A DNA stretch of 64,000 bases from a virus (lineage: Duplodnaviria; Caudoviricetes), in the IMG/VR virus record IMGVR_UViG_3300021138_001350, positions 2,636 to 66,635 of that record; one strand, written 5' to 3'. The translations under genes were made by a program, and so were the position numbers. Positions within the stretch are counted from its first letter, which is position 1; each line of letters starts with the position of its first letter. This document shows, piece by piece, positions 1 to 64,000 of this stretch. The notes beneath the pieces were generated by a model. It was not told the origin of the DNA. It was given only the letters and a program-made list of their open reading frames with translations, and made no database searches.

Positions 1-171
1 AAAAAACAAGAGTATGCAAATAAGATTTCGGTAGCATTACAAAAGAAATTTGGTGAAGCAGGAATTCCTATAGATTATAATGAAAGAAACGCGTATTTAA
101 ACGTGGCTTCTTTTATAGTTCCTTTGAATGCTATATCAGCGTGGCTAATGAAAACTTTAAAAGGTGAGTAG
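1..171 (+). CDS. 3' end of hypothetical protein (truncated by window edge)
   Basis: Frame 1 open from base 1 to TAG at 169-171; overlaps the GTG start of the next ORF. Confidence 0.6.
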   Translation, partial: KKQEYANKISVALQKKFGEAGIPIDYNERNAYLNVASFIVPLNAISAWLMKTLKGE

Positions 172-427
172 TAAATTCTTATTAGACTTATTTAAAAAAA
201 ATCTTACCAACGGTAAAGGAAGTACATTTTCTATTCAACAAAACCCTACTAATTATATAGAAAAAATGAGAGGATCTATAGATCCAAATTTATTATTTTC
301 CTCTCAAAAAAATTCAAGTGGAACAAATATACCTACTAATCCACCTACAATACCAACTTTTTATTTACTTGACTCTTTAGGTAGGATACTAACAACAGAA
401 AATGGTTCAACTATATCAACACAATAA
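164..427 (+). CDS. hypothetical protein, probably virion-associated
   Basis: ORF; C-terminal LLDSLGRILTTENG resembles short repeats of phage fibre/decoration proteins. Confidence 0.55.
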   Translation: MSSKFLLDLFKKNLTNGKGSTFSIQQNPTNYIEKMRGSIDPNLLFSSQKNSSGTNIPTNPPTIPTFYLLDSLGRILTTENGSTISTQ

Positions 428-436
428 TTAAAAAAT

Positions 437-1207
437 ATGTCAAACGTAACAATATCTCAACTCCCAGTAGTAACATCAGTATTAAATACAGATGTTGTTC
501 CTATAGTGGCATCAAATAACACATCTCAAATTTCTATAGCAAATTTAGCAAATTCTTTAAGTGGATCTTTTAATTTTGCAACCACTGGATCAAATACTTT
601 TACAGGTCCAATAACTATTAATACGCCGGCAACTTTAGATTTGATTGTTTCAGGGTCTTCAGTTGTAATGGGCGGTTTCTTAGTTACAGGTAGTATTGAT
701 GTAACTGGATCAATGAGAGTTACAAATGGATTAAGTTTAACTGGATCATTAGTATTTTCTCCAGGAAGTTTAATAGTTCAAACTACCGCTTCTGCAGCGT
801 CAGGACCTTTAAAACATTATGCATCTATTGGATCTTTTGCGGGTAGTATGAGTGATTTGTCTGGTTCTACTGGAAATAGATTCATTCCTTCTGGAAATAA
901 ATTATATTATATAACTTGTAATGAATCAAATAATTCAAAGACAAGCCTCTATTTATATGATTTAACTAGTAATGGCACAACACCAATAAGTCCAATGTAT
1001 TCAGAAGAAATTACTGTAATTAATACAGTTGGAAGTAATGCTGCTCAAATAATACCAAGCCCAAAAGATTCAGCTACATCTATTAATACACTTGGAGGAG
1101 CTTTTACTTCTAGATCATTAGCGGCTGGAGCATATATGAGATTATTCGTTGAGTACGCATCTTTTGCACCACAATGGCATATAATAGCTTCAGGATCACT
1201 ATTTTAA
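437..1207 (+). CDS. S/G/T-rich fibre-like virion protein
   Basis: N-terminal TISQLP motif; ATTGSNTFTG and repeated VTGS beta-strand motifs. Confidence 0.6.
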   Translation: MSNVTISQLPVVTSVLNTDVVPIVASNNTSQISIANLANSLSGSFNFATTGSNTFTGPITINTPATLDLIVSGSSVVMGGFLVTGSIDVTGSMRVTNGLSLTGSLVFSPGSLIVQTTASAASGPLKHYASIGSFAGSMSDLSGSTGNRFIPSGNKLYYITCNESNNSKTSLYLYDLTSNGTTPISPMYSEEITVINTVGSNAAQIIPSPKDSATSINTLGGAFTSRSLAAGAYMRLFVEYASFAPQWHIIASGSLF

Positions 1208-1223
1208 TAATAAACTAAAAGTT

Positions 1224-1547
1224 ATGAAGAAAAGAAAAACAGTAAGAGCAAATTTTGACGGATTAGATCAATTAACGTCAGAGCAAATAAAAAAATCTGA
1301 CATATTAAAAGGTCTTCTTAAAGTTGAAGTGCCTAAAGCAATAGAAGATGCGCTTACCAATAAAAAAACTTTCGCTTCCATATTTGAAATAAACAGTTCT
1401 AACAATTATGTAGAATTACACAAACATTATTGGGTAGATGCGCTTACTGTATGTCTTAATTGGTATATTGAAGATCCCGCAGAAGATTACGAAATGTGCA
1501 TCCACATATCAAAAATGATTGAAACATTGAAAAACTCTAAAAAGTAA
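1224..1547 (+). CDS. hypothetical protein
   Basis: ORF with AAAGTTATG start context. Confidence 0.75.
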   Translation: MKKRKTVRANFDGLDQLTSEQIKKSDILKGLLKVEVPKAIEDALTNKKTFASIFEINSSNNYVELHKHYWVDALTVCLNWYIEDPAEDYEMCIHISKMIETLKNSKK

Positions 1548-1549
1548 AA

Positions 1550-1960
1550 ATGGCAGACGAATATAAAGAAATACAATCAGCAGTAGATTCGTTATTAGGA
1601 GCAAAATCATCGATAAGAAGAAAAAAAAGAACTCAATCAGAAAGACGAAGAGAATTATTCTTCACATTAATAAATACCTTAGAAGAAACAATAGTAAGAT
1701 CTAACATCGCGTACCAAGAGCTCCAGATCGATCTATTTAAATACGAAGATAAGTATATTCAGACAATAGATATGTTAATGATCTTGAGCTTTGGAGAAGC
1801 TTGCACAGACGTTATTAGTTTTTATCTATATGATAGGATGAATGATGATGCTACACTAAATGCTATGAAAACTACAGATGGCCAAGAAATATTGTTACAG
1901 AATCCTTACGATCTTTGGAATTTATTAGTTATGATGAACCCAAAAATAGATGAAGGGTAG
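1550..1960 (+). CDS. hypothetical protein
   Basis: ORF in tight operon. Confidence 0.75.
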   Translation: MADEYKEIQSAVDSLLGAKSSIRRKKRTQSERRRELFFTLINTLEETIVRSNIAYQELQIDLFKYEDKYIQTIDMLMILSFGEACTDVISFYLYDRMNDDATLNAMKTTDGQEILLQNPYDLWNLLVMMNPKIDEG

Positions 1961-2795
1961 GAGGAAGAAATACCAGAAGAAATTACCGTGGGAACAAAGT
2001 AAGGCGTTAGGATTTCCCCATTTAGGTTTACAATTGACCGAAGACGAGATTAGGGATTCCATGGCCAATTCTCGTACTATAGCCGAAGCTTGTCGATACA
2101 TGGGAATTAACTTCAAAACTTGGGTTAAGTACGCAAGCATGTACATTGACCTTGAGACAGGAAAAACTCTCTACGAAATTCACAGAAAGTACGGCAATCC
2201 CAATGCACAAAGACCTAGAAAACACAAAGAAAATCTACCAAGACTTTATCAAAAACAAATAGACAATCTACTTACTTACAGAAAGTGGACTAGTCCTGCA
2301 AGGGTGGTGATTTTAAAGAAGATGTTGATCTTACACGGATTGCACAAAGAAGAGTGCGAACACTGTGGTTATCACGAAAAAAGAGTAAAAGACGGAAAGC
2401 AACCACTGTTATTACACTTTGTTGACGGTGACCGCAGAAACTGGCAAATAGAAAATATCAGGTGGCTTTGTTACAATTGCTACTTCATTAATGTGTTTGA
2501 CAGTTTTAGTGGACGAGTACTAAGAAATATGCAATCGAGTCCACTTGTTGGTGATGAAACTTCTTTCGAGTCCAATTTACTATTCTACAACATAGACGAA
2601 AATGTGTTAAAAGAGATAGAAAAGATGCAAGCTTTCTTAGACGAAGGAAGATATAAACACGAAGAAGATTTAATCGATTATAAAAACCAAGAAGATCAAG
2701 ATCTAATCGATTTACAAAATATGGTACACGAAATAAAGTACGAAAAACCCGATTTGGGTGACGATGAGAACCTACTAATAGATAGAAAAATTTAA
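1950..2795 (+). CDS. HTH plus HNH-type zinc nuclease domain protein
   Basis: IAEACRYMGINFKTW (HTH-like); CEHCG...LLLHFVDGDRRNWQIENIRWLCYNC (HNH with CxxC pairs). Confidence 0.7.
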   Translation: MKGRRKKYQKKLPWEQSKALGFPHLGLQLTEDEIRDSMANSRTIAEACRYMGINFKTWVKYASMYIDLETGKTLYEIHRKYGNPNAQRPRKHKENLPRLYQKQIDNLLTYRKWTSPARVVILKKMLILHGLHKEECEHCGYHEKRVKDGKQPLLLHFVDGDRRNWQIENIRWLCYNCYFINVFDSFSGRVLRNMQSSPLVGDETSFESNLLFYNIDENVLKEIEKMQAFLDEGRYKHEEDLIDYKNQEDQDLIDLQNMVHEIKYEKPDLGDDENLLIDRKI

Positions 2796-2798
2796 ATA

Positions 2799-2926
2799 CA
2801 TAACTGGCTGATCCCCAAAGCCTGACTCATAACTGATTGGTTACCAATAAAAAAGTTCTCCATTGAGAACCAACGAGTTATGATCGCTCCCTGCTTACAT
2901 TCTGGCGCAACTGATTGGTTTCCAAT
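2799..2926. repeat. four copies of a 20-21 bp motif (consensus CATAACTGATTGGTTACCAAT), both orientations
   Basis: Copies at 2799, 2828, 2862 (reverse) and 2907; the same motif occurs at 10380-10444 and 31107-31178. Confidence 0.85.
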
Positions 2927-2944
2927 AGGCTTTTTTTCATTTGG

Positions 2945-2978
2945 ATTTTTTTATGTCAATATTGTGTCGTATATTTAC
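2945..2978 (+). promoter_or_regulatory. putative early promoter
   Basis: TTTTTTATGTCAATATTGTGTCGTATATTTAC, near-identical to 10463-10497; resembles the Bacteroidota -7 element TAnnTTTG. Confidence 0.65.
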
Positions 2979-2998
2979 TATATTCAATTATCTTCCAC

Positions 2999-3319
2999 AT
3001 GAGCAAAAAACGCACAGATCGCAACCACATTATCTACGAAATCGTTAATACCGTTAACGGTAAACGTTACATAGGATTGACGGTGGCACGCGGGAGAGCA
3101 TACAAAAAAAGTGTATTAATTCGTTTTCACCAACACTGTATGCGAGCGTTAACTGAAAATAAAGATTGGGCGTTATACAACGATATGCGTAAGTACGAAC
3201 ACGATGTGTACGACGTATTAATAGTAGATATCGTACGAGGTAAAGCTGAAGCACATCGCATAGAAACTGATCTTATTCATAGTTACGAATACAAATTAAA
3301 TTCAACCATTAAAAAATAA
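2999..3319 (+). CDS. GIY-YIG nuclease family protein
   Basis: IIYEIVNTVNGKRYIG...RFHQH...E; ATG at 2999 preferred to the TTG at 2915, which lies in the promoter region. Confidence 0.8.
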   Translation: MSKKRTDRNHIIYEIVNTVNGKRYIGLTVARGRAYKKSVLIRFHQHCMRALTENKDWALYNDMRKYEHDVYDVLIVDIVRGKAEAHRIETDLIHSYEYKLNSTIKK

Positions 3320-3322
3320 GTT

Positions 3323-3784
3323 ATGACAAACTCAAGAAATTTTCAAGTAAACGATTTTATATCAATTAAGTACAATTACAATTACGGTATGGGCTCAGGA
3401 TCTCAAGGATCTGTGGAAATTACAGGTATTGTTAAAAGCATAGATCTATCAAAGATGACGTTTGAATTGTTAGCTACAAGTAAAAGAAAAGCTGAGAGCT
3501 ATTATTTTTCTAGCATTAGTAGTATTACCATTCTTGAAAAACCTAAAGTGCCAGTAGAAAATGCACTAGCTGAAATAACAAAAATAGGTGAAGGTCGCTA
3601 CGTAATTTCTTTTAAAGGTAAAGAATACGAAGCTGCAAAAATCGCCTACGCAGGTAGATTAAGAGTGTTTAATAGAGTTAAAGGCGCGAGAGGTATGAAA
3701 CGTGGAAATATTATTTGTAACGAGTACATGTTTGGAATTAAAAGTCTTCGTAGAGACATAGAAATGGGTAAAAAAATTGCGTAA
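3323..3784 (+). CDS. hypothetical protein
   Basis: ORF, AAGTTATG start. Confidence 0.75.
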   Translation: MTNSRNFQVNDFISIKYNYNYGMGSGSQGSVEITGIVKSIDLSKMTFELLATSKRKAESYYFSSISSITILEKPKVPVENALAEITKIGEGRYVISFKGKEYEAAKIAYAGRLRVFNRVKGARGMKRGNIICNEYMFGIKSLRRDIEMGKKIA

Positions 3785-3804
3785 TAAAATTAAAAATAAA
3801 AGTT

Positions 3805-4014
3805 ATGACAAATTCACAAATCGAATTATTTAGTAAAATTTTAGACACTAATTGGGAATTGAAAGAAGCAGTTGATAACGAAAAGCATTTTCAAGCTGTA
3901 TCTTTAAAAGATCAATTAGATCAGTTCATTGAAGAATTAAAAGAATCTATGGGTGTAGAAGCATTTGATACATTCATGAGTAATGGTAGAAAAATGTTTG
4001 CTTCAAAAAACTAA
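3805..4014 (+). CDS. hypothetical protein
   Basis: ORF, AAAGTTATG start. Confidence 0.75.
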   Translation: MTNSQIELFSKILDTNWELKEAVDNEKHFQAVSLKDQLDQFIEELKESMGVEAFDTFMSNGRKMFASKN

Positions 4015-4025
4015 AAAATAAAAAT

Positions 4026-4118
4026 ATGTTTACAGTCTATCTTATTATTTGTTTTGTATCGCTTGCGATATTAGCAGTGTGTTACATTAAAGCAGAACAC
4101 CATCAAGACTGGGATTAA
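4026..4118 (+). CDS. small membrane peptide (30 aa)
   Basis: MFTVYLIICFVSLAILAVCYIKAEHHQDWD fills the gap; one hydrophobic helix. Confidence 0.5.
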   Translation: MFTVYLIICFVSLAILAVCYIKAEHHQDWD

Positions 4119-4138
4119 TAAAATTAAAAATTAAAGTT

Positions 4139-4366
4139 ATGACAATACAAGTACCAAAATCAGTAAAAAGTTATTCAGAATTGGCAGACGTAAGAAACGA
4201 TGTCAAGTGTAAAATGATTGGTTCATTTTCAGGCCATCTAAAATCTATTCTATATTCAGGATTATTAGACAAAAATGAAATTTCAAAAAAACGAACAGAA
4301 CAGTTTTTAATCGAAATGGAAGAAATTTGGAACGCTCAGTACGAGATTAAAGTAGAGAACAATTAA
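4139..4366 (+). CDS. hypothetical protein
   Basis: ORF, AAAGTTATG start. Confidence 0.7.
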   Translation: MTIQVPKSVKSYSELADVRNDVKCKMIGSFSGHLKSILYSGLLDKNEISKKRTEQFLIEMEEIWNAQYEIKVENN

Positions 4367-4381
4367 CAGTTAATTGACATA

Positions 4382-4433
4382 GGTTAACTGATGAGACTTC
4401 AATAGTCGAAACCGCTATCATGCGGTATTAACC
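4382..4433 (+). ncRNA. hammerhead ribozyme, type I
   Basis: GGTTAA-CTGATGA-GACT(tcaat)AGTC-GAAA-CCGC(tatcat)GCGG-TA-TTAACC: intact catalytic core and three perfect stems; predicted cleavage after GUA (4427). Confidence 0.92.
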
Positions 4434-4448
4434 AATAAAATTAAAGTT

Positions 4449-5414
4449 ATGAATTTATTTCAATCAGTCAAGTCATTTATCAATAGTCGTGAAGTGAATA
4501 GTACGTTTACTACGAAAGAATTACACGATGCTATGAACGGTATTGAAAGTGTAACCGCATGGAAAAGACACGGTAACGAATTCTACAGAACAAATACTTA
4601 CAGATCTTATTTAAGACGTTTAGGTTTTGTTAATAGAATTAAGAACGGTCTTTGGATGGTGATATCACCGATACCAAATTGGTTCGATAGTGGCACTGCA
4701 AACTTTTTATTATTTCCAGCTTATAGATTTGAAAATGGAAAAACAATAAGACAGTCTGAATACAATGGAGAAACTAGAGCTCAGATCGAATTGAAATTAG
4801 AAAATCATTTTAAACATTATAAAAATATGAAACAAAAGTTGGAATTCAAAGTAGGCGACAAAGTAAAAATAGTTGGAAAGACTGGTTACCACGGATTTGA
4901 AATGCAAGAAATTGTAGAAGTTGTTTTCGTTGGTGATGAAACTTTAGAGTGCGAAGGAAACGGTGGTGGAAAAACTACATTTCAACAAACAATAGATAAA
5001 AATGATGTGGTACTGTACTACGAAGTAAACATTCCAGAACCCTTTGAGAAAGAAGTACGACCATCTAGCGCCAAGGAATTGGCAAGAGAATTGGTAGGTG
5101 ACGGTAAAACTCCTAACGTGTGGTTCGTTACTTATGGCGCTTACATAATGGTTAGAGAAGATTTTGATTGTAGCGACTACGAATTATTGGAAGGTTATTC
5201 AGAAAAAGATTCAGAAACTTTTGGACCTTTTTATTCTTACCAAGAAGCTTGCGATAAATACGATGATATAGATTTGGATCCACGCGATGGCATTGGTCAA
5301 GTGTTTATTGAAGACAGATTAATTGGTACAGTTAAAGAGAAGTGCCTAGAAAAGGTAATTAAAGTAGATTATAGTTATAACGAACACGATGATTCAAAAT
5401 TTTATAAAAAATAA
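4449..5414 (+). CDS. mosaic hypothetical protein (winged-helix-like N-terminus, FKVGDKV module)
   Basis: ORF; internal FKVGDKVKI module shared with 11520 and 36721. Confidence 0.75.
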   Translation: MNLFQSVKSFINSREVNSTFTTKELHDAMNGIESVTAWKRHGNEFYRTNTYRSYLRRLGFVNRIKNGLWMVISPIPNWFDSGTANFLLFPAYRFENGKTIRQSEYNGETRAQIELKLENHFKHYKNMKQKLEFKVGDKVKIVGKTGYHGFEMQEIVEVVFVGDETLECEGNGGGKTTFQQTIDKNDVVLYYEVNIPEPFEKEVRPSSAKELARELVGDGKTPNVWFVTYGAYIMVREDFDCSDYELLEGYSEKDSETFGPFYSYQEACDKYDDIDLDPRDGIGQVFIEDRLIGTVKEKCLEKVIKVDYSYNEHDDSKFYKK

Positions 5415-5472
5415 ATTACACAAAATTAAGATCGAAAAAATAAAGTAATCATAAAAATTAAAAATTAAAGTT

Positions 5473-5946
5473 ATGGGATTAGACATGTATTTACACAAAA
5501 AAACTAACGTTAAGAACTACAGCTTTTATTCAGACGAAGAAACTACGTTAGTAACAGTTACAAGAAACGGAGAATCGGTAAAGTCTATCGATCCTTCAAA
5601 AGTATCAATGATAGAGCAAGAAGTTGGGTATTGGAGAAAATTCAATGCTCTTCATTTGTGGTTCGTTAATAATGTACAAGGCGGTAAAGACGATTGTGCA
5701 GAGTACTACGTTAAGAAAGATAAAATGCAAGAATTACTACAAGTATTAAAAGAAGTAAGTAACGATCATTCAAAAGCACCAGAATTATTGCCTATTGGAA
5801 ATGGATTCTTTTTTGGAAATACAGATTATGATGAGTGGTATTTCAATGACGTTAATAGATCAATAATGATATTTGAAGACATATTGAAGACTTCCATTAG
5901 TGAAGACGATTTGTATTCTTCTTATCACTATCAAGCAAGTTGGTAA
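5473..5946 (+). CDS. conserved phage protein (MGLDMY / YWRK family)
   Basis: MGLDMYL...GYWRKFNALHLWF...GFFFG...YQASW motifs. Confidence 0.8.
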   Translation: MGLDMYLHKKTNVKNYSFYSDEETTLVTVTRNGESVKSIDPSKVSMIEQEVGYWRKFNALHLWFVNNVQGGKDDCAEYYVKKDKMQELLQVLKEVSNDHSKAPELLPIGNGFFFGNTDYDEWYFNDVNRSIMIFEDILKTSISEDDLYSSYHYQASW

Positions 5947-5975
5947 AATATTTTAATAAACTAATAAAAATAATT

Positions 5976-6296
5976 ATGCAATTTAAATCTTTATACCCAC
6001 CCATTTGCTTTACTAGTCCAAGTACGAATATCATCTACATTGTGGCAGGAGGAATTTATCAACAAGTGGACAAACTGTACGATTGGTTAGAACTAAAAGA
6101 AATGTGGACTCCAATTGTGTACGATAAACCTTATCAGAAACCTGTGATAGTAGTAGAACCTATCAAGTATTTTGTTGAAGGTACTAAAGGCAACAAGTAC
6201 GAAGTTGTAAATGATAATGGAGTGTGGACGTGTTCGTGTCCTGCACACGGATTTGGAAGAGGCAAAGATTGCAAACATATAAAATCTTTAAAATAA
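5976..6296 (+). CDS. SWIM zinc-finger protein
   Basis: YEV...WTCSCP...CKHI. Confidence 0.8.
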   Translation: MQFKSLYPPICFTSPSTNIIYIVAGGIYQQVDKLYDWLELKEMWTPIVYDKPYQKPVIVVEPIKYFVEGTKGNKYEVVNDNGVWTCSCPAHGFGRGKDCKHIKSLK

Positions 6297-6302
6297 AAAG
6301 TA

Positions 6303-6704
6303 ATGAAAAAAGAATTCATTCCATACGAACAAGCATTAGCTCTTAAAGAGTTAGGGTTTGATGAACCATGTTTTGCATATTATTTTACTACTAATGGTGA
6401 AAATTGGGAATTTGCAGCTAAAAGAGAGTTTGATAAAATAAATGAAACATTAGTTATTGGTGATAAGTTTATATTATCTGCACCATTATACCAACAAGCA
6501 TTTAGATGGTTTAGAGAGAAGCATGGACTATATTCATACATAGAAACAGTTTTTGTAGTAGGTGCAGCTTCTCCTATAAAATATGATTACGTCATATTAG
6601 AAAATAATGAGGAAGAAGTATTTTATACAAATATGCCATACCATTCCCATGAAGAAGCAGAACTAGCTTGTCTTAATAAATTAATTGAAATAGTAAAACA
6701 ATAG
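6303..6704 (+). CDS. hypothetical protein, paralog A
   Basis: EFIPYEQALALKELGFDEPCF...PLYQQAFRWFREKH...ACLNKLIE. Confidence 0.8.
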   Translation: MKKEFIPYEQALALKELGFDEPCFAYYFTTNGENWEFAAKREFDKINETLVIGDKFILSAPLYQQAFRWFREKHGLYSYIETVFVVGAASPIKYDYVILENNEEEVFYTNMPYHSHEEAELACLNKLIEIVKQ

Positions 6705-6706
6705 TT

Positions 6707-7120
6707 ATGAATGAAGAATTTATACCTTATGAACAAGCATTATCTTTAAAAGAATTAGGTTTTGATGAACCTTGTTTTGGTTGGTATCGGTCGTCACTAA
6801 TACCAAGTAATTTTACCGAGTATTTTTTAGAGACAGAATTTGGTATGAATGAAAGTCCAAGTGATTGCGTCAATAGTAATTTTTTAGATAAAGCGTGTAG
6901 TTCTCCACTATATCAACAAGCATTCAGATGGTTTAGAGAGAAGCATAACTTAACAGCTAATCCATCTATCTGTAGTAATGGAACATGGAGTGCTTGGGTA
7001 ATGAGTATTCCCTATAATCCTGAAGATGGTATAATGAATGATACAGATGGATTTAAAACATATGATGAAGCTCAGTTAGCTTGTCTTAATAAATTAATTG
7101 AATTAATAAAAAAGAAATAA
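6707..7120 (+). CDS. hypothetical protein, paralog B
   Basis: Same three conserved blocks as 6303..6704. Confidence 0.8.
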   Translation: MNEEFIPYEQALSLKELGFDEPCFGWYRSSLIPSNFTEYFLETEFGMNESPSDCVNSNFLDKACSSPLYQQAFRWFREKHNLTANPSICSNGTWSAWVMSIPYNPEDGIMNDTDGFKTYDEAQLACLNKLIELIKKK

Positions 7121-7359
7121 TGGCAAATCCACAAGAAGGAAAACCGATCTGGGTAGAAAGTATCTTAACAGACGAAGAATACAGAGAGTGTTCCAAAAAG
7201 TACCCAAATACATTTACGAAAGGACCAATTAAACCCGCATTTTTTCATTGCGAATTTAGATGGAGATATAGAATGGGTGCTGGTATGACATCTGAAGAAT
7301 TGAAGGTTTATAATAAGAGAATTGCTTCTTTGGAAGAGATGCTTAAACAATTAAAATAA
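7120..7359 (+). CDS. hypothetical protein
   Basis: TAATG-coupled ORF. Confidence 0.65.
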   Translation: MANPQEGKPIWVESILTDEEYRECSKKYPNTFTKGPIKPAFFHCEFRWRYRMGAGMTSEELKVYNKRIASLEEMLKQLK

Positions 7360-7364
7360 ATATT

Positions 7365-7937
7365 ATGATATTATTTAAAGGTAAAAAGGCAAAAGTAGGC
7401 CCAGTGCATACTAAAGATATTACATTAGAGGATCTAAGAGTAGTATTCTTTCCCAAAACATTTTACGAGAAGTACGGTTATTTAGGTTCAGTTCCATGGA
7501 GAGAGGAAGGTCCAATATTCAAAGCGATGGAACCTTTAGTAATTTACATGGACTACAAAGCAAAACCTTTTTGGTGTCCACGGTGGTTAATTAGATTGTT
7601 GCATTTATTCGGTTCTGATAATTCTATTGTTAGAGTGAGAAATAGAAAGCTACACAATCTAAAAAACAAAATCACTAAAGGTTGTTTGATATGGGATTAT
7701 AAAACTAAATGGTCTGACTATGATCTTAGAATAAGTGTAACTGGTACAAATGAAATGCAATTCTTAGCTGATGCCATTGAAACTGAATTCTATGATAGAG
7801 GGTATAGAATAGATTTAGCTGAGCAGATTAAGGAACTAGATCCTGACACTAGATATCATAAAGGTGATACTCCTACTATGTTAAAAAAAGAATTACACAG
7901 ATTACAAGATAGTTTAGATTTGGACGAATTAAATTAA
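7365..7937 (+). CDS. hypothetical protein
   Basis: ORF in operon. Confidence 0.75.
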   Translation: MILFKGKKAKVGPVHTKDITLEDLRVVFFPKTFYEKYGYLGSVPWREEGPIFKAMEPLVIYMDYKAKPFWCPRWLIRLLHLFGSDNSIVRVRNRKLHNLKNKITKGCLIWDYKTKWSDYDLRISVTGTNEMQFLADAIETEFYDRGYRIDLAEQIKELDPDTRYHKGDTPTMLKKELHRLQDSLDLDELN

Positions 7938-8056
7938 TTATATCATGTTAATAATAGAAGATCAAATAATTACAGCATATTCCGTATTTTTAGGATCCGC
8001 TTGTATATTATCATTTGCAGCATATTTAATACACGAATTTTATAAAAAAGATCAAG

Positions 8057-8494
8057 ATGGAAATGATTAATAGTAAAAAACCGGCTGATTCAATCCTTCA
8101 GAAATTCGAAGATCAGCATCCAGGAAATTTAGGTTGGGACTTAGAAGTTAAAAAAGCTTTCATACGTGAGAAAAATTCAAAGGCATTTTATTTAAAAATT
8201 AACAATCGTTGTATAGCAGAATTACTAATATCTTGGAATTCTGACAACGTATTTTTAGTGAATAGTATTACAGTTCTTCCAGAATACAGAAATAATGGCT
8301 ATTCAAAAAAATTACTTAAACATGGTTTTGAATGGGCTTTAGATAATGGGTTTGAATTATGTATAGGAGAAGCGAGAATAGGAGCAAGTTGGAATGCATT
8401 TAAATCTTTTGGAGCAAAATCTATATTCATTCACAAAAATTGGTGTAAGTCAAAGGAAAACTATGTGAGCTTTTTAATTAAATTAAAAAAATAA
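8057..8494 (+). CDS. GNAT family N-acetyltransferase
   Basis: ITVLPEYRNNGYSKKLL acetyl-CoA binding motif A. Confidence 0.85.
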   Translation: MEMINSKKPADSILQKFEDQHPGNLGWDLEVKKAFIREKNSKAFYLKINNRCIAELLISWNSDNVFLVNSITVLPEYRNNGYSKKLLKHGFEWALDNGFELCIGEARIGASWNAFKSFGAKSIFIHKNWCKSKENYVSFLIKLKK

Positions 8495-8498
8495 AGTT

Positions 8499-8687
8499 AT
8501 GTTTGAAGAACTAGAAAAAGAAAGACAAAAAGTTATGGGAGATCCTAAATTTCAAGAATGGTGTAAAGAGTTTAGAGTATCTATAAATACAAGAATTCCT
8601 GAAGCAGAGTACAGAGCAATGGAGATTATGAAGCAATACGAATCACAAGATTTATTTTATTCTAAACTAATTAAAATGGTTAACTAA
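8499..8687 (+). CDS. hypothetical protein
   Basis: ORF, AAAGTTATG start. Confidence 0.65.
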   Translation: MFEELEKERQKVMGDPKFQEWCKEFRVSINTRIPEAEYRAMEIMKQYESQDLFYSKLIKMVN

Positions 8688-8691
8688 AATC

Positions 8692-9096
8692 ATGGAGGAA
8701 AAAAAGAAAAAGAGCGTAGTATCTAGAGCAACTGCGTACAAAATTCTTTGGTGGTGTATAAGCGAGTACGGAAGGTCCAAACTTAATGGACCTTACCCGT
8801 ATCTTGAATACAGAAAAGCTGATTATTATACGGGAGAGGATTGTGGATACTACGATGAAATAGAACAGGTGATCTTTATTAATAAAGACGCTCATCTAAC
8901 ATTAGAAGATCTTGTTAAAACTATTATACATGAATACACGCACTATGTTAAACATAGTATGCATGAATATAAAATACTGTCAAAGTACTTAAGTCATCAT
9001 AGAAACCCATTAGAAATAGATGCAAGAAGGACAGAGAATAGAGATTATAAAAAGTGTCTTAAATTTTTAAAGAAGGAATACAATATTTTCGAATAA
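8692..9096 (+). CDS. zincin-like metallopeptidase
   Basis: GYYD...TIIHEYTHY...PLEIDAR (HExxH plus downstream E). Confidence 0.8.
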   Translation: MEEKKKKSVVSRATAYKILWWCISEYGRSKLNGPYPYLEYRKADYYTGEDCGYYDEIEQVIFINKDAHLTLEDLVKTIIHEYTHYVKHSMHEYKILSKYLSHHRNPLEIDARRTENRDYKKCLKFLKKEYNIFE

Positions 9097-9117
9097 ACAC
9101 AAATATTTATACTCAGA

Positions 9118-9336
9118 ATGAAAGAATTGGTATACGATATGTTAGAAAAGATGGTCGAATCAAAAATACCCGATAAGACTCATCATCTTCTACACATTAA
9201 CTGTAGACAAGCGTTTTTGGAAGCATCAGTGGATCTAATAGAAAGAAAAATCATTAAACCCACTGCTAGTAATATAAAGTTTTTGACAGATAATTGGGAA
9301 CATATCCTTTATACTAAATATTCAATGCTTAATTAA
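9118..9336 (+). CDS. hypothetical protein
   Basis: ORF preceded by ATATTTAT motif (9103-9110). Confidence 0.65.
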   Translation: MKELVYDMLEKMVESKIPDKTHHLLHINCRQAFLEASVDLIERKIIKPTASNIKFLTDNWEHILYTKYSMLN

Positions 9337-9337
9337 C

Positions 9338-9628
9338 ATGAATCCAACAGTACCTCAAGTAGTAAGTACATCTCTTTTGCAATACGGCGTAGTAGGTTTA
9401 ATAGCTCTTTTATTGGGTTATTTTGCGTGGATCCAATATAAAAGATTAGTAGAAAAAAACGATAAATTAGAAGAGAAAGTTGATAAATTACAACAAGAGA
9501 TGATGGAAATCTTAGTTGAAGAAAGAGACAGAATGTCAAAATTAATTACAGATAATACACAAGCACTAGCTGATTTACAGAAAACAATATATAAATTTTT
9601 AATATCTTCTACTAAAGATATTTCTTAG
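9338..9628 (+). CDS. single-TM plus coiled-coil protein, possible holin (BhlA/UviB-like architecture)
   Basis: LLQYGVVGLIALLLGYFAW followed by a heptad coiled coil. Confidence 0.5.
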   Translation: MNPTVPQVVSTSLLQYGVVGLIALLLGYFAWIQYKRLVEKNDKLEEKVDKLQQEMMEILVEERDRMSKLITDNTQALADLQKTIYKFLISSTKDIS

Positions 9629-9640
9629 ATTTTCAATACT

Positions 9641-10159
9641 TTGAAATTAATTAAAATATATGTAAAAAAATTACCTAATAATTTATTTTATTTAGGTAAA
9701 ACAGAAAAAGATCCTTATAAATACAAAGGATCTGGTATATTTGGCTTAGAACTATTAAAAAAAGATGAAATAGCGAATAAAGTAAGAGGCGCTAATAATG
9801 GTATGGCTAAAGCTGTTATACAATATGATAAAGATTTAAATAAAATCAAAGAATATTCTACAGCTAGAGAAGCATCAAAAACATTAAACATAGATTTTTC
9901 AAATACATCTTCAGTTTGTTCAGGAAAAAGAAATAGCGCCGGCGGATTTATTTGGAAATATAAAAACAATCAAAATAATTCTTTATACGTGGATCCCAAA
10001 AGAAGGAAGCTAGAACAACAAGCTACAAGAATATTAAAAGCTTACGAAGTACTCGAAAAGTGGAAACAATATAAAGAGGACGAAAAATATAAATCAAATG
10101 TTACGAAACCAAAAAAGAAGATTTTCTCCAAAAAAGATTCAAGTAAAGACTTGCAATAA
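9641..10159 (+). pseudogene. degraded GIY-YIG/NUMOD1 homing endonuclease, read into a downstream small ORF
   Basis: YLGKT..DPYKYKGSG; the expected WLRTIKK continuation is in another frame; central nuclease missing; NUMOD1-like KAVIQYD...SAGGFIWKY retained. Confidence 0.65.
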
Positions 10160-10379
10160 AAATGAATCGAGTTGTGATTATTACCTTTCCATTTATGGAA
10201 ATTTGTGTGACAACTGTCCACAGGCCCCAAAACCTACAAAGTCAACCAATCTAATACATAAATTGTTCAAATTCTGAGCTATTGGGAGTGTCCCAATGAG
10301 CCAAAATCTTACTTTTTATAGAAATATAAGCAATAAGGCTGATGCTGGCCATGAGCTCCCCATGCGCCCAAAATTCTCT

Positions 10380-10444
10380 ATTGGAAACCAATCAATTGCA
10401 CATATTGGTAACCAACTAGTTATCATAACTGATTGATAATCAAT
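10380..10444. repeat. three copies of the 20-21 bp motif
   Basis: 10380 (reverse), 10404 (reverse), 10424; the last contains TAACTGATTGATA, the reverse complement of IHF consensus WATCAANNNNTTR. Confidence 0.85.
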
Positions 10445-10462
10445 AAAGAATCTTTTAAAAGA

Positions 10463-10497
10463 ATTTTTTTATGTCAATATAGTGTCGTATATTTACC
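10463..10497 (+). promoter_or_regulatory. putative early promoter
   Basis: TTTTTTATGTCAATATAGTGTCGTATATTTAC, one mismatch to 2945-2978. Confidence 0.65.
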
Positions 10498-10554
10498 CTG
10501 ATCGAGCAAAATAGCAGCTCATATATACATTTTTTTAATATATAAATAAAAGTT

Positions 10555-11490
10555 ATGAATACATTACACACCACATTGACAGCTTTAGAAGCACAGTTAG
10601 AATCTCAAAAAGCAGATTGTATCGAATACGAAACCAACGTGTACGAAAAACAACTGAATACCTTACAAGAAAAAGTAACTAATTTTTTTGTTAGTATTGG
10701 TATTGCTAAAAAAATTATTTTTAGTGGTACGAACATTAGAATTGCGATTAACGAAAATTCTAATTATAGCACTGCTAAGATTGAATTGTACTACGAATTG
10801 CCGTGGAGACTTAAAAAAGAAAATCGTACAGGTTATGTTGAATTAAGTTGGTACGGATTCCGTACTAACACTTGTTGGTACGAAAGTAGATGTAAATCTA
10901 CCGAATCAGAACATATAGAATATCTTAAGTGCTTAGGTGAAATAGCTGCCTTGTTACCTACGATCGAAGCAGAGTGGCACAAGTGGTACGAAGAGTATAA
11001 AGAATATAGTAGCGCTAAACAAGTTTATTATTCTGCGATTGATACTACACAGCGCGTTATTTATGACACTCAAATGTTAATCGCTAAAGGAGAAATAGAA
11101 CAGTACAAAAAAGTTGGTTTTAAGTGCGAGCTTAAACCTAAAATCGAATGTAAGAGAGATTTTGATGTTGAACGTGGTACTTTTGGAGATTATAAATTAT
11201 ATGAAGAACCAGCATCAATAAGATTAGAGCACGGATATGGAAAATGGGATCATACATACATCGATTCTTTCGAAATTGTAAAAGAGTTGAAGAGAAGTAA
11301 AATGTTGGTTAGAATAAAACCTACTAATTACGCCACAGAAATGGAGTACGAATTAACACCTAAGTTCTTCGAACCTTTCATTCAAGACGTGTACAATTGG
11401 CAGACTTCTGGCGCAGAAGAAAAATCTCTTAATACGTATAAATTTTTCGATAATCATGCCACAAAACAAGTAGCAGAAATTGCTGAATAA
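10555..11490 (+). CDS. hypothetical protein
   Basis: 311-aa ORF, AAAGTTATG start. Confidence 0.8.
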   Translation: MNTLHTTLTALEAQLESQKADCIEYETNVYEKQLNTLQEKVTNFFVSIGIAKKIIFSGTNIRIAINENSNYSTAKIELYYELPWRLKKENRTGYVELSWYGFRTNTCWYESRCKSTESEHIEYLKCLGEIAALLPTIEAEWHKWYEEYKEYSSAKQVYYSAIDTTQRVIYDTQMLIAKGEIEQYKKVGFKCELKPKIECKRDFDVERGTFGDYKLYEEPASIRLEHGYGKWDHTYIDSFEIVKELKRSKMLVRIKPTNYATEMEYELTPKFFEPFIQDVYNWQTSGAEEKSLNTYKFFDNHATKQVAEIAE

Positions 11491-11519
11491 TTTAATAATA
11501 CTAAAATAAAATAAAAGTT

Positions 11520-12467
11520 ATGAATACGAAATTACACAAAGTTACTAATAAAGAATTGCTATTTAGATTCATTGAGAGTAAACCAAATAAAAGAGTTACT
11601 TATTCAGAAATGCAAAAATTCTTATTCGAGCTCAATCGTCCAGGTGAAACATTCGATAGCTACCTAAATCGTGGATACCAGTCTACGAACTTGGTTCCTG
11701 GATCTGGATACATGTACAAAGACGTTGGTTACGGAAAATTAGTTAAGTTAGTGGACAATTATGGAAAAGCTACATATACAATAGTAAGACCTCGTAGATA
11801 CAAAGAAACGTACAAATTTAAAAACGAAAATAAAATAAATGTTATGAGCACAAATAAAAAATTTAAAGTAGGAGATACAGTAATTGGTAATTCAAAGGCG
11901 AATGATCACTATGAAGTTACAGTTGAAAATTGGTTAGGTACAATAATTAATATTAACAGTAATGGATATATTCAAATTAAAGGGACATACGGTGGACAAT
12001 TTTGGGTAGATTCTGATTGTTTTGATTTAGTACCTAAAAGAAAAAAAGCGCAAGAAGTAGCTACTAAAGAACATTACGAAGTTGATGTTCCCTTTATTAA
12101 AGCAGCTCATAGTGCAGCTTGTTCTGAATGGAAGAAAAAATTGGAAGATAAATTTCCAGACGTGTTTCCTAAATTAACACCGATTGAATTAGCCTTAAAG
12201 AAATTTGGTAGAGATACTGTATACGCCGTTTTTTACAAAGTAATAGTGCACTATGATCATATATTCATTCCATTACCTAATGCTAATACTGCGTGGACAA
12301 TGAGTGCGTTTGAGTTTGCAAAAGAATTCATTGAGCAGAATCCAAATTCTTACATTATTCATAATGCTGTACGTACATTCGAATCATTGAAAAACTCTGA
12401 TAAGTTTGATGAATCCAATCATGACAAAGAATTATACAATTATTTAGTTATCAACTTTAATGAATAG
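11520..12467 (+). CDS. mosaic hypothetical protein
   Basis: Contains FKVGD module and AAHSAACSEWKKKL module (shared with 32618). Confidence 0.75.
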   Translation: MNTKLHKVTNKELLFRFIESKPNKRVTYSEMQKFLFELNRPGETFDSYLNRGYQSTNLVPGSGYMYKDVGYGKLVKLVDNYGKATYTIVRPRRYKETYKFKNENKINVMSTNKKFKVGDTVIGNSKANDHYEVTVENWLGTIININSNGYIQIKGTYGGQFWVDSDCFDLVPKRKKAQEVATKEHYEVDVPFIKAAHSAACSEWKKKLEDKFPDVFPKLTPIELALKKFGRDTVYAVFYKVIVHYDHIFIPLPNANTAWTMSAFEFAKEFIEQNPNSYIIHNAVRTFESLKNSDKFDESNHDKELYNYLVINFNE

Positions 12468-12508
12468 TGATTCTTATTAAACAATATTAAAAACACTTAA
12501 ATAGAAAT

Positions 12509-13171
12509 ATGAAGTTAAAACTAGAAAAAGGTCAAAAGTTGTGGTTCACTAGCGATACTCACTACAATCATTCTAACATTTGTAAAGCGACCACTGAGTG
12601 GACCAACGCAACTACTCTTAGAGATTTTGATAGTTTAGAGCGTATGAACCAAACTTTAGTTGATAATATCAATAAAGTAGTTGGTCAAAATGATATATTA
12701 TTTCACTTAGGTGATTGGAGTTTCGGTGGATTTGAACAGATTGAAAAGTTTAGAAATAAGATTGTGTGTAAGAACGTTCACATTATTACCGGTAATCACG
12801 ATCACCACATTGAAAGCAACAGAGAAGACTGTCGAATGCTATTTAGTTCTGTAAATAAGTACTTAGAACTAAGTGTTAAGTGGAATATTGGAATTCCTTT
12901 ACTTAACGAACGATGTGAACAAAATTTTATATTAATGCATTTTCCTATTGCGAGCTGGAATAACATGTCAAGAGGATCAATTCATTTACACGGTCACGTT
13001 CACTTAACTAAAAACCAACGTATAGGTAAAGGTAGAATGATGGACGTAGGAGTTGAAGGTAACGATTTTAGTCCCATCGAATTAAGAGACGTGTTATCGT
13101 TATTACGTAAGCGTCCAATTAAATCTTTGTTAGAAGAAGATCATCACGAAATTATAGAACGGTATCAATAA
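12509..13171 (+). CDS. calcineurin-like metallophosphoesterase
   Basis: FTSDTH, HLGD, GNHD, HF, HLHGHVH motifs. Confidence 0.9.
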   Translation: MKLKLEKGQKLWFTSDTHYNHSNICKATTEWTNATTLRDFDSLERMNQTLVDNINKVVGQNDILFHLGDWSFGGFEQIEKFRNKIVCKNVHIITGNHDHHIESNREDCRMLFSSVNKYLELSVKWNIGIPLLNERCEQNFILMHFPIASWNNMSRGSIHLHGHVHLTKNQRIGKGRMMDVGVEGNDFSPIELRDVLSLLRKRPIKSLLEEDHHEIIERYQ

Positions 13172-13172
13172 T

Positions 13173-13382
13173 ATGAAGTACATTTTTAGAGGTTACACAA
13201 TATTTGAGTACGACAAAGAAAAGAAAACTGTTACACAAAGTAAAATCAGTGGAGTAATTCCTGCTTTCGATTTTTGTCACATGATACCTGAAGACTACAT
13301 GTTATTGGGAGAATTCTTTAATACAGTTTATCGTCACATACAAGGAGAACAAGTAGAATTAAAAAACATTGAAGTTAACTAA
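13173..13382 (+). CDS. hypothetical protein
   Basis: ORF in operon. Confidence 0.65.
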   Translation: MKYIFRGYTIFEYDKEKKTVTQSKISGVIPAFDFCHMIPEDYMLLGEFFNTVYRHIQGEQVELKNIEVN

Positions 13383-13396
13383 ATACAAAATAAATT

Positions 13397-13810
13397 ATGA
13401 GCAAAGTATTAGTATTATTAAGAGGACTTCCCGGATCAGGAAAAACATCATTCGCAAATTTTATATGGTCTAGCTACGCTGTTTGTGAAGCTGATAAATT
13501 TTTCTATGATAAAGAAAGTAATTACAATTTCGATGCTACTAAATTAAAAGAAGCCCATGAATGGTGCAGAAATGAAGTAGAAACAAGGATGCAAGACAAT
13601 CAAAACAATCCTCAATATTATCCGGAAATTGTGGTATCTAATACGTTTACCCAAGAATGGGAAATGGAAGCTTATTTTGATTTAGCAAAGAAGTACGATT
13701 ATAGAGTAGTATCATTAATTGTAGAGAACAGACATGGAAATAGTAATATTCATGGAGTACCAGATGATGTATTAAATAAAATGAGAAATAGATTTTCAAT
13801 AAAATTATAA
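13397..13810 (+). CDS. P-loop kinase (AAA_33 / polynucleotide-kinase-like)
   Basis: LLRGLPGSGKT Walker A, EAD, VSNTF, HGVP. Confidence 0.85.
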   Translation: MSKVLVLLRGLPGSGKTSFANFIWSSYAVCEADKFFYDKESNYNFDATKLKEAHEWCRNEVETRMQDNQNNPQYYPEIVVSNTFTQEWEMEAYFDLAKKYDYRVVSLIVENRHGNSNIHGVPDDVLNKMRNRFSIKL

Positions 13811-13813
13811 TCA

Positions 13814-14542
13814 ATGTCATTATTAATAGGAAGTACAGCAATTAAATATCATTTTCCAGATTTTCCAAGAGATCCAAAAGATACTGATTATGCAGTAGAC
13901 ATTAAAGAGTGGTCAAAATCAAGTACAAAAAGTACAGAGTATTTACTAAATCCAATCATTGGTAATTTAGATGGTATTGCAAGTCCTGATACTTTGCTTA
14001 CTCTAAAAATGAGTCACGCAATTGGATGGAATATTAATTGGGAAAAACATATTTTTGATATTCAATTCTTATTAAAAAAAGGAGCTAAATTAAATTTAGA
14101 ATTGTTTAATGAATTGTACGCGTATTGGAATACCGTACACGAACCCAATAAACGTAGTGATCTTGATATGAGCGCGGAAGAATTTTTTAACAACACGTTA
14201 AAAACTCCTCATGATTATTATCACACTCTTTTAAAAGAGATTCCTACATACACTAAAGTATTAAAGGACGATGCAGAAGTGGATGTAAGTGAAGACAAAT
14301 TTAATGCATTAGATTTTGAAGAAAAGTGTGATCTTGTTAGAGAAGAAGTTATGGTAATGGCGTACGAAAGATATAAACACAAGAATTTTAGAGTAGCTTA
14401 TTCAATCATGTTAAAAAAATTCATATTAAATCACGCACCGATTTGGGAAGCTTTATTTATAATCCAGAATTTTGTATATTTACACAAACCAAATTTTAAT
14501 TATTTTAAAAAAATAGAAAATGAATTACACAGAATTAAATAA
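13814..14542 (+). CDS. putative nucleotidyltransferase
   Basis: LIGSTA...PKDTDY (Pol-beta GS..DxD), TLKMSH, KHIFDI. Confidence 0.65.
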   Translation: MSLLIGSTAIKYHFPDFPRDPKDTDYAVDIKEWSKSSTKSTEYLLNPIIGNLDGIASPDTLLTLKMSHAIGWNINWEKHIFDIQFLLKKGAKLNLELFNELYAYWNTVHEPNKRSDLDMSAEEFFNNTLKTPHDYYHTLLKEIPTYTKVLKDDAEVDVSEDKFNALDFEEKCDLVREEVMVMAYERYKHKNFRVAYSIMLKKFILNHAPIWEALFIIQNFVYLHKPNFNYFKKIENELHRIK

Positions 14543-14804
14543 AATCACAAAAGATCTAGAATTTTTTAGACGTAAATCTAAGATGGAACAAAAAATAGTT
14601 GTTCATGAAATTGATAGTGATGATGGAGGTTCTCAAGGAGAAGAAGGCATATATTACGAGGTATACGCAATACCTCAAATAGAAGATAATCTTTTTATCA
14701 AATTTGAAATAAGAACAGATTCCTACGGGAACAATAATCGAATGGTAGGATTTGAGTTTGTAAGACCAACAGAAAAAATAGTTAAAGTATTTGTATCAAT
14801 TTAA
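14520..14804 (+). CDS. hypothetical protein (paralog of next ORF)
   Basis: GGSQGE...DSYG...V.P.EK.V.V motifs. Confidence 0.7.
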   Translation: MNYTELNKITKDLEFFRRKSKMEQKIVVHEIDSDDGGSQGEEGIYYEVYAIPQIEDNLFIKFEIRTDSYGNNNRMVGFEFVRPTEKIVKVFVSI

Positions 14805-14823
14805 AAATAAAAAAATAAACGTT

Positions 14824-15120
14824 ATGAATTATCAAGAAATTTTAGAAGTACTAAAAAGTAAATTAGAACGCGTAGAATCTTTTGGTTATGAAGATTTTGA
14901 TCAAAAAGAATTAGGATTGGGTTCAATAGATAACATAGCATCTCACGGTGGTGAAGATCAAGGTAGCGATTGGTGGGTTGTATATCACTTTGAAGATCAT
15001 GATGTATACATTAAAGTTGAAGGTTATTATAGTAGTTACCATGGTACAGATTTTGAAGATTGGGATGAAGCATGTTCAGAAGTAAAACCAAAAGAAAAAG
15101 TGGTTACTGTTTACGAATAG
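14824..15120 (+). CDS. hypothetical protein (GGEDQG family)
   Basis: HGGEDQGS...GYYSSYHG...EVKPKEKVVTVYE; GTTATG start. Confidence 0.75.
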   Translation: MNYQEILEVLKSKLERVESFGYEDFDQKELGLGSIDNIASHGGEDQGSDWWVVYHFEDHDVYIKVEGYYSSYHGTDFEDWDEACSEVKPKEKVVTVYE

Positions 15121-15136
15121 TATAAATTATTAAGTT

Positions 15137-15352
15137 ATGACAATGCAAGTTACAGATACTATGGTTGAAATTTTAAAAGATCAGTTCTTAGGTAAAAAAA
15201 TATCATTGTTAGATTCTAAAGGAAAAAAATGGGTGGGAAAATGTGAATTCATTGGTCCCAACCCATTCATTCCAAGTTGGGGGTTACAAGTAACTATTGG
15301 AAGAATGCCTATTACTAATGTGCAAATTAAGTCAATTAAAATAGAAGACTAA
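15137..15352 (+). CDS. hypothetical protein
   Basis: ORF, AAGTTATG start. Confidence 0.7.
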   Translation: MTMQVTDTMVEILKDQFLGKKISLLDSKGKKWVGKCEFIGPNPFIPSWGLQVTIGRMPITNVQIKSIKIED

Positions 15353-16512
15353 TGAAAAATGAAAATAGTGTTTGCTTTATCGGAGTTATTAAAGAAGTGA
15401 TACAAATTCCAGGAGCAGATAATATAGAACAAGCATTCATAGGTGGATGGTCTTGTATAATTAAAAAAGGTTCAAGCACAAAAGGAGATCACGTTGTTGT
15501 TGCTACAACAGATGCAGTAATTCCTGAAGCTTTAGCTGAATCTTTAAATGTTACTAACTATCTACGTAAAGGTAATAGAGTACGTACAGTTAAATTGAAA
15601 GGTGTATACAGTGAATGCTTGATCATGGATTTAGATAGCGTTCCTCAAATGAAAAAGCAATACGCTACAGGAATTGGTTATTATTGGGACGAGGGAGAAG
15701 ATCTAATGGAGTTATTAGGAATTTATAAATTTGAACCTCCAGTAAAAACAATTCAATTATCAGGTGGTAGAAAAATTAGGTATTCTGATAACCCAAATTT
15801 TCACATTTATTATAAGTTTCCAAACATTAAAAATGTGGAAGGTATTTTTAAAGAGGACGAAGATGAGGTTGAAATTACCAGAAAGATTCACGGTACTAAT
15901 GCTAGATATGGAATTGTAAAGAAAAAGAATCTATCATTTTGGGACAAGATTCTAAAATTTTTAGGATTCGCTGACAAATGGATTGAGTACGAGTTTTGTG
16001 TTGGTTCTCATAATGTAGAAAAAGGATCTGATTCTCAAGGATTTTATGATACAAATGTATGGAGAGATATTGATGCTAATTATCGAATTAAAAAAAGGTT
16101 GTGGGATTATGTAAAGCATGATCATACACCGTCTTCCATTGGTTCTGGTTTTGTATTATACGGTGAGATCTACGGAGCTGGGATACAACAAAATTATGAT
16201 TATGGTTTAAATGGAATAATGTTTAAGGGATTCGATATAACTATTAATGGAAAATACCAATCTACAGAGGATACTCATTACATAATCTCTGAAGAATTGG
16301 GATTATCATACGTAGATATTTTATTTATAGGACCGTGGAGAAAATCAGTACAAGACTTTTACGCGATGAATCAATTCATTCCAAATACTAAAATTCCAGA
16401 GGAGGGTATAGTAATTAAACACCTGTCAGGCGGTAGAAGTAAAGTAGCAAAAGTAATTAACCCAGATTATCTCATCTATGCAGAAAAGAAAGACGTAGGA
16501 GATTCACACTAA
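15352..16512 (+). CDS. RNA ligase, DRB0094/Rnl5 family
   Basis: N-terminal OB (IPGADNIE, RVRTVKLKGVYSE); motif I KIHGTN; YGEIYG, FDI, EEGIVIK, KVINPDYL. Confidence 0.9.
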   Translation: MKNENSVCFIGVIKEVIQIPGADNIEQAFIGGWSCIIKKGSSTKGDHVVVATTDAVIPEALAESLNVTNYLRKGNRVRTVKLKGVYSECLIMDLDSVPQMKKQYATGIGYYWDEGEDLMELLGIYKFEPPVKTIQLSGGRKIRYSDNPNFHIYYKFPNIKNVEGIFKEDEDEVEITRKIHGTNARYGIVKKKNLSFWDKILKFLGFADKWIEYEFCVGSHNVEKGSDSQGFYDTNVWRDIDANYRIKKRLWDYVKHDHTPSSIGSGFVLYGEIYGAGIQQNYDYGLNGIMFKGFDITINGKYQSTEDTHYIISEELGLSYVDILFIGPWRKSVQDFYAMNQFIPNTKIPEEGIVIKHLSGGRSKVAKVINPDYLIYAEKKDVGDSH

Positions 16513-16528
16513 AATGTAAAATGAAAGT

Positions 16529-16732
16529 ATGGCAAAGTGTAAAGTATGTCAAGAAGAAATTCACCCAAAACGCGTAGCTTTAGGATATAAAACAACATGT
16601 CCTAAACATTCAACAGCTGAAAAATACAGTGGAATCATATCCGCAACAGGAAAATCCGATTATGAATTAAACATAATTAAAGATCCTGAATTGGCAAGAC
16701 AGTTGAAAGAGCTATCTCCAGTGTATGAGTAG
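16529..16732 (+). CDS. DksA/TraR-like zinc finger protein
   Basis: CKVCQEEIHPKRV...TTCPKH. Confidence 0.6.
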   Translation: MAKCKVCQEEIHPKRVALGYKTTCPKHSTAEKYSGIISATGKSDYELNIIKDPELARQLKELSPVYE

Positions 16733-16758
16733 CATATTTATAGATAGAATAAATCAAT

Positions 16759-17229
16759 ATGAATTACATTAGTCCAATAGCGTACGCGAATACTCTAAAT
16801 ACTTTTAGAGGAAATTATACCAATTTACAAGAATCAGAAGACGAAATCTGTCCTGATAATACTCATCATGAGTGGAAGAAAATTGGCAAAGAAAAAGCCA
16901 AGTGCGCCCATTGTGGTATGACCAAAGCAATAGCTTATGGATACGATCCAGAGCAATCATTTAAATCAGGTGAAGGTAATAAAATGAGAGAGGGTAGAAT
17001 GAGTGAATCAAGAATGGAAATAGAGAGACTAAAACAAGGACTTTCTCCTGATGATGCTGAACAATTAGAAGAGTATTTGGACGCAATGGTTGAGATTAAA
17101 AAATCTATAAAGGAATTACTATTAAAAGGATCAAAAGCGCCTGAAGAGCATGAAATGGGAATGGATGAAGTTGGTGGAGATATGATGCATAAGTATATGA
17201 ATGAGACCAAAAAGAAAAAGAAAAAATAA
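16759..17229 (+). CDS. hypothetical protein, possible internal head protein
   Basis: Preceded by ATATTTAT (16734); multiple L/M-x-E sites; poly-K C-terminus. Confidence 0.65.
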   Translation: MNYISPIAYANTLNTFRGNYTNLQESEDEICPDNTHHEWKKIGKEKAKCAHCGMTKAIAYGYDPEQSFKSGEGNKMREGRMSESRMEIERLKQGLSPDDAEQLEEYLDAMVEIKKSIKELLLKGSKAPEEHEMGMDEVGGDMMHKYMNETKKKKKK

Positions 17230-17249
17230 TCAAATAAAAGAATTAAATT

Positions 17250-17272
17250 TGGCCTCCAACGAGGCCATTTTT
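17250..17272 (+). terminator. intrinsic terminator
   Basis: TGGCCTC-caac-GAGGCCA followed by a T run. Confidence 0.75.
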
Positions 17273-17286
17273 ATGTAACAAAAATC

Positions 17287-17628
17287 ATGAAAATAGCACT
17301 AGCAATTTTATATTCTTTTATTGGTCAAGTAATATCTTTTGTGGCACTTCAAGGATCCACTAGATACGAATTTGTAAAAAATAATCAATGGTTAGCATGG
17401 TTATCAGGAATGATAAGTACAATGTTATTCATGAAAAGCGTCGGTTATTTTGTAGAGTATTATAACGGTCAAGTGTGGCCATCAAGAATATTTGGATTCG
17501 TCATTGGTTTAGTCGTATTTTCTTTGATGAGTTACTTCTTATTCAACGAGAAAATATCTTTAAAAACGGCAATTTGTTTAGGACTGTGTATAGTAATTAC
17601 ACTAGTTCAGTTATTATGGAAAAATTAA
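17287..17628 (+). CDS. 4-TM SMR/EamA-like membrane protein
   Basis: Four hydrophobic helices; FLFNEKISLKTAICLGL. Confidence 0.65.
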   Translation: MKIALAILYSFIGQVISFVALQGSTRYEFVKNNQWLAWLSGMISTMLFMKSVGYFVEYYNGQVWPSRIFGFVIGLVVFSLMSYFLFNEKISLKTAICLGLCIVITLVQLLWKN

Positions 17629-17632
17629 GATT

Positions 17633-18394
17633 ATGAAAACAGTAATTATCTCTGACGTACACGGTAGATCTGTATGGAAATTAATCACTCACATGGAAAA
17701 TGCAGATAGAGTTATTTTCTTAGGTGATTATTTTGATTCATACGAAATTTCAGCAGCCGAACAAATATACAATTTTCAAGAGATTATTGATTTTAAAGAA
17801 ACTTCGTTTACAAATTCAGGAAAATCTGATCAACATAAAACGAAAGTTATCTTATTAATCGGTAATCATGATTATGGGTATTTTAGTGGAATCGATGGCA
17901 CTAAAACTTCAGGTTATCAAATTAACTTAGCTCCAAGCATTAATATTGTATTAGAAGAGAATAAGCATCACATGCAAATGGCTTATCAATTTGATAAGTT
18001 CTTATTCACACACGCAGGTGTCAGTGAAGTGTTTATGAACGACATATTTGGAATAAATGAATGGAAGATTGAGAATCTTGTATCAGATCTTAACGATTTG
18101 TTTAAGTACAAACCCCAATCATTTATGTTTAATACGGCAGACAGGATGGGTTTTGGAGATTATGAACATCAATCACCAATTTGGATTAGACCAAGAAGTT
18201 TAATGAAAGCTGGTAAATTGGACAGAGAATTAAAGAAGCATGTTATTCAAATTGTTGGACATACAAAACAAGACCAAATAGATATTAAAGGTAAAGCAAC
18301 TGGAAATAGATATTATTTTACTGACACACAAGAAACATCGGGAGAATATTTAGTTATCGAAAACGGTGTTGTAAAAATCGGCAATACTAGATAA
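17633..18394 (+). CDS. calcineurin-like metallophosphoesterase
   Basis: SDVHG, LGDYFD, GNHD, THAG, PIWIRP, VGHT. Confidence 0.9.
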   Translation: MKTVIISDVHGRSVWKLITHMENADRVIFLGDYFDSYEISAAEQIYNFQEIIDFKETSFTNSGKSDQHKTKVILLIGNHDYGYFSGIDGTKTSGYQINLAPSINIVLEENKHHMQMAYQFDKFLFTHAGVSEVFMNDIFGINEWKIENLVSDLNDLFKYKPQSFMFNTADRMGFGDYEHQSPIWIRPRSLMKAGKLDRELKKHVIQIVGHTKQDQIDIKGKATGNRYYFTDTQETSGEYLVIENGVVKIGNTR

Positions 18395-18399
18395 TTAAA

Positions 18400-18433
18400 T
18401 TTTACCATTTCAAAAGGATTACGTATATTTACT
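18400..18433 (+). promoter_or_regulatory. putative early-type promoter
   Basis: CGTATATTTACT core, as at about 2968 and 10487. Confidence 0.55.
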
Positions 18434-18458
18434 TATAATCAATTATCAAAATATAGTT

Positions 18459-18911
18459 ATGAAATTAGCAAAAGCACTAAAGCTTAAAAACAAAAAAGTA
18501 TCAGAGTATAACTCCACTGTAGAAAAGATGGCTAACTCTAATACAATAGAAAAAGACAGCAAGAAACACTACAATTCAAAAGAGTTGTCTGTATTAGCAG
18601 AATCCCAAATGCAGAATTTAATTCAATTAAAGACTGCGATTCACAACACATCTGCACCGATTAGAGAGAAGATCTTTCGTATTGGTGAATTGAAATCCTA
18701 TTTAGGATATATCAATAGATTAAATACAACTGAAGGTGTTGTAAAACAATCATATCGTGGAGCAGATTCAACGCCTTTTGTTTATGTAGTTGATTTTTCT
18801 GAAGCAGAAAAAGTGGCCAAAGCAAAAGAAATCCAAGATCAAATTGAAGCATTGCAAGAAGAATTAGATTCTTTTAACGCGACTACAAATTTGAAAGGAT
18901 ACACAGAATAA
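18459..18911 (+). CDS. DIP1984/DUF6847-like coiled-coil protein
   Basis: MKLAKALKLK...LKTAIHNT...LQEELDSFNATT resembles the family termini (MKLAEAL...N..T). Confidence 0.65.
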   Translation: MKLAKALKLKNKKVSEYNSTVEKMANSNTIEKDSKKHYNSKELSVLAESQMQNLIQLKTAIHNTSAPIREKIFRIGELKSYLGYINRLNTTEGVVKQSYRGADSTPFVYVVDFSEAEKVAKAKEIQDQIEALQEELDSFNATTNLKGYTE

Positions 18912-18914
18912 ATT

Positions 18915-19094
18915 AAAAGTGCCGAGTAGTAAATTGAAAAATAGTAGGCTGAAATTCATCATTAAACTCCGACATTGATATCGTCACTGAACTTCAAGGT
19001 TTAAGATTCAAGGATTCAAAACGCAATCATTAATACCTTCAAAACTCATCATCGAATTTTAGGTATTATTTGGATATTTACGAAAGGCACTTTT
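18915..19094 (+). ncRNA. putative structured ncRNA (long terminal rod, repeat-containing loop)
   Basis: Nested pairings AAAAGTGCC/GGCACTTTT, GTAAAT/ATTTAC, AAATAGTA/TATTATTT and CTGAAATTC/GAATTTTAG. Confidence 0.7.
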
Positions 19095-19127
19095 TATTAT
19101 ATAAAACAAAAAAATAAAAAACAAGTT

Positions 19128-19622
19128 ATGAAAAAAGTATTATTAGCATTAGTATTAGTAATGTCATTAGTTAGTTGTAAGTATGAACAACCAACTGCTG
19201 ATGAAATAGATAGACAAAAACAAGAGAAGATCTTACAAGAAGGTCAAAGACAGACTGGTATGCCAGCGATTGTTAATTACCAAGAAAAGAAGAACCTTAA
19301 AACTATTTACGAATTAAGGGATAATAACAAGTTAATTAATTACGCATATCTGTTTAACAACATGACTGGTAAATTGATCTTTATTGGTAAGTGCATTGGT
19401 TATGGTATTCCTTACGCAACGCAATATTCGAACCCACAGAAAGTATATCATGAGGGAAGTCAATATGGTTTAATCTTACCTCAAGCAGAACCAAATGGTT
19501 TATTCATGCCAGCAGATGCACGAGGAACATGGGTATTATTATTAGACAAAGACGGTCAACCTCATCCAGTGTACATTGAACCTGATGTTATAGTATCACC
19601 ATTTCCTTTAACAATTAATTAA
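19128..19622 (+). CDS. lipoprotein
   Basis: Signal peptide with LVSC lipobox; GYGIPYATQYSNP, QAEPNGLF, GTWV. Confidence 0.8.
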   Translation: MKKVLLALVLVMSLVSCKYEQPTADEIDRQKQEKILQEGQRQTGMPAIVNYQEKKNLKTIYELRDNNKLINYAYLFNNMTGKLIFIGKCIGYGIPYATQYSNPQKVYHEGSQYGLILPQAEPNGLFMPADARGTWVLLLDKDGQPHPVYIEPDVIVSPFPLTIN

Positions 19623-19633
19623 TATAAAAATAT

Positions 19634-19972
19634 ATGAAACAAGTATTTATCGGTTTAGGAATTTTAGCTGGATTTGTAATATTAATAATGGGGCTTTCGT
19701 TAGCATTTGGATGGTTCGGAGTTGGCTACACAAAAACTGTTGGTAAAGCACAACAAAATGCAGAACGTTCAGTGTTTGAAGAAACTCAATCGTATGTGGA
19801 AGGTAAACGCCAAGAAGTAACTAAGTTACGTTTTGAATATCTTAAAACAAAAGATAGAGACGAGAAAGAGGCTATTAAAGCTACGTTAAGAACTTCGTTA
19901 GCAAACTTTGATCGTTCAAAATTGGATAATGATTTAAAATCATTTTTAGATTCAACAGTTTATTCTTATTAG
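19634..19972 (+). CDS. membrane-anchored protein, likely partner of the lipoprotein
   Basis: N-terminal TM; RSVFEETQSYVEG. Confidence 0.75.
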   Translation: MKQVFIGLGILAGFVILIMGLSLAFGWFGVGYTKTVGKAQQNAERSVFEETQSYVEGKRQEVTKLRFEYLKTKDRDEKEAIKATLRTSLANFDRSKLDNDLKSFLDSTVYSY

Positions 19973-20117
19973 TATATGATACAAATACCTAATCATCTTA
20001 TGATACCTATGAAACTAATCTTAGAAACACCCAACGATTCAGAGTTGGGTGCTAAGGTTAGAGAATCTTATTGGAAAAAAATAGATAGATTAAAAAAACT
20101 TAAAGAAAAAAGAGAGC

Positions 20118-20324
20118 ATGAAAGTAACACTAATGCAAAGGGACTTCCTATATAATGTAGAAGATACTGAAAATAATACAGAATATACTGTTGCTATGAT
20201 GGAAGATATCAACATAGAATCTCAATATATGAGTTATGATATTTATGATGATGATGGTGAAATTGTAAAAGACGAAGACACAATTATTAGAATAATGTCA
20301 GCTATAGAATCAACAAGAAATTAA
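20118..20324 (+). CDS. hypothetical protein
   Basis: Acidic ORF. Confidence 0.65.
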   Translation: MKVTLMQRDFLYNVEDTENNTEYTVAMMEDINIESQYMSYDIYDDDGEIVKDEDTIIRIMSAIESTRN

Positions 20325-20335
20325 AATTAAAAATT

Positions 20336-20602
20336 ATGCCGTATTTTACTTATGATGTTTGTGAAGAAATGGAAGTATCAATTAACGATTTTTTATCTGA
20401 ATGTGGTGGTACTGAAATTGATGAACTCATTGATTGTTTGATCGAAGATGGATATATCAAAGATAGTGATCGTATATATACAGAACAAATGTCAGTATCA
20501 GAATCAGAATTTGAAGACGCATTAAATAAATTACACAAAAAATGGAATCGTTTATCAAAAGAAGACGAATTGGCCATTATAGAAATAGCAAAGAAATTTT
20601 AA
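20336..20602 (+). CDS. hypothetical protein
   Basis: ORF. Confidence 0.7.
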   Translation: MPYFTYDVCEEMEVSINDFLSECGGTEIDELIDCLIEDGYIKDSDRIYTEQMSVSESEFEDALNKLHKKWNRLSKEDELAIIEIAKKF

Positions 20603-20618
20603 ACCAAAAAATAAACCA

Positions 20619-20897
20619 ATGAAGTGCATCAAAGCAATTAAAAAGCTAAAGAACATGGAGGTAGGAACTATCGTTAGAGTAGATGATGTAGAAGCCGAAT
20701 CTAAAGTTAGAAGTGGATATTATAAGTACGTACCAAAATCTGAGTACAAAGTATCTAAACCAAAGGAAGAAATTGTTGTGAATCCTAATCATGAAGAAGA
20801 TAAAAAGCTCATTAAAATAGCTAGTGAAATATCTATACAATCTACAATGACAATTTCAGAAAAACAATTAAAACGTGGCAAAACAAAAACTAAGTAA
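20619..20897 (+). CDS. hypothetical protein
   Basis: ORF. Confidence 0.7.
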   Translation: MKCIKAIKKLKNMEVGTIVRVDDVEAESKVRSGYYKYVPKSEYKVSKPKEEIVVNPNHEEDKKLIKIASEISIQSTMTISEKQLKRGKTKTK

Positions 20898-21066
20898 GAG
20901 TGGAAAACCCGTTGGTCATCTTATTCTAGAAATAGAAGAATTGTTCGATAAAAAACCTGACGGAAGACAAAAGAAAGAAGTTTTAATTTGGAAACAATCA
21001 CTTAATCCAATAATAAAAGAAATAAACCTCTTGTCAGGTTTTAAAATGTACAATCCAATTAAATAA
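20875..21066 (+). CDS. hypothetical protein
   Basis: GTG-start overlapping ORF. Confidence 0.55.
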   Translation: MAKQKLSKSGKPVGHLILEIEELFDKKPDGRQKKEVLIWKQSLNPIIKEINLLSGFKMYNPIK

Positions 21067-21069
21067 AAA

Positions 21070-21792
21070 ATGAAAACAAAATTTAAAATTAATTTAATTC
21101 AAAAATTAAAAGCACAATTAATTATTTTCTATTACGAAAATATTTTTTCTATTTTTTCTAATCGTTTAGAAATTGAAAGACTTCAAATAAGAAGTAGTAT
21201 TAAAAATATAGATGATTGTAAACACACTAAAAGAGTAAGTGAAGCTTCTAAATTTTTACATAGTATTAAGAAAAAAAGTAAGTCAATAAATAGTTTGTCT
21301 GATTATTTAGAATCTTTACCAGACAAAGAGAAAGTTGCCAACAATCTTATGACGTTCGACGAGGACGAGCTCAGAGCGTATTGGTACCCAGAAATACCGA
21401 AGGTGAAAACTGATATATCTAAAGAGTTAGAAACTCGTCAAGTTGACGCACAAGAGGCTGCTAAAAAAATAGAACAATTAAGAAAAGATCTTGAAGATGA
21501 AGCTGCTCGTAGAAAAGAGGAAGAAGAAATAGAAGCTGCTTATTTAGAACACAAATATGAAGAACAACGTCGTGCTCATTTAATAAATGTAGTTCAATCT
21601 GTAAATGATAATCTACAAAATAGCGAATTAAAAGAAGAAGTATCTCGAGTTACAAATGAGATTTTAGAGTCTAAAAAGAAAAGCAAATCAAAAACAAAAA
21701 AACAGAATGAAAAATCTAATAGCGAACCTAAAAAGAAATCTGTTACTAAAGATAAACCCACTCCTACTAGGAAAAAAGCTAAAAAGGATTAG
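21070..21792 (+). CDS. charged coiled-coil hypothetical protein
   Basis: ORF; carries a ~75-bp segment duplicated in 31972..32370. Confidence 0.7.
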   Translation: MKTKFKINLIQKLKAQLIIFYYENIFSIFSNRLEIERLQIRSSIKNIDDCKHTKRVSEASKFLHSIKKKSKSINSLSDYLESLPDKEKVANNLMTFDEDELRAYWYPEIPKVKTDISKELETRQVDAQEAAKKIEQLRKDLEDEAARRKEEEEIEAAYLEHKYEEQRRAHLINVVQSVNDNLQNSELKEEVSRVTNEILESKKKSKSKTKKQNEKSNSEPKKKSVTKDKPTPTRKKAKKD

Positions 21793-21953
21793 AGAAGATA
21801 TATTGCATGTACATGAATGGATAGAGATCGCTGTATATTCTAATAAAGATCGTTTGTATAGACATGAAAAATATAAATGCAAAAGTTGTAATAAACAAAT
21901 GCACATTGTTAGACATTGGGATAGAATTCCTAAAATATCCATAACAGATATAT

Positions 21954-22367
21954 ATGACTCGAATAAATACGATACCTCCAAATAAATTGTGTGATTCTCA
22001 TTTGATTGCAGAATATAGAGAGATATTACGAGTATTTAAATTGGCAAAACATGATGAGAAAGCTCCTAAAGAGTTTACATTAGGGAATGGTCACGTAAAA
22101 TTTTTCTTTAATAAGTTACAATACACCCACGAAAGATTTAATTCATTAAGACAAGAGATATTAGATAGAGGATTTAAACCTAAAATGGAGTTTGATTCAG
22201 AAATTTTAGAATCTAAAAGATATTTATATAACCCATGGGAAGCAACAGAAATATCCAAAGAATTAATTCGACAAAGGATATTAGAACGAGCATTAACCAT
22301 GAAGAATATAAGATATCGAGGGGAACTAATAACATTTGATCAATACAAACAATTACTGTATGATTAG
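21954..22367 (+). CDS. denV: pyrimidine dimer DNA glycosylase / endonuclease V
   Basis: MTRIN...LCDSHLIAEYREI.R, FTLGNGHVKFFFNKL..RG: T4 DenV signature with catalytic T2 and E23. Confidence 0.93.
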   Translation: MTRINTIPPNKLCDSHLIAEYREILRVFKLAKHDEKAPKEFTLGNGHVKFFFNKLQYTHERFNSLRQEILDRGFKPKMEFDSEILESKRYLYNPWEATEISKELIRQRILERALTMKNIRYRGELITFDQYKQLLYD

Positions 22368-22596
22368 CGTAAAAAGAGAAGAACTGTACGACATTTACAT
22401 GAAACAAGTAGATGAAATATGCGAAATATTAGATTGGAAAACACAGTTTGGACCTCGAGAAATTGTAAATATAATTGCCAACATAATAGAAAAAGAATCA
22501 AGCGTTACTGTAAATAACGATTTAATAGAAGCTCAATCTAAAATCGCCAGCCTTCAAGCAAGATTGGAAAGGTGCATAGAAAAATCTTACTATTAG
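22360..22596 (+). CDS. hypothetical protein
   Basis: ORF overlapping the denV stop. Confidence 0.6.
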   Translation: MISVKREELYDIYMKQVDEICEILDWKTQFGPREIVNIIANIIEKESSVTVNNDLIEAQSKIASLQARLERCIEKSYY

Positions 22597-22749
22597 AAAT
22601 GAAAATTTTCTATACAATTTTACTATATGTAACCTCGTGGATTATGCGAGTAAGTATACGTAAAAGGTGGTGGAAAGTATCATATAAAGTAGGTGAATTT
22701 AGAAAACATAAGTTATCACCTAAATTAAGATCACTAGTAAAAAAAAGTA

Positions 22750-23067
22750 ATGAGAGAAAAAAACATTCCACTCGACAGTTATCATTATCACGAAATATTG
22801 GATAGATTAGCTATATTCACAGACATGATCGATAGCTATGTATATAAGCATCCTGTTTCAAAACATCACCCTGAGCTCTCAGATTTTATTGAGGAAGCAT
22901 TAAATAAATTAGTTGATGCATATCAAATGGTTGCAAATTTACCTGTTTTAGATGATTCTAATGACGATAAATTTAAACCTAATTATAGTCAATTTGAAGA
23001 CTCAACATTTAGTCAAATTCCACCTGAATTCTCAGAACCTACTCGCACTGATGATTTAAATATCTAA
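22750..23067 (+). CDS. hypothetical protein
   Basis: YHYHEILDR motif; ORF. Confidence 0.7.
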   Translation: MREKNIPLDSYHYHEILDRLAIFTDMIDSYVYKHPVSKHHPELSDFIEEALNKLVDAYQMVANLPVLDDSNDDKFKPNYSQFEDSTFSQIPPEFSEPTRTDDLNI

Positions 23068-23110
23068 TTAATCAAAAGATTTGTTATTTTTAATTAGAAA
23101 TTAAGAAGAT

Positions 23111-23395
23111 ATGCCCGATAACTATGAATTAGGTAAAGATCATATTAGTGTTAAATCAGCGACAATAGTACAATTAAAAGAATACTTTGTGATCAATACA
23201 TTAGATGGACCTATAGATATGATAGTTAATATTCAAACAGATTTCGAAGGTATACCAGAAGAATATCACGAAGTTTGTTTAAATGTATTAACTTCAAAAT
23301 ACTTAAATAAAGTTGATTTTTCAAATAATTCATTTTCTGATTGTAAATCAATCAAGAAAAAAAAGTGGTATCAATTTTGGAAACATTTAAAATAA
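23111..23395 (+). CDS. hypothetical protein
   Basis: C-terminal KKKKWYQFWK membrane-targeting-type tail. Confidence 0.65.
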   Translation: MPDNYELGKDHISVKSATIVQLKEYFVINTLDGPIDMIVNIQTDFEGIPEEYHEVCLNVLTSKYLNKVDFSNNSFSDCKSIKKKKWYQFWKHLK

Positions 23396-23412
23396 ATAAT
23401 AAACAATAAATT

Positions 23413-24057
23413 ATGATAAGGTTAGTAAGATTTGTAATTGTATTCGCGTTATTAACGCAAGTTACTCATGCTGCATGGGTATTTGAGAATATATCTCGAA
23501 CAAAAGGTAATCAATGGGACTTTCTTATGTCTTATGTTTTTGCTGTTAGTTTAGAAACAAGTATCTTCATCTTTACGATGGAAGCTAAAATAAGAACAGC
23601 TGTATTTTTTGCGGTTGTTTCTACATTGATTAATCTATTATACTATTGGATTCAAGTTGGATTCACATTAGAATTCTGGTCAATGGTAGTTATTTCTCCT
23701 ATTATACCTATAACTATTTACTATTACTCAGAACTAATTACAGAAGATAATAATAAAAAGGACGCAGATTTAATGCCAGAGTTAAATAATAATGATTATA
23801 TACCTGTACAAAATGTTGCACCGATTCCTCAACCAGTTGTATATGACACTACAACAGAACAAATTAAAGAAGTAGAACCAATTCTACAAACATTTGAAAA
23901 TGGAGAACCAGTGAATCCTCTTAGAGAACAAATTAAACCTCTAGCAGATTCTGCACAAGAATACAATTTTATTGATCGTATAGAACCTACCCCTCCAGGT
24001 GCATGGGGAATGCCAAAAATATCTAACAAAAAAATGGGTAAAACAAAAAATAAATAA
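23413..24057 (+). CDS. multi-TM membrane protein
   Basis: Four hydrophobic helices then a low-complexity tail. Confidence 0.75.
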   Translation: MIRLVRFVIVFALLTQVTHAAWVFENISRTKGNQWDFLMSYVFAVSLETSIFIFTMEAKIRTAVFFAVVSTLINLLYYWIQVGFTLEFWSMVVISPIIPITIYYYSELITEDNNKKDADLMPELNNNDYIPVQNVAPIPQPVVYDTTTEQIKEVEPILQTFENGEPVNPLREQIKPLADSAQEYNFIDRIEPTPPGAWGMPKISNKKMGKTKNK

Positions 24058-24066
24058 TATATAACC

Positions 24067-24420
24067 ATGGACATGTCTGTAGCACAGATCGCTCAAGTAG
24101 CGCACGAAATTAATAAAGCATTTTGTGAAAGTATCGGAGATAATAGTCAACCAAAATGGACAGATGCACCAGAATGGCAGAAATCTTCTGCAATCAAAGG
24201 AGTTGAATTTCATTTAGTCAATCCAAACGCTAGTCCTTCAGCGTCTCATGACAGCTGGTTAAAGCAAAAGCAAGCGGATGGATGGAAATACGGACCAATT
24301 AAAGACGCTGATAAGAAAGAACATCCTTGCTTCGTACCCTATGATGAGTTACCAATAGAACAAAGATCTAAAGATTTTCTCTTTAAACAAGTAGTACACA
24401 GTTTAAAAAATTACCTATAA
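24067..24420 (+). CDS. RyR domain-containing protein
   Basis: SHDSWLKQKQADGWKYGPIKDADKKEHPCFVPYDELPIEQRSKD. Confidence 0.9.
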   Translation: MDMSVAQIAQVAHEINKAFCESIGDNSQPKWTDAPEWQKSSAIKGVEFHLVNPNASPSASHDSWLKQKQADGWKYGPIKDADKKEHPCFVPYDELPIEQRSKDFLFKQVVHSLKNYL

Positions 24421-24421
24421 T

Positions 24422-24604
24422 ATGTTTCAAGTACGTAAAACCAAAGGCGAATGCAAAGATCATGTTTGGGGTTTTTTAGAAGTTACTACTGTTAGTACAA
24501 CGGGAGAAAAAAACGCTTACACATTAAAACAATGCAAGAAATGTTTTAAAATTGAAAATAAAGAAGTTAAAGACGATAAACAATTTATTAAGCATGAAAA
24601 TTAA
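24422..24604 (+). CDS. small zinc-ribbon protein
   Basis: CKDHVW...CKKC. Confidence 0.55.
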   Translation: MFQVRKTKGECKDHVWGFLEVTTVSTTGEKNAYTLKQCKKCFKIENKEVKDDKQFIKHEN

Positions 24605-24845
24605 TTACGCAGTTATATGTTTTAAAGAGTTGGACACTAATCACATGAAACTTAAGCATAAATGTCTATACGAAGAAGAGCCAGATGATATGGATCTTGC
24701 GATGTTAGTAAAAGAATTAGAAACGGATCCTTCTTTTGACATGATAGGTGATGATGATTACGAAATGATAGTATTGAGTAGAGAACGTGATGCTGAATTC
24801 ATGGATCAATTAGATATTCCAGAAGAAATACAAGATACTGTATAG
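24594..24845 (+). CDS. hypothetical protein
   Basis: Acidic ORF. Confidence 0.6.
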   Translation: MKINYAVICFKELDTNHMKLKHKCLYEEEPDDMDLAMLVKELETDPSFDMIGDDDYEMIVLSRERDAEFMDQLDIPEEIQDTV

Positions 24846-24938
24846 CATGATAACAGAAATATCACAAACAACTCTATTGTTAATATTAGTATTACTAATA
24901 ATGTTAATAATTAAGCATGATAATAAAAACAAAAAGTT

Positions 24939-25130
24939 ATGAGTCCTAAAGAAAAAGCGTTAGAATTAATAAATAAGTTTGACGGTTATACACATTATGC
25001 AGAATGGGTAGTAGATGAAATATTAGATGGATTTAGAAAATTATTACCATCTACTTGTAGGAAATACTGAGAAGAAGTTAAACAAGAAATAGAAAAGCTA
25101 AGAAGAGACTACAAAAAATTAGAAATATGA
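24939..25130 (+). pseudogene. PKEKA-family small protein interrupted by an in-frame TGA
   Basis: MSPKEKALELINKF...RKY*EEVKQEIEKL; TGA at 25068-70 sits where paralog 31683 has Trp (YWEAV). Confidence 0.65.
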
Positions 25131-25282
25131 AAAAAATAAGACAATTCTTAGAAGGCTGGTTAATGGGACTTGTTATAACAGGATCTGTATTGTATTCATT
25201 AATAGTAGTATCAACTTATTGTATTATCGTATTAGGTATTGCTTACTTAATAATGTCAATAATTAATTTAAATAAATAAGTT

Positions 25283-25894
25283 ATGAAAAAAGAAATCAAA
25301 AAAGGAAATCTAAATTACGACGGATCAGGTAGAGCATACCCCGATAATCCACAAATAAAAGAAAATTGGAATTGTATTTGGGAAAATAATGGTAAGTACT
25401 ATAAGTTAGTTGGTGATAACGAACATAAAGAATGGAGCGAAATAAATATTAATAACTTTGAACCAATATTTGAACCAACAAAAAACAGATTTATGATAGT
25501 AGAAATGCTTGGACTTCCTCCTTATGTTGTGAAGTCAATGTCCAATTTAATGAATTATGGATCCGCAGGGAACGTCGGACCAATTGGTTGGAGTCCTGTT
25601 GAATTTGAACTGTATTCTGTATCTGGTATACTAAAAAGTGAACATGAAGTTGTGTCTGCGGATTTTAATGTGGAACACAGATTAATAAACTATGTAAACA
25701 ATCATAAAGATATAGAGTTAAACATAGGAGTCAAGATCTTAGATGCCACAGGAAAAGAAGTTGTAACCATGATATTATCAGAGTGTGATTTTATACGTCT
25801 TGATCTTGGATCCAAGAATTGGAGCTCAGACGACATAACAAAGATTAAATTTATTGTTAAACCAAAGAGTGTAAGTTCTTATACAAACCTCTAA
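25283..25894 (+). CDS. tail-tube (gp19-like) domain protein with unrelated N-terminus
   Basis: FEP...NRF.V...G.P.YVVKS, WSPVEFELY, ILDATGKEV..MIL, DLG..NWSSDD. Confidence 0.55.
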   Translation: MKKEIKKGNLNYDGSGRAYPDNPQIKENWNCIWENNGKYYKLVGDNEHKEWSEININNFEPIFEPTKNRFMIVEMLGLPPYVVKSMSNLMNYGSAGNVGPIGWSPVEFELYSVSGILKSEHEVVSADFNVEHRLINYVNNHKDIELNIGVKILDATGKEVVTMILSECDFIRLDLGSKNWSSDDITKIKFIVKPKSVSSYTNL

Positions 25895-25909
25895 TAAAAT
25901 AAATAAGTT

Positions 25910-26158
25910 ATGAATATAACAGCGATGCAAATGCTGAGGAGTTTTACTTACACTTTAGAGGAAAGAATGATAACAGAAAACATAAGTCCATTTGAAGTAA
26001 TAAGACTCATATCAACAGAGATTAATTACCAACTTTTATCAGAAAGGGACCAGATCATAGAAGCTTGGGTTGATGGTAATATGTTGGGTAGAAATGGAAA
26101 TATAATAGAAGAATACGACACAGGAATCGGATACTATAAAGAAATGTATAATAAATAA
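25910..26158 (+). CDS. hypothetical protein
   Basis: TAMQ...ERDQIIEAW...YYKEMY motifs. Confidence 0.7.
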   Translation: MNITAMQMLRSFTYTLEERMITENISPFEVIRLISTEINYQLLSERDQIIEAWVDGNMLGRNGNIIEEYDTGIGYYKEMYNK

Positions 26159-26473
26159 ATGGAAGTACTATTCGTAAACACTCCGCAACAAGCTAAAGAA
26201 CAAGAAAATCCACAGATAATAAATGGTAAGTTCCATATATGGATGGTTAAATCAAGAATGTTAAAAGCAGGAGAAACCTTTCAACAATGGATAACAAGAA
26301 CAAAAGAAGATTATTATGCGCATCACCAAAAAAATATAAAGTACTTATTCATTTATGATATAATACCAATAGGAACAAACGGTGGAGGAGATCAATGGGT
26401 TAGTCCATCAAAAGATACAGAAAGTAAAGGCTCAATGATAATAAGATACGCATTTTCAGGTGAAGAAGATTAA
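26159..26473 (+). CDS. hypothetical protein
   Basis: ORF. Confidence 0.65.
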   Translation: MEVLFVNTPQQAKEQENPQIINGKFHIWMVKSRMLKAGETFQQWITRTKEDYYAHHQKNIKYLFIYDIIPIGTNGGGDQWVSPSKDTESKGSMIIRYAFSGEED

Positions 26474-26486
26474 ATAGAACTATAAT

Positions 26487-26696
26487 ATGACCTATGATAT
26501 AATATGTCCAAATTGTAATATAGAATTTGAACATGATACTGTATTTGAACCATTATCAGATGAATATCCAAATTACGGATGGTATAAAAATGGAAAGTGT
26601 CCATCATGTGAATCAGAATTCACCTTTGATTTTGATTGTGATTATGATGACGCTGTAATAGTCCCAGTATTTTTAGAACCAAAATTTAAATTATGA
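26487..26696 (+). CDS. zinc-ribbon protein
   Basis: CPNC...CPSC. Confidence 0.7.
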   Translation: MTYDIICPNCNIEFEHDTVFEPLSDEYPNYGWYKNGKCPSCESEFTFDFDCDYDDAVIVPVFLEPKFKL

Positions 26697-27661
26697 GTAA
26701 GTACAGAGAAGCATTGATGTATTCAGAGGATGAGATGAGATGTTCTTTTGATGCGGGGTATGATTATAGAACATCTTTAAATCATGATATTATAATTGAG
26801 TTTGGTAAAGATTCAGCACAAACTTTTAAAAGTTTTCTCCAATCCATTCAACCACAAACAGAAGAAGTAAATAGTATTTATTTACATAAAGATGATTTTA
26901 TAAAATTAGAAGAAGTATTACTTAATCCACCTGAACCAAATGCTAGTTTAGTTAAAGCATATAAAAGATATAAGTCATTTCAATCAGAATCAATAATGTA
27001 TACAGAGGAAGAAGTGTGTGGGTTTGCAGAGTGGTTCGCAACAGAAGATTATATCCATCGTGGTATGGAAGATGGCGAATGGTTTTATAGAGGTGTTAAG
27101 CATACTAAGGAAGAACTTTTAAGAATTTACTTAAACTCCCTTCAACCAAAGACAGAAGAACTTAAAGAAAGATTTAAACTATGTCCTAATCATCCTAATG
27201 TACTTATAAGTCAATGTGGAATATGTAATGATGATTTCCCTAAACTAGAACAACCAAAGACAGAAGAAGTAGAAAGAGGATGGACTATAACAGACAGAAC
27301 AGTAATTGATAAACAATTAGAAGCTATAAAAACTGTTATGGGTAATATTAAAACTAAAGAACAAGCAATTCAATTCCTAAAAGATTCAGGTATTGAATTA
27401 GAAGAACAACCTTCCCCATCCATAAAGAAGGAAGATAAAATATCTAAACTAACATTCGATAAAGAGATAAGTCAATGGGTAGACATTTATAGTTATGAAT
27501 TAGGATTAATAAAAGGGAAGGAAGAAGGCTACAAAGCTAATAACTCATTGGATGAATTAGAGAAGTGGGTGAGAGAAGAACGTTATCATTATGGTACTGA
27601 TATTAATTCACAAGAATTGATAAATAAACTTTACCAACTAAAAACAAAATTGCAGAACTAA
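26693..27661 (+). CDS. mosaic protein of short modules separated by QP(K/Q)TEE
   Basis: Three internal CAACCAnAnACAGAAGAA repeats; blocks shared with 28876..29439. Confidence 0.75.
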   Translation: MSKYREALMYSEDEMRCSFDAGYDYRTSLNHDIIIEFGKDSAQTFKSFLQSIQPQTEEVNSIYLHKDDFIKLEEVLLNPPEPNASLVKAYKRYKSFQSESIMYTEEEVCGFAEWFATEDYIHRGMEDGEWFYRGVKHTKEELLRIYLNSLQPKTEELKERFKLCPNHPNVLISQCGICNDDFPKLEQPKTEEVERGWTITDRTVIDKQLEAIKTVMGNIKTKEQAIQFLKDSGIELEEQPSPSIKKEDKISKLTFDKEISQWVDIYSYELGLIKGKEEGYKANNSLDELEKWVREERYHYGTDINSQELINKLYQLKTKLQN

Positions 27662-27667
27662 AAACAC

Positions 27668-27695
27668 TAAAACCGTAGACAGGATTATCTGAATA
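27668..27695 (+). promoter_or_regulatory. conserved 28-bp leader element, copy 1
   Basis: TAAAACCGTAGACAGGATTATCTGAATA; 26/28 identical to 29631-29658. Confidence 0.7.
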
Positions 27696-27704
27696 CAAAA
27701 TAAT

Positions 27705-28007
27705 ATGGAAACAAATCAGTTATTAATTGAAGCAGCAAAACCGCTAGTAATGTACCTAAGAAAAACTTATAATCCTCATGTAAAGGTTATTGTAGACCAA
27801 ACAGGAGCAGAAGTAGTTGAGGGTATATTGTCAACAGGATTAGCTTATGATGGTTCTACACCTAAGCTAAGTAAATTAGAAGATATGCAAAAATCAATGG
27901 AACTCTTTGCAACTCTAACAGAACCTGAATCATTTAAAGAGTGTGTTGACCAATTAAAATACTTTAAAAGTATTGCCACAAATTATGTAACTAAAACCCA
28001 ACAATAA
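27705..28007 (+). CDS. hypothetical protein
   Basis: EAAKPLVMYL...NPHVKVIVD..GAEVVEG. Confidence 0.7.
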   Translation: METNQLLIEAAKPLVMYLRKTYNPHVKVIVDQTGAEVVEGILSTGLAYDGSTPKLSKLEDMQKSMELFATLTEPESFKECVDQLKYFKSIATNYVTKTQQ

Positions 28008-28125
28008 TGAAAACACTTTTTGACATTTACAGAAAAAAGGCAGCAAAAGCCTTTAACTATCCATCCATCAAATTATGTTCTGATGGAGATGTAATCACCT
28101 ATTTAAAAAGCATAAATCTTTAATT

Positions 28126-28524
28126 ATGAAATTAACAGTAACAGAGGACAGGCTCCTTCAACTTGAAGGAGTCTATCTTCCAATAGTATTATTAACCGAT
28201 AAGGGAGAAAGGTTTATTATTTCAATGCGAGATGGTGGATTTGAATTTAGGTATAACGGAAAACCATACAGAGCCGTTAATGGATTGTTATCTGAAGTAA
28301 TTCCTGACCAACCTGAACAAAGTAATGAAGTAGACAACACACCTTATACAAATGCAGCAAGAGAATCATCATTATTAGAAGCTGCTCATAAGGCAGCTAA
28401 TGCAACCTTAACAGACCAAGATTTGATTGATAATCCACATTTTAAAGATGCAGGATTCAAGCAAGGTGATTCTGTTATTATCAGCGAAGGAGATGGAAGA
28501 ATTGAAGCAACAGGAGTTAATTAA
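28126..28524 (+). CDS. hypothetical protein
   Basis: ISMRDGGFEF motif; ORF. Confidence 0.7.
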   Translation: MKLTVTEDRLLQLEGVYLPIVLLTDKGERFIISMRDGGFEFRYNGKPYRAVNGLLSEVIPDQPEQSNEVDNTPYTNAARESSLLEAAHKAANATLTDQDLIDNPHFKDAGFKQGDSVIISEGDGRIEATGVN

Positions 28525-28577
28525 CCAATCAAAGCACACTATCTAATAATGGGTAGTGTGCTTACTAAAGTATTATT

Positions 28578-28901
28578 ATGAAACCATTTAAAGAAATAAT
28601 AACAGAAATAGAATCTAATGTTGAAAAGCCATTTATAACCGCAACATTTGGTGATAATTGGAAAGAACACGCTATAAAGAATTACCCACTAGAAATAATA
28701 GTTGATATAGCTTGGAAAAATGGCAGGAAAGCTATACTACTTGAAAGGGCATTGAAAGATTATACCAATGAACCATTTTTTGTTGAACAAGCAAAATTTG
28801 CTAAAGATATAACTTCAAAATATAGTTATCCCGAAGAACTTGATTCATCAAGATATATCCCAACTACCGAAAGTAATGAGGGATGTAATGCAGTCTTATA
28901 G
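28578..28901 (+). CDS. hypothetical protein
   Basis: ORF. Confidence 0.65.
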   Translation: MKPFKEIITEIESNVEKPFITATFGDNWKEHAIKNYPLEIIVDIAWKNGRKAILLERALKDYTNEPFFVEQAKFAKDITSKYSYPEELDSSRYIPTTESNEGCNAVL

Positions 28902-29439
28902 AACAAGACAAAGGTTATTGAATAATGAAATTTATGCACTCAAAAAAGAAATAGCACAACTCAAAGCTAATAACTCATTGGAAGAACTTTTAAGAATTTA
29001 CTTAAACTCCCTTGAACCAAAGACAGAAGAAGTAGAAAGAGGATGGACTATAACAGATGCTAAAGAACAACCTACTTCCCCATCCATAGAGAAGATGGCA
29101 GATGCGTATAGAAAGTTTGCAATAGTTTATAAGGACTTTTCATTCTCAATAGAAAATGAAGATATGATTGAACAATATAAATTAAAATCAGATTTTCTAA
29201 TAGTGTTGCCGTATGATTTTTATTGGAACTTAGAAAGAGATATAATGACTACAAAGCATAATGAAAGAATGTACGATAAGGTTAACGCATTCATCGAAGG
29301 CTACAAAGCTAACAACCACTTGGAAGAATTAGAAAAGTGGACGGATGTACAATGCTACCATAATAATTCAAACGGCAGACATTATATTTTTAAAGATGAA
29401 TTACTGAAAAAGATTAATGAATTAAAAAATCAATCATGA
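28876..29439 (+). CDS. mosaic protein sharing modules with 26693..27661
   Basis: Near-identical nucleotide blocks; start uncertain (28876 or 28888). Confidence 0.7.
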   Translation: MRDVMQSYRTRQRLLNNEIYALKKEIAQLKANNSLEELLRIYLNSLEPKTEEVERGWTITDAKEQPTSPSIEKMADAYRKFAIVYKDFSFSIENEDMIEQYKLKSDFLIVLPYDFYWNLERDIMTTKHNERMYDKVNAFIEGYKANNHLEELEKWTDVQCYHNNSNGRHYIFKDELLKKINELKNQS

Positions 29440-29633
29440 TGTTAATAGAGAATGAATATGAAATAGGTGATATTGTTTATCTAAAAACAGAAAGAGAACA
29501 AACACCAAGAATTATAATAGCCATCTATGTTTATAAAAATGGGGAGTTATTATACAAAACGGCAAGTGGAGTTCAAACAAGTGAACATTATTCATTTGAA
29601 CTATCTAAAGAGAAAGATTTAATCAATATATAA
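29436..29633 (+). CDS. hypothetical protein (IGDIVYLK family)
   Basis: ATGA-coupled ORF. Confidence 0.7.
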   Translation: MMLIENEYEIGDIVYLKTEREQTPRIIIAIYVYKNGELLYKTASGVQTSEHYSFELSKEKDLINI

Positions 29634-29658
29634 AACCATAGACAGGGTTATCTGAATA
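29631..29658 (+). promoter_or_regulatory. conserved 28-bp leader element, copy 2
   Basis: TAAAACCATAGACAGGGTTATCTGAATA, 9 nt before ATG as in copy 1. Confidence 0.7.
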
Positions 29659-29667
29659 ACAAAACAC

Positions 29668-30024
29668 ATGAGTACATTTATTGAAAGACTACTACAAGAA
29701 GAGACAGAACTGAATGAGAAGATTTCTAAGTTAGAAAAATTCGCTGAATCAGAAGGATGGTACACAATTGATAGAGAGCAGAGAGGATTGTTGCTTATCC
29801 AATTAAAAGCAATGAGAACTTATGCTGAGATACTTAATATCAGATTAATTGATATTAATGAGAAAGAAGCTGAACAAAAAAATGTTAGTCCACTTGATGC
29901 ACCATCAGCACACCCACTTGATGTTTTATTGCGTGAACTTAAATGGGGTAGAAAAGCTGCACAACAACATTTAATTGACAAATGGATTGCAGAGTTAGAA
30001 TCTGACTTACCCCTAACCAAATAA
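29668..30024 (+). CDS. crAss001_48-like helical hairpin protein
   Basis: FIERL..E..EL.EKI.KL..F...LL..QL.AM..Y..IL..R. Confidence 0.75.
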   Translation: MSTFIERLLQEETELNEKISKLEKFAESEGWYTIDREQRGLLLIQLKAMRTYAEILNIRLIDINEKEAEQKNVSPLDAPSAHPLDVLLRELKWGRKAAQQHLIDKWIAELESDLPLTK

Positions 30025-30038
30025 AAAACAAAAGAGTT

Positions 30039-30308
30039 ATGAGTAACCTAGATAAGTTAATAGAATGGATGAAAGAAGAATTGAAAGCAGAAAATGATTT
30101 ATCTGATACCTCAATAGGGTATAGAATGGCTTTAAGAGATTGTGTAGTAAAAGCCAAACAACTCCAAAAAGAAGAACCTAAGACATATACACAAGAAGAA
30201 ATGGATAAGGCAATAGAACAAGCATGGATTTGGTCAACAAAGTATGCTAGAATTTTAACCCACCTAAAACAGCATGGTATATGCTCAAATACACAATCAA
30301 AAGATTAA
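30039..30308 (+). CDS. hypothetical protein
   Basis: ORF, AGTTATG start. Confidence 0.65.
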   Translation: MSNLDKLIEWMKEELKAENDLSDTSIGYRMALRDCVVKAKQLQKEEPKTYTQEEMDKAIEQAWIWSTKYARILTHLKQHGICSNTQSKD

Positions 30309-30415
30309 TCTGTATCTTATTCCATAGTAGAAGGAAATACTATATATGCATAGGACAATATTGGACAGGAATAGATTATCAATGTAAGAAATGTGGTAAT
30401 ATCTATAGAGAATAA
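30281..30415 (+). CDS. small Cys/His zinc-binding protein (44 aa)
   Basis: MLKYTIKRLICILFHS...YQCKKCG fills the gap. Confidence 0.55.
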   Translation: MLKYTIKRLICILFHSRRKYYICIGQYWTGIDYQCKKCGNIYRE

Positions 30416-30432
30416 AAAATAACAAAGTAGTT

Positions 30433-30645
30433 ATGCCTAACATATACCTTAAAACAAGTCCATTAGAATTTGAAGATATAAGAAGTGCTATGCACTGTTA
30501 TAAGCTTATATTTCAAATACCTAATCTAAAGAGAATAGATGGATATAATTCACCTCATGCAGTGTATAGGAATAGAGGTAACTTTAGAAGGTATGTTAAG
30601 ATGTTGCCAAGTAACGTAAAGAAAAGAGTAAAACTAAAAACTTAG
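30433..30645 (+). CDS. hypothetical protein
   Basis: ORF, AGTTATG start. Confidence 0.6.
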   Translation: MPNIYLKTSPLEFEDIRSAMHCYKLIFQIPNLKRIDGYNSPHAVYRNRGNFRRYVKMLPSNVKKRVKLKT

Positions 30646-30649
30646 TCGT

Positions 30650-30835
30650 ATGAATATATTCAAAAATGAACATCCAATCTTAGGTATTCTATACAAGATT
30701 ATTATAATTGCTTGCATAGGTAGTATACTAGTCTACAATCCAATCACATGTATTATATTGGTAGTAACAGTCATTTTATCGACTAATCACTTTTATAATC
30801 AAGACGATTGGTATTGGAAAGGAAACAAGGATTAA
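30650..30835 (+). CDS. small membrane protein
   Basis: Two hydrophobic segments. Confidence 0.6.
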   Translation: MNIFKNEHPILGILYKIIIIACIGSILVYNPITCIILVVTVILSTNHFYNQDDWYWKGNKD

Positions 30836-31106
30836 AGGTCTATAACTAAATTTATAGTTTGATAACTAATTCTTTAGTTGTAAAATTCCACCCACATAAA
30901 GAGTAGAATTGTTCAAGATCAGATGCTACCAAGGGGAGAACCATCCCCAGTTTTACACACGTTCTCACCACCAAACGATATCCAAAAATACGTATACAAA
31001 CTAACCAAAAGTTGTAAAAGCTGCCCATGAGCTCCCCATACGATGGTCTTTTATCTGTTTGGTACGGCCCGCCCGTTCCAACCCTGCTTGGATTCTAAAA
31101 TTCTCC

Positions 31107-31178
31107 ATTGGTAACCAATCAGTTATGAACGCTCCCTGCTTACGTTTGGTGATAAAGCATTGATTTCCAACCAGTTGC
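31107..31178. repeat. two copies of the 20-21 bp motif
   Basis: ATTGGTAACCAATCAGTTATG is the exact reverse complement of the 2828 copy; second copy at 31159. Confidence 0.85.
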
Positions 31179-31189
31179 GGTTTAAAATA

Positions 31190-31226
31190 AATTTTTTACT
31201 TTGACAGGATTGTTATACATTTACTT
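31190..31226 (+). promoter_or_regulatory. putative early promoter
   Basis: TTTTTT...TACATTTACT in the same position relative to the repeat cluster as at 2945 and 10463. Confidence 0.55.
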
Positions 31227-31257
31227 ATATTCATCACCACACCTAAAACCGCCTACT

Positions 31258-31611
31258 ATGTATAAAGCAATGGAATTCAACGAGTTAAGATACAATACCA
31301 GTCGTACAGAGCAAACCGTGTATAACGCGTTCTCTGCCAGTAAGTTACACGAGCCCAAATCAGGCAGTATGACAGTAGAGTGTACGGATTTTTTAGGAAG
31401 ACGCATATTGATGCACGCCAAGAATCGGCCGCAATTGTTGCAGGCCAACGCTTTCATGGCTCAGTTCAGAAAAGAAAGCAATATTATTAACGAGATCAAG
31501 GCGCAATACGCAGTTAAGAACGGTAAGTACATGCGCGTTAGACAGTTGAAGGCTGATTTAATCCAAGCAGGCCTTACGCCGCATACTGCTGAGTTGGTAA
31601 TCAATTCGTAG
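31258..31611 (+). CDS. hypothetical protein
   Basis: ATG at 31258 downstream of the promoter motif. Confidence 0.7.
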   Translation: MYKAMEFNELRYNTSRTEQTVYNAFSASKLHEPKSGSMTVECTDFLGRRILMHAKNRPQLLQANAFMAQFRKESNIINEIKAQYAVKNGKYMRVRQLKADLIQAGLTPHTAELVINS

Positions 31612-31682
31612 ACAATACCCAATGATTGTAGTTCACCAGTGCTCATTCGTAGATTATTTATAACATTTTAATACTTTTATTT

Positions 31683-31928
31683 ATGCCAAAAAAACAGCTT
31701 AATCCTAAGGATACTGCAAAAGCTATCTTTAATAAAATGCTTGACGGTATTGGATCTAATCGATGGGACTATTGTTGGAATGCGTGGAAAGGTACAGTTG
31801 CATTAAGGAATACTAAATTCTGTATTAAACAAATATTAGCTGCTCAACCAAATGATATCGTTTATTGGGAAGCTGTTCTATTGGAAGTTACTAAAGAGAA
31901 TTGCTATCCTCAGCTTATGAAGAAGTAA
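31683..31928 (+). CDS. PKEKA-family small protein
   Basis: NPKDTAKAIF...YWEAVLLEV. Confidence 0.65.
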   Translation: MPKKQLNPKDTAKAIFNKMLDGIGSNRWDYCWNAWKGTVALRNTKFCIKQILAAQPNDIVYWEAVLLEVTKENCYPQLMKK

Positions 31929-31971
31929 TTGAATTCCTATTATTTTTATTAACATTTTAATACTTTTATTT

Positions 31972-32370
31972 ATGCCATTAGCTAAGTTAATTATCGTTGA
32001 TCGTTTTGGTAACACAGTATTATCTAAGACATACATGTGTAATGATATTCAAGCAGCGAGTAAGAAGTTCGAAGCCAAATACCCGCAGTGTTGGGTGACC
32101 ATCGTACAAGTAGATACCAAAGGTAATGCTATTGTCAATGGTGATTTTTGCAGTCTGTGTCCATTGGATATGTGGAAGGACGAAGAGAAAGTTGCCAACG
32201 ATCTTATGACGTTCGACGAATACAGAGCGTATTGGTATCCAGAAAGACAGAAGGTACAGGACGCACTGAATCAGGAATTGAGCGAAGCTGAGTTAGAGAT
32301 GTTGGCGGAATTGGAAGCAGCTGACGATCAGTACAACCCATTCGCGGACGTATACGATGAAGAAGAATAG
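31972..32370 (+). CDS. hypothetical protein
   Basis: ORF; 28-bp leader identical to that of 31683. Confidence 0.7.
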   Translation: MPLAKLIIVDRFGNTVLSKTYMCNDIQAASKKFEAKYPQCWVTIVQVDTKGNAIVNGDFCSLCPLDMWKDEEKVANDLMTFDEYRAYWYPERQKVQDALNQELSEAELEMLAELEAADDQYNPFADVYDEEE

Positions 32371-32466
32371 TCGTTGCTTAGCAACTTAGTAAGGCGCAGG
32401 ATATCCAAAAGGTATTATTAAGAAGCGCCTTACTTTACATTCGAATCCTACCTCCACAGCATACAA

Positions 32467-32539
32467 GCACCTGTAGCCCAACGGGAGAGGCAATAGACTT
32501 AGAATCTATTCAGTGTCGGTTCGAATCCGACTAGGTGTA
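32467..32539 (+). tRNA. trnL: tRNA-Leu (anticodon UAG), short variable loop, CCA not encoded
   Basis: Acceptor GCACCTG/TAGGTGT, anticodon arm ATAGA-CTTAGAA-TCTAT, T arm GTCGG-TTCGAAT-CCGAC, discriminator A. Confidence 0.9.
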
Positions 32540-32617
32540 CATTTACATCATTTAAACAAAACGGGGTGGGTCAAAACTCACCTCATATATTCACCCAGTA
32601 ATAAAAATAAATAAGTT

Positions 32618-33283
32618 ATGAATCCTTTAGCAGTTGGTACAATAGTTAGATTATCAGAGTACGGTAGAAACCAATATCCTAATAATCCAAATGGTATAGA
32701 TAGTGATAATCCTCACTACATGAATGGTACTATTAAAAAATCCTATATTTTATGGACCGGCGGAACGCGTTACAAAGTGGATTGGGAAAACGGCCAACGC
32801 AATGATTACTATCAAGCTGATCTTGAGATCGTGTACGAGGGCAAATTGAAATGTTCTGAATCTTTGGTAGTGGATCCTAAATTTGCAAGAGCTGCTTACA
32901 AAGCTGCGTGTTCGAATTGGAAAGCTAAGCTACGTGAGGAATTTCCTAACTTCGAATTCGAACCCAAACCCCTTAGATTTGGTTCTATCATCAAGATCAT
33001 GTGCAATTCTAGATCCGGTTATCAGTCTGAAGGATTGTACAGAATCGTTAATTTAGCCGCCAATAAGATCATGTTGATTGGCATCGAATCTCATACAGCG
33101 TGGAAGACAGAACCAATAAAAGTACCTAATTCGTGTAACATTGACAAAGAAGTACTTGGAAAATACATTTCGCTTGACATCACAGGTGAAGATCCTAAAT
33201 ATTCTTTGGAGTGTACATTTGAGGTGGTTGAGTACGCAGTACGCTACACCGAGATTTTAAATTTCTCCAGCATCCAGGATTGA
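32618..33283 (+). CDS. mosaic hypothetical protein
   Basis: VDWENG..NDY module; AAYKAACSNWKAKL module shared with 11520. Confidence 0.75.
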   Translation: MNPLAVGTIVRLSEYGRNQYPNNPNGIDSDNPHYMNGTIKKSYILWTGGTRYKVDWENGQRNDYYQADLEIVYEGKLKCSESLVVDPKFARAAYKAACSNWKAKLREEFPNFEFEPKPLRFGSIIKIMCNSRSGYQSEGLYRIVNLAANKIMLIGIESHTAWKTEPIKVPNSCNIDKEVLGKYISLDITGEDPKYSLECTFEVVEYAVRYTEILNFSSIQD

Positions 33284-33344
33284 TTATATTTATATCCTAT
33301 TCAATTACATAAAGGCAGTATTGCCAACACTAGAAATTTAAGTT

Positions 33345-33596
33345 ATGAACGTTACATTCACAGAGAACAACAGACCAAGTACGTACAACAAATTGTCGTA
33401 CACCCAAAAGATCAGCCGCATCAACCGTAAGTTGAGAGTAGGTGATATCACCAAAGTGGCCGATATGACAGGCTACAGTACTACCCACGTATCAGACGTG
33501 ATTAGCGGTAAGTACAGCAACGATCGCATCGTCAATGAAGCTTACGACGTTACTCGTGGTAGAATCTCTAATGCAGAGAAGTTAGCAACAGTTTAA
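33345..33596 (+). CDS. small HTH DNA-binding protein
   Basis: ITKVADMTGYSTTHVSDVISGK (Cro/XRE-like); own promoter-like TATATTTA near 33285 and own terminator. Confidence 0.7.
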   Translation: MNVTFTENNRPSTYNKLSYTQKISRINRKLRVGDITKVADMTGYSTTHVSDVISGKYSNDRIVNEAYDVTRGRISNAEKLATV

Positions 33597-33619
33597 GTAG
33601 TTGCGGATTTATTGGTTAG

Positions 33620-33657
33620 AAAGGAGACAGTGCACTTAGTGTTTGTCTCCTTTTTTT
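33620..33657 (+). terminator. intrinsic terminator
   Basis: AAAGGAGACA...TGTCTCCTTT plus T run. Confidence 0.8.
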
Positions 33658-33699
33658 AGGAGCACTATACATCACAAATAAATTATAAAAATCAAAGTT

Positions 33700-34506
33700 A
33701 TGACAAAGTTATCACAGCCTACAGAAATTAAAGTATTGGACCTTAAGAAAGCAAAGGAACTTGCACCCGCAATTTTTGCTACCGAGCCCGCATCGTACAT
33801 CAATCTGAACCGTTACAAGTTCACACCAACCACGGACATCATCAACCACATGGATCAATTGGGTTGGAAGTTAACCAACGCAAAACAATCAAGGACAAAG
33901 GTGCCATTGAGATTGAATTACGGCGTACACATCACAGAGTTCCAGCATCCTGATCTGTACATCAAGGACACAACAGGTGCAATAGAGGCAAGACCTACTG
34001 TAGTACTGTTGAACAGCCACGATGGATCCAGACCAATTAACTTTGAGATGGGCCTATTCAGATTGGTATGCTCAAACGGTTTGATGGTTAAGGACAGAGA
34101 CTTCGGCGGATTCAAAGAGAGACACACCAAGTATACACTACAGGAAGTACAGAACATGATTGATCAGAAGATGGAGGGATTGAACGGTACAGTAGAGAAG
34201 ATCAACAGATGGACAGGTATAGAGATGAGTGCTAAGGACAGACGCGCCTTTGCAATAGAAGCATTGGCGTTAAGGATTGGAGAGGACAGACAAGCAGAGG
34301 ACTACGAGATCATGGAGATATTGAACCCACGCAGAGAGGCCGATGCACCCAATACCCTATGGCACACATTCAACAGGGTACAGGAGAACATCATCAGAGG
34401 CGGGTACCAGATGAACAACCGTACAGCGCGCCCAATCACCAACCCAATACAGGACATGGTATTGAACCAAGGTCTGTGGCAGTTGGCAGATGTGTACGCG
34501 TCGTAA
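33700..34506 (+). CDS. DUF932/DUF945 family protein
   Basis: APAIFA, LLNSHDGS, GLFRLVCSNGL, PRREAD..TLW.TFNRVQEN. Confidence 0.9.
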   Translation: MTKLSQPTEIKVLDLKKAKELAPAIFATEPASYINLNRYKFTPTTDIINHMDQLGWKLTNAKQSRTKVPLRLNYGVHITEFQHPDLYIKDTTGAIEARPTVVLLNSHDGSRPINFEMGLFRLVCSNGLMVKDRDFGGFKERHTKYTLQEVQNMIDQKMEGLNGTVEKINRWTGIEMSAKDRRAFAIEALALRIGEDRQAEDYEIMEILNPRREADAPNTLWHTFNRVQENIIRGGYQMNNRTARPITNPIQDMVLNQGLWQLADVYAS

Positions 34507-34525
34507 GCAATTTGCAAGTGACTCA

Positions 34526-34618
34526 CTAGTTTCTTGCTAGCATCTCGCTAGCAAGGCGCTAGCGTCCAGCAAAGTACTAGGTTGTTGTAGCTAGCGAGGG
34601 GGCCTAGGGGGCCCCTTC
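34526..34618. repeat. GC-rich element with seven CTAG palindromes and a strong hairpin
   Basis: CTAG at 34526, 34537, 34548, 34559, 34577, 34591, 34604; GAGGGGGCC/GGCCCCTTC stem. Confidence 0.75.
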
Positions 34619-34686
34619 ACTTAACCCATCACCGAGAATTCCCCAGTTTTCGCACCATCAAAAAAATATATCCAAATATACAACTT

Positions 34687-34896
34687 ATGGACATCAATTA
34701 TTACTTAGACGCCAACAACACAGACAGAACGCAAGAGGTAGAGGACATGTTTGATACCACATTGCAGGACATTACAGAGGATCCAGCATTAATCGCAGAA
34801 CTAGTGAACGATCTGTTGTTTCATTGGATACACGGTACCAGAGAAACTCCTTTAATGGTAATGGTTAAAAATAATTTCTTAGATTTAAACAAATAA
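34687..34896 (+). CDS. hypothetical protein
   Basis: ORF. Confidence 0.6.
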   Translation: MDINYYLDANNTDRTQEVEDMFDTTLQDITEDPALIAELVNDLLFHWIHGTRETPLMVMVKNNFLDLNK

Positions 34897-35065
34897 AAGT
34901 TATGTCAACAAGAGCAAAAGTAGTAGAGTTATTAGAAGCGTACGAAGTAGATCTATCGCCGATAGCAGAGTACGTGTTATACAATTATTTGGACAGTGCG
35001 ACTGCCTACGATATAGTTAAGAGTTATTTAGAGGACGAATTGGGAGAATCAATTTCAGAAGACTA

Positions 35066-35266
35066 ATGGAAACAATAACAGTTAAATATTACGCAGTGAC
35101 TAGACCGTACGGCCAGCCGAACGTAATTGGAGTGTTTGCAGACGATCAACAAGAGGCCGTAGACATTGCCAACAAAGCGTTTGGGCACTGTAATAATACC
35201 AGTGCAGTTTGCGTACAGGAAAACGTTACAAATCATTTTATAAAAGGGGCAATTATAACACCATGA
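35066..35266 (+). CDS. hypothetical protein
   Basis: TAATG-coupled ORF. Confidence 0.6.
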   Translation: METITVKYYAVTRPYGQPNVIGVFADDQQEAVDIANKAFGHCNNTSAVCVQENVTNHFIKGAIITP

Positions 35267-35484
35267 ATATACATACAGCACAAGAGTTTATACCAGAAAT
35301 TAATTTTATAATACAAAAAGATAATGAAAGAGCTTTTGTATATCAAATGATGATAGAGTTTGCTAAACTACATGTACAAGCTCAAACAGAAGCTATATTA
35401 ACCAGACTAGAACTTAGAGGAGAACACAGCACAATAGACAAGAACATTATCGCTAACGCTTACCCGTTATCAAACATAAAATAA
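35263..35484 (+). CDS. hypothetical protein
   Basis: MIEFAKLHV...AYPLSNIK motifs; ATGA overlap. Confidence 0.7.
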   Translation: MNIHTAQEFIPEINFIIQKDNERAFVYQMMIEFAKLHVQAQTEAILTRLELRGEHSTIDKNIIANAYPLSNIK

Positions 35485-35491
35485 ATAAGTT

Positions 35492-35692
35492 ATGAAAGTA
35501 TCAGAATTAAAACCAAATTTTTACCCGTTTGGAAACAAAGGCAACGTGTGGTCAAATACAGCGCACATCTACCAATCGGGCAAAGGCAACCTTTGTGGCA
35601 CTGCAGCATTGTCGTTTAATTACGCACAGGACGCAGAGGTCATAGGTTGCAAATCCTGCTTAGAGAAATATAACCAAATCAATAAAGCCTAA
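35492..35692 (+). CDS. small zinc-finger protein
   Basis: AHI...LCG...GCKSC. Confidence 0.65.
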   Translation: MKVSELKPNFYPFGNKGNVWSNTAHIYQSGKGNLCGTAALSFNYAQDAEVIGCKSCLEKYNQINKA

Positions 35693-35695
35693 AAT

Positions 35696-35926
35696 ATGAA
35701 GCACCCACTATTCGAAAACGCAAACCTACTAGAAGGTAACGTTGAGATCGATCTTACCGGTCCAGAAGGAAACGCATTCGTGCTGCTTGGGTACGCGTCC
35801 TCTTACGCCAAACAACTCGGCTTAGATAGTAAACAAATTAAAGATGAGATGACGTCGGGTGACTACGAGAATCTCATTAACACGTTTGATAAGTACTTTG
35901 GATCATTTATAACCCTATTAAGATAA
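35696..35926 (+). CDS. conserved phage protein (LTGPEGNAF family)
   Basis: IDLTGPEGNAFVLLG...MTSGDYENL. Confidence 0.8.
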   Translation: MKHPLFENANLLEGNVEIDLTGPEGNAFVLLGYASSYAKQLGLDSKQIKDEMTSGDYENLINTFDKYFGSFITLLR

Positions 35927-35942
35927 TAAAAAAATAAAAGTT

Positions 35943-36368
35943 ATGCAAAACACGTTAGACAAAATTCAAGAGTTGGCAATTGCCACAGAGCTTTCAATTA
36001 CCCAGGCCTTTCCTTCGATCTACAGCAAAGAGAACGTGCTAGTGATCGTTAACCAATTGGTGGCCGAAATACAAGAGATCGTTGCGGCCCAAGAAAAATC
36101 AGTAGAGTACACCCTTCCAAAGGAGTTGCAGTTAAAATTAATCGAGACTGTGTACAAAGACATTGCAGAGGATTTTGATAACGCTGATGCTAATGATTTT
36201 GTGGATATCGATTCTGCCGAATTTTCTATCGAGTACAACAACCAAGTTCAATTGGACAGAATTGACGCTGATACACGAAGGTTCATGAGAACAATAGAAT
36301 CGACCATTAACGGTGCTATTAACAAATTTTTTGAACAACCACAAATTTTGGCCGTAGATCAAAAGTAA
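35943..36368 (+). CDS. hypothetical protein
   Basis: ORF, AAAGTTATG start. Confidence 0.75.
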   Translation: MQNTLDKIQELAIATELSITQAFPSIYSKENVLVIVNQLVAEIQEIVAAQEKSVEYTLPKELQLKLIETVYKDIAEDFDNADANDFVDIDSAEFSIEYNNQVQLDRIDADTRRFMRTIESTINGAINKFFEQPQILAVDQK

Positions 36369-36469
36369 ACCGGGAGAAATTCCCAATTTTTGGCTTGTAC
36401 CAAATTGGATATTTGTATATACGGTACGGTATCCTTCGGGGATAATTAAAAACATTTAAAAACAAAAAT

Positions 36470-36715
36470 ATGGAACTATTAATTTGTATTGCAGTTTATC
36501 TGCTAAGCACACTATTTGTATGGAATTGGCTTAGAATTGCTTATTCCGAAAAGGGCTATTTTAAAGTGCTTAAGCCCGCTAGAACGGATTTTTTAATGAC
36601 CGTTTGCCCCGTACTAAATACGCTAGCGATGTTTGTACTTCTTTTTCTAAGGGATGGGCCTTACGAAGATAACAGTAGCGATTTTGTTAACAAATTCTTT
36701 AAGATTAAAAAATAA
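36470..36715 (+). CDS. membrane protein
   Basis: Two TM segments, CPVLNT. Confidence 0.7.
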   Translation: MELLICIAVYLLSTLFVWNWLRIAYSEKGYFKVLKPARTDFLMTVCPVLNTLAMFVLLFLRDGPYEDNSSDFVNKFFKIKK

Positions 36716-36720
36716 TTGAC

Positions 36721-37224
36721 ATGAAAAAATTTCAACTTAACGATAAAGTAAAAGTACTTGATCACGAAGGTAGTATTAATCAAGTCGGTGACATCGGTAT
36801 CATTACAGAAATTGGTGCACATAACGATTATAGGGTTACTGTTAAAGATCGAGTAAACATGGGAAATTGGATATCTGAAAATGCTCTTGAATTGGTCGAA
36901 GCAGCATCACAAGAATTTACTGGATCTGACGTGACACCGAGCAATGCTAAACACGAGGCCTCTCAAATGGTTCTTGACGCATTAGCTGACGTTGACCAGA
37001 GCTATATAAAAGCTCTTGAGATAGCCATATTCACAGTTGAACAGATTATTAAAGCAATTCCTCCTGACGTGATTGATGAGCACTGGAGCTCTAACCAAGA
37101 ACTAAGACACTGGGACAGAGTGCGATTGGAATTAAAAAAGATGCAGATACAGAGCAAGTACATAAGGCTTGGTATGCATCAGATGGAGATAATGCATTTT
37201 TCACTATTACAGACAGTAGTTTAA
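36721..37224 (+). CDS. mosaic hypothetical protein; possible -1 frameshift extension to 37376 (DUF551)
   Basis: FQLNDKVKV module plus PKEKA-like module; A_AAA_AAG at 37134-37140. Confidence 0.65.
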   Translation: MKKFQLNDKVKVLDHEGSINQVGDIGIITEIGAHNDYRVTVKDRVNMGNWISENALELVEAASQEFTGSDVTPSNAKHEASQMVLDALADVDQSYIKALEIAIFTVEQIIKAIPPDVIDEHWSSNQELRHWDRVRLELKKMQIQSKYIRLGMHQMEIMHFSLLQTVV

Positions 37225-37431
37225 TTCTACCTAACCCAACCCATTGGATGCCACTACCACAAGCACCTTCTATTTGGAATAATGACGAAGAATTTTCTAA
37301 TAACGGAAGTATGAAAAGTAATCTTAGACTAATGGCTTTCAATACTGCTAAAGCATGGTTAGAACTACAATCATGACACTCCAAGACAAATACAATCACC
37401 TCCTCATCCTTACTAAAAAAATTATTATAAC

Positions 37432-37629
37432 ATGAAAAAATTTAAATCATTACTAGTCACTCTACTAACAGTAGTGTGCTTCTTTTTATTCGAAATTTTG
37501 ATCATTACTTATTCCACGATTGGACTATTTTTGATTGTGGTGTTAATAATCGCAACATTAATTTACGGTGGATATCTAGTATTTAAAGATTACGTAGAAC
37601 AAAAAAATAGTAGATCACTCAAAAATTAA
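37432..37629 (+). CDS. membrane protein
   Basis: Two TM helices. Confidence 0.6.
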   Translation: MKKFKSLLVTLLTVVCFFLFEILIITYSTIGLFLIVVLIIATLIYGGYLVFKDYVEQKNSRSLKN

Positions 37630-37680
37630 ATAACATTCGTATAATCAAATCAATTATATTTAATCAAACAAATAATAAAA

Positions 37681-37878
37681 ATGGCACAAATTATCAGTTA
37701 TCACGTTTTGACTGCAGCTAGTGGAGATGCATTAGCAGCATCAGTACAAAGCGCAGTACAATCAGATTGGCAACCTTTTGGATCTGTATCTGTAGCAGCA
37801 TTAAAAGATGGAAGCTTAGTGTATGCACAAGCGATCATTCAAGCTTTACCAGAGGTACCAAAAATACCAGTTCAGTAA
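37681..37878 (+). CDS. DUF1737-like protein
   Basis: L...V......WQPFGSVS......YAQAI. Confidence 0.7.
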   Translation: MAQIISYHVLTAASGDALAASVQSAVQSDWQPFGSVSVAALKDGSLVYAQAIIQALPEVPKIPVQ

Positions 37879-37891
37879 GAATTAATTAATT

Positions 37892-37918
37892 GGGCTAGAG
37901 AATTCTCTGGCCCTTTTT
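37892..37918 (+). terminator. intrinsic terminator
   Basis: GGGCTAGAG-aatt-CTCTGGCCC-TTTTT. Confidence 0.8.
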
Positions 37919-37941
37919 ATGTAAATTAAAAAATTAAAAAT

Positions 37942-38238
37942 ATGAGAAAACAAAGCGGTTATTCAGAATTAACAAAAAGCGGTAAAGGTAACAAAAGCTT
38001 GAGTGTGTTCTACAAAAACGGAACATTTTCCAATAAAATTGGAATGTATCAAGGAAAACCCAGTATCTATAAACCAACTGCGTACATTAAATCTTTACCT
38101 TTGGAAACAATTAAAACAATCATAATTAACGAAACAGGAGAAATTATTTGGGCTGTTACATCTTCGATAGTGTATAATGATAAAAATTTTAAATTTGAAA
38201 GCTTAAATCAACGTGGATATGCATCTATGTCACATTAA
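37942..38238 (+). CDS. hypothetical protein
   Basis: ORF. Confidence 0.6.
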   Translation: MRKQSGYSELTKSGKGNKSLSVFYKNGTFSNKIGMYQGKPSIYKPTAYIKSLPLETIKTIIINETGEIIWAVTSSIVYNDKNFKFESLNQRGYASMSH

Positions 38239-38248
38239 AATTAAAAAT

Positions 38249-38401
38249 ATGAAAAAAATTATTGTATTAATTAGTCTAATTATGTTCATACAATCATGCG
38301 TAATTACAACATATAGACATTGCCCAACAAATGATAAAGACTACTTTAGAAAAATGGAAGGTATAAAAAAACAACATTACAAATTTAACCAACCGGATTA
38401 A
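38249..38401 (+). CDS. small lipoprotein
   Basis: MKKIIVLISLIMFIQSC lipobox. Confidence 0.6.
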   Translation: MKKIIVLISLIMFIQSCVITTYRHCPTNDKDYFRKMEGIKKQHYKFNQPD

Positions 38402-38403
38402 TT

Positions 38404-38610
38404 ATGGAATTGCAAGTATTACATGATGAAGTACCACTTATTGGTAGAACTCTAGAAGAACAAGAACAAATAGAGTTAATTCTTGTAGAAGCTAGTGCAT
38501 GGGGTCTTAAGTGGGAAGTAGAAACTTTTGCAAAGAAATTCTTATTTGATGGGGAAACAGAAGATCCTGTAATAGCCACAATTTGGGCCTTTGAAGATTG
38601 GATTAAATAG
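38404..38610 (+). CDS. hypothetical protein
   Basis: IL.EASAWGLKWEV...AFEDWIK. Confidence 0.7.
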   Translation: MELQVLHDEVPLIGRTLEEQEQIELILVEASAWGLKWEVETFAKKFLFDGETEDPVIATIWAFEDWIK

Positions 38611-38646
38611 AATTATCCGCATATTTATAGGTACAAATAAACTCAA

Positions 38647-38874
38647 ATGCAAGGATCTTACGATTTACAAAAGTGGTTAATGAGAGAGTATGCTAATGAT
38701 AGTATAGACTTTTCTCCTCAAGGAATGGCGAATCAGTGCATTGAATTTGTTGAAGACATGGAGAATCGTATTGCAGAAATGCAAATAGATCAAGAATTTA
38801 AGGGAGAGTTACACACAAATTTAGAATCTTTAAGAAAGAAACTAAATGATCTAGTATCAGGGCTAAACAATTAA
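38647..38874 (+). CDS. hypothetical late protein
   Basis: ATATTTAT upstream (38621); N-terminal YDLQKWLMRE. Confidence 0.65.
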   Translation: MQGSYDLQKWLMREYANDSIDFSPQGMANQCIEFVEDMENRIAEMQIDQEFKGELHTNLESLRKKLNDLVSGLNN

Positions 38875-38901
38875 TATTTATTATTATACACAAATATCAA
38901 T

Positions 38902-39717
38902 ATGTCACAAGATCAATTCAACATTAAGAAATTTCTAAAAGAAAACCAGAGTGGTCCTTACGGAGTAATTAAAAAAACCTCGACTAAGAAAAAATCTAAT
39001 AGATCTCTCAATGAGAACTATATAGATTTAATGCCAGTTGGGGGTGGAAACACTTTCAAAGGGTATACCAATGATCTAAGAGAAGATGAAACTTATTTAG
39101 GCCCTAAAAAACCAGCTCCTAATAAAATTTATGCAGAACCTGAGGCAGACCACGAACAAGAGGTTAAAGATAACGCTTGGATGCATGATATAGATGGAGA
39201 ACAAGTTGGAGAATTCATAGTTAACTATGAGTATCCAGGAATCATCACTTGGGACAAGCAAGGTGCAGATCAAGATATGTTCTTCGCTGCGACTCCTAAA
39301 TGGGATAATCAACCAGGTACTCCCATAGAAGCTATTTTTGCAGAAAGAAATCCAGATCAAGAAATGATCTACTCGGAAAAACAAGACGAATTTGGATCTT
39401 TTGAAGAGTACGCAGAAACAATATATCCAATTATTAAAAAATGGATGGATCAAAATAGTCATGAAGAAATGGATGAAGACTATAAACATTCTGACTTATC
39501 TCAAGATGGTACTGGTGCATTAAGCGGTATAAAGGGTGTTATACATCCTGACGATTTAGAAGAATTTGATGCAGAAGAACCGGGATACGATGATGAGATT
39601 CCATATCATGATCGCTTTTGGGAAGTTGGAGGAAGAGAAATTTCACGTGCAGTAGAAAATTTATTAGATGATGGTTTTCATATGAATGATATTATAGAGT
39701 TCATTAAACAAATGTAA
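38902..39717 (+). CDS. acidic protein, putative internal head protein
   Basis: ATATTTAT upstream (38874); FNIKKFLKEN, SLNE, LRE sites. Confidence 0.65.
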   Translation: MSQDQFNIKKFLKENQSGPYGVIKKTSTKKKSNRSLNENYIDLMPVGGGNTFKGYTNDLREDETYLGPKKPAPNKIYAEPEADHEQEVKDNAWMHDIDGEQVGEFIVNYEYPGIITWDKQGADQDMFFAATPKWDNQPGTPIEAIFAERNPDQEMIYSEKQDEFGSFEEYAETIYPIIKKWMDQNSHEEMDEDYKHSDLSQDGTGALSGIKGVIHPDDLEEFDAEEPGYDDEIPYHDRFWEVGGREISRAVENLLDDGFHMNDIIEFIKQM

Positions 39718-39719
39718 TC

Positions 39720-40121
39720 TTGAAAAATAACTTTGACATCGTAAAATACATCACAGAACAAAAATTTGGTGCTACGTTTAAATACGATGAAAAAGGCGGT
39801 AATACTTACGACAATGATTACGCATCTAAGTATTACATAATGGAGGCCGACCCAGAATGGGACAGAGTAGATTACGATAAAGCCGACGTTATGATAAGGG
39901 GTGAGTTCTGGCAGGAAGGCGGAGCAAGACTGTACGATGTTATATGTAAATTAGTAGATGCTGGCCATAGTGACAGGACTATCAAGAAACACTGTATAGA
40001 AACAGTTCATGCTATAGAGAAAAAGGTAAAAGATCCTCAAGCAGACGGTAACCTACAAGATGGTCCGGAAGCTTTATTAACAATGTATATAAATAACGCA
40101 AAACAAAAACATCACAGGTAA
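39720..40121 (+). CDS. putative internal head protein
   Basis: TTG start; FDIVKYITEQ; FW..GG module shared with 38902. Confidence 0.6.
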   Translation: MKNNFDIVKYITEQKFGATFKYDEKGGNTYDNDYASKYYIMEADPEWDRVDYDKADVMIRGEFWQEGGARLYDVICKLVDAGHSDRTIKKHCIETVHAIEKKVKDPQADGNLQDGPEALLTMYINNAKQKHHR

Positions 40122-40122
40122 A

Positions 40123-40377
40123 ATGAAAAAGAACATCACATTAAAAAGTCTATTAGAAGAATTTCCTGTAAAAAAAGAAAGCAGTATTCAAACAACCAAA
40201 CGTTTTAAAGACGACGGAGAAAATTTTCCTGTTACTTATCGTGGATTGGAAAATACAAAAGGTGGTCAGCAAATTGAATCTGGTGTATTCGACATATTAA
40301 GATCAGGTAAAGGCTCTGAACAAGAAATCTTAAACCTTGTTAAAAAAGCTTTTATAAGATACAAGAAAGAATATTAA
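40123..40377 (+). CDS. putative internal head protein
   Basis: ITLKSLLEE N-terminus. Confidence 0.6.
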   Translation: MKKNITLKSLLEEFPVKKESSIQTTKRFKDDGENFPVTYRGLENTKGGQQIESGVFDILRSGKGSEQEILNLVKKAFIRYKKEY

Positions 40378-40405
40378 TTCGTAATCATACATGTTCAAAA
40401 TGCTT

Positions 40406-40434
40406 AAAGCCTCGGCTAGTCACCGGGGTTTTTT
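40406..40434 (+). terminator. intrinsic terminator
   Basis: AAAGCCTCGG...CCGGGGTTTT plus T run. Confidence 0.7.
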
Positions 40435-40503
40435 CTTGCTATAACATGAAAGATATATTGTTTTAAATCACCAAAATTTTTTACATTTATATAAATAAAA
40501 GTT

Positions 40504-40851
40504 ATGTTAAGACCTTATGTAATATATTATCTTCATTATAAAGATGATCGATTTTTTATTAATAATTGGAATATTTGCAGAGATTATGTTTGTTGTGTAG
40601 AAGCAGAATCTTTAGAACAAGCAATAGAAAAAACAAAAGAAATAGCGCTAAAACAAGAAGGATCTTCATACATTAAAATTTTAGGATTTGGACATGCAAA
40701 ACAAGAATGGGTTGACAATACAAGTCCCCTTAAATCAGACCCAGAATATTATACTCAAGCCGTTGAAGAAACTTTCAAGAAGATCGCTGCTCAAGAAATT
40801 ACAACCTTCTCACATAAACAAGAAAAGAAAAATTACCGATATGGAATCTAA
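40504..40851 (+). CDS. hypothetical protein
   Basis: AAAGTTATG start; VEAESLEQAIEK motif. Confidence 0.7.
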   Translation: MLRPYVIYYLHYKDDRFFINNWNICRDYVCCVEAESLEQAIEKTKEIALKQEGSSYIKILGFGHAKQEWVDNTSPLKSDPEYYTQAVEETFKKIAAQEITTFSHKQEKKNYRYGI

Positions 40852-42010
40852 ACCAAATAAATTTATTACACCAACAAAATATTATGATGAATTTCTTAGA
40901 TATTTTAAAATGGCAACGATACAACAAGCTGAGTGTAATTTAGGTATTATTAAACACGCGGATACATCTATTCAAGATGATTTAATGAAGCATGTTGAAT
41001 TATATGATGTTGTTGAAAGAAAGTATGCTGGATTCTCTCAGATTATAAATGATGTATTCTATGGATATAGTGAAGATCATCCTTATTTTCATAAAATGCA
41101 AGCTGGAATAATGACTCCACAAAGAAAACAAATTACAGAACAGTGGACTGGGAAACAGAAAATTTTTAATTTAGAAGATTGGTTGTATCTATTTCTATTT
41201 CATAGGATAACTGGATCAGGAATTCATTATGCGAAGAAACCATCAGGATATTACAACACTTTGTTAACTGATATGTACGAGGCTCAAAATACTAAAGATA
41301 TGACAGAAGTTATTAAAGCTGCATCTAGACCATTTTATACGTCTGTTGGTTATCAATTTCCTAGTTTTCCAAAACCTATAGAAAGTTATAAAAGAGGTGG
41401 TGATTATTATTTATGCGAATTCGCTCCAAGACTTTGTCAAGATATAGCTAAATTTTTAGAATCAGGTGAGAAAAAGAAATTAAGGGAAGTAGGAGATTTC
41501 ATGTTTAAATGGAATTATGATAATGGATTAAGAGCTTATAGATTTCAATATGCTGCATTTATTGCTGATATTGCAGATTGGTTCCCAGATTTTGTAGATA
41601 GAGAAAGTTCATTTTACTATGGTAAAAATGCAAAAGAGTGTATTAGTTATTTAGCTACTAAATCATCTAAGATGGATGAGCTAACTTTCTTAGATCTTAC
41701 AATGAAAAAAATTTATGATGATACTGGTAGTTTTCCATATAATGCTGAAGATATTGCTTGTGATTTTATTAGATGGATTGAAAATTATGTTCGTCCAGGA
41801 CATGACTATGATCATTTAGATTTTGACCATGTTTGGAATAGCTCTTCTATTAAAGATCACCCTTACGGTAGACAAAAAGCAATGCTAGATCTTGGTTTGG
41901 TACCAAGCTTTAACGGTATGTCAGCGCACCCATCCGACGATAAAGTGATTAAATCTTTGCTAATTACAGAAGAACAATACAAAGAAAAAGTAAACGAACT
42001 ATACAAATAA
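40841..42010 (+). CDS. aGPT-Pplase1 / amino-acid:DNA-transferase-like DNA base modification protein
   Basis: YDVVERK, LFLFHRITGS, FYTSVGYQ, FQYAAFIADIA...YYGKNA..CI, AEDIACDFIRW; ATG at 40841 is the likely start. Confidence 0.6.
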   Translation: MESKPNKFITPTKYYDEFLRYFKMATIQQAECNLGIIKHADTSIQDDLMKHVELYDVVERKYAGFSQIINDVFYGYSEDHPYFHKMQAGIMTPQRKQITEQWTGKQKIFNLEDWLYLFLFHRITGSGIHYAKKPSGYYNTLLTDMYEAQNTKDMTEVIKAASRPFYTSVGYQFPSFPKPIESYKRGGDYYLCEFAPRLCQDIAKFLESGEKKKLREVGDFMFKWNYDNGLRAYRFQYAAFIADIADWFPDFVDRESSFYYGKNAKECISYLATKSSKMDELTFLDLTMKKIYDDTGSFPYNAEDIACDFIRWIENYVRPGHDYDHLDFDHVWNSSSIKDHPYGRQKAMLDLGLVPSFNGMSAHPSDDKVIKSLLITEEQYKEKVNELYK

Positions 42011-42011
42011 T

Positions 42012-43013
42012 ATGAGTGATATACTATATCCATCGACTTGCGAAGTAGAATTCAAAGGTAAAAAACCTATAGATTCTTGGATGAAAGACTGGTCTTTGGA
42101 ACAAAGAATTGAAAAGTTCTTTGAATTCTGTCAAAAATTTGATCAAAGAGACGATGGTTTATTGAAAGATGAATATCAAATTTTTAGTCATAGATTATTA
42201 TGGGCTGAGCATCCCTACTGCACTGTGATGCAGCAAGTTACAGACAACGAATTAAGAATGTTTTATACCCTTGTTTTTAGTTTTACTAACGAACATTGGG
42301 GAACTTTCATGAAACTAAAAAATGAAGGTATTGAAGCCACAAGACAACATTTTACGCAAAACAGACACGCAAGAAACGATCTATTTCAAATCTATTATCC
42401 AAAGGGAACTAACGTAAAAGATTGGATTTTGGATGGCCCTGCAAAAGCAGCCAAAGATCTTGCTTACCTTTTACAGGACATAGAAAATGGAAATAATTCA
42501 ACACCGTGGACAATGATGGGATTCGCTAAAATACTTGAAGCTTATTTTAAAAAGCACCAAGGATTTAGAAGTCCTTTGTATCCTTGTAAAAATACGGCTA
42601 GATACATTGCAATGAGTTATCCACATCTAGTGGACCCAGAATCAATTCTTTTCGGTGGTACAGGCCATTTTGATGGACTACATCAAATCTTCGGTGGACA
42701 GAATTTAAACGGGAAAGTTAAATATCTTATAAGTGAAAATGGGGAGTTTATCTCTCAGAACAAATACGCAGACCAATGGTTATATCAGATGGATCTATTA
42801 GTCAATCACCCTTTAAACCCCATGACTTCCCAGAAGTATCTGAACATAGAAGATAAAAGCTGCCTATGGTGGAAACATGTAGCAATAAATCATGGCGCAA
42901 AAAAACCAACCAAACAAATTCCTTATACTTGGATTTTTCCCGATACGTTTAATTTATCTAATAGACCGGAATTTTTAGATGAGGTAAAACATAAAGGTTT
43001 AATGTATGAATAA
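42012..43013 (+). CDS. second, divergent aGPT-Pplase-like protein
   Basis: FFEFC....D.LL..YQIFSHR, YIAMSYPHLVDPES...GTGHFDGLHQIF, NIEDKSCLWWK parallel the upstream gene. Confidence 0.55.
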   Translation: MSDILYPSTCEVEFKGKKPIDSWMKDWSLEQRIEKFFEFCQKFDQRDDGLLKDEYQIFSHRLLWAEHPYCTVMQQVTDNELRMFYTLVFSFTNEHWGTFMKLKNEGIEATRQHFTQNRHARNDLFQIYYPKGTNVKDWILDGPAKAAKDLAYLLQDIENGNNSTPWTMMGFAKILEAYFKKHQGFRSPLYPCKNTARYIAMSYPHLVDPESILFGGTGHFDGLHQIFGGQNLNGKVKYLISENGEFISQNKYADQWLYQMDLLVNHPLNPMTSQKYLNIEDKSCLWWKHVAINHGAKKPTKQIPYTWIFPDTFNLSNRPEFLDEVKHKGLMYE

Positions 43014-43092
43014 TACTTGGATCTTACAATAAAGGCATCCAATACAGAAGTCTTATGTATTAATATGCATATTTATTAGTAAAATAATTACA

Positions 43093-43404
43093 GTGGCAAT
43101 AAAATTAACAGATCTTTTAAAAGAAGACAATACAGAAGAAAAAAATGTTTTTATAAAAGATGTTATGATATTAAATAAACTAGCTTTTAAGATTGCTGGA
43201 GTTATTGTGCAAACTAAAACAGGATTTACTGGATATCTAAAAAAATATTCATCAGGTACTTTACCTGCAACTGGATTTAGAAGTCAATCTTCTTTTCATG
43301 AATCTTATGGAGATACTCTATATAAAACAGAAAAACCGATAACTAAAAAAGAAGATTGTATTAAACAACTAGAATCAGCTGTTAATTCAATTAAAATTAA
43401 ATAA
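43093..43404 (+). CDS. putative internal head protein
   Basis: ATATTTAT upstream (43069); GTG start; MAIKLTDLLKED. Confidence 0.65.
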   Translation: MAIKLTDLLKEDNTEEKNVFIKDVMILNKLAFKIAGVIVQTKTGFTGYLKKYSSGTLPATGFRSQSSFHESYGDTLYKTEKPITKKEDCIKQLESAVNSIKIK

Positions 43405-43410
43405 GTAAAA

Positions 43411-43626
43411 ATGGCAATAAAATTAGTAGATCTTTTAAAAGAAGATGATAATCATAAGCAAAAAATGATTATTTGGTTTAAAGATAGATGGAAAGATTAT
43501 TCAATTAGTAAATTAAAAAAGAAACTCGGGGAATTATATCAAGGTGATAAAGAGGCTTATTATTTAATTCCTATGTTAAAGACATTAATAAAAGATAAAC
43601 AAAAAAACTTAAATGGAGCTCTTTAG
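43411..43626 (+). CDS. putative internal head protein
   Basis: MAIKLVDLLKED, unrelated downstream sequence. Confidence 0.65.
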   Translation: MAIKLVDLLKEDDNHKQKMIIWFKDRWKDYSISKLKKKLGELYQGDKEAYYLIPMLKTLIKDKQKNLNGAL

Positions 43627-43644
43627 AAGCTCCTTTTCTTTTTT
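43615..43644 (+). terminator. terminator at the convergence of + and - strand gene blocks
   Basis: GGAGCT...AGCTCC plus T-rich tail. Confidence 0.55.
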
Positions 43645-43665
43645 CTATATATTCAATTACAATTT

Positions 43666-44139
43666 CTATTCTTCATCGTCCTGTAAGTCCGGGACAGCGG
43701 GGGACACGTCTCTACGATAGAACTTTCCTAAAACATTTTCGTTATAGGAATCCACACTTAAAACTTCCATTACCATTTGATAATAGGTCTCCCAATAGCT
43801 CATTTGTTTTTTTGCGGTGCAGATCTTTAGTATCTCTCTAGTGAATGCGTCCTTACCCAAGAGTTTAATGTCTTCCATTACAAGTTTACTAGAACCGTAA
43901 TAATCTGTCCAATTACTTTCTTTTACTTCCTTTCTTTTCTTTGGAATCCTACCAGGTTTAACCCATTCGGAAATTTCTTTCTTGGTTAGTTTTTTGGTCA
44001 ATACATTCCTAAGGATCTTTTTACCGACGTAGAATTTGCCGGATTTTGTGTTAGTAACTTTATAAACAAAGCCAACTGCAGTATCGGGGAAGTCATTTAT
44101 TTTTGTGTACTCTTTCCCTTCGTGTAACCAATTTCCCAT
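43666..44139 (-). CDS. GIY-YIG domain protein
   Basis: GFVYKVTN..SGKFYVGKK...ESNWTDYYGSS...FTREIL...YNENV. Confidence 0.85.
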   Translation of the reverse strand: MGNWLHEGKEYTKINDFPDTAVGFVYKVTNTKSGKFYVGKKILRNVLTKKLTKKEISEWVKPGRIPKKRKEVKESNWTDYYGSSKLVMEDIKLLGKDAFTREILKICTAKKQMSYWETYYQMVMEVLSVDSYNENVLGKFYRRDVSPAVPDLQDDEE

Positions 44140-44161
44140 AGACTAATTTATTATAAATATC

Positions 44162-44413
44162 TTAACTATCCCAACGAATTAAATAATTTTTATTTATCCA
44201 ATTTCTAATAGTTTTTCTAGATACATTAAAATGATTAGCAGCAGATACAGTAGAATCAATAATTTCTTGCGTATCTATATTAGAGGAAGATCCTTGACCT
44301 CCCATACATTTTGGTATTATATGATGACCTTCATAATGTTTATCATCTCCTTTTAATCTTTTTTGAGACTTTGCATTTTTTATTATTTTATCATAAATTT
44401 TTTGATAATCCAT
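44162..44413 (-). pseudogene. internally deleted HNH homing endonuclease
   Basis: MDYQKIYDKII...EGHHIIPKCMGG joined directly to C-terminal HTH (SAANHFNVSRKTIRNW); rest of HNH absent. Confidence 0.7.
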
Positions 44414-44415
44414 AA

Positions 44416-44805
44416 TTAAGAATCATATCTAATGATAAATGTTATATCGGTATTAGAAGGAATTGGATACGGAGTCGCTAGTTTTCCAACTACTAGTAAT
44501 TCATTTTTTTCGTTATATAATCCAACGGTAGTTGCATAAGGCGTAAAGCTTGACCCAGTTACAGAATCTTGCATTTTACCCGATCTTATATAGTTATAAC
44601 TTCCTGTGAACCCTAATGGAGTAAAAAATGGACCCTGAGATCCAGAAATTATATAGGATCCTGTTGAAAAACTAGCGCTATTAAACATTGATGGATTCAA
44701 AGAATAATTAAAATCATTCTCTGATACATGACATCTTACTTCATTCTGATAGATTGTAGATTCAGCTGCTAGTGTAAGAGTAAAAGGTACGTATGAAAAT
44801 GCCAT
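44416..44805 (-). CDS. virion protein (C-terminal half of a 49566-like paralog)
   Basis: FNYSLNPS...TTVGLYNEKNELLVVGKLATP matches YNYSSNPT...TTIGLYNDNNDLVAVAKMSVP of 49566. Confidence 0.75.
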   Translation of the reverse strand: MAFSYVPFTLTLAAESTIYQNEVRCHVSENDFNYSLNPSMFNSASFSTGSYIISGSQGPFFTPLGFTGSYNYIRSGKMQDSVTGSSFTPYATTVGLYNEKNELLVVGKLATPYPIPSNTDITFIIRYDS

Positions 44806-44819
44806 GATTTAATTTTTTA

Positions 44820-45749
44820 TTACCAACTAGTTACAGTTGAACAAGGTTGAACTGTTATAGTAACAGTTGTAGATCCTACTACTATTGTTCCTCCACTATT
44901 TACTGTCACAAATGTTCCTGTTCCTGGGTCTATAGATATTTGATTATAGTTTCCACCAATCAATCCAATTTGTTGTGATCTTACAGATGATCTATTAGCT
45001 AAGTTGGATTCAAATCCCCCAGCCGCAGAATTAAATGTATTTCCTGAACTTATTGACATTGGATTTGTGCTTAATTGGAAACTATCTATATCAGTACCAA
45101 AATTACAACCAGTTGCATTATATCCAGTAACTAATAAATTTTGTATTCTAATAGTTGAGCCTAGAGCTTTTGATAAAGTCGCATTAAATGTAGGTCCTCC
45201 AATTGATGGTGCTGTAAATGAAATTGTTAGTGTTGCTACATTAGGTGCACTAGTACTAGGTGTTGGACTAGGTGTTATACTTAAGCTAGGTGTAACAGAA
45301 ACACTAGGTGTAGGTGTAACAGAAACACCAGAAGTTATTGATACACTAGGTGTAACAGAAACACTGGGTGTTTTACTAACTGATGGTGTTATACTAGGAG
45401 TAATACTAGGTGTAGCAGTTGGTGTTAAACTAGGTGTAGCAGATACAGTAGGTGTTATTGTTGGCGTTACACTTGGCGTAACTGTCATACTTACACTTGG
45501 AGTAGGACTTGGAGTAGGCGAATATGTAATAAGAGAAATATTAACAAAATTTGTACAAACTCCAGTAGATCTAACTTGTATAACTGTGGTAGCATTAGGT
45601 ACTAACACAGATAAATAACCGCCTTGTAAAGCAGCTTTAGATATGCCAGTTTCAAAAGGTGTTACAAAGCCATCATAACTTGAATACAAGTTAAAAGGCC
45701 CAGTGTCATTTCCTGCAGTTGTTAATACTATGAATACCGATCTAGCCAT
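44820..45749 (-). CDS. virion protein with S/T/P repeat linker
   Basis: LTTAG.DTGPFNLYS...STGVCTN N-domain, TPS repeats, C-domain; ATATTTAT upstream. Confidence 0.75.
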   Translation of the reverse strand: MARSVFIVLTTAGNDTGPFNLYSSYDGFVTPFETGISKAALQGGYLSVLVPNATTVIQVRSTGVCTNFVNISLITYSPTPSPTPSVSMTVTPSVTPTITPTVSATPSLTPTATPSITPSITPSVSKTPSVSVTPSVSITSGVSVTPTPSVSVTPSLSITPSPTPSTSAPNVATLTISFTAPSIGGPTFNATLSKALGSTIRIQNLLVTGYNATGCNFGTDIDSFQLSTNPMSISSGNTFNSAAGGFESNLANRSSVRSQQIGLIGGNYNQISIDPGTGTFVTVNSGGTIVVGSTTVTITVQPCSTVTSW

Positions 45750-45790
45750 TTATTATAAATATAATTTATATTCATTTAATTTATTAATTA

Positions 45791-48700
45791 TTAACATTGA
45801 TGACCTCTTGCAGTCATTACTCCAGTACTAGCTGCAATTGTATATGTAGTTTGTACAGCATCATTAATATCATATACATAAATAATTCCATTTATAGGAG
45901 TTCCTGATGAATTTCTAGCAACCATTCCAACTCCAAAGAATCCACCATTTGCTGTATATGTAGCTTTATCTGTTGAATTTAAGTAAATATTAAGATTAGC
46001 ACCTGGAGTACATGATGAACTACTAGGTAATTGTGGTAAACCTTTAGCTAGAGTAACTGATACAGATGGAGAATGGCTAGGTGTTACACTAGGAGTAGCT
46101 GACACTGCAGGAGTTACTGATACTGAAATACTAGGCGTACTACTTACCGCTGGAGTAACTGATATACTAGGTGTACTACTTACCGCTGGAGTAACTGATA
46201 CTGCTGGAGTATTACTTACTGCTGGAGTAGGACTAGGCGACGGTGTAGGTGATGGTTGAGGACATGTTCCACAAGTTGGTGTAAATCCAGTATTAACTGT
46301 AGCAAATGAACTACCATTAGTAACATTAATAGCTAAATATACTGGATTACAACTTGGTGATTCTTTAGTTCCTCCAGGAGAACAACTATTAAATTGAATA
46401 TAGTATACTCCTGTATTTAAAGTAGCAAAAGTACTACTTGTGAATGTTGTGCTTGCACAGAAAGTAGGAGCATTACCACCAGTTCCAGTAGTAGTACCGC
46501 CAGTGCCCGCATTTGCGTCAGGTGTACCAGGCACAGTTGCTCCATTACAAGAATCATATGCATTTGTAGCTAAATAAATAGTATTTGCAAAGTTTGCAGG
46601 AGGTGAAGTACTCGGAGTAGGAGATATACTTACTGCAGGCGTTACTGATATACTAGGTGTAACAGAAACACTAGGTGTAACTGATACTGCAGGCGTTACT
46701 GATATACTAGGTGTAACTGATACTGCAGGCGTTACTGATATACTAGGTGTAACTGATACTGCAGGCGTTACACTTACACTAGGTGTAATTGAAATACTAG
46801 GAGTTATAGAAATGCTAGGTGTTACTGATATACTAGGTGTTACTGATATACTAGGCGTAATTGAAATGCTAGGTGTAACAGAAACACTAGGAGTAACTGA
46901 TACACTAGGTGTTACTGATATACTAGGCGTAATTGAAATGCTAGGTGTAACAGAAACACTAGGTGTAACAGAAACACTAGGTGTTACTGATATGCTAGGA
47001 GTAACTGATACACTAGGTGTTACAGATATACTAGGTGTTATACTTACACTAGGTGTTATACTTACACTAGGTGTTACTGATATACTAGGAGTTACACTTA
47101 CACTAGGTGTAATAGATACGCTAGGAGTAACTGATATACTAGGTGTTACTGATATGCTAGGAGTAACTGAAACACTGGGTGTTACACTAGGTGTAATTGA
47201 AATACTAGGAGTAACTGATATACTAGGAGTAACAGAAATACTAGGAGTAACTGAAACACTAGGTGTTACACTTACACTAGGAGTAGCTGAAACACTAGGG
47301 GTAACTGATACACTAGGTGTTACTGATACACTAGGTGTTACACTAGGAGTAACTGAAACACTGGGAGTTATACTTACACTAGGAGTAACTGATACTGAAG
47401 GTGTAACAGAAATACTAGGAGTAACTGAAACACTAGGAGTTATACTTACACTAGGCGTTACAGATATAGAAGGTGTTACTGATATACTAGGGGTAACAGA
47501 AATACTAGGAGTTACACTAGGGGTAACAGATATGCTAGGTGTTATACTTACACTAGGTGTTACAGATATAGAAGGTGTTACTGATACACTAGGTGTTACT
47601 GATATACTAGGTGTTACACTAGGAGTAACTGAAACACTGGGAGTTTTACTTACACTAGGAGTAACTGATACTGAAGGTGTAACAGAAATACTAGGAGTAA
47701 CTGAAACACTAGGAGTTATACTAGGCGTAATTGAAATACTAGGAGTAACAGAAATACTAGGAGTAACTGATACACTAGGAGTTATACTTACGCTAGAAGT
47801 TACACTTACACTAGGTGTAATTGAAATACTAGGAGTTACAGATACTGAAGGTGTAACAGAAATACTAGGAGTAACTGATATGCTAGGAGTAACTGAAACA
47901 CTAGGTGTTACACTAGGGGTAATAGATACGCTAGGTGTTATACTTACACTAGGTGTAATACTTACACTAGGTGTAATCGATACACTAGGTGTTATAGATA
48001 CACTAGGAGTTACACTAGGAGTAGCTGAAATACTAGGAGTAATTGAAACACTAGGAGTTTTACTTACACTAGGAGTAACTGATATACTAGGAGTTACACT
48101 AGGAGTAACTGAAATGCTAGGCGTAACAGAAATACTAGGAGTTACACTAGGAGTTATACTAGGAGATAATCCAGGAGTTGTTGATACACTAGGCGTAACT
48201 GATATGCTAGGTGTTACTGATATACTAGGAGTTATGCTAGGTGTAATTGAAACACTAGGAGTAGCTGAGATACTCGGTGTAAGACTTACACTAGGAGTAA
48301 CAGAAATACTAGGAGTTACACTAGGGGTAACAGATATGCTAGGAGTTATACTTACACTAGGTGTAATAGAAACTGTTGGAGTTATACTCACACTAGGTGT
48401 AACAGATACACTAGGAGTTATACTTACACTAGGTGTTTTACTTACACTAGGCGTAATAGAAACTGTAGGAGTTATACTCACACTAGGTGTAATAGAAACA
48501 CTAGGTGTTATACTAGGAGTTATACTAGGAGATAATCCAGGAGTTGTTGATACACTAGGAGTAACAGAAATACTAGGAGTTACACTAATAGTAACTGATA
48601 TGCTAGGTGTTACTGATATACTAGGAGTAGCCGAAATACTAGGAGTAACAGAAATACTAGGTGTTATAGATACACTAGGTGTAACAGATACACTAGGAGT

Positions 48701-49549
48701 TATACTTACACTAGGAGTTATACTTATGCTAGGTGTAACAGATATACTAGGTGTTATACTAGGAGTTATACTAGGAGATAATCCAGGAGTTGTTGATACA
48801 CTAGGAGTAACAGAAACACTAGGTGTTTTACTTATACTAGGAGTAATACTCGGTGTTACACTAGGAGTAATTGATACTGTAACTGAAATAGTTGGAGTTA
48901 TACTAGGTGTAACTGAAATAGTTGGAGTTATGCTAGGTGTAACTGAAATAGTCGGAGTAGGACTTGGACTAGGTATTTGTTCAGTTGCATATCCACTTAA
49001 TGTACAATCAGGAGGGAATATTCCTAAATAATCTTTGTTTGTTATTATGACTATTCCTTGATTGTATAAAATATTACCTACATGAACAAAAGAACTGCCA
49101 CTAGTAGCTAGCACATTTCCATTTCCGTCATCATATATATAATATAAAGAAGATGATAAAATAAAACTATTTCGTCCTATATTTTCTCCAAAAACATTTC
49201 TTGGAATAGAAAGTACAGATATCTGTGCATTTGATTCTGTAGGAAAATATCTAACATCAGCATCAAAAGTTCCTGAAGCTGCACTAGATTGTAAAGAATT
49301 ATCAAAACTAGAACCCGTAGATAAATAAGATCCAGTAGTAAAATTAGAATAAAAAAGTTGTTTCGCAGAGTAATAAATTAGCGTGCTCTGTTGAACAGAT
49401 CCACTTATATTTATTTGACCATTAATTCCTCTTAGAACAGAAATACCATAGTTACTAAATGTAGCACTACTATAGGATGCAGTATAACGTAATTTAATAG
49501 GAGTTGTAGAACGGTCCGATGAATTAATCGTATTAAAAGCTCTACTCAT
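45791..49549 (-). CDS. large virion protein with mucin-like TPS(V/I)S(V/I) repeat stalk
   Basis: 1252 aa; globular N-domain (DDGNGN, HVGNILY.QG), ~780-aa repeat, Cys-containing C-domains. Confidence 0.8.
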   Translation of the reverse strand: MSRAFNTINSSDRSTTPIKLRYTASYSSATFSNYGISVLRGINGQINISGSVQQSTLIYYSAKQLFYSNFTTGSYLSTGSSFDNSLQSSAASGTFDADVRYFPTESNAQISVLSIPRNVFGENIGRNSFILSSSLYYIYDDGNGNVLATSGSSFVHVGNILYNQGIVIITNKDYLGIFPPDCTLSGYATEQIPSPSPTPTISVTPSITPTISVTPSITPTISVTVSITPSVTPSITPSISKTPSVSVTPSVSTTPGLSPSITPSITPSISVTPSISITPSVSITPSVSVTPSVSITPSISVTPSISATPSISVTPSISVTISVTPSISVTPSVSTTPGLSPSITPSITPSVSITPSVSITPTVSITPSVSKTPSVSITPSVSVTPSVSITPTVSITPSVSITPSISVTPSVTPSISVTPSVSLTPSISATPSVSITPSITPSISVTPSISVTPSVSTTPGLSPSITPSVTPSISVTPSISVTPSVTPSISVTPSVSKTPSVSITPSISATPSVTPSVSITPSVSITPSVSITPSVSITPSVSITPSVTPSVSVTPSISVTPSISVTPSVSVTPSISITPSVSVTSSVSITPSVSVTPSISVTPSISITPSITPSVSVTPSISVTPSVSVTPSVSKTPSVSVTPSVTPSISVTPSVSVTPSISVTPSVSITPSISVTPSVTPSISVTPSISVTPSISVTPSVSITPSVSVTPSISVTPSVSVTPSVSITPSVSVTPSVTPSVSVTPSVSVTPSVSATPSVSVTPSVSVTPSISVTPSISVTPSISITPSVTPSVSVTPSISVTPSISVTPSVSITPSVSVTPSISVTPSVSITPSVSITPSISVTPSVSVTPSISVTPSVSVTPSVSVTPSISITPSISVTPSVSVTPSVSVTPSISITPSISVTPSISVTPSISITPSISITPSVSVTPAVSVTPSISVTPAVSVTPSISVTPAVSVTPSVSVTPSISVTPAVSISPTPSTSPPANFANTIYLATNAYDSCNGATVPGTPDANAGTGGTTTGTGGNAPTFCASTTFTSSTFATLNTGVYYIQFNSCSPGGTKESPSCNPVYLAINVTNGSSFATVNTGFTPTCGTCPQPSPTPSPSPTPAVSNTPAVSVTPAVSSTPSISVTPAVSSTPSISVSVTPAVSATPSVTPSHSPSVSVTLAKGLPQLPSSSSCTPGANLNIYLNSTDKATYTANGGFFGVGMVARNSSGTPINGIIYVYDINDAVQTTYTIAASTGVMTARGHQC
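46610..48972 (-). repeat. degenerate 18-bp (and 12-bp) coding tandem repeat
   Basis: About 130 units like CTAGGwGTwACwGAwAyA on the + strand, synonymously diverged. Confidence 0.95.
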
Positions 49550-49565
49550 TTTTTATATTAAAATA

Positions 49566-50627
49566 TTACCAGTCTAATTTAACTCTTATTAAAGCTTCTT
49601 TAGTAAAATCTTTTACCATTGGCACTGACATTTTAGCCACTGCCACTAAATCATTATTATCATTATACAATCCTATAGTAGTTGGAAAAGTTTGCGGACT
49701 ATTAACTAATATTGGATATACTAATCCTCCATTAGATCCTGATGTAAATGTAGGATTTGAAGAATAATTATATTGTGAATTTTGTATTCTTACAAATATA
49801 TAATCAGAAGAAATTGTTTCATATGAACTTAATTGAAAACTTCCTCCTGAAGATATGGCCGTAAATAAACTAGTATTGCTAGTTGATGAATATGGTGTAG
49901 ATGGATTTGAAGTTTCATCTACAATTAGTCCTACTCCTCCATATGAACTTCCTAATGCCAATGCACCTGGATTTAATATAATAGTACCTATATCAGGCAA
50001 TAAAAATCCATAAGATCCAGAAGCTGTGTATCCAGCTTTTGTAGCTCCGGTTGGAGTTGAAACACTAGCATATCCATTAGATCCTGATACAATATCAAAT
50101 ACTCTTCCACAATCTAAATAATTTATAACATTAGAATTATTACTATTATCTGATAAAGTGATTGTACCTCCAGGACCAGTTAAAGTTAAATTAAATGATC
50201 CAGGTAATAAACTTTCTTTATATCTATTTCTATCTACATTTATTGCGTAAATATACCTTGAATTATTTGCTAAACCACCAAAATTAAATCCTTGAGATCC
50301 TGTTACAAATGCACCATATACTAAATTTTTATATTGTTTATACGTAGTATATGATGGACTAATTCCAGCAACTAGAGGATTATAATATTGAGATCCTGAT
50401 CCAAAGGCGTGGCCATACGCAATAGAAAATTGAACAGCTGCTCCAGTGGTGCCTTGTGATAATTGATATACATTTAAATAAAATGCATCAGATGTAATAG
50501 TAGTAGATGAAGGTTGTGAAGCTGCAAAAAATGATGTTAACGTAGGAGAATTAGTACTCCATGCAGGAGCAGTAATTGCATCAGATGATACTACAAAATC
50601 AGTCGCTGCTAGCGGTGTATATGACAT
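49566..50627 (-). CDS. virion structural protein (tail/baseplate region)
   Basis: QFSIAYGH..GSGS, RYKESLLPG, TTIGLYN...VAKMS.P..KDF. Confidence 0.7.
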   Translation of the reverse strand: MSYTPLAATDFVVSSDAITAPAWSTNSPTLTSFFAASQPSSTTITSDAFYLNVYQLSQGTTGAAVQFSIAYGHAFGSGSQYYNPLVAGISPSYTTYKQYKNLVYGAFVTGSQGFNFGGLANNSRYIYAINVDRNRYKESLLPGSFNLTLTGPGGTITLSDNSNNSNVINYLDCGRVFDIVSGSNGYASVSTPTGATKAGYTASGSYGFLLPDIGTIILNPGALALGSSYGGVGLIVDETSNPSTPYSSTSNTSLFTAISSGGSFQLSSYETISSDYIFVRIQNSQYNYSSNPTFTSGSNGGLVYPILVNSPQTFPTTIGLYNDNNDLVAVAKMSVPMVKDFTKEALIRVKLDW

Positions 50628-50637
50628 ATTTTAATTT

Positions 50638-51297
50638 TTAAGATGATACTTTATTTATCTGTACAGGAACTGTAATTCTAGCGCCGGAATCTCTACCAAC
50701 TACAGTTAACAAAGTGTAAAGTGTTGTATTTGATCCAAATAAAGTATTTACAGTTGTAGCTGACATATTCAGTGTAGTACCAATAACAGTTAGACTTACG
50801 TTTGTTCCTAAAGTTTGTGTACTATTCGCTGATGAAGCTGCGTTTGAATTAATTCCAACTCCTGTAAAAGTGCTGGTAGTTCTAACATCTCCGATAGTAA
50901 AAGTGTATCCATCGGTTTCATAAGTAGAAGTGGCTCCTAAATAATTTAATGTTTGAGGAGTAATTGAAATTGAAGCTCCTTGTGATAGTGTAATCACACT
51001 ATATCCAATACTAACTACTGGTAATTGAGAAGTACCTCTTGGTAAAGTTACTAATCTATATTTCATAATTTCATTATCTTCTGGAAAAGCTTGTATAACT
51101 GGCATATTTTGAATTGCTTCTCCATAAAATGCAGATCCTGATGGATGATTTGGATTGTATAACGTGTAATCTACCTCATCATCTGAAAGAGAAAATTGAG
51201 TGATTTTAAATGATCCATCGTTTCTAGCTAGTAATTCTCTACCTTTTTTGGTAAGAATAGCATCTATAACGACTGAAGTATTACTTAAATATGCCAT
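50638..51297 (-). CDS. virion structural protein
   Basis: DAILTKKGRELLA...ITQFSLSDDEVDY; ATATTTAT upstream. Confidence 0.7.
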   Translation of the reverse strand: MAYLSNTSVVIDAILTKKGRELLARNDGSFKITQFSLSDDEVDYTLYNPNHPSGSAFYGEAIQNMPVIQAFPEDNEIMKYRLVTLPRGTSQLPVVSIGYSVITLSQGASISITPQTLNYLGATSTYETDGYTFTIGDVRTTSTFTGVGINSNAASSANSTQTLGTNVSLTVIGTTLNMSATTVNTLFGSNTTLYTLLTVVGRDSGARITVPVQINKVSS

Positions 51298-51344
51298 GTT
51301 TTAATGTGTTTTTCTGTTTATAAATATATTAAAGTTTAAAATCT

Positions 51345-54300
51345 TTATCCATTTGTATTTATCTGTGTAGATAATATTTGAGATTGTACTTGTGATTGTA
51401 TAGTATTAATTTTTAATAATACTTCTGGATTAATATTATTAGGTATTAAAAATCCATATGAAGTTTGTCCTGGTTTTTTTACAAACGTTAGTTGAACATT
51501 TTGTTCATCAGCATATTTTCTTAATAATAAGAATTGTAGTATATTATTAGGATTTGATACCCAGCTACTTAATATTGTTGGTATCACTGATATGTTAACT
51601 CTATTATTAGAATCAACTGAGTATCCAACCACATCTAGATTTTCTATTCTACTTCCATCTGATAAAACTATTCTATCTCCAAATTGAGGTTGAAAAGCAT
51701 AAGATACATCTCCATAAGATGCTGAAATACTATATAAACTACTTGAATATACTACTGATGCAGACACAAAATATGGAACGAATTGGTATCCCAAATAATT
51801 AGATAAATTTTGACTTAGCACAAGAGATCCAGAAGTTCCAGCAGTATTATTTGAAGCGGCATATATAAAATTACCATTAGCTACACTAGAGGTTGCGTAA
51901 GGATATCCTCCAGCTCCAATTGCAGCTGTATTTAATCCTAAACTACTATTAGATGATCCTACACTTAAATAAGCTATATAATTATCAGTAGTTACACTTT
52001 GTTGTATTAGTTGAAAATATACTTTATCTGCGGGTGTTATTGATACACCAGGAGTTGTATAATTAATATTAAAAGTTTTTGAATAGTTTGAAGATGCTGT
52101 TGTTGTTTTAGATGGAGACGGATTACTTATAATAGTTGCAGATGCTCCATAAATAGTTATATAACTAGTCATAGATGTTGGTATACCTCCTAAAGGTCCA
52201 TTTCCTGATATGACTAAATAACCCTGTCTAATTGATGATCCTTGATACCATTGACACAAAGCCAATGTTATATTATCACTAGAAGATCCTATAGGAGTAC
52301 CATTTATATTAATTGGGCCAACTAAATTTAAAGTTGTTACTCCTAAATTAGATAATCCTGTTACTGTTCCTGGTAAAGCTCCTAATGTAGTTATTGAAGC
52401 ATTAGTAGTCACTGCTGCAGTATAAGTTGAACTAAAACTCATTAATTGTGTAGAGCTTCCTGGTAATAAACTACCATTTAAATATACTTGATAAGCGTAT
52501 ATAGCAGTATCTGTAGAACCTCCTTGAGTTAAAGGATCTGGCAAGGTTACCGTTAAACTAAATTTAGTTGAAAAACTACTAACTCCAGCAACTGTAGGAG
52601 TGTAATATGGAAAAGAAACTCCAACAGTACCTGGTGTATAACCCACAGAAGGTCCAGAAGATCCAAATATATTATATATATTTCCAGTTCTTGTAGGAGC
52701 ACTTGTAATAGTTGGAGCATAATAAGGAGAACCTCCTCCTCCTTTTATATAGGCATTAGAAGCTGGAACATCGGTTGTAGATGGATTCCACGCAATAAAA
52801 TTAGAAACTGCAGAATTACCAGTGTAAGTAAAAAATAATTGTGTATCAACCCCAGTAACAAAATACAATTGCGGAGAATAAGAATATCCACTATTGTAAA
52901 TAGTTTTTATTCCATCAGTGGCTTTTTGATTACCATATTTTTTATTATCAAATTGTTTAATAGTCGCAGTACTACCTTGTAGAAATATATTTTGTATATC
53001 TGTCCAATGAGTATTATTTTGATTTAATTCTTGCAATCCTCCAGATACGTCTACTAAATAAGTTAGTGTAGCGTTTATTTCACCAGGAATAAATGAACTA
53101 GTTTCTACTTGAGTAAATAATCCTATTTTATTTGAATAATAATTTATCATTGGATCATTACCATAAGATATATCTCCTCCATAATTTCCACTACCAGTAG
53201 TATAAATATTATAGGTTTTTGCCATTGAAAATGATCCACTATATCTAGGAATTATACTTCGTCTTAAATTATAATTATAATCTTGTACATAAGCATATTG
53301 ACTATTTGGATTTGATTGATAAGAATTACCCAGTATTATGGATTGAGTAATATATCCATAGTTTGTAGCTTGATTTTTTAAAATTCCTCCAAAATCAAGA
53401 TGAAAAAAAGTATTAGATCTTATAGAACTTGAAATATTTTGATACAATGCACCAAAATTAATACTTTGACTAGGAGTATATCCAAGATTTAAATTTTGAA
53501 AAGGTTGATATGATTTTTCAATTTGACTTTTGTTATGGTAAGTAGATTTAAAACTAGATCCACTAAATTCCCCAGTAAATTTTTCAAATCCTACGCTATG
53601 CGAAACTGGAATTAATCCTAAAGTTGAATATTCTGTTTTTACAAATGCAGTGGATTTACTAATTAGAGAGGGATCAGATCCACTTATTTTACTTCCACTT
53701 ATTTCAGACACTAAAGAACTTGATGTTACAGTTGGTTGATGTCTAGCATATTTACTTCTTTCTAATATGTGTGGTTTTACAATAATTCCTGTCGATACAT
53801 TTGCTCTAGCGGGCACAAAATCTTTGATCATTTTAAACAATGAATTGTTATAAAATTTGATCATTCGAATATACTCTCCTATACTATGATTAGGATATGT
53901 TGCGTACGTACTAAATGTAGTATTTTTAAATGCTTCTAAAGTTTGATAAGATGCAGAATATTGATCATTAGGATTACCTATTAATTGATCTATATTAAAA
54001 TATCCTAAAGAACCAGTAATAAAAGCATTAATAGAGTCAGCTGGAGAAAATCCAATTTCTATTTTTGAAGAATTTATTCTTCTATTTGTTTGATAATATT
54101 GATTACTTATATAAGGTGATAATACAGACGCTGATATTTGTAAACTACTGGTTACTGTATAAGCTTTTAAATTGTTTATTTCTAAAAGACCATCTTGTAC
54201 AGAAGAATCATATCCTCCAAATTCATTAACTGTTAAAATGCTTTCAGGAATTCCATAACATGCTATTAAAGCTTTTAATCCTCTATGAGTACCTTTTGTT

Positions 54301-55952
54301 TTTAACAAATAAGGTAAATTATGGTATATTCTTTTATATATTTCATTTTGTATAGTCTGAGCTGGTAAAGTAGCTATACTAGATGTTACAAAATTTGTAA
54401 TTCTTTCCGATCCTGTTGGAGGCAATAAATTACCATTAGCGTTAATCCCAAATAAAGAGTAATATAAATTATCTGATACATTAGAATTAGTATAAAGATG
54501 CATTCCTAGCCCTCTTAAAGCATCTCCAACAAGATCCATAGACACACCCGTGTTAGGATTATTTGTATTATTATATCTATTAGTTACATCTTTATAATAT
54601 ATCCAAATGTTATCAAAATGTTGACCCATCATATATACAAAAGTAGAATACGGAATATTATTTGGATCATCTTGTAAATATCTAGGAATAGAATTTGTTA
54701 GTAAATCTTTATTAGTTAGATCATAATATGAAGCAGAATATAAAATAGAAATATTATTTCCTACTGGTTGAGTTGTAGAATTACCTAACCAATTTAAACC
54801 AGCAGTAGAATTAACAGACGCTAATGTATAAGGTTGTGTATTATTAGTTTTTGGCCATGCAAAGGATGCAGAAGTAAAATATAAATAATATTCGTAATTA
54901 TCAAAATTAGTTATTATATTATTTATCGATTGACTTAAAAATCCAATAGAAGAAGAAGCAACTAAATTTCCACCAGTAACAGATTTTTGAGATTGTATTT
55001 GACTATTATATGATTCAATTAATCCAAGTTTATAAACAAAATTACTAATTCTTTCTGTAGCACTAGAAAAATGAATAAAATTAGAGAAATTAGAATAATC
55101 AACATTTATATTTATTGATTGATCTTGATAATAACTCATCAATTTTTGAAATGATGAAGTTACAGGACTTGATAATAAATTATTATAGTTATAATATGGA
55201 GTAGTTAAACCTAATTTTTGATTTACTTCTATTTTAAAATTAGGTCCTCTTAAATTATTTTGATTATTAATAGCATCTACTTCTATTTGAATATTAACAT
55301 TATAATTTGCAGATTCTGCAATTTTATCAACAATCCATAAAGTTGATTTAATATCAAAATCTAATGGAAGTGGTTCATATAATTTTATTAAAAGATATGC
55401 TCCGCTTGAATCTGATGAGTATGCCGCGTTAACTCCAATTATAAGTTGATTATTACCAAAATTTAAATAAAAATCAGAAAAATAATTTTTATTTGCAGCA
55501 TAACTTTGATATGAATTAAATCCATTTAATATATTAGAATCACTAATATTTTGAGATGCAAGTAATAATTCAGTTCTAGTAGAAGAAATTTGTTTTATCC
55601 AGTAGTTATTAACGAAAGAAGAATTAAATAATGTTCTTAAAAAATTATATTGAACATTAATACTTCCTCTATCAAAACCTAAATTATTTACATATGTTTG
55701 TGGATCTAAATTAATAGATGTGTACGTACCATTATTACTATTACTATTAGAAGGTAATGTATAATCTGTTAAGTTATAATCACTATTTAACAAATTATTA
55801 GAATCATCATATATAAAAGCTTCTATATAATCATTACTATTAGCTAAAAAACTAGTATTAATGTAATTATTAGATATTAATGAATTATCAATATTACTAT
55901 AATTTTGAGCTTCTGTACCTGTGCCGGTATATGATATATTTACTAATTCCAT
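51345..55952 (-). CDS. large baseplate/tail protein
   Basis: 1535 aa; RIYHNLPYLLKTKGT..GL.ALI..YG (baseplate-wedge-like), IKDFVPAR. Confidence 0.7.
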   Translation of the reverse strand: MELVNISYTGTGTEAQNYSNIDNSLISNNYINTSFLANSNDYIEAFIYDDSNNLLNSDYNLTDYTLPSNSNSNNGTYTSINLDPQTYVNNLGFDRGSINVQYNFLRTLFNSSFVNNYWIKQISSTRTELLLASQNISDSNILNGFNSYQSYAANKNYFSDFYLNFGNNQLIIGVNAAYSSDSSGAYLLIKLYEPLPLDFDIKSTLWIVDKIAESANYNVNIQIEVDAINNQNNLRGPNFKIEVNQKLGLTTPYYNYNNLLSSPVTSSFQKLMSYYQDQSININVDYSNFSNFIHFSSATERISNFVYKLGLIESYNSQIQSQKSVTGGNLVASSSIGFLSQSINNIITNFDNYEYYLYFTSASFAWPKTNNTQPYTLASVNSTAGLNWLGNSTTQPVGNNISILYSASYYDLTNKDLLTNSIPRYLQDDPNNIPYSTFVYMMGQHFDNIWIYYKDVTNRYNNTNNPNTGVSMDLVGDALRGLGMHLYTNSNVSDNLYYSLFGINANGNLLPPTGSERITNFVTSSIATLPAQTIQNEIYKRIYHNLPYLLKTKGTHRGLKALIACYGIPESILTVNEFGGYDSSVQDGLLEINNLKAYTVTSSLQISASVLSPYISNQYYQTNRRINSSKIEIGFSPADSINAFITGSLGYFNIDQLIGNPNDQYSASYQTLEAFKNTTFSTYATYPNHSIGEYIRMIKFYNNSLFKMIKDFVPARANVSTGIIVKPHILERSKYARHQPTVTSSSLVSEISGSKISGSDPSLISKSTAFVKTEYSTLGLIPVSHSVGFEKFTGEFSGSSFKSTYHNKSQIEKSYQPFQNLNLGYTPSQSINFGALYQNISSSIRSNTFFHLDFGGILKNQATNYGYITQSIILGNSYQSNPNSQYAYVQDYNYNLRRSIIPRYSGSFSMAKTYNIYTTGSGNYGGDISYGNDPMINYYSNKIGLFTQVETSSFIPGEINATLTYLVDVSGGLQELNQNNTHWTDIQNIFLQGSTATIKQFDNKKYGNQKATDGIKTIYNSGYSYSPQLYFVTGVDTQLFFTYTGNSAVSNFIAWNPSTTDVPASNAYIKGGGGSPYYAPTITSAPTRTGNIYNIFGSSGPSVGYTPGTVGVSFPYYTPTVAGVSSFSTKFSLTVTLPDPLTQGGSTDTAIYAYQVYLNGSLLPGSSTQLMSFSSTYTAAVTTNASITTLGALPGTVTGLSNLGVTTLNLVGPININGTPIGSSSDNITLALCQWYQGSSIRQGYLVISGNGPLGGIPTSMTSYITIYGASATIISNPSPSKTTTASSNYSKTFNINYTTPGVSITPADKVYFQLIQQSVTTDNYIAYLSVGSSNSSLGLNTAAIGAGGYPYATSSVANGNFIYAASNNTAGTSGSLVLSQNLSNYLGYQFVPYFVSASVVYSSSLYSISASYGDVSYAFQPQFGDRIVLSDGSRIENLDVVGYSVDSNNRVNISVIPTILSSWVSNPNNILQFLLLRKYADEQNVQLTFVKKPGQTSYGFLIPNNINPEVLLKINTIQSQVQSQILSTQINTNG

Positions 55953-56296
55953 TATTGTGTTATATTACTTACAGTTAAATAAGTCTGACTTAAATCTACT
56001 ATTTGCTGTCTTAATGAATTAATTTCATCTATTAGAGCTTGTTCTTGTTGACTTACAGTTGTGCCTCCTACATATTGAGAACTTCTTGTTATTAATTCAA
56101 TATGAGAATTAATTGATCCACTTACTGGTATATCATAGAATAATTGATTATAATAATCAAAAAATTGTTGAATAGATATAGTTGAGCTTGGTATAATAGG
56201 AGTAGGAGTTACTAACTCTGAAAAAGTTATATCTATTACTTTATTATACGTGTTTATTCCGTAAACCTGTTTTATTAAATTTACACTTTGTGCCAT
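55952..56296 (-). CDS. hypothetical virion protein
   Basis: TAATG-coupled ORF. Confidence 0.7.
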   Translation of the reverse strand: MAQSVNLIKQVYGINTYNKVIDITFSELVTPTPIIPSSTISIQQFFDYYNQLFYDIPVSGSINSHIELITRSSQYVGGTTVSQQEQALIDEINSLRQQIVDLSQTYLTVSNITQ

Positions 56297-57414
56297 TACC
56301 TAACAATTTTAAAAATCAAGTCACTATCTATGTTTATACTTTCTTGAGTTGATGGTACTACTGTTTTTACTAAGAGTTTATAATATCTTTCAGGCTCCAA
56401 TCCATTCATATATAAATTAAAATAGTTGTATACGCCATCAGAACTAATTTTTGTATAATTAGTATCAAAATCTATAACCATTTCTTCTGTTTTATAATCT
56501 TGTATTGCCCAATAAGAACTTGAAGGTAATAAAAGGGTATTTAAATATATTGAAGAAGTTACAAACTGACGAGTAGGAAATGTTTTTCTTGTTGCTAATT
56601 TTACTCTATACTGTTGTGTGCCGTATTTAAATTCACTTTTATTATTTGCAAAGTTAACTACGAAATCATCATCTGAAATGATTGAACCAGTTATATAATT
56701 ACTATCATCCCACTTAAATTCTAATGTAGGAGGATATATTGTATGAGTGTCTGTGCTAAAAAATTTAGTTTCTATATAAGATCCTGAATTTATTTCTATA
56801 TTTGGAGCATGTCTAACTAAAATTCCATTATTTGCATATATAGAATAATACCAGCCTTTAAATATGTTTGTAACATCTACATTAATATCTTTATTATCAG
56901 AATATCCAAAACTTTGAGTAGAATATGCAAATCCACTAGATGTAGGAATATATGATCCACCTCCTGGAACTGTGTAATAATTAGTAACTGCTGTCCAACT
57001 AGCGCTAGATCCTGTGACATACGCATTAGGTGAATTCCAACAAACTCCATTAATAGTATCAGGATAGTCTCCAAATTTGCCTGTACCCATATCCCATGAT
57101 TGATTCATTGAATGAAAATAAAGAGAATACGTAGTAGACAAGTTTTCAGCATTAGCTAAATATAATCTTAGACTTGTTTGAAAATTTGAATTTCCAGAAG
57201 GATTTAGTGCATTAATTGTAGCTATATCAGAATCTGAAAATTTTATTATTGATCTTCTAATATCTTCTGTTGTATGAGATAGATATCTACCATTAATAGA
57301 AGCTCCATAATTTTTAACTCCAACTTCTAATATTTCATCTAATCCTGTATTTTTACCTATATCTGAAGAATAGATTGAGGCGTCAGCTGATGCGAATATT
57401 TTATATACTGCCAT
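56296..57414 (-). CDS. virion protein with DNRLRE-like domain
   Basis: DASIYS...NTGLDEILE...RSIIKF...SWDMGTG...VDVT...NNG...P.LE. Confidence 0.65.
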   Translation of the reverse strand: MAVYKIFASADASIYSSDIGKNTGLDEILEVGVKNYGASINGRYLSHTTEDIRRSIIKFSDSDIATINALNPSGNSNFQTSLRLYLANAENLSTTYSLYFHSMNQSWDMGTGKFGDYPDTINGVCWNSPNAYVTGSSASWTAVTNYYTVPGGGSYIPTSSGFAYSTQSFGYSDNKDINVDVTNIFKGWYYSIYANNGILVRHAPNIEINSGSYIETKFFSTDTHTIYPPTLEFKWDDSNYITGSIISDDDFVVNFANNKSEFKYGTQQYRVKLATRKTFPTRQFVTSSIYLNTLLLPSSSYWAIQDYKTEEMVIDFDTNYTKISSDGVYNYFNLYMNGLEPERYYKLLVKTVVPSTQESINIDSDLIFKIVR

Positions 57415-57424
57415 TGTTTATTGA

Positions 57425-59284
57425 TTAAAATGTTACTACACGACCTTGAATATCTTTATTAGGATACAAAACTTCGAATATGCAGGGATCTAATGAAGGA
57501 TATATAACGTTATTTACAGTTGCTCCTGCTATATCATAAGCATATTGAGAATAGGTATTTCCTGTAGAATCTACTAAATTGCTTATTGTAATATTTTTAA
57601 CTGTTTGTACGCCTTGTACTTGATCTAATAAAGAATATATATTTGTTAATATTATGGGTTGATTTATTTGCCAATTACCTATATTAAAAAAGTTTTGTAA
57701 TGTAGTTATGCATCTTGAAACTACGTCTTGTCCATTATAATTAGGAAGTATAACTATATCAAAATTAATCCCAATATTAACTATGTATGCAGATAATATT
57801 TTTATTGCATCTGTTAACATTCTATAATCTTGTAAATAAGTTTGAATATTTTGAAGTAATGCAGGAGATGGTTGTGCTAAATTTCCATTAGTATCTAATC
57901 CAAGAGTATATAGTGATATTAATAATTGATTTTGTTTAGCGCCTGTGTTTCCAATATAATTAGAAAATGTTTGATCATCTTTAGTTACATATGCTTTTGA
58001 AACTTTGCCATATATAGGAGGCATACATAATACTCGAGCTAAATAATCTTGTTGAGTTACAGCTCTCCATTGAGTTGGAAATTCTGCTAATGTATTCATT
58101 CTAATTTCTTCAACTGTATCACCATCCCCACCTCCAACTGAAGAACTAACATTATTAGTAATTACAGTATTATTATAAGATGTATTATTTCCAGTAAAAT
58201 TAAAAGAACTTACTTTTGTTAATTCGCCGATTGATACATTAGAAGATGCACCACCACCAGATAAATAATTAAATGTAATTGTAGTATTTGATGGAGCTAA
58301 TCCATAGGTTTGAGTAGTTACAAAATTAGTAGGATCCCAAGAACTAGATAAATAACTTAATCCTCCACCAGTAAAACCAACATTAACATTATTTGGATTT
58401 GGTAATAGTGAAGCATCAGCAACAGAATTAATTCCAGATCCAAATTCTATTTCTAAAGTATTATCAGATCTAAATCTTGATACAAATCTTCTAGGAACAG
58501 ATTGTTTTTGTATTATATAAGGTACTTGATTTTGATATTGATTTAAAGCAGGAAAATTTGCTGCTGTATTGGCTACTGGAGTTAGAATATAATCTTGAGC
58601 CAAATAAGGTACTTCATACCAAGCATTACCATTTGAGTCTATAGCACTTATAATCGATATAATATTAGAATCATTAATAGTAACAGTTGAAAATCTTTGA
58701 GAAGTACCAAAACTAAAATTTTGTGTTTTAACTTGACCAGATATTGCTTTTCTAGTTTTCTTTAATAAATAAGTTTGAGGATTATTTCCACTTAATTGAT
58801 ATATAGAAACATTAGTTGGATCAAGAGATGAAGATACTGTAAAATCTATAGAATCTCCAATAAAAAAGTATGTACTACTATTTAAATTAGATTGAACTTG
58901 CATTCCTTGTTGAATAGTTAAAGCATAACTAAAATCAGGAAAAGGTTGCCCTCCTAAAGTCACAACAGGAACTTGTTGATAAACATCTAAATTTACTATA
59001 GCCGAAGAAATAACTTTTGGTCTATACCCCAACATATACGCTAAAGTATATAAGTTATTTGGCTGTTTAGCATACTGTAAAAAAGTTTCTTGTAGTTGAT
59101 TATCTAAATAAAATGATAATACATCTCCAACATAGGCAGCCATTTCTATGAACATTGTACCTGGGGATGCTTGACTGAAATCATTATATACAGTAGGATA
59201 ATAAGATTTTGCGTATTCAATCAAATCAGATTTGAAAGAAGTAAAATTCTTATTTAAATATGTGACGTCTATTTGGTTAGGCAT
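57425..59284 (-). CDS. baseplate wedge subunit (T4 gp6 / baseplate J-like)
   Basis: KNFTSFKSDLIEY, FIEMAAYVGDVLSFYLD, LAYMLGY.P, IEFGSG, GGGDGDTVEEIR, RAVTQQDY. Confidence 0.88.
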   Translation of the reverse strand: MPNQIDVTYLNKNFTSFKSDLIEYAKSYYPTVYNDFSQASPGTMFIEMAAYVGDVLSFYLDNQLQETFLQYAKQPNNLYTLAYMLGYRPKVISSAIVNLDVYQQVPVVTLGGQPFPDFSYALTIQQGMQVQSNLNSSTYFFIGDSIDFTVSSSLDPTNVSIYQLSGNNPQTYLLKKTRKAISGQVKTQNFSFGTSQRFSTVTINDSNIISIISAIDSNGNAWYEVPYLAQDYILTPVANTAANFPALNQYQNQVPYIIQKQSVPRRFVSRFRSDNTLEIEFGSGINSVADASLLPNPNNVNVGFTGGGLSYLSSSWDPTNFVTTQTYGLAPSNTTITFNYLSGGGASSNVSIGELTKVSSFNFTGNNTSYNNTVITNNVSSSVGGGDGDTVEEIRMNTLAEFPTQWRAVTQQDYLARVLCMPPIYGKVSKAYVTKDDQTFSNYIGNTGAKQNQLLISLYTLGLDTNGNLAQPSPALLQNIQTYLQDYRMLTDAIKILSAYIVNIGINFDIVILPNYNGQDVVSRCITTLQNFFNIGNWQINQPIILTNIYSLLDQVQGVQTVKNITISNLVDSTGNTYSQYAYDIAGATVNNVIYPSLDPCIFEVLYPNKDIQGRVVTF

Positions 59285-59285
59285 C

Positions 59286-59699
59286 TTATGCGTTTTGTAT
59301 GTTTATAGTCGCAGTATCATTTTGATTTGTACCCAATAAAAAATAACTAAGTGTTATAGTTACTGAATTATGATCAGGGTCACCTAAAAAAGATAGTTCT
59401 GTTACTTGTATGTTAGGAAAATATGATTGTATTTTATTAGTTAATGATAATTTTAATTCATCTAAAGATAAATTTGTTATTTGATCAAATAAAGACTTTC
59501 TAAGACTAGCCCCAAAATTTGGATTCATCGGTCTTTCACCAGCATCAGTTAATAAAAAATTAATTAAATTATATTTTGTTTGTTCTTGCGAAGTATAAAC
59601 TGGTGTAAATACATTTGGAGCAGCAAAAGGTATTTTAACTCCTAAAGATATTGAAGGCCTAAAATCTAAAGCTGGTATTTTTGCTAATCCGTATGCCAT
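59286..59699 (-). CDS. baseplate protein, gp25/GPW-like
   Basis: NLINFLLTDAGERPMNPNFGASL. Confidence 0.88.
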   Translation of the reverse strand: MAYGLAKIPALDFRPSISLGVKIPFAAPNVFTPVYTSQEQTKYNLINFLLTDAGERPMNPNFGASLRKSLFDQITNLSLDELKLSLTNKIQSYFPNIQVTELSFLGDPDHNSVTITLSYFLLGTNQNDTATINIQNA

Positions 59700-59700
59700 A

Positions 59701-60231
59701 TTACATTATTCCTTTTTTAATCATTTTTTGCATTAAATCAGTAAAATCTGGAACTTGATTAACTTGTACCATTTCTACAGCTGAACTTGGTCTAGATGAT
59801 GCTAACATTCCATCAACACTTCCAACAGGCGCATCAATATTTTGAATAAAACTCATAGGATCCATTTCGACTTCAGGAGAAGCAAAAGCAAAATTATCAT
59901 CTTCCATCATATTATTTGCGGTTTCTGCTAATAATTGATTAATTGGATTATTTGGTTTTCCTACAAAAGTTCGATTATATTGCTGAGCTGGATTAAATGG
60001 AGTCTCATTTAAAGTACCTGGAATAGCTATTGGCCTTTGTTGAGGTTTATCTTTAATCACTTTTTTATCTTGTGGATTAATAGTTTGTTTAGATTTTGAT
60101 TCCAATAATCTATTTTGCTTAGCAAGAGCTTCCATTATCAAAACGGGCATCTCTTCTCTAATAGCATTTTTTACTTCCTCTCTTATAAGGATCCTTAATT
60201 TAGCTAAAGCGCTTGTTTTTTTAGTTGCCAT
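59701..60231 (-). CDS. hypothetical late protein
   Basis: LRILIREEVKNAIREE N-terminus; ATATTTAT upstream. Confidence 0.7.
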   Translation of the reverse strand: MATKKTSALAKLRILIREEVKNAIREEMPVLIMEALAKQNRLLESKSKQTINPQDKKVIKDKPQQRPIAIPGTLNETPFNPAQQYNRTFVGKPNNPINQLLAETANNMMEDDNFAFASPEVEMDPMSFIQNIDAPVGSVDGMLASSRPSSAVEMVQVNQVPDFTDLMQKMIKKGIM

Positions 60232-60258
60232 ATTGTATAAATATCAATTTGTTTAAAA

Positions 60259-62100
60259 TTATCCTTTATTTGCTGACATTAGATTTTGTTGAAGTTGTGC
60301 AGTCGCTTGTGCCATTGCCTTTCTCATACGTCTTCTAAGAGCTTTTCCGCCTTTTTGCTTATTCATAAATGCGTTTAATCCAAGTCCTACATCTTCATCC
60401 TCATTATCAGGAGGATCTACTTGAGTATCTATATTACTTAAGAAATCTAATGATTGTGTATTATCTTCTATGTAAGATAAAGCTTCTTGAATAGTTGCTA
60501 ATTGATCTCTACTTAAAGATGAATTTGGTATTTGCACAAGTTTTTTAGATTCTAATAAAAGTTGAACTTCTTCTATTATAATATTGTCATTGGAAGCATA
60601 TGTAGGAGTAGAATGTACTACTTCAAATCCATTAGAATCAAGAGCAATCCCATATCTTCTAAATATTTTTACATTAGGATTTAATAATTGTTCAGATATA
60701 ATTTGAATAGTATATCCACCAAATGTAGTATTTGCAGTATTTTTCTTTTTTTGACTATTTTTTACAAAATTATTTAATTGACCAATTAATCCTATTGTGG
60801 GTATTTGAGCAGTAGAGTCTCCATTTAAATGAACTAACGTAGCTTTTAAACTATCAACTAGTCCAGTAGGCGCATTTTGGCAAGATTCAAGATTAATTAT
60901 AATAATATTCAAACTTTGAACTACTTGATTTAAATCTCCTGAAATGCTTGAAACTAAATTTACCATCAATGATAAAAAATCATTTAATGCAGCTATATCT
61001 AATAAAATCTTATCTAAAAAAGAATTTATTTTTGCTGCAGCGCCTGCTACAGTAGTTGTAATACCAACTATTGTAAATTCATTTGGTATTGGAAGTTTAC
61101 CTAAAAAAGAAACAATGGTAGAAAAAACTTTAACTAAACCTGCTGCTATATTTACATAGGTTTGACAAGTTCTTATAGTAGATAATATCATACTACAAAA
61201 CCTCTCTATTGAAACACATTGTTGCTGTATATTTTGTAAACTCGGTACTAATTTAGTTAGAGAATTGCCTAAAACGCTGTTTAATTGTGCTAATTGAGCC
61301 TGAACTAAAGAATTAGTTAATACAGCGGCTTCAGCTAATGCTGCAGACGCTATTGCACTTTGAGGATTTTTTACGTTTATAGCCTGTATTCTAACGCACG
61401 TTGTTCTTATATTATTTAAAAAAACTAAAACTTTTTTAAGATCAGTATTAGAAGTAAGTTGTATTCCTCCTACAGAAGTTTTATTTTTTAAACTATTTAT
61501 ACTAACTGTATTTAAATCTTCATTTGATATATTAACTGCGGTTACATATGTGTTTAAAAAAATAATAGCACTACTTACAAATATATTAATTACATTTAAA
61601 GTTGGAAATGCTGTAGTAATAGTAGGATCTACTATATTTGCTTGACTTTTTGGATCATTTAAATTTTTTAATCTTATTACTACATCTCCGATTAAAGCAA
61701 TTAGATCTGACATATTAACTTCTTGTCCATTTGCGGCATTATAGTTATCTATTTCTAATTGAATTTCGTAAGCGGCCTTTTGAATTAACCAACCCTTTTG
61801 AGTAATTACTGAAGGGAATTGTTGTTTATTGGGAGGATTGTTTGGATCAAATTTATACCCTTGTATATTAGATAATAAATTTGCTTCATACGCTAAAATA
61901 GAACAAAGATCTACTGAAGCTAGTAAATTAATCACGCCTAAAACTCCAATATCCTTAATTCTCTCATTAATTCCTGCTGTCTTTAATTCACCAGGAGATA
62001 AGGTTTGAGTACCATTAAACACAGTGTCAATATTCGAATAAATCGTGTCTATTGTTTCATTAGCAGACTTGATTGCTCCTTCAAATATTCCTCCTGCCAT
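60259..62100 (-). CDS. helical virion-region protein
   Basis: 613-aa ORF in structural operon. Confidence 0.7.
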   Translation of the reverse strand: MAGGIFEGAIKSANETIDTIYSNIDTVFNGTQTLSPGELKTAGINERIKDIGVLGVINLLASVDLCSILAYEANLLSNIQGYKFDPNNPPNKQQFPSVITQKGWLIQKAAYEIQLEIDNYNAANGQEVNMSDLIALIGDVVIRLKNLNDPKSQANIVDPTITTAFPTLNVINIFVSSAIIFLNTYVTAVNISNEDLNTVSINSLKNKTSVGGIQLTSNTDLKKVLVFLNNIRTTCVRIQAINVKNPQSAIASAALAEAAVLTNSLVQAQLAQLNSVLGNSLTKLVPSLQNIQQQCVSIERFCSMILSTIRTCQTYVNIAAGLVKVFSTIVSFLGKLPIPNEFTIVGITTTVAGAAAKINSFLDKILLDIAALNDFLSLMVNLVSSISGDLNQVVQSLNIIIINLESCQNAPTGLVDSLKATLVHLNGDSTAQIPTIGLIGQLNNFVKNSQKKKNTANTTFGGYTIQIISEQLLNPNVKIFRRYGIALDSNGFEVVHSTPTYASNDNIIIEEVQLLLESKKLVQIPNSSLSRDQLATIQEALSYIEDNTQSLDFLSNIDTQVDPPDNEDEDVGLGLNAFMNKQKGGKALRRRMRKAMAQATAQLQQNLMSANKG

Positions 62101-62102
62101 AA

Positions 62103-62549
62103 TTAATTATTTTTTTGTATAAATACTTTTTGTGATCGAGTAGAATTTTGTATTGCGTTTCTTATTCTAGGTAAATTTTTAGATATTTTACTAGCAGGTG
62201 CACTTAAATTAGATCTAAGAGTATTTAAATCAGAATATTGTACTTCTTTTGATTTATTAAAAAATTCTATTAATCCATCTATAAGTAATAATAATTCATT
62301 TACCAATGTATCACCTAATAAAACAGGTTCACCAAATTCACTTTGATCAGCATTCTTACTTCCTAACAATGTTTTAGGTGAACTAATGATAAATTTATCA
62401 TTAGCATCTATATTAACTGTATGTTGACTAGATAAACTTACAGCTTGATTTCCAAAAATAAATACTGCATCTTTATCTCCTAATAAAGTTACTCTTTCTG
62501 AAGAAATAATTGCTTGACTTCCTGTATATGGAAATATTGGAGCGTACAT
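62103..62549 (-). CDS. baseplate spike/hub C-terminal-like protein
   Basis: QAIISSERV beta-strand repeats; EPVLLGD.L. Confidence 0.55.
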   Translation of the reverse strand: MYAPIFPYTGSQAIISSERVTLLGDKDAVFIFGNQAVSLSSQHTVNIDANDKFIISSPKTLLGSKNADQSEFGEPVLLGDTLVNELLLLIDGLIEFFNKSKEVQYSDLNTLRSNLSAPASKISKNLPRIRNAIQNSTRSQKVFIQKNN

Positions 62550-63487
62550 TATTGTATAGTATTAGTTGAGGTTTTAAATGCAACTTCATCTTGGGCTACT
62601 GCATCTATAGTTTCATTAGAAATTGGAGATTGATAATAAGATGTAATTACGTTTTGTTCTTGTGTCACAAATTGTACTCCGTCAAATGAATTTAATGGAT
62701 AATTAATTATAGAATCTATTATTATTTTTTGTCCAGCAGTCAAATAAATAGAGGAATTGTCTGAATTTATATCTTCTACTGTGGTTGCAAATTTATCATT
62801 AGGATTTGTTGGATTACCTTGTCCATTTCTTATAATAGTAATTGGATCTCCATTTTTACCAGAATCAGACCAGTGATTGTATTTTAACATGGCTGGTATA
62901 GTTGATCCAAATCTTATAGATTGACCGAATCGTGATTCTATTATTGTGTCTCCTTCAAACGGAGTTAATGGTCTAATTACATCATTTTCACCAAAAGTAT
63001 AACCTTTTGGCATTTCATATTGCACTGTATTTTTAGAAGAATTATAATTGCCTTTAGATTTTTGATTGTTCATATATTGAGCAAATTCATCTAAATTTGG
63101 AAAAGCATTATGATTAACTGCATTCCATGTAGAATATGCCGGCATATAGTATAATTTTCTATTAGCCATATCATCATTCATATCTGGAGATGGACCAGGA
63201 ACTATATAAACTATTTCATGAATTACTGGTAGTTGTTTTATAAAACTAAACATTGGATATGCAGACTTAGAAACTCCTCCCATAGATAATATCACAGGAG
63301 AATATAAAATATCAAAAGTAATTTTGCCTATATCACCGTATCCTGTGAAATTAGAATCTTTAATATTTAATTCACCTTGTTTTATAGGACCTAACACAAT
63401 GTCTTTTACCCTACCAATTATATATCCAGGGCCTAAATTAGAGTTATCTTGAATTTGATTATTAGGATTGCCTAAAATACCGGCCAT
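62549..63487 (-). CDS. baseplate hub/spike (gp5/VgrG-like) N-terminal protein
   Basis: GRV..I, GKI, AYP...LP.IHE.V OB-fold; EGDTIIESRFGQSIRFGS. Confidence 0.6.
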   Translation of the reverse strand: MAGILGNPNNQIQDNSNLGPGYIIGRVKDIVLGPIKQGELNIKDSNFTGYGDIGKITFDILYSPVILSMGGVSKSAYPMFSFIKQLPVIHEIVYIVPGPSPDMNDDMANRKLYYMPAYSTWNAVNHNAFPNLDEFAQYMNNQKSKGNYNSSKNTVQYEMPKGYTFGENDVIRPLTPFEGDTIIESRFGQSIRFGSTIPAMLKYNHWSDSGKNGDPITIIRNGQGNPTNPNDKFATTVEDINSDNSSIYLTAGQKIIIDSIINYPLNSFDGVQFVTQEQNVITSYYQSPISNETIDAVAQDEVAFKTSTNTIQ

Positions 63488-63495
63488 CTTTTAAA

Positions 63496-63855
63496 TTATT
63501 TATCGGTTATTTGTTTTACTGTAGAATTAACAGCATTAACCTCTTTCATCAATTGTTCAATGTCTTTTTCTGATAGAAGTCCATCCATAGTTTCAGATTC
63601 TTTTTGAGCAGCTTGAGAAGCTTTTTGAAATAAAGCTAATAATTTAACTAAAACCTCATCATTTTTTAAACTAGAATCGATTAATCCTTTAATTTGTGGC
63701 ATTAAAACAATAGCATCTCCAGGTCCTTCAATCATTTCAGATATCTGCTCTATTTTTTCTTGTATAGTAGAATCTTGATTGTGTTGTCTATTATAAACTT
63801 CTTGTACGAGATCAGATAATTTTTTACCTGGGAATATCTCTTTATCTAATTCCAT
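63496..63855 (-). CDS. hypothetical protein
   Basis: ORF preceded by ATATTTAT (63870-63877, - strand). Confidence 0.7.
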   Translation of the reverse strand: MELDKEIFPGKKLSDLVQEVYNRQHNQDSTIQEKIEQISEMIEGPGDAIVLMPQIKGLIDSSLKNDEVLVKLLALFQKASQAAQKESETMDGLLSEKDIEQLMKEVNAVNSTVKQITDK

Positions 63856-64000
63856 GCTTATATTTAGATATAAATATCATGATCGTGGTTTTCTATTTGA
63901 TTGCCCGGCAACCTACAAGCTACATTTCTGCAAGGTGTAAACGTGAACGAATACAACCCATTTGAAAATTACGATAAATATCAGCAGTTAGCGCCTGTGC

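Follow-up and report, generated by a model that had tools for sequence, protein, structure and literature searches.

A type I hammerhead ribozyme, consisting of stems I, II and III around an intact catalytic core, is read from the sequence at positions 4382-4433 (+ strand) of the window, by which we denote the whole stretch of 64,000 nucleotides analysed, i.e. the major part of a 66,635-base IMG/VR virus record (CheckV completeness 43%). We consider it likely that this is a working ribozyme which cuts a multi-gene transcript of the + strand after A4427, thus providing the gene of a 321-amino-acid protein with a 21-nucleotide leader carrying a 5'-OH, and leaving an upstream RNA which ends in the hairpins of the ribozyme and a cyclic phosphate. 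Self-cleavage of hammerhead ribozymes yields a 2',3'-cyclic phosphate and a 5'-OH. In the proposed mechanism a multi-gene RNA would span the site from the 75-amino-acid ORF into the 321-amino-acid ORF (for all coordinates see Table 1), the folded ribozyme would cleave itself at the predicted position, the upstream RNA would terminate in stems II and III with the 2',3'-cyclic phosphate, and the downstream mRNA would start with the 5'-OH and an unstructured, A/U-rich leader which holds the start-region motif usual for this phage. That transcription passes through the site, that cleavage takes place in vivo and that expression is affected thereby, we infer.

Table 1. Positions of the ribozyme elements, the adjoining reading frames and further features considered in the text (numbering of the window).
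Feature	Position	Strand	Basis or remark
Upstream ORF, 75 aa, no family	4139-4366	+	stop TAA at 4364-4366, 15 nt before stem I
Competitor hairpin, 5' arm 4363-4375 / 3' arm 4382-4394	4363-4394	+	nearest-neighbour folding
ATTGA, complementary to loop II	4373-4377	+	chance level; GTTGA in close relatives
A directly 5' of stem I	4381	+	A in 59/59 members with six-bp stem I, among the matches listed
Stem I, 5' strand GGTTAA	4382-4387	+	sequence, full descriptor, covariation
Catalytic core C3-A9, CTGATGA	4388-4394	+	sequence, full descriptor
Stem II hairpin, GACT 4395-4398 / AGTC 4404-4407, loop TCAAT 4399-4403	4395-4407	+	fits family U-N-A-A-U
Catalytic core G12 A13 A14 (GAA of GAAA 4408-4411)	4408-4410	+	sequence
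Stem III hairpin, A-CCGC 4411-4415 / GCGG-T 4422-4426, loop TATCAT	4411-4426	+	sequence, covariation
A15.1-U16.1 pair (A4411-T4426)	4411, 4426	+	sequence
A17, predicted cut 4427/4428; triplet G4425-U4426-A4427 (GUA)	4427	+	sequence
Stem I, 3' strand TTAACC	4428-4433	+	predicted first bases of 3' cleavage product
A directly 3' of stem I	4434	+	A in 98% of 59 members with six-bp stem I, among the matches listed
Leader AAAATTAAAGTTATG, ending in start codon	4437-4451	+	exact copies before ORF starts 4139 and 5473
Downstream ORF, 321 aa	4449-5414	+	no Pfam family, solved structure or convincing Atlas neighbour
Metallophos, calcineurin-like phosphoesterase	12509-13171		domain match
AAA_33 kinase	13397-13810		domain match
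RNA ligase, RNA_ligase PF09414 + PHA02142 OB domain	15352-16512		domain match
Metallophos, calcineurin-like phosphoesterase	17633-18394		domain match

Each element of the type I hammerhead which an earlier reading of the bare sequence (hereafter the sequence-only reading) had described, namely a full core and three stems, is found in its place. Stems I, II and III comprise 6, 4 and 5 bp, respectively; stem I is open and stems II and III are capped by loops, which results in the type I topology. The core has all that a hammerhead requires, i.e. C3 U4 G5 A6 N7 G8 A9, G12 A13 A14, the A15.1-U16.1 pair and a base other than G at H17. The minimum-energy fold calculated for the isolated segment 4381-4434 corresponds exactly to the hammerhead structure. 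The distance of 21 nucleotides from the cut to the ATG, also taken from that reading, agrees with a cleavage between 4427 and 4428 and a start codon at 4449.

A loose core pattern with free spacing finds one match in the window where 5.19 are expected, and at least one match in 78 of 100 shuffles; being at chance level, it was dropped as sole evidence and replaced by the full type I descriptor, which comprises the core and the three stems. With both strands of the 64 kb searched, this descriptor detects a single site, and it has no match in any of 300 dinucleotide-preserving shuffles. Descriptors of type II and type III hammerheads have no match within the 64-kb window, and scanning the entire window with permissive Rfam settings gives no further ribozyme. 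The comparison with Rfam hammerhead models, which had been suggested as a check of the sequence-only reading, does not return the site at gathering scores, where tRNA alone and no hammerhead family is reported; nor is any hammerhead family listed for the whole window at E <= 5. On the segment 4300-4520 the best Rfam match is RF03152 (RAGATH-1 hammerhead), which attains 23.2 bits (E 0.066 on 221 nt), its gathering score being 56.3 bits. It is the only hammerhead family listed there, RF00163, RF00008 and the other curated hammerhead families being absent from this segment at E <= 10.

A scan of viral contigs with a pattern made up of the window's core and stem II, with loop II left free, yields at least 118 loci. 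The matches listed amount to 128 if the window is counted and a duplicate locus of its own genome (L001) is left out; five of them lie too close to the end of their locus to be assessed. Among the 123 assessable matches listed, 102 are of type I, 17 of type III and four of neither type, which means that 119 of the 123 fold as hammerheads. When the 3' flanks are shuffled, type I arises in 110 of 2460 trials, and stem I reaches 6 bp or more in 17 of 2460, as compared to 91 of the 123 assessable matches listed. The type I matches listed include 72 unique members. Stem I measures exactly 6 bp in 59 of them; 63 have the cleavage triplet GUC, and six, including the window, have GUA. More than one unique type I copy, namely two, is present in four of the loci listed. 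The upstream positions -12 to -2 relative to stem I show no conservation among the members listed, and a five-nucleotide loop II, present in 55 listed members, has the consensus U (55/55), N, A (48), A (43), U (48). The window fits this pattern, as A4381 and A4434 bracket a stem I of 6 bp and loop II reads TCAAT; its GUA triplet is the exception.

From the 72 unique type I members listed, we aligned the 47 whose stem I measures 6 bp and whose stem III segment does not exceed 26 nt. In this alignment 99.7% of the cells are paired, compared to 26-43% if the 3' partners are slid. Pairs which change on both sides amount to 10 of 15, composed of all six pairs of stem I and four of the five pairs of stem III, and the covariation score is reached by none of 500 shuffles. 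Since the search pattern for the set consisted of core and stem II of the window itself, stem II is invariant and the columns of core and stem II are circular; the independent evidence in the family set comes from stems I and III and the flanks alone. A covariance model derived from the 47 sequences assigns 71.5 bits to the window site and 13.1 bits to the next best match, and it finds one site in the contig as a whole. A leave-out model (R2) built from 45 sequences, which comprise neither the window nor its close relative, still recognises the site in full length (1-60) with 69.5 bits (E 2.9e-15), the sole match at E <= 1 within the 64 kb. A weak covariance-model match at 45894-45937 (12.9 bits) was rejected, as it is without GAAA and too short for two stems. 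Covariation and the score of the leave-out model together lead us to conclude that the ribozyme belongs to a real family under structural constraint. As defined here from the sequences of viral contigs, this family constitutes a compact phage type I subclass featuring a 6-bp stem I, bracketing A's and the loop U-N-A-A-U. A protein 96% identical to the downstream one is encoded in three contigs, all of which keep the ribozyme. Compared to the window, the close relatives show an exchange of TATCAT for TATCAC in loop III, a 17-nucleotide deletion directly upstream and an exchange of ATTGA for GTTGA.

Fast cleavage of natural hammerheads at physiological Mg2+ needs a tertiary contact of loop II with the region of stem I. 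The sequence-only reading had considered ATTGA upstream of stem I as a possible partner in such a contact. While its complementarity to loop II is indeed present, an activating contact is not borne out: when the 24 upstream bases are shuffled, 426 of 5000 permutations contain a five-nucleotide complement of loop II, and among the 72 unique members listed the best complement of loop II in the upstream sequence has a mean length of 3.68, virtually the same as with shuffled upstream sequences (3.65). In addition, mutual information between loop II and the flanks of the members listed reveals no covariation which survives 95 tests (lowest p = 0.006). A pseudoknot of loop II with the upstream sequence was thus rejected as being at chance level, without covariation and located in the unconserved region from -12 to -2. 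The conserved loop II and the invariant bracketing A's rather suggest a non-canonical contact and, to judge from this conservation, the U-N-A-A-U loop probably docks in a non-Watson-Crick manner on the invariant A's at the end of the short stem I and not on ATTGA. Many hammerheads use neither a pseudoknot nor known loop contacts, as stated in the sections of Perreault et al. available to us (PMC3088659).

The site is situated in an intergenic region, as no ORF of at least 30 aa overlaps positions 4367-4448 on either strand. The 321-amino-acid protein encoded downstream has one weak PHROG match (E 7e-4), which is itself of no known function, matches nothing in the PDB below E 0.1, and its Atlas matches all stay under 0.9. 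The predicted 3' cleavage product, starting with UUAACC, runs straight into AAAATTAAAGTTATG, which places the ribozyme directly 5' of an ordinary start region. With up to three mismatches this leader occurs 45 times as compared to 18.7 expected, mostly at starts on the + strand; it is the usual translation-start region of this phage and does without a Shine-Dalgarno sequence. Searches of GenBank phages by near-identity with 3 kb around the site and by tblastn with a 612-amino-acid structural protein gave no match.

The sequence-only reading had proposed that the ribozyme processes a polycistronic mRNA. Such processing would take place between two ORFs of the same strand, and the placement of the family is in agreement with it. 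In 46 of the 72 unique members listed, the stop codon of an upstream same-strand ORF of at least 50 aa lies between -6 and +5 nt relative to stem I; in these 46 listed members the invariant A, often together with the first G of stem I, belongs to this stop codon. The next start is found 10-49 nt past the cut in 39 of the 72 listed, and a stop at most 30 nt upstream combined with a start at most 60 nt downstream in 32 of them, while no more than three of the 72 listed fall within a same-strand ORF of 50 aa or longer. The genes downstream are diverse, as 49 ORFs fall into 42 clusters among the matches listed. Homologues of the neighbouring gene at 5473-5946 are present in 25 loci, of which only the three near-identical ones contain the hammerhead, which indicates a portable and sporadic element. 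Portability and sporadic occurrence have likewise been noted for prophage hammerheads in the part of Perreault et al. on which we draw (PMC3088659).

For the window, nearest-neighbour folding predicts a competitor hairpin of 12 pairs and one A-A mismatch, whose 5' arm includes the upstream stop codon and whose 3' arm consists of the 5' strand of stem I plus the whole CUGAUGA. In the natural upstream context the competitor fold is calculated at -19.8/-20.1 kcal/mol and the hammerhead fold at -15.4 kcal/mol, energies which ignore the tertiary stabilisation of hammerheads. As the competitor is preferred, the active fold may be populated by a minority of molecules or need help. Among the matches listed, the minimum-energy fold recovers stem I in just 18 of 47 family members. 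It is conceivable that the hairpin traps the stem I strand and CUGAUGA at transcription and that ribosomes finishing the upstream ORF melt its 5' arm, so that cleavage would be confined to translated transcripts. We regard such gating by translation as unlikely. Within the lineage it is favoured by the stability of the window's competitor, whose 12 pairs (-8.3 kcal/mol) are equalled by one of 200 shuffles, and by the relatives, which form a helix of 12 contiguous pairs in another, shifted register that the A-to-G change in ATTGA allows (-14.9 kcal/mol for the 50-nucleotide segment, 2 of 200 shuffles) and, like the window, have the stop codon within the 5' arm. Moreover, the energy of the duplex between upstream sequence and target ranks at p = 0.027 in the window and at p = 0.003 in its relative L117, the latter being the lowest of the 72 members listed. 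Window and L117, however, represent a single lineage, one p of 0.003 is unremarkable given 72 tests of listed members, and the region is rich in promiscuously pairing TTAA-like words. Across the 72 members listed, p <= 0.05 is reached by only four (binomial p = 0.49) and the duplexes of the natural sequences, with a mean energy of -4.6, are no more stable than those of shuffled ones (-4.8), while in 47 listed members the cost of forcing the hammerhead, i.e. constrained minus minimum energy, does not differ between natural and shuffled upstream sequences (Wilcoxon p = 0.64). On the basis of these duplex-energy and constrained-folding tests on listed members, the competitor was rejected as a family-wide feature; it is a lineage-specific one. 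We also give little credence to a joint reading, according to which the hammerhead of this lineage would be a translation-gated switch and the compact subclass, its bracketing A's replacing loop I, a natural mRNA insulator.

It appears very improbable to us that the motif is without function today, be it as the decaying remnant of a ribozyme or as a chance resemblance whose cleavage never attains a meaningful rate. The hammerhead's presence in merely three of the 25 loci with a homologue of 5473-5946, the preference for the competitor structure in folding and the failure of every Rfam model to reach its threshold would fit this explanation, yet all core positions conform to the consensus, the three stems are perfect, the full motif is absent from all 300 shuffles and the leave-out model R2 recognises the site with 69.5 bits. 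Furthermore, relatives keep the ribozyme with a change in a loop only, despite the 17-nucleotide deletion adjacent to it.

The ends which hammerheads produce, a 2',3'-cyclic phosphate and a 5'-OH, represent the very chemistry repaired by end-healing and sealing enzymes. The sequence-only reading had pointed to phosphoesterases, a kinase and an RNA ligase encoded in the window, and these genes are present (12509-18394). If their products acted on the cleavage products, religated, circular or spliced RNA would result, a course of events which we consider highly improbable; the link between these genes and the ribozyme is unsupported. At one of 118 other hammerhead loci among the matches listed (1.06 Mb of fetched flanks), in a near-identical relative, at least one of the five proteins of the RNA-repair set has a homologue, whereas the flanks fetched for the remaining 117 listed loci are without one. 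The cassette is located 8-14 kb from the ribozyme, and such repair cassettes are usually interpreted as a means of countering the tRNA anticodon nucleases of the host. In addition, the 66.6-kb contig harbours a single hammerhead of any topology and, hence, no pair of ribozymes which could excise a segment. Spliced or circular products of hammerhead cleavage were sought by Perreault et al. and, according to the portion of their paper accessible to us, none were found (PMC3088659).

A DNA-level or other RNA signal in place of a ribozyme, be it a promoter via TTGACA at 4374-4379, a terminator or an attenuator hairpin, has next to no probability: although TTGACA equals the -35 consensus of sigma-70 and TATCAT at 4416-4421 resembles a -10 box, the two are spaced by 36 nt with no suitably spaced -10 box present, relatives carry TATCAC and have thus lost the final T, a consensus scan detects no promoter- or terminator-like site at 4373-4448, no T run follows the stem III hairpin, and a signal of this kind would not account for stems I and III covarying across unrelated phages. 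The counts of the scan are at or below the level of shuffles. As the promoter scan was of the sigma-70-type consensus only and its 37 matches lie below the shuffle mean of 44.1, a promoter may be located inside the upstream ORF.

The reading as a transcript-cutting ribozyme agrees in several respects with hammerheads described earlier. In the sections of Perreault et al. (2011) available to us, phage and prophage hammerheads share with that of the window the consensus core, a position between same-strand phage genes and inconstant neighbours, and the same role is proposed for them, namely to cut long phage transcripts into gene-length mRNAs; hammerheads flank genes in prophages, and polycistronic fragments of about 2 kb were cleaved in vitro (PMC3088659). 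These sections stress type II with a pseudoknot between loop I and the 3' tail as well as tandem arrangements flanking genes (PMC3088659), whereas here a single type I hammerhead is present in 66.6 kb, for which a pseudoknot is unsupported. HHphage of the haloviruses HF1/HF2, as described there, lies just before the start codon of an early-region gene, with 13 nt between them as compared to 21 nt in the window; it heads a polycistronic transcript, whose mapped 5' end is within three nucleotides of the cleavage site (PMC3088659). It differs in that its core has an atypical insertion, while that of the window is fully canonical, and in that it belongs to an archaeal virus of high-salt habitats (PMC3088659). 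In the text of PMC6765202 accessible to us the polycistronic-processing hypothesis is stated and the role of phage hammerheads is still called elusive. In fungal and plant RNA viruses, type I hammerheads located in the 5' UTR enable translation initiation according to the part of PMC13725137 available to us. Like the one in the window these hammerheads are located directly upstream of a viral ORF, and self-cleavage is tied to the expression of the downstream protein there; they operate, however, in eukaryotic RNA viruses with cap-independent translation, in contrast to a dsDNA phage with bacterial translation (PMC13725137).

With the Rfam model RF03152 the window site shares the core context CUGAUGA-GACUU...C-GAAAC, and in both stem I is short and open and stem III is closed. 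In the model, stem I is preceded on its 5' side by a hairpin, with which AATTAA/TTAATT of the window is aligned, and stem II comprises a single annotated pair, in contrast to the regular stem II of the window with its 4 bp and 5-nt loop. Owing to their 17-nucleotide deletion, the close relatives have lost the 5' hairpin of the RF03152 type and keep the ribozyme. The site does not qualify for RF03152, as its score of 23.2 bits stays below the gathering score of 56.3 bits and the 5' hairpin lacks conservation.

The same subclass is present in nine GenBank records of the cultured Flavobacterium phages vB_FspP_elemoA/elemoE (MT497017.1 and eight others), whose ribozyme scores 59.9 bits with the leave-out model R2. 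It shares with that of the window the 6-bp stem I bracketed by A's, the GACU/AGUC stem II, the loop U-U-A-A-U and the position between same-strand genes, and differs from it in the sequences of stems I and III, in its GUC triplet and in its neighbouring genes, which are unrelated. In MT497017.1, the one record examined, a CDS of 35 aa on the opposite strand is annotated over the ribozyme, and no RNA feature is given. Our literature search found no paper containing both 'hammerhead' and 'Flavobacterium phage'. The occurrence of the subclass in Flavobacterium phages hints at a Bacteroidota-type host for the phage of the window.

Engineered insulators of the RiboJ type consist of a synthetic type III hammerhead derived from satellite RNA with an added hairpin and are placed before ribosome-binding sites. 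They resemble the window's ribozyme in the action predicted for the latter, upstream RNA being trimmed to leave a defined short leader with a 5'-OH, a comparison which concerns function only.

Hammerhead chemistry as known is unchanged by the present findings, and the idea that phage hammerheads cut transcripts is already published, as is evident from the parts of PMC3088659 and PMC6765202 on which we rely. Intergenic hammerheads of phages have been known since 2011, and their role is still called elusive in the accessible text of the latter (PMC6765202). Standard Rfam annotation at curated thresholds misses the ribozyme of the window as well as all 17 similar ones of the compact subclass in 15 other loci tested, and in one GenBank phage the ribozyme site has been annotated as a small protein of the opposite strand. 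In the lineage of the window the competitor hairpin could make cleavage conditional; if gating by translation were true, self-cleavage and the release of the 5'-OH-leadered mRNA of the 321-amino-acid gene would report that the upstream gene is translated. The likely effect of cleavage would be that the fates of the two mRNA parts, i.e. their stability and translation, are uncoupled as by a built-in insulator, with the consequence of the 5'-OH end depending on the RNases of the host. The sharply defined order of stop codon, ribozyme, 10-49 nt and start codon renders this mRNA-insulator idea concrete and testable, and since the subclass is present in Flavobacterium phages which are in culture and whose host is known, Flavobacterium sp. 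BAL314 in the case of vB_FspP_elemoA, mapping of 5'-OH ends in vivo and the analysis of mutant phages are feasible.

Upstream of the type I hammerhead, the end of the preceding ORF including its stop codon is predicted to pair with the 5' strand of stem I and the adjoining catalytic CUGAUGA, giving rise to a hairpin which spans window positions 4363-4394 on the plus strand. The same hairpin is predicted, in a shifted register, for the close relatives of the window (7047-7074 in the hammerhead-bearing locus L117); the wider hammerhead family does not share such a competitor as a common trait.

The compact subclass to which this ribozyme belongs is also present in the Flavobacterium phage vB_FspP_elemoA_7-9A (MT497017.1), where the hammerhead scores 59.9 bits. 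Antisense to it, a CDS for a "hypothetical protein" of 35 amino acids is annotated (MT497017.1 17275-17382, corresponding to 568-675 of locus L124), which is probably spurious. Among the listed matches to the core and stem II pattern used for scanning viral contigs, four loci (L034, L073, L075 and L114) harbour two type I copies each. In some phage contigs such paired hammerheads of the subclass are separated by a few hundred bases and flank a small gene. At least 17 pattern matches combine the same core and stem II with type III topology, stem I being capped and stem III open.

The plus-strand block of the window (437-43013) and its minus-strand block (43666-63855) are convergent. The latter contains large ORFs of up to 1535 amino acids, presumably structural genes; a tblastn search of GenBank phages with the 612-residue ORF at 60259-62100 (minus strand) returned no match. 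Plus-strand genes are compiled in the table below. Those between 12509 and 18394 constitute a cassette for RNA end healing and sealing; in phages, cassettes of this kind are usually interpreted as a countermeasure against host tRNA anticodon nucleases.

Plus-strand features of the window
Feature	Position	Strand	Evidence
HNH endonuclease	1950-2795	+	PHROG match
NUMOD1-type homing-endonuclease-like protein	9641-10159	+	
Metallophos phosphoesterase	12509-13171	+	
AAA_33 P-loop kinase	13397-13810	+	
DUF7275/DUF7277 protein	13814-14542	+	
RNA ligase	15352-16512	+	PF09414 + PHA02142 OB domain
Metallophos, second copy	17633-18394	+	
Pyrimidine-dimer DNA glycosylase (Pyr_excise)	21954-22367	+	
tRNA-Leu gene, anticodon TAG	32467-32540	+	Rfam 57.9 bits; ARAGORN
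DUF932 protein	33700-34506	+	

A recurrent leader, AAAATTAAAGTTATG, which has the start codon at its end, is found at 4127-4141, 4437-4451 and 5461-5475, and about 40 near-copies occur elsewhere in the window. Allowing up to three mismatches, 45 matches occur, most of them at plus-strand ORF starts, compared to 18.7 expected. This leader contains no Shine-Dalgarno sequence, a property which would fit a Bacteroidota-type host of the phage.
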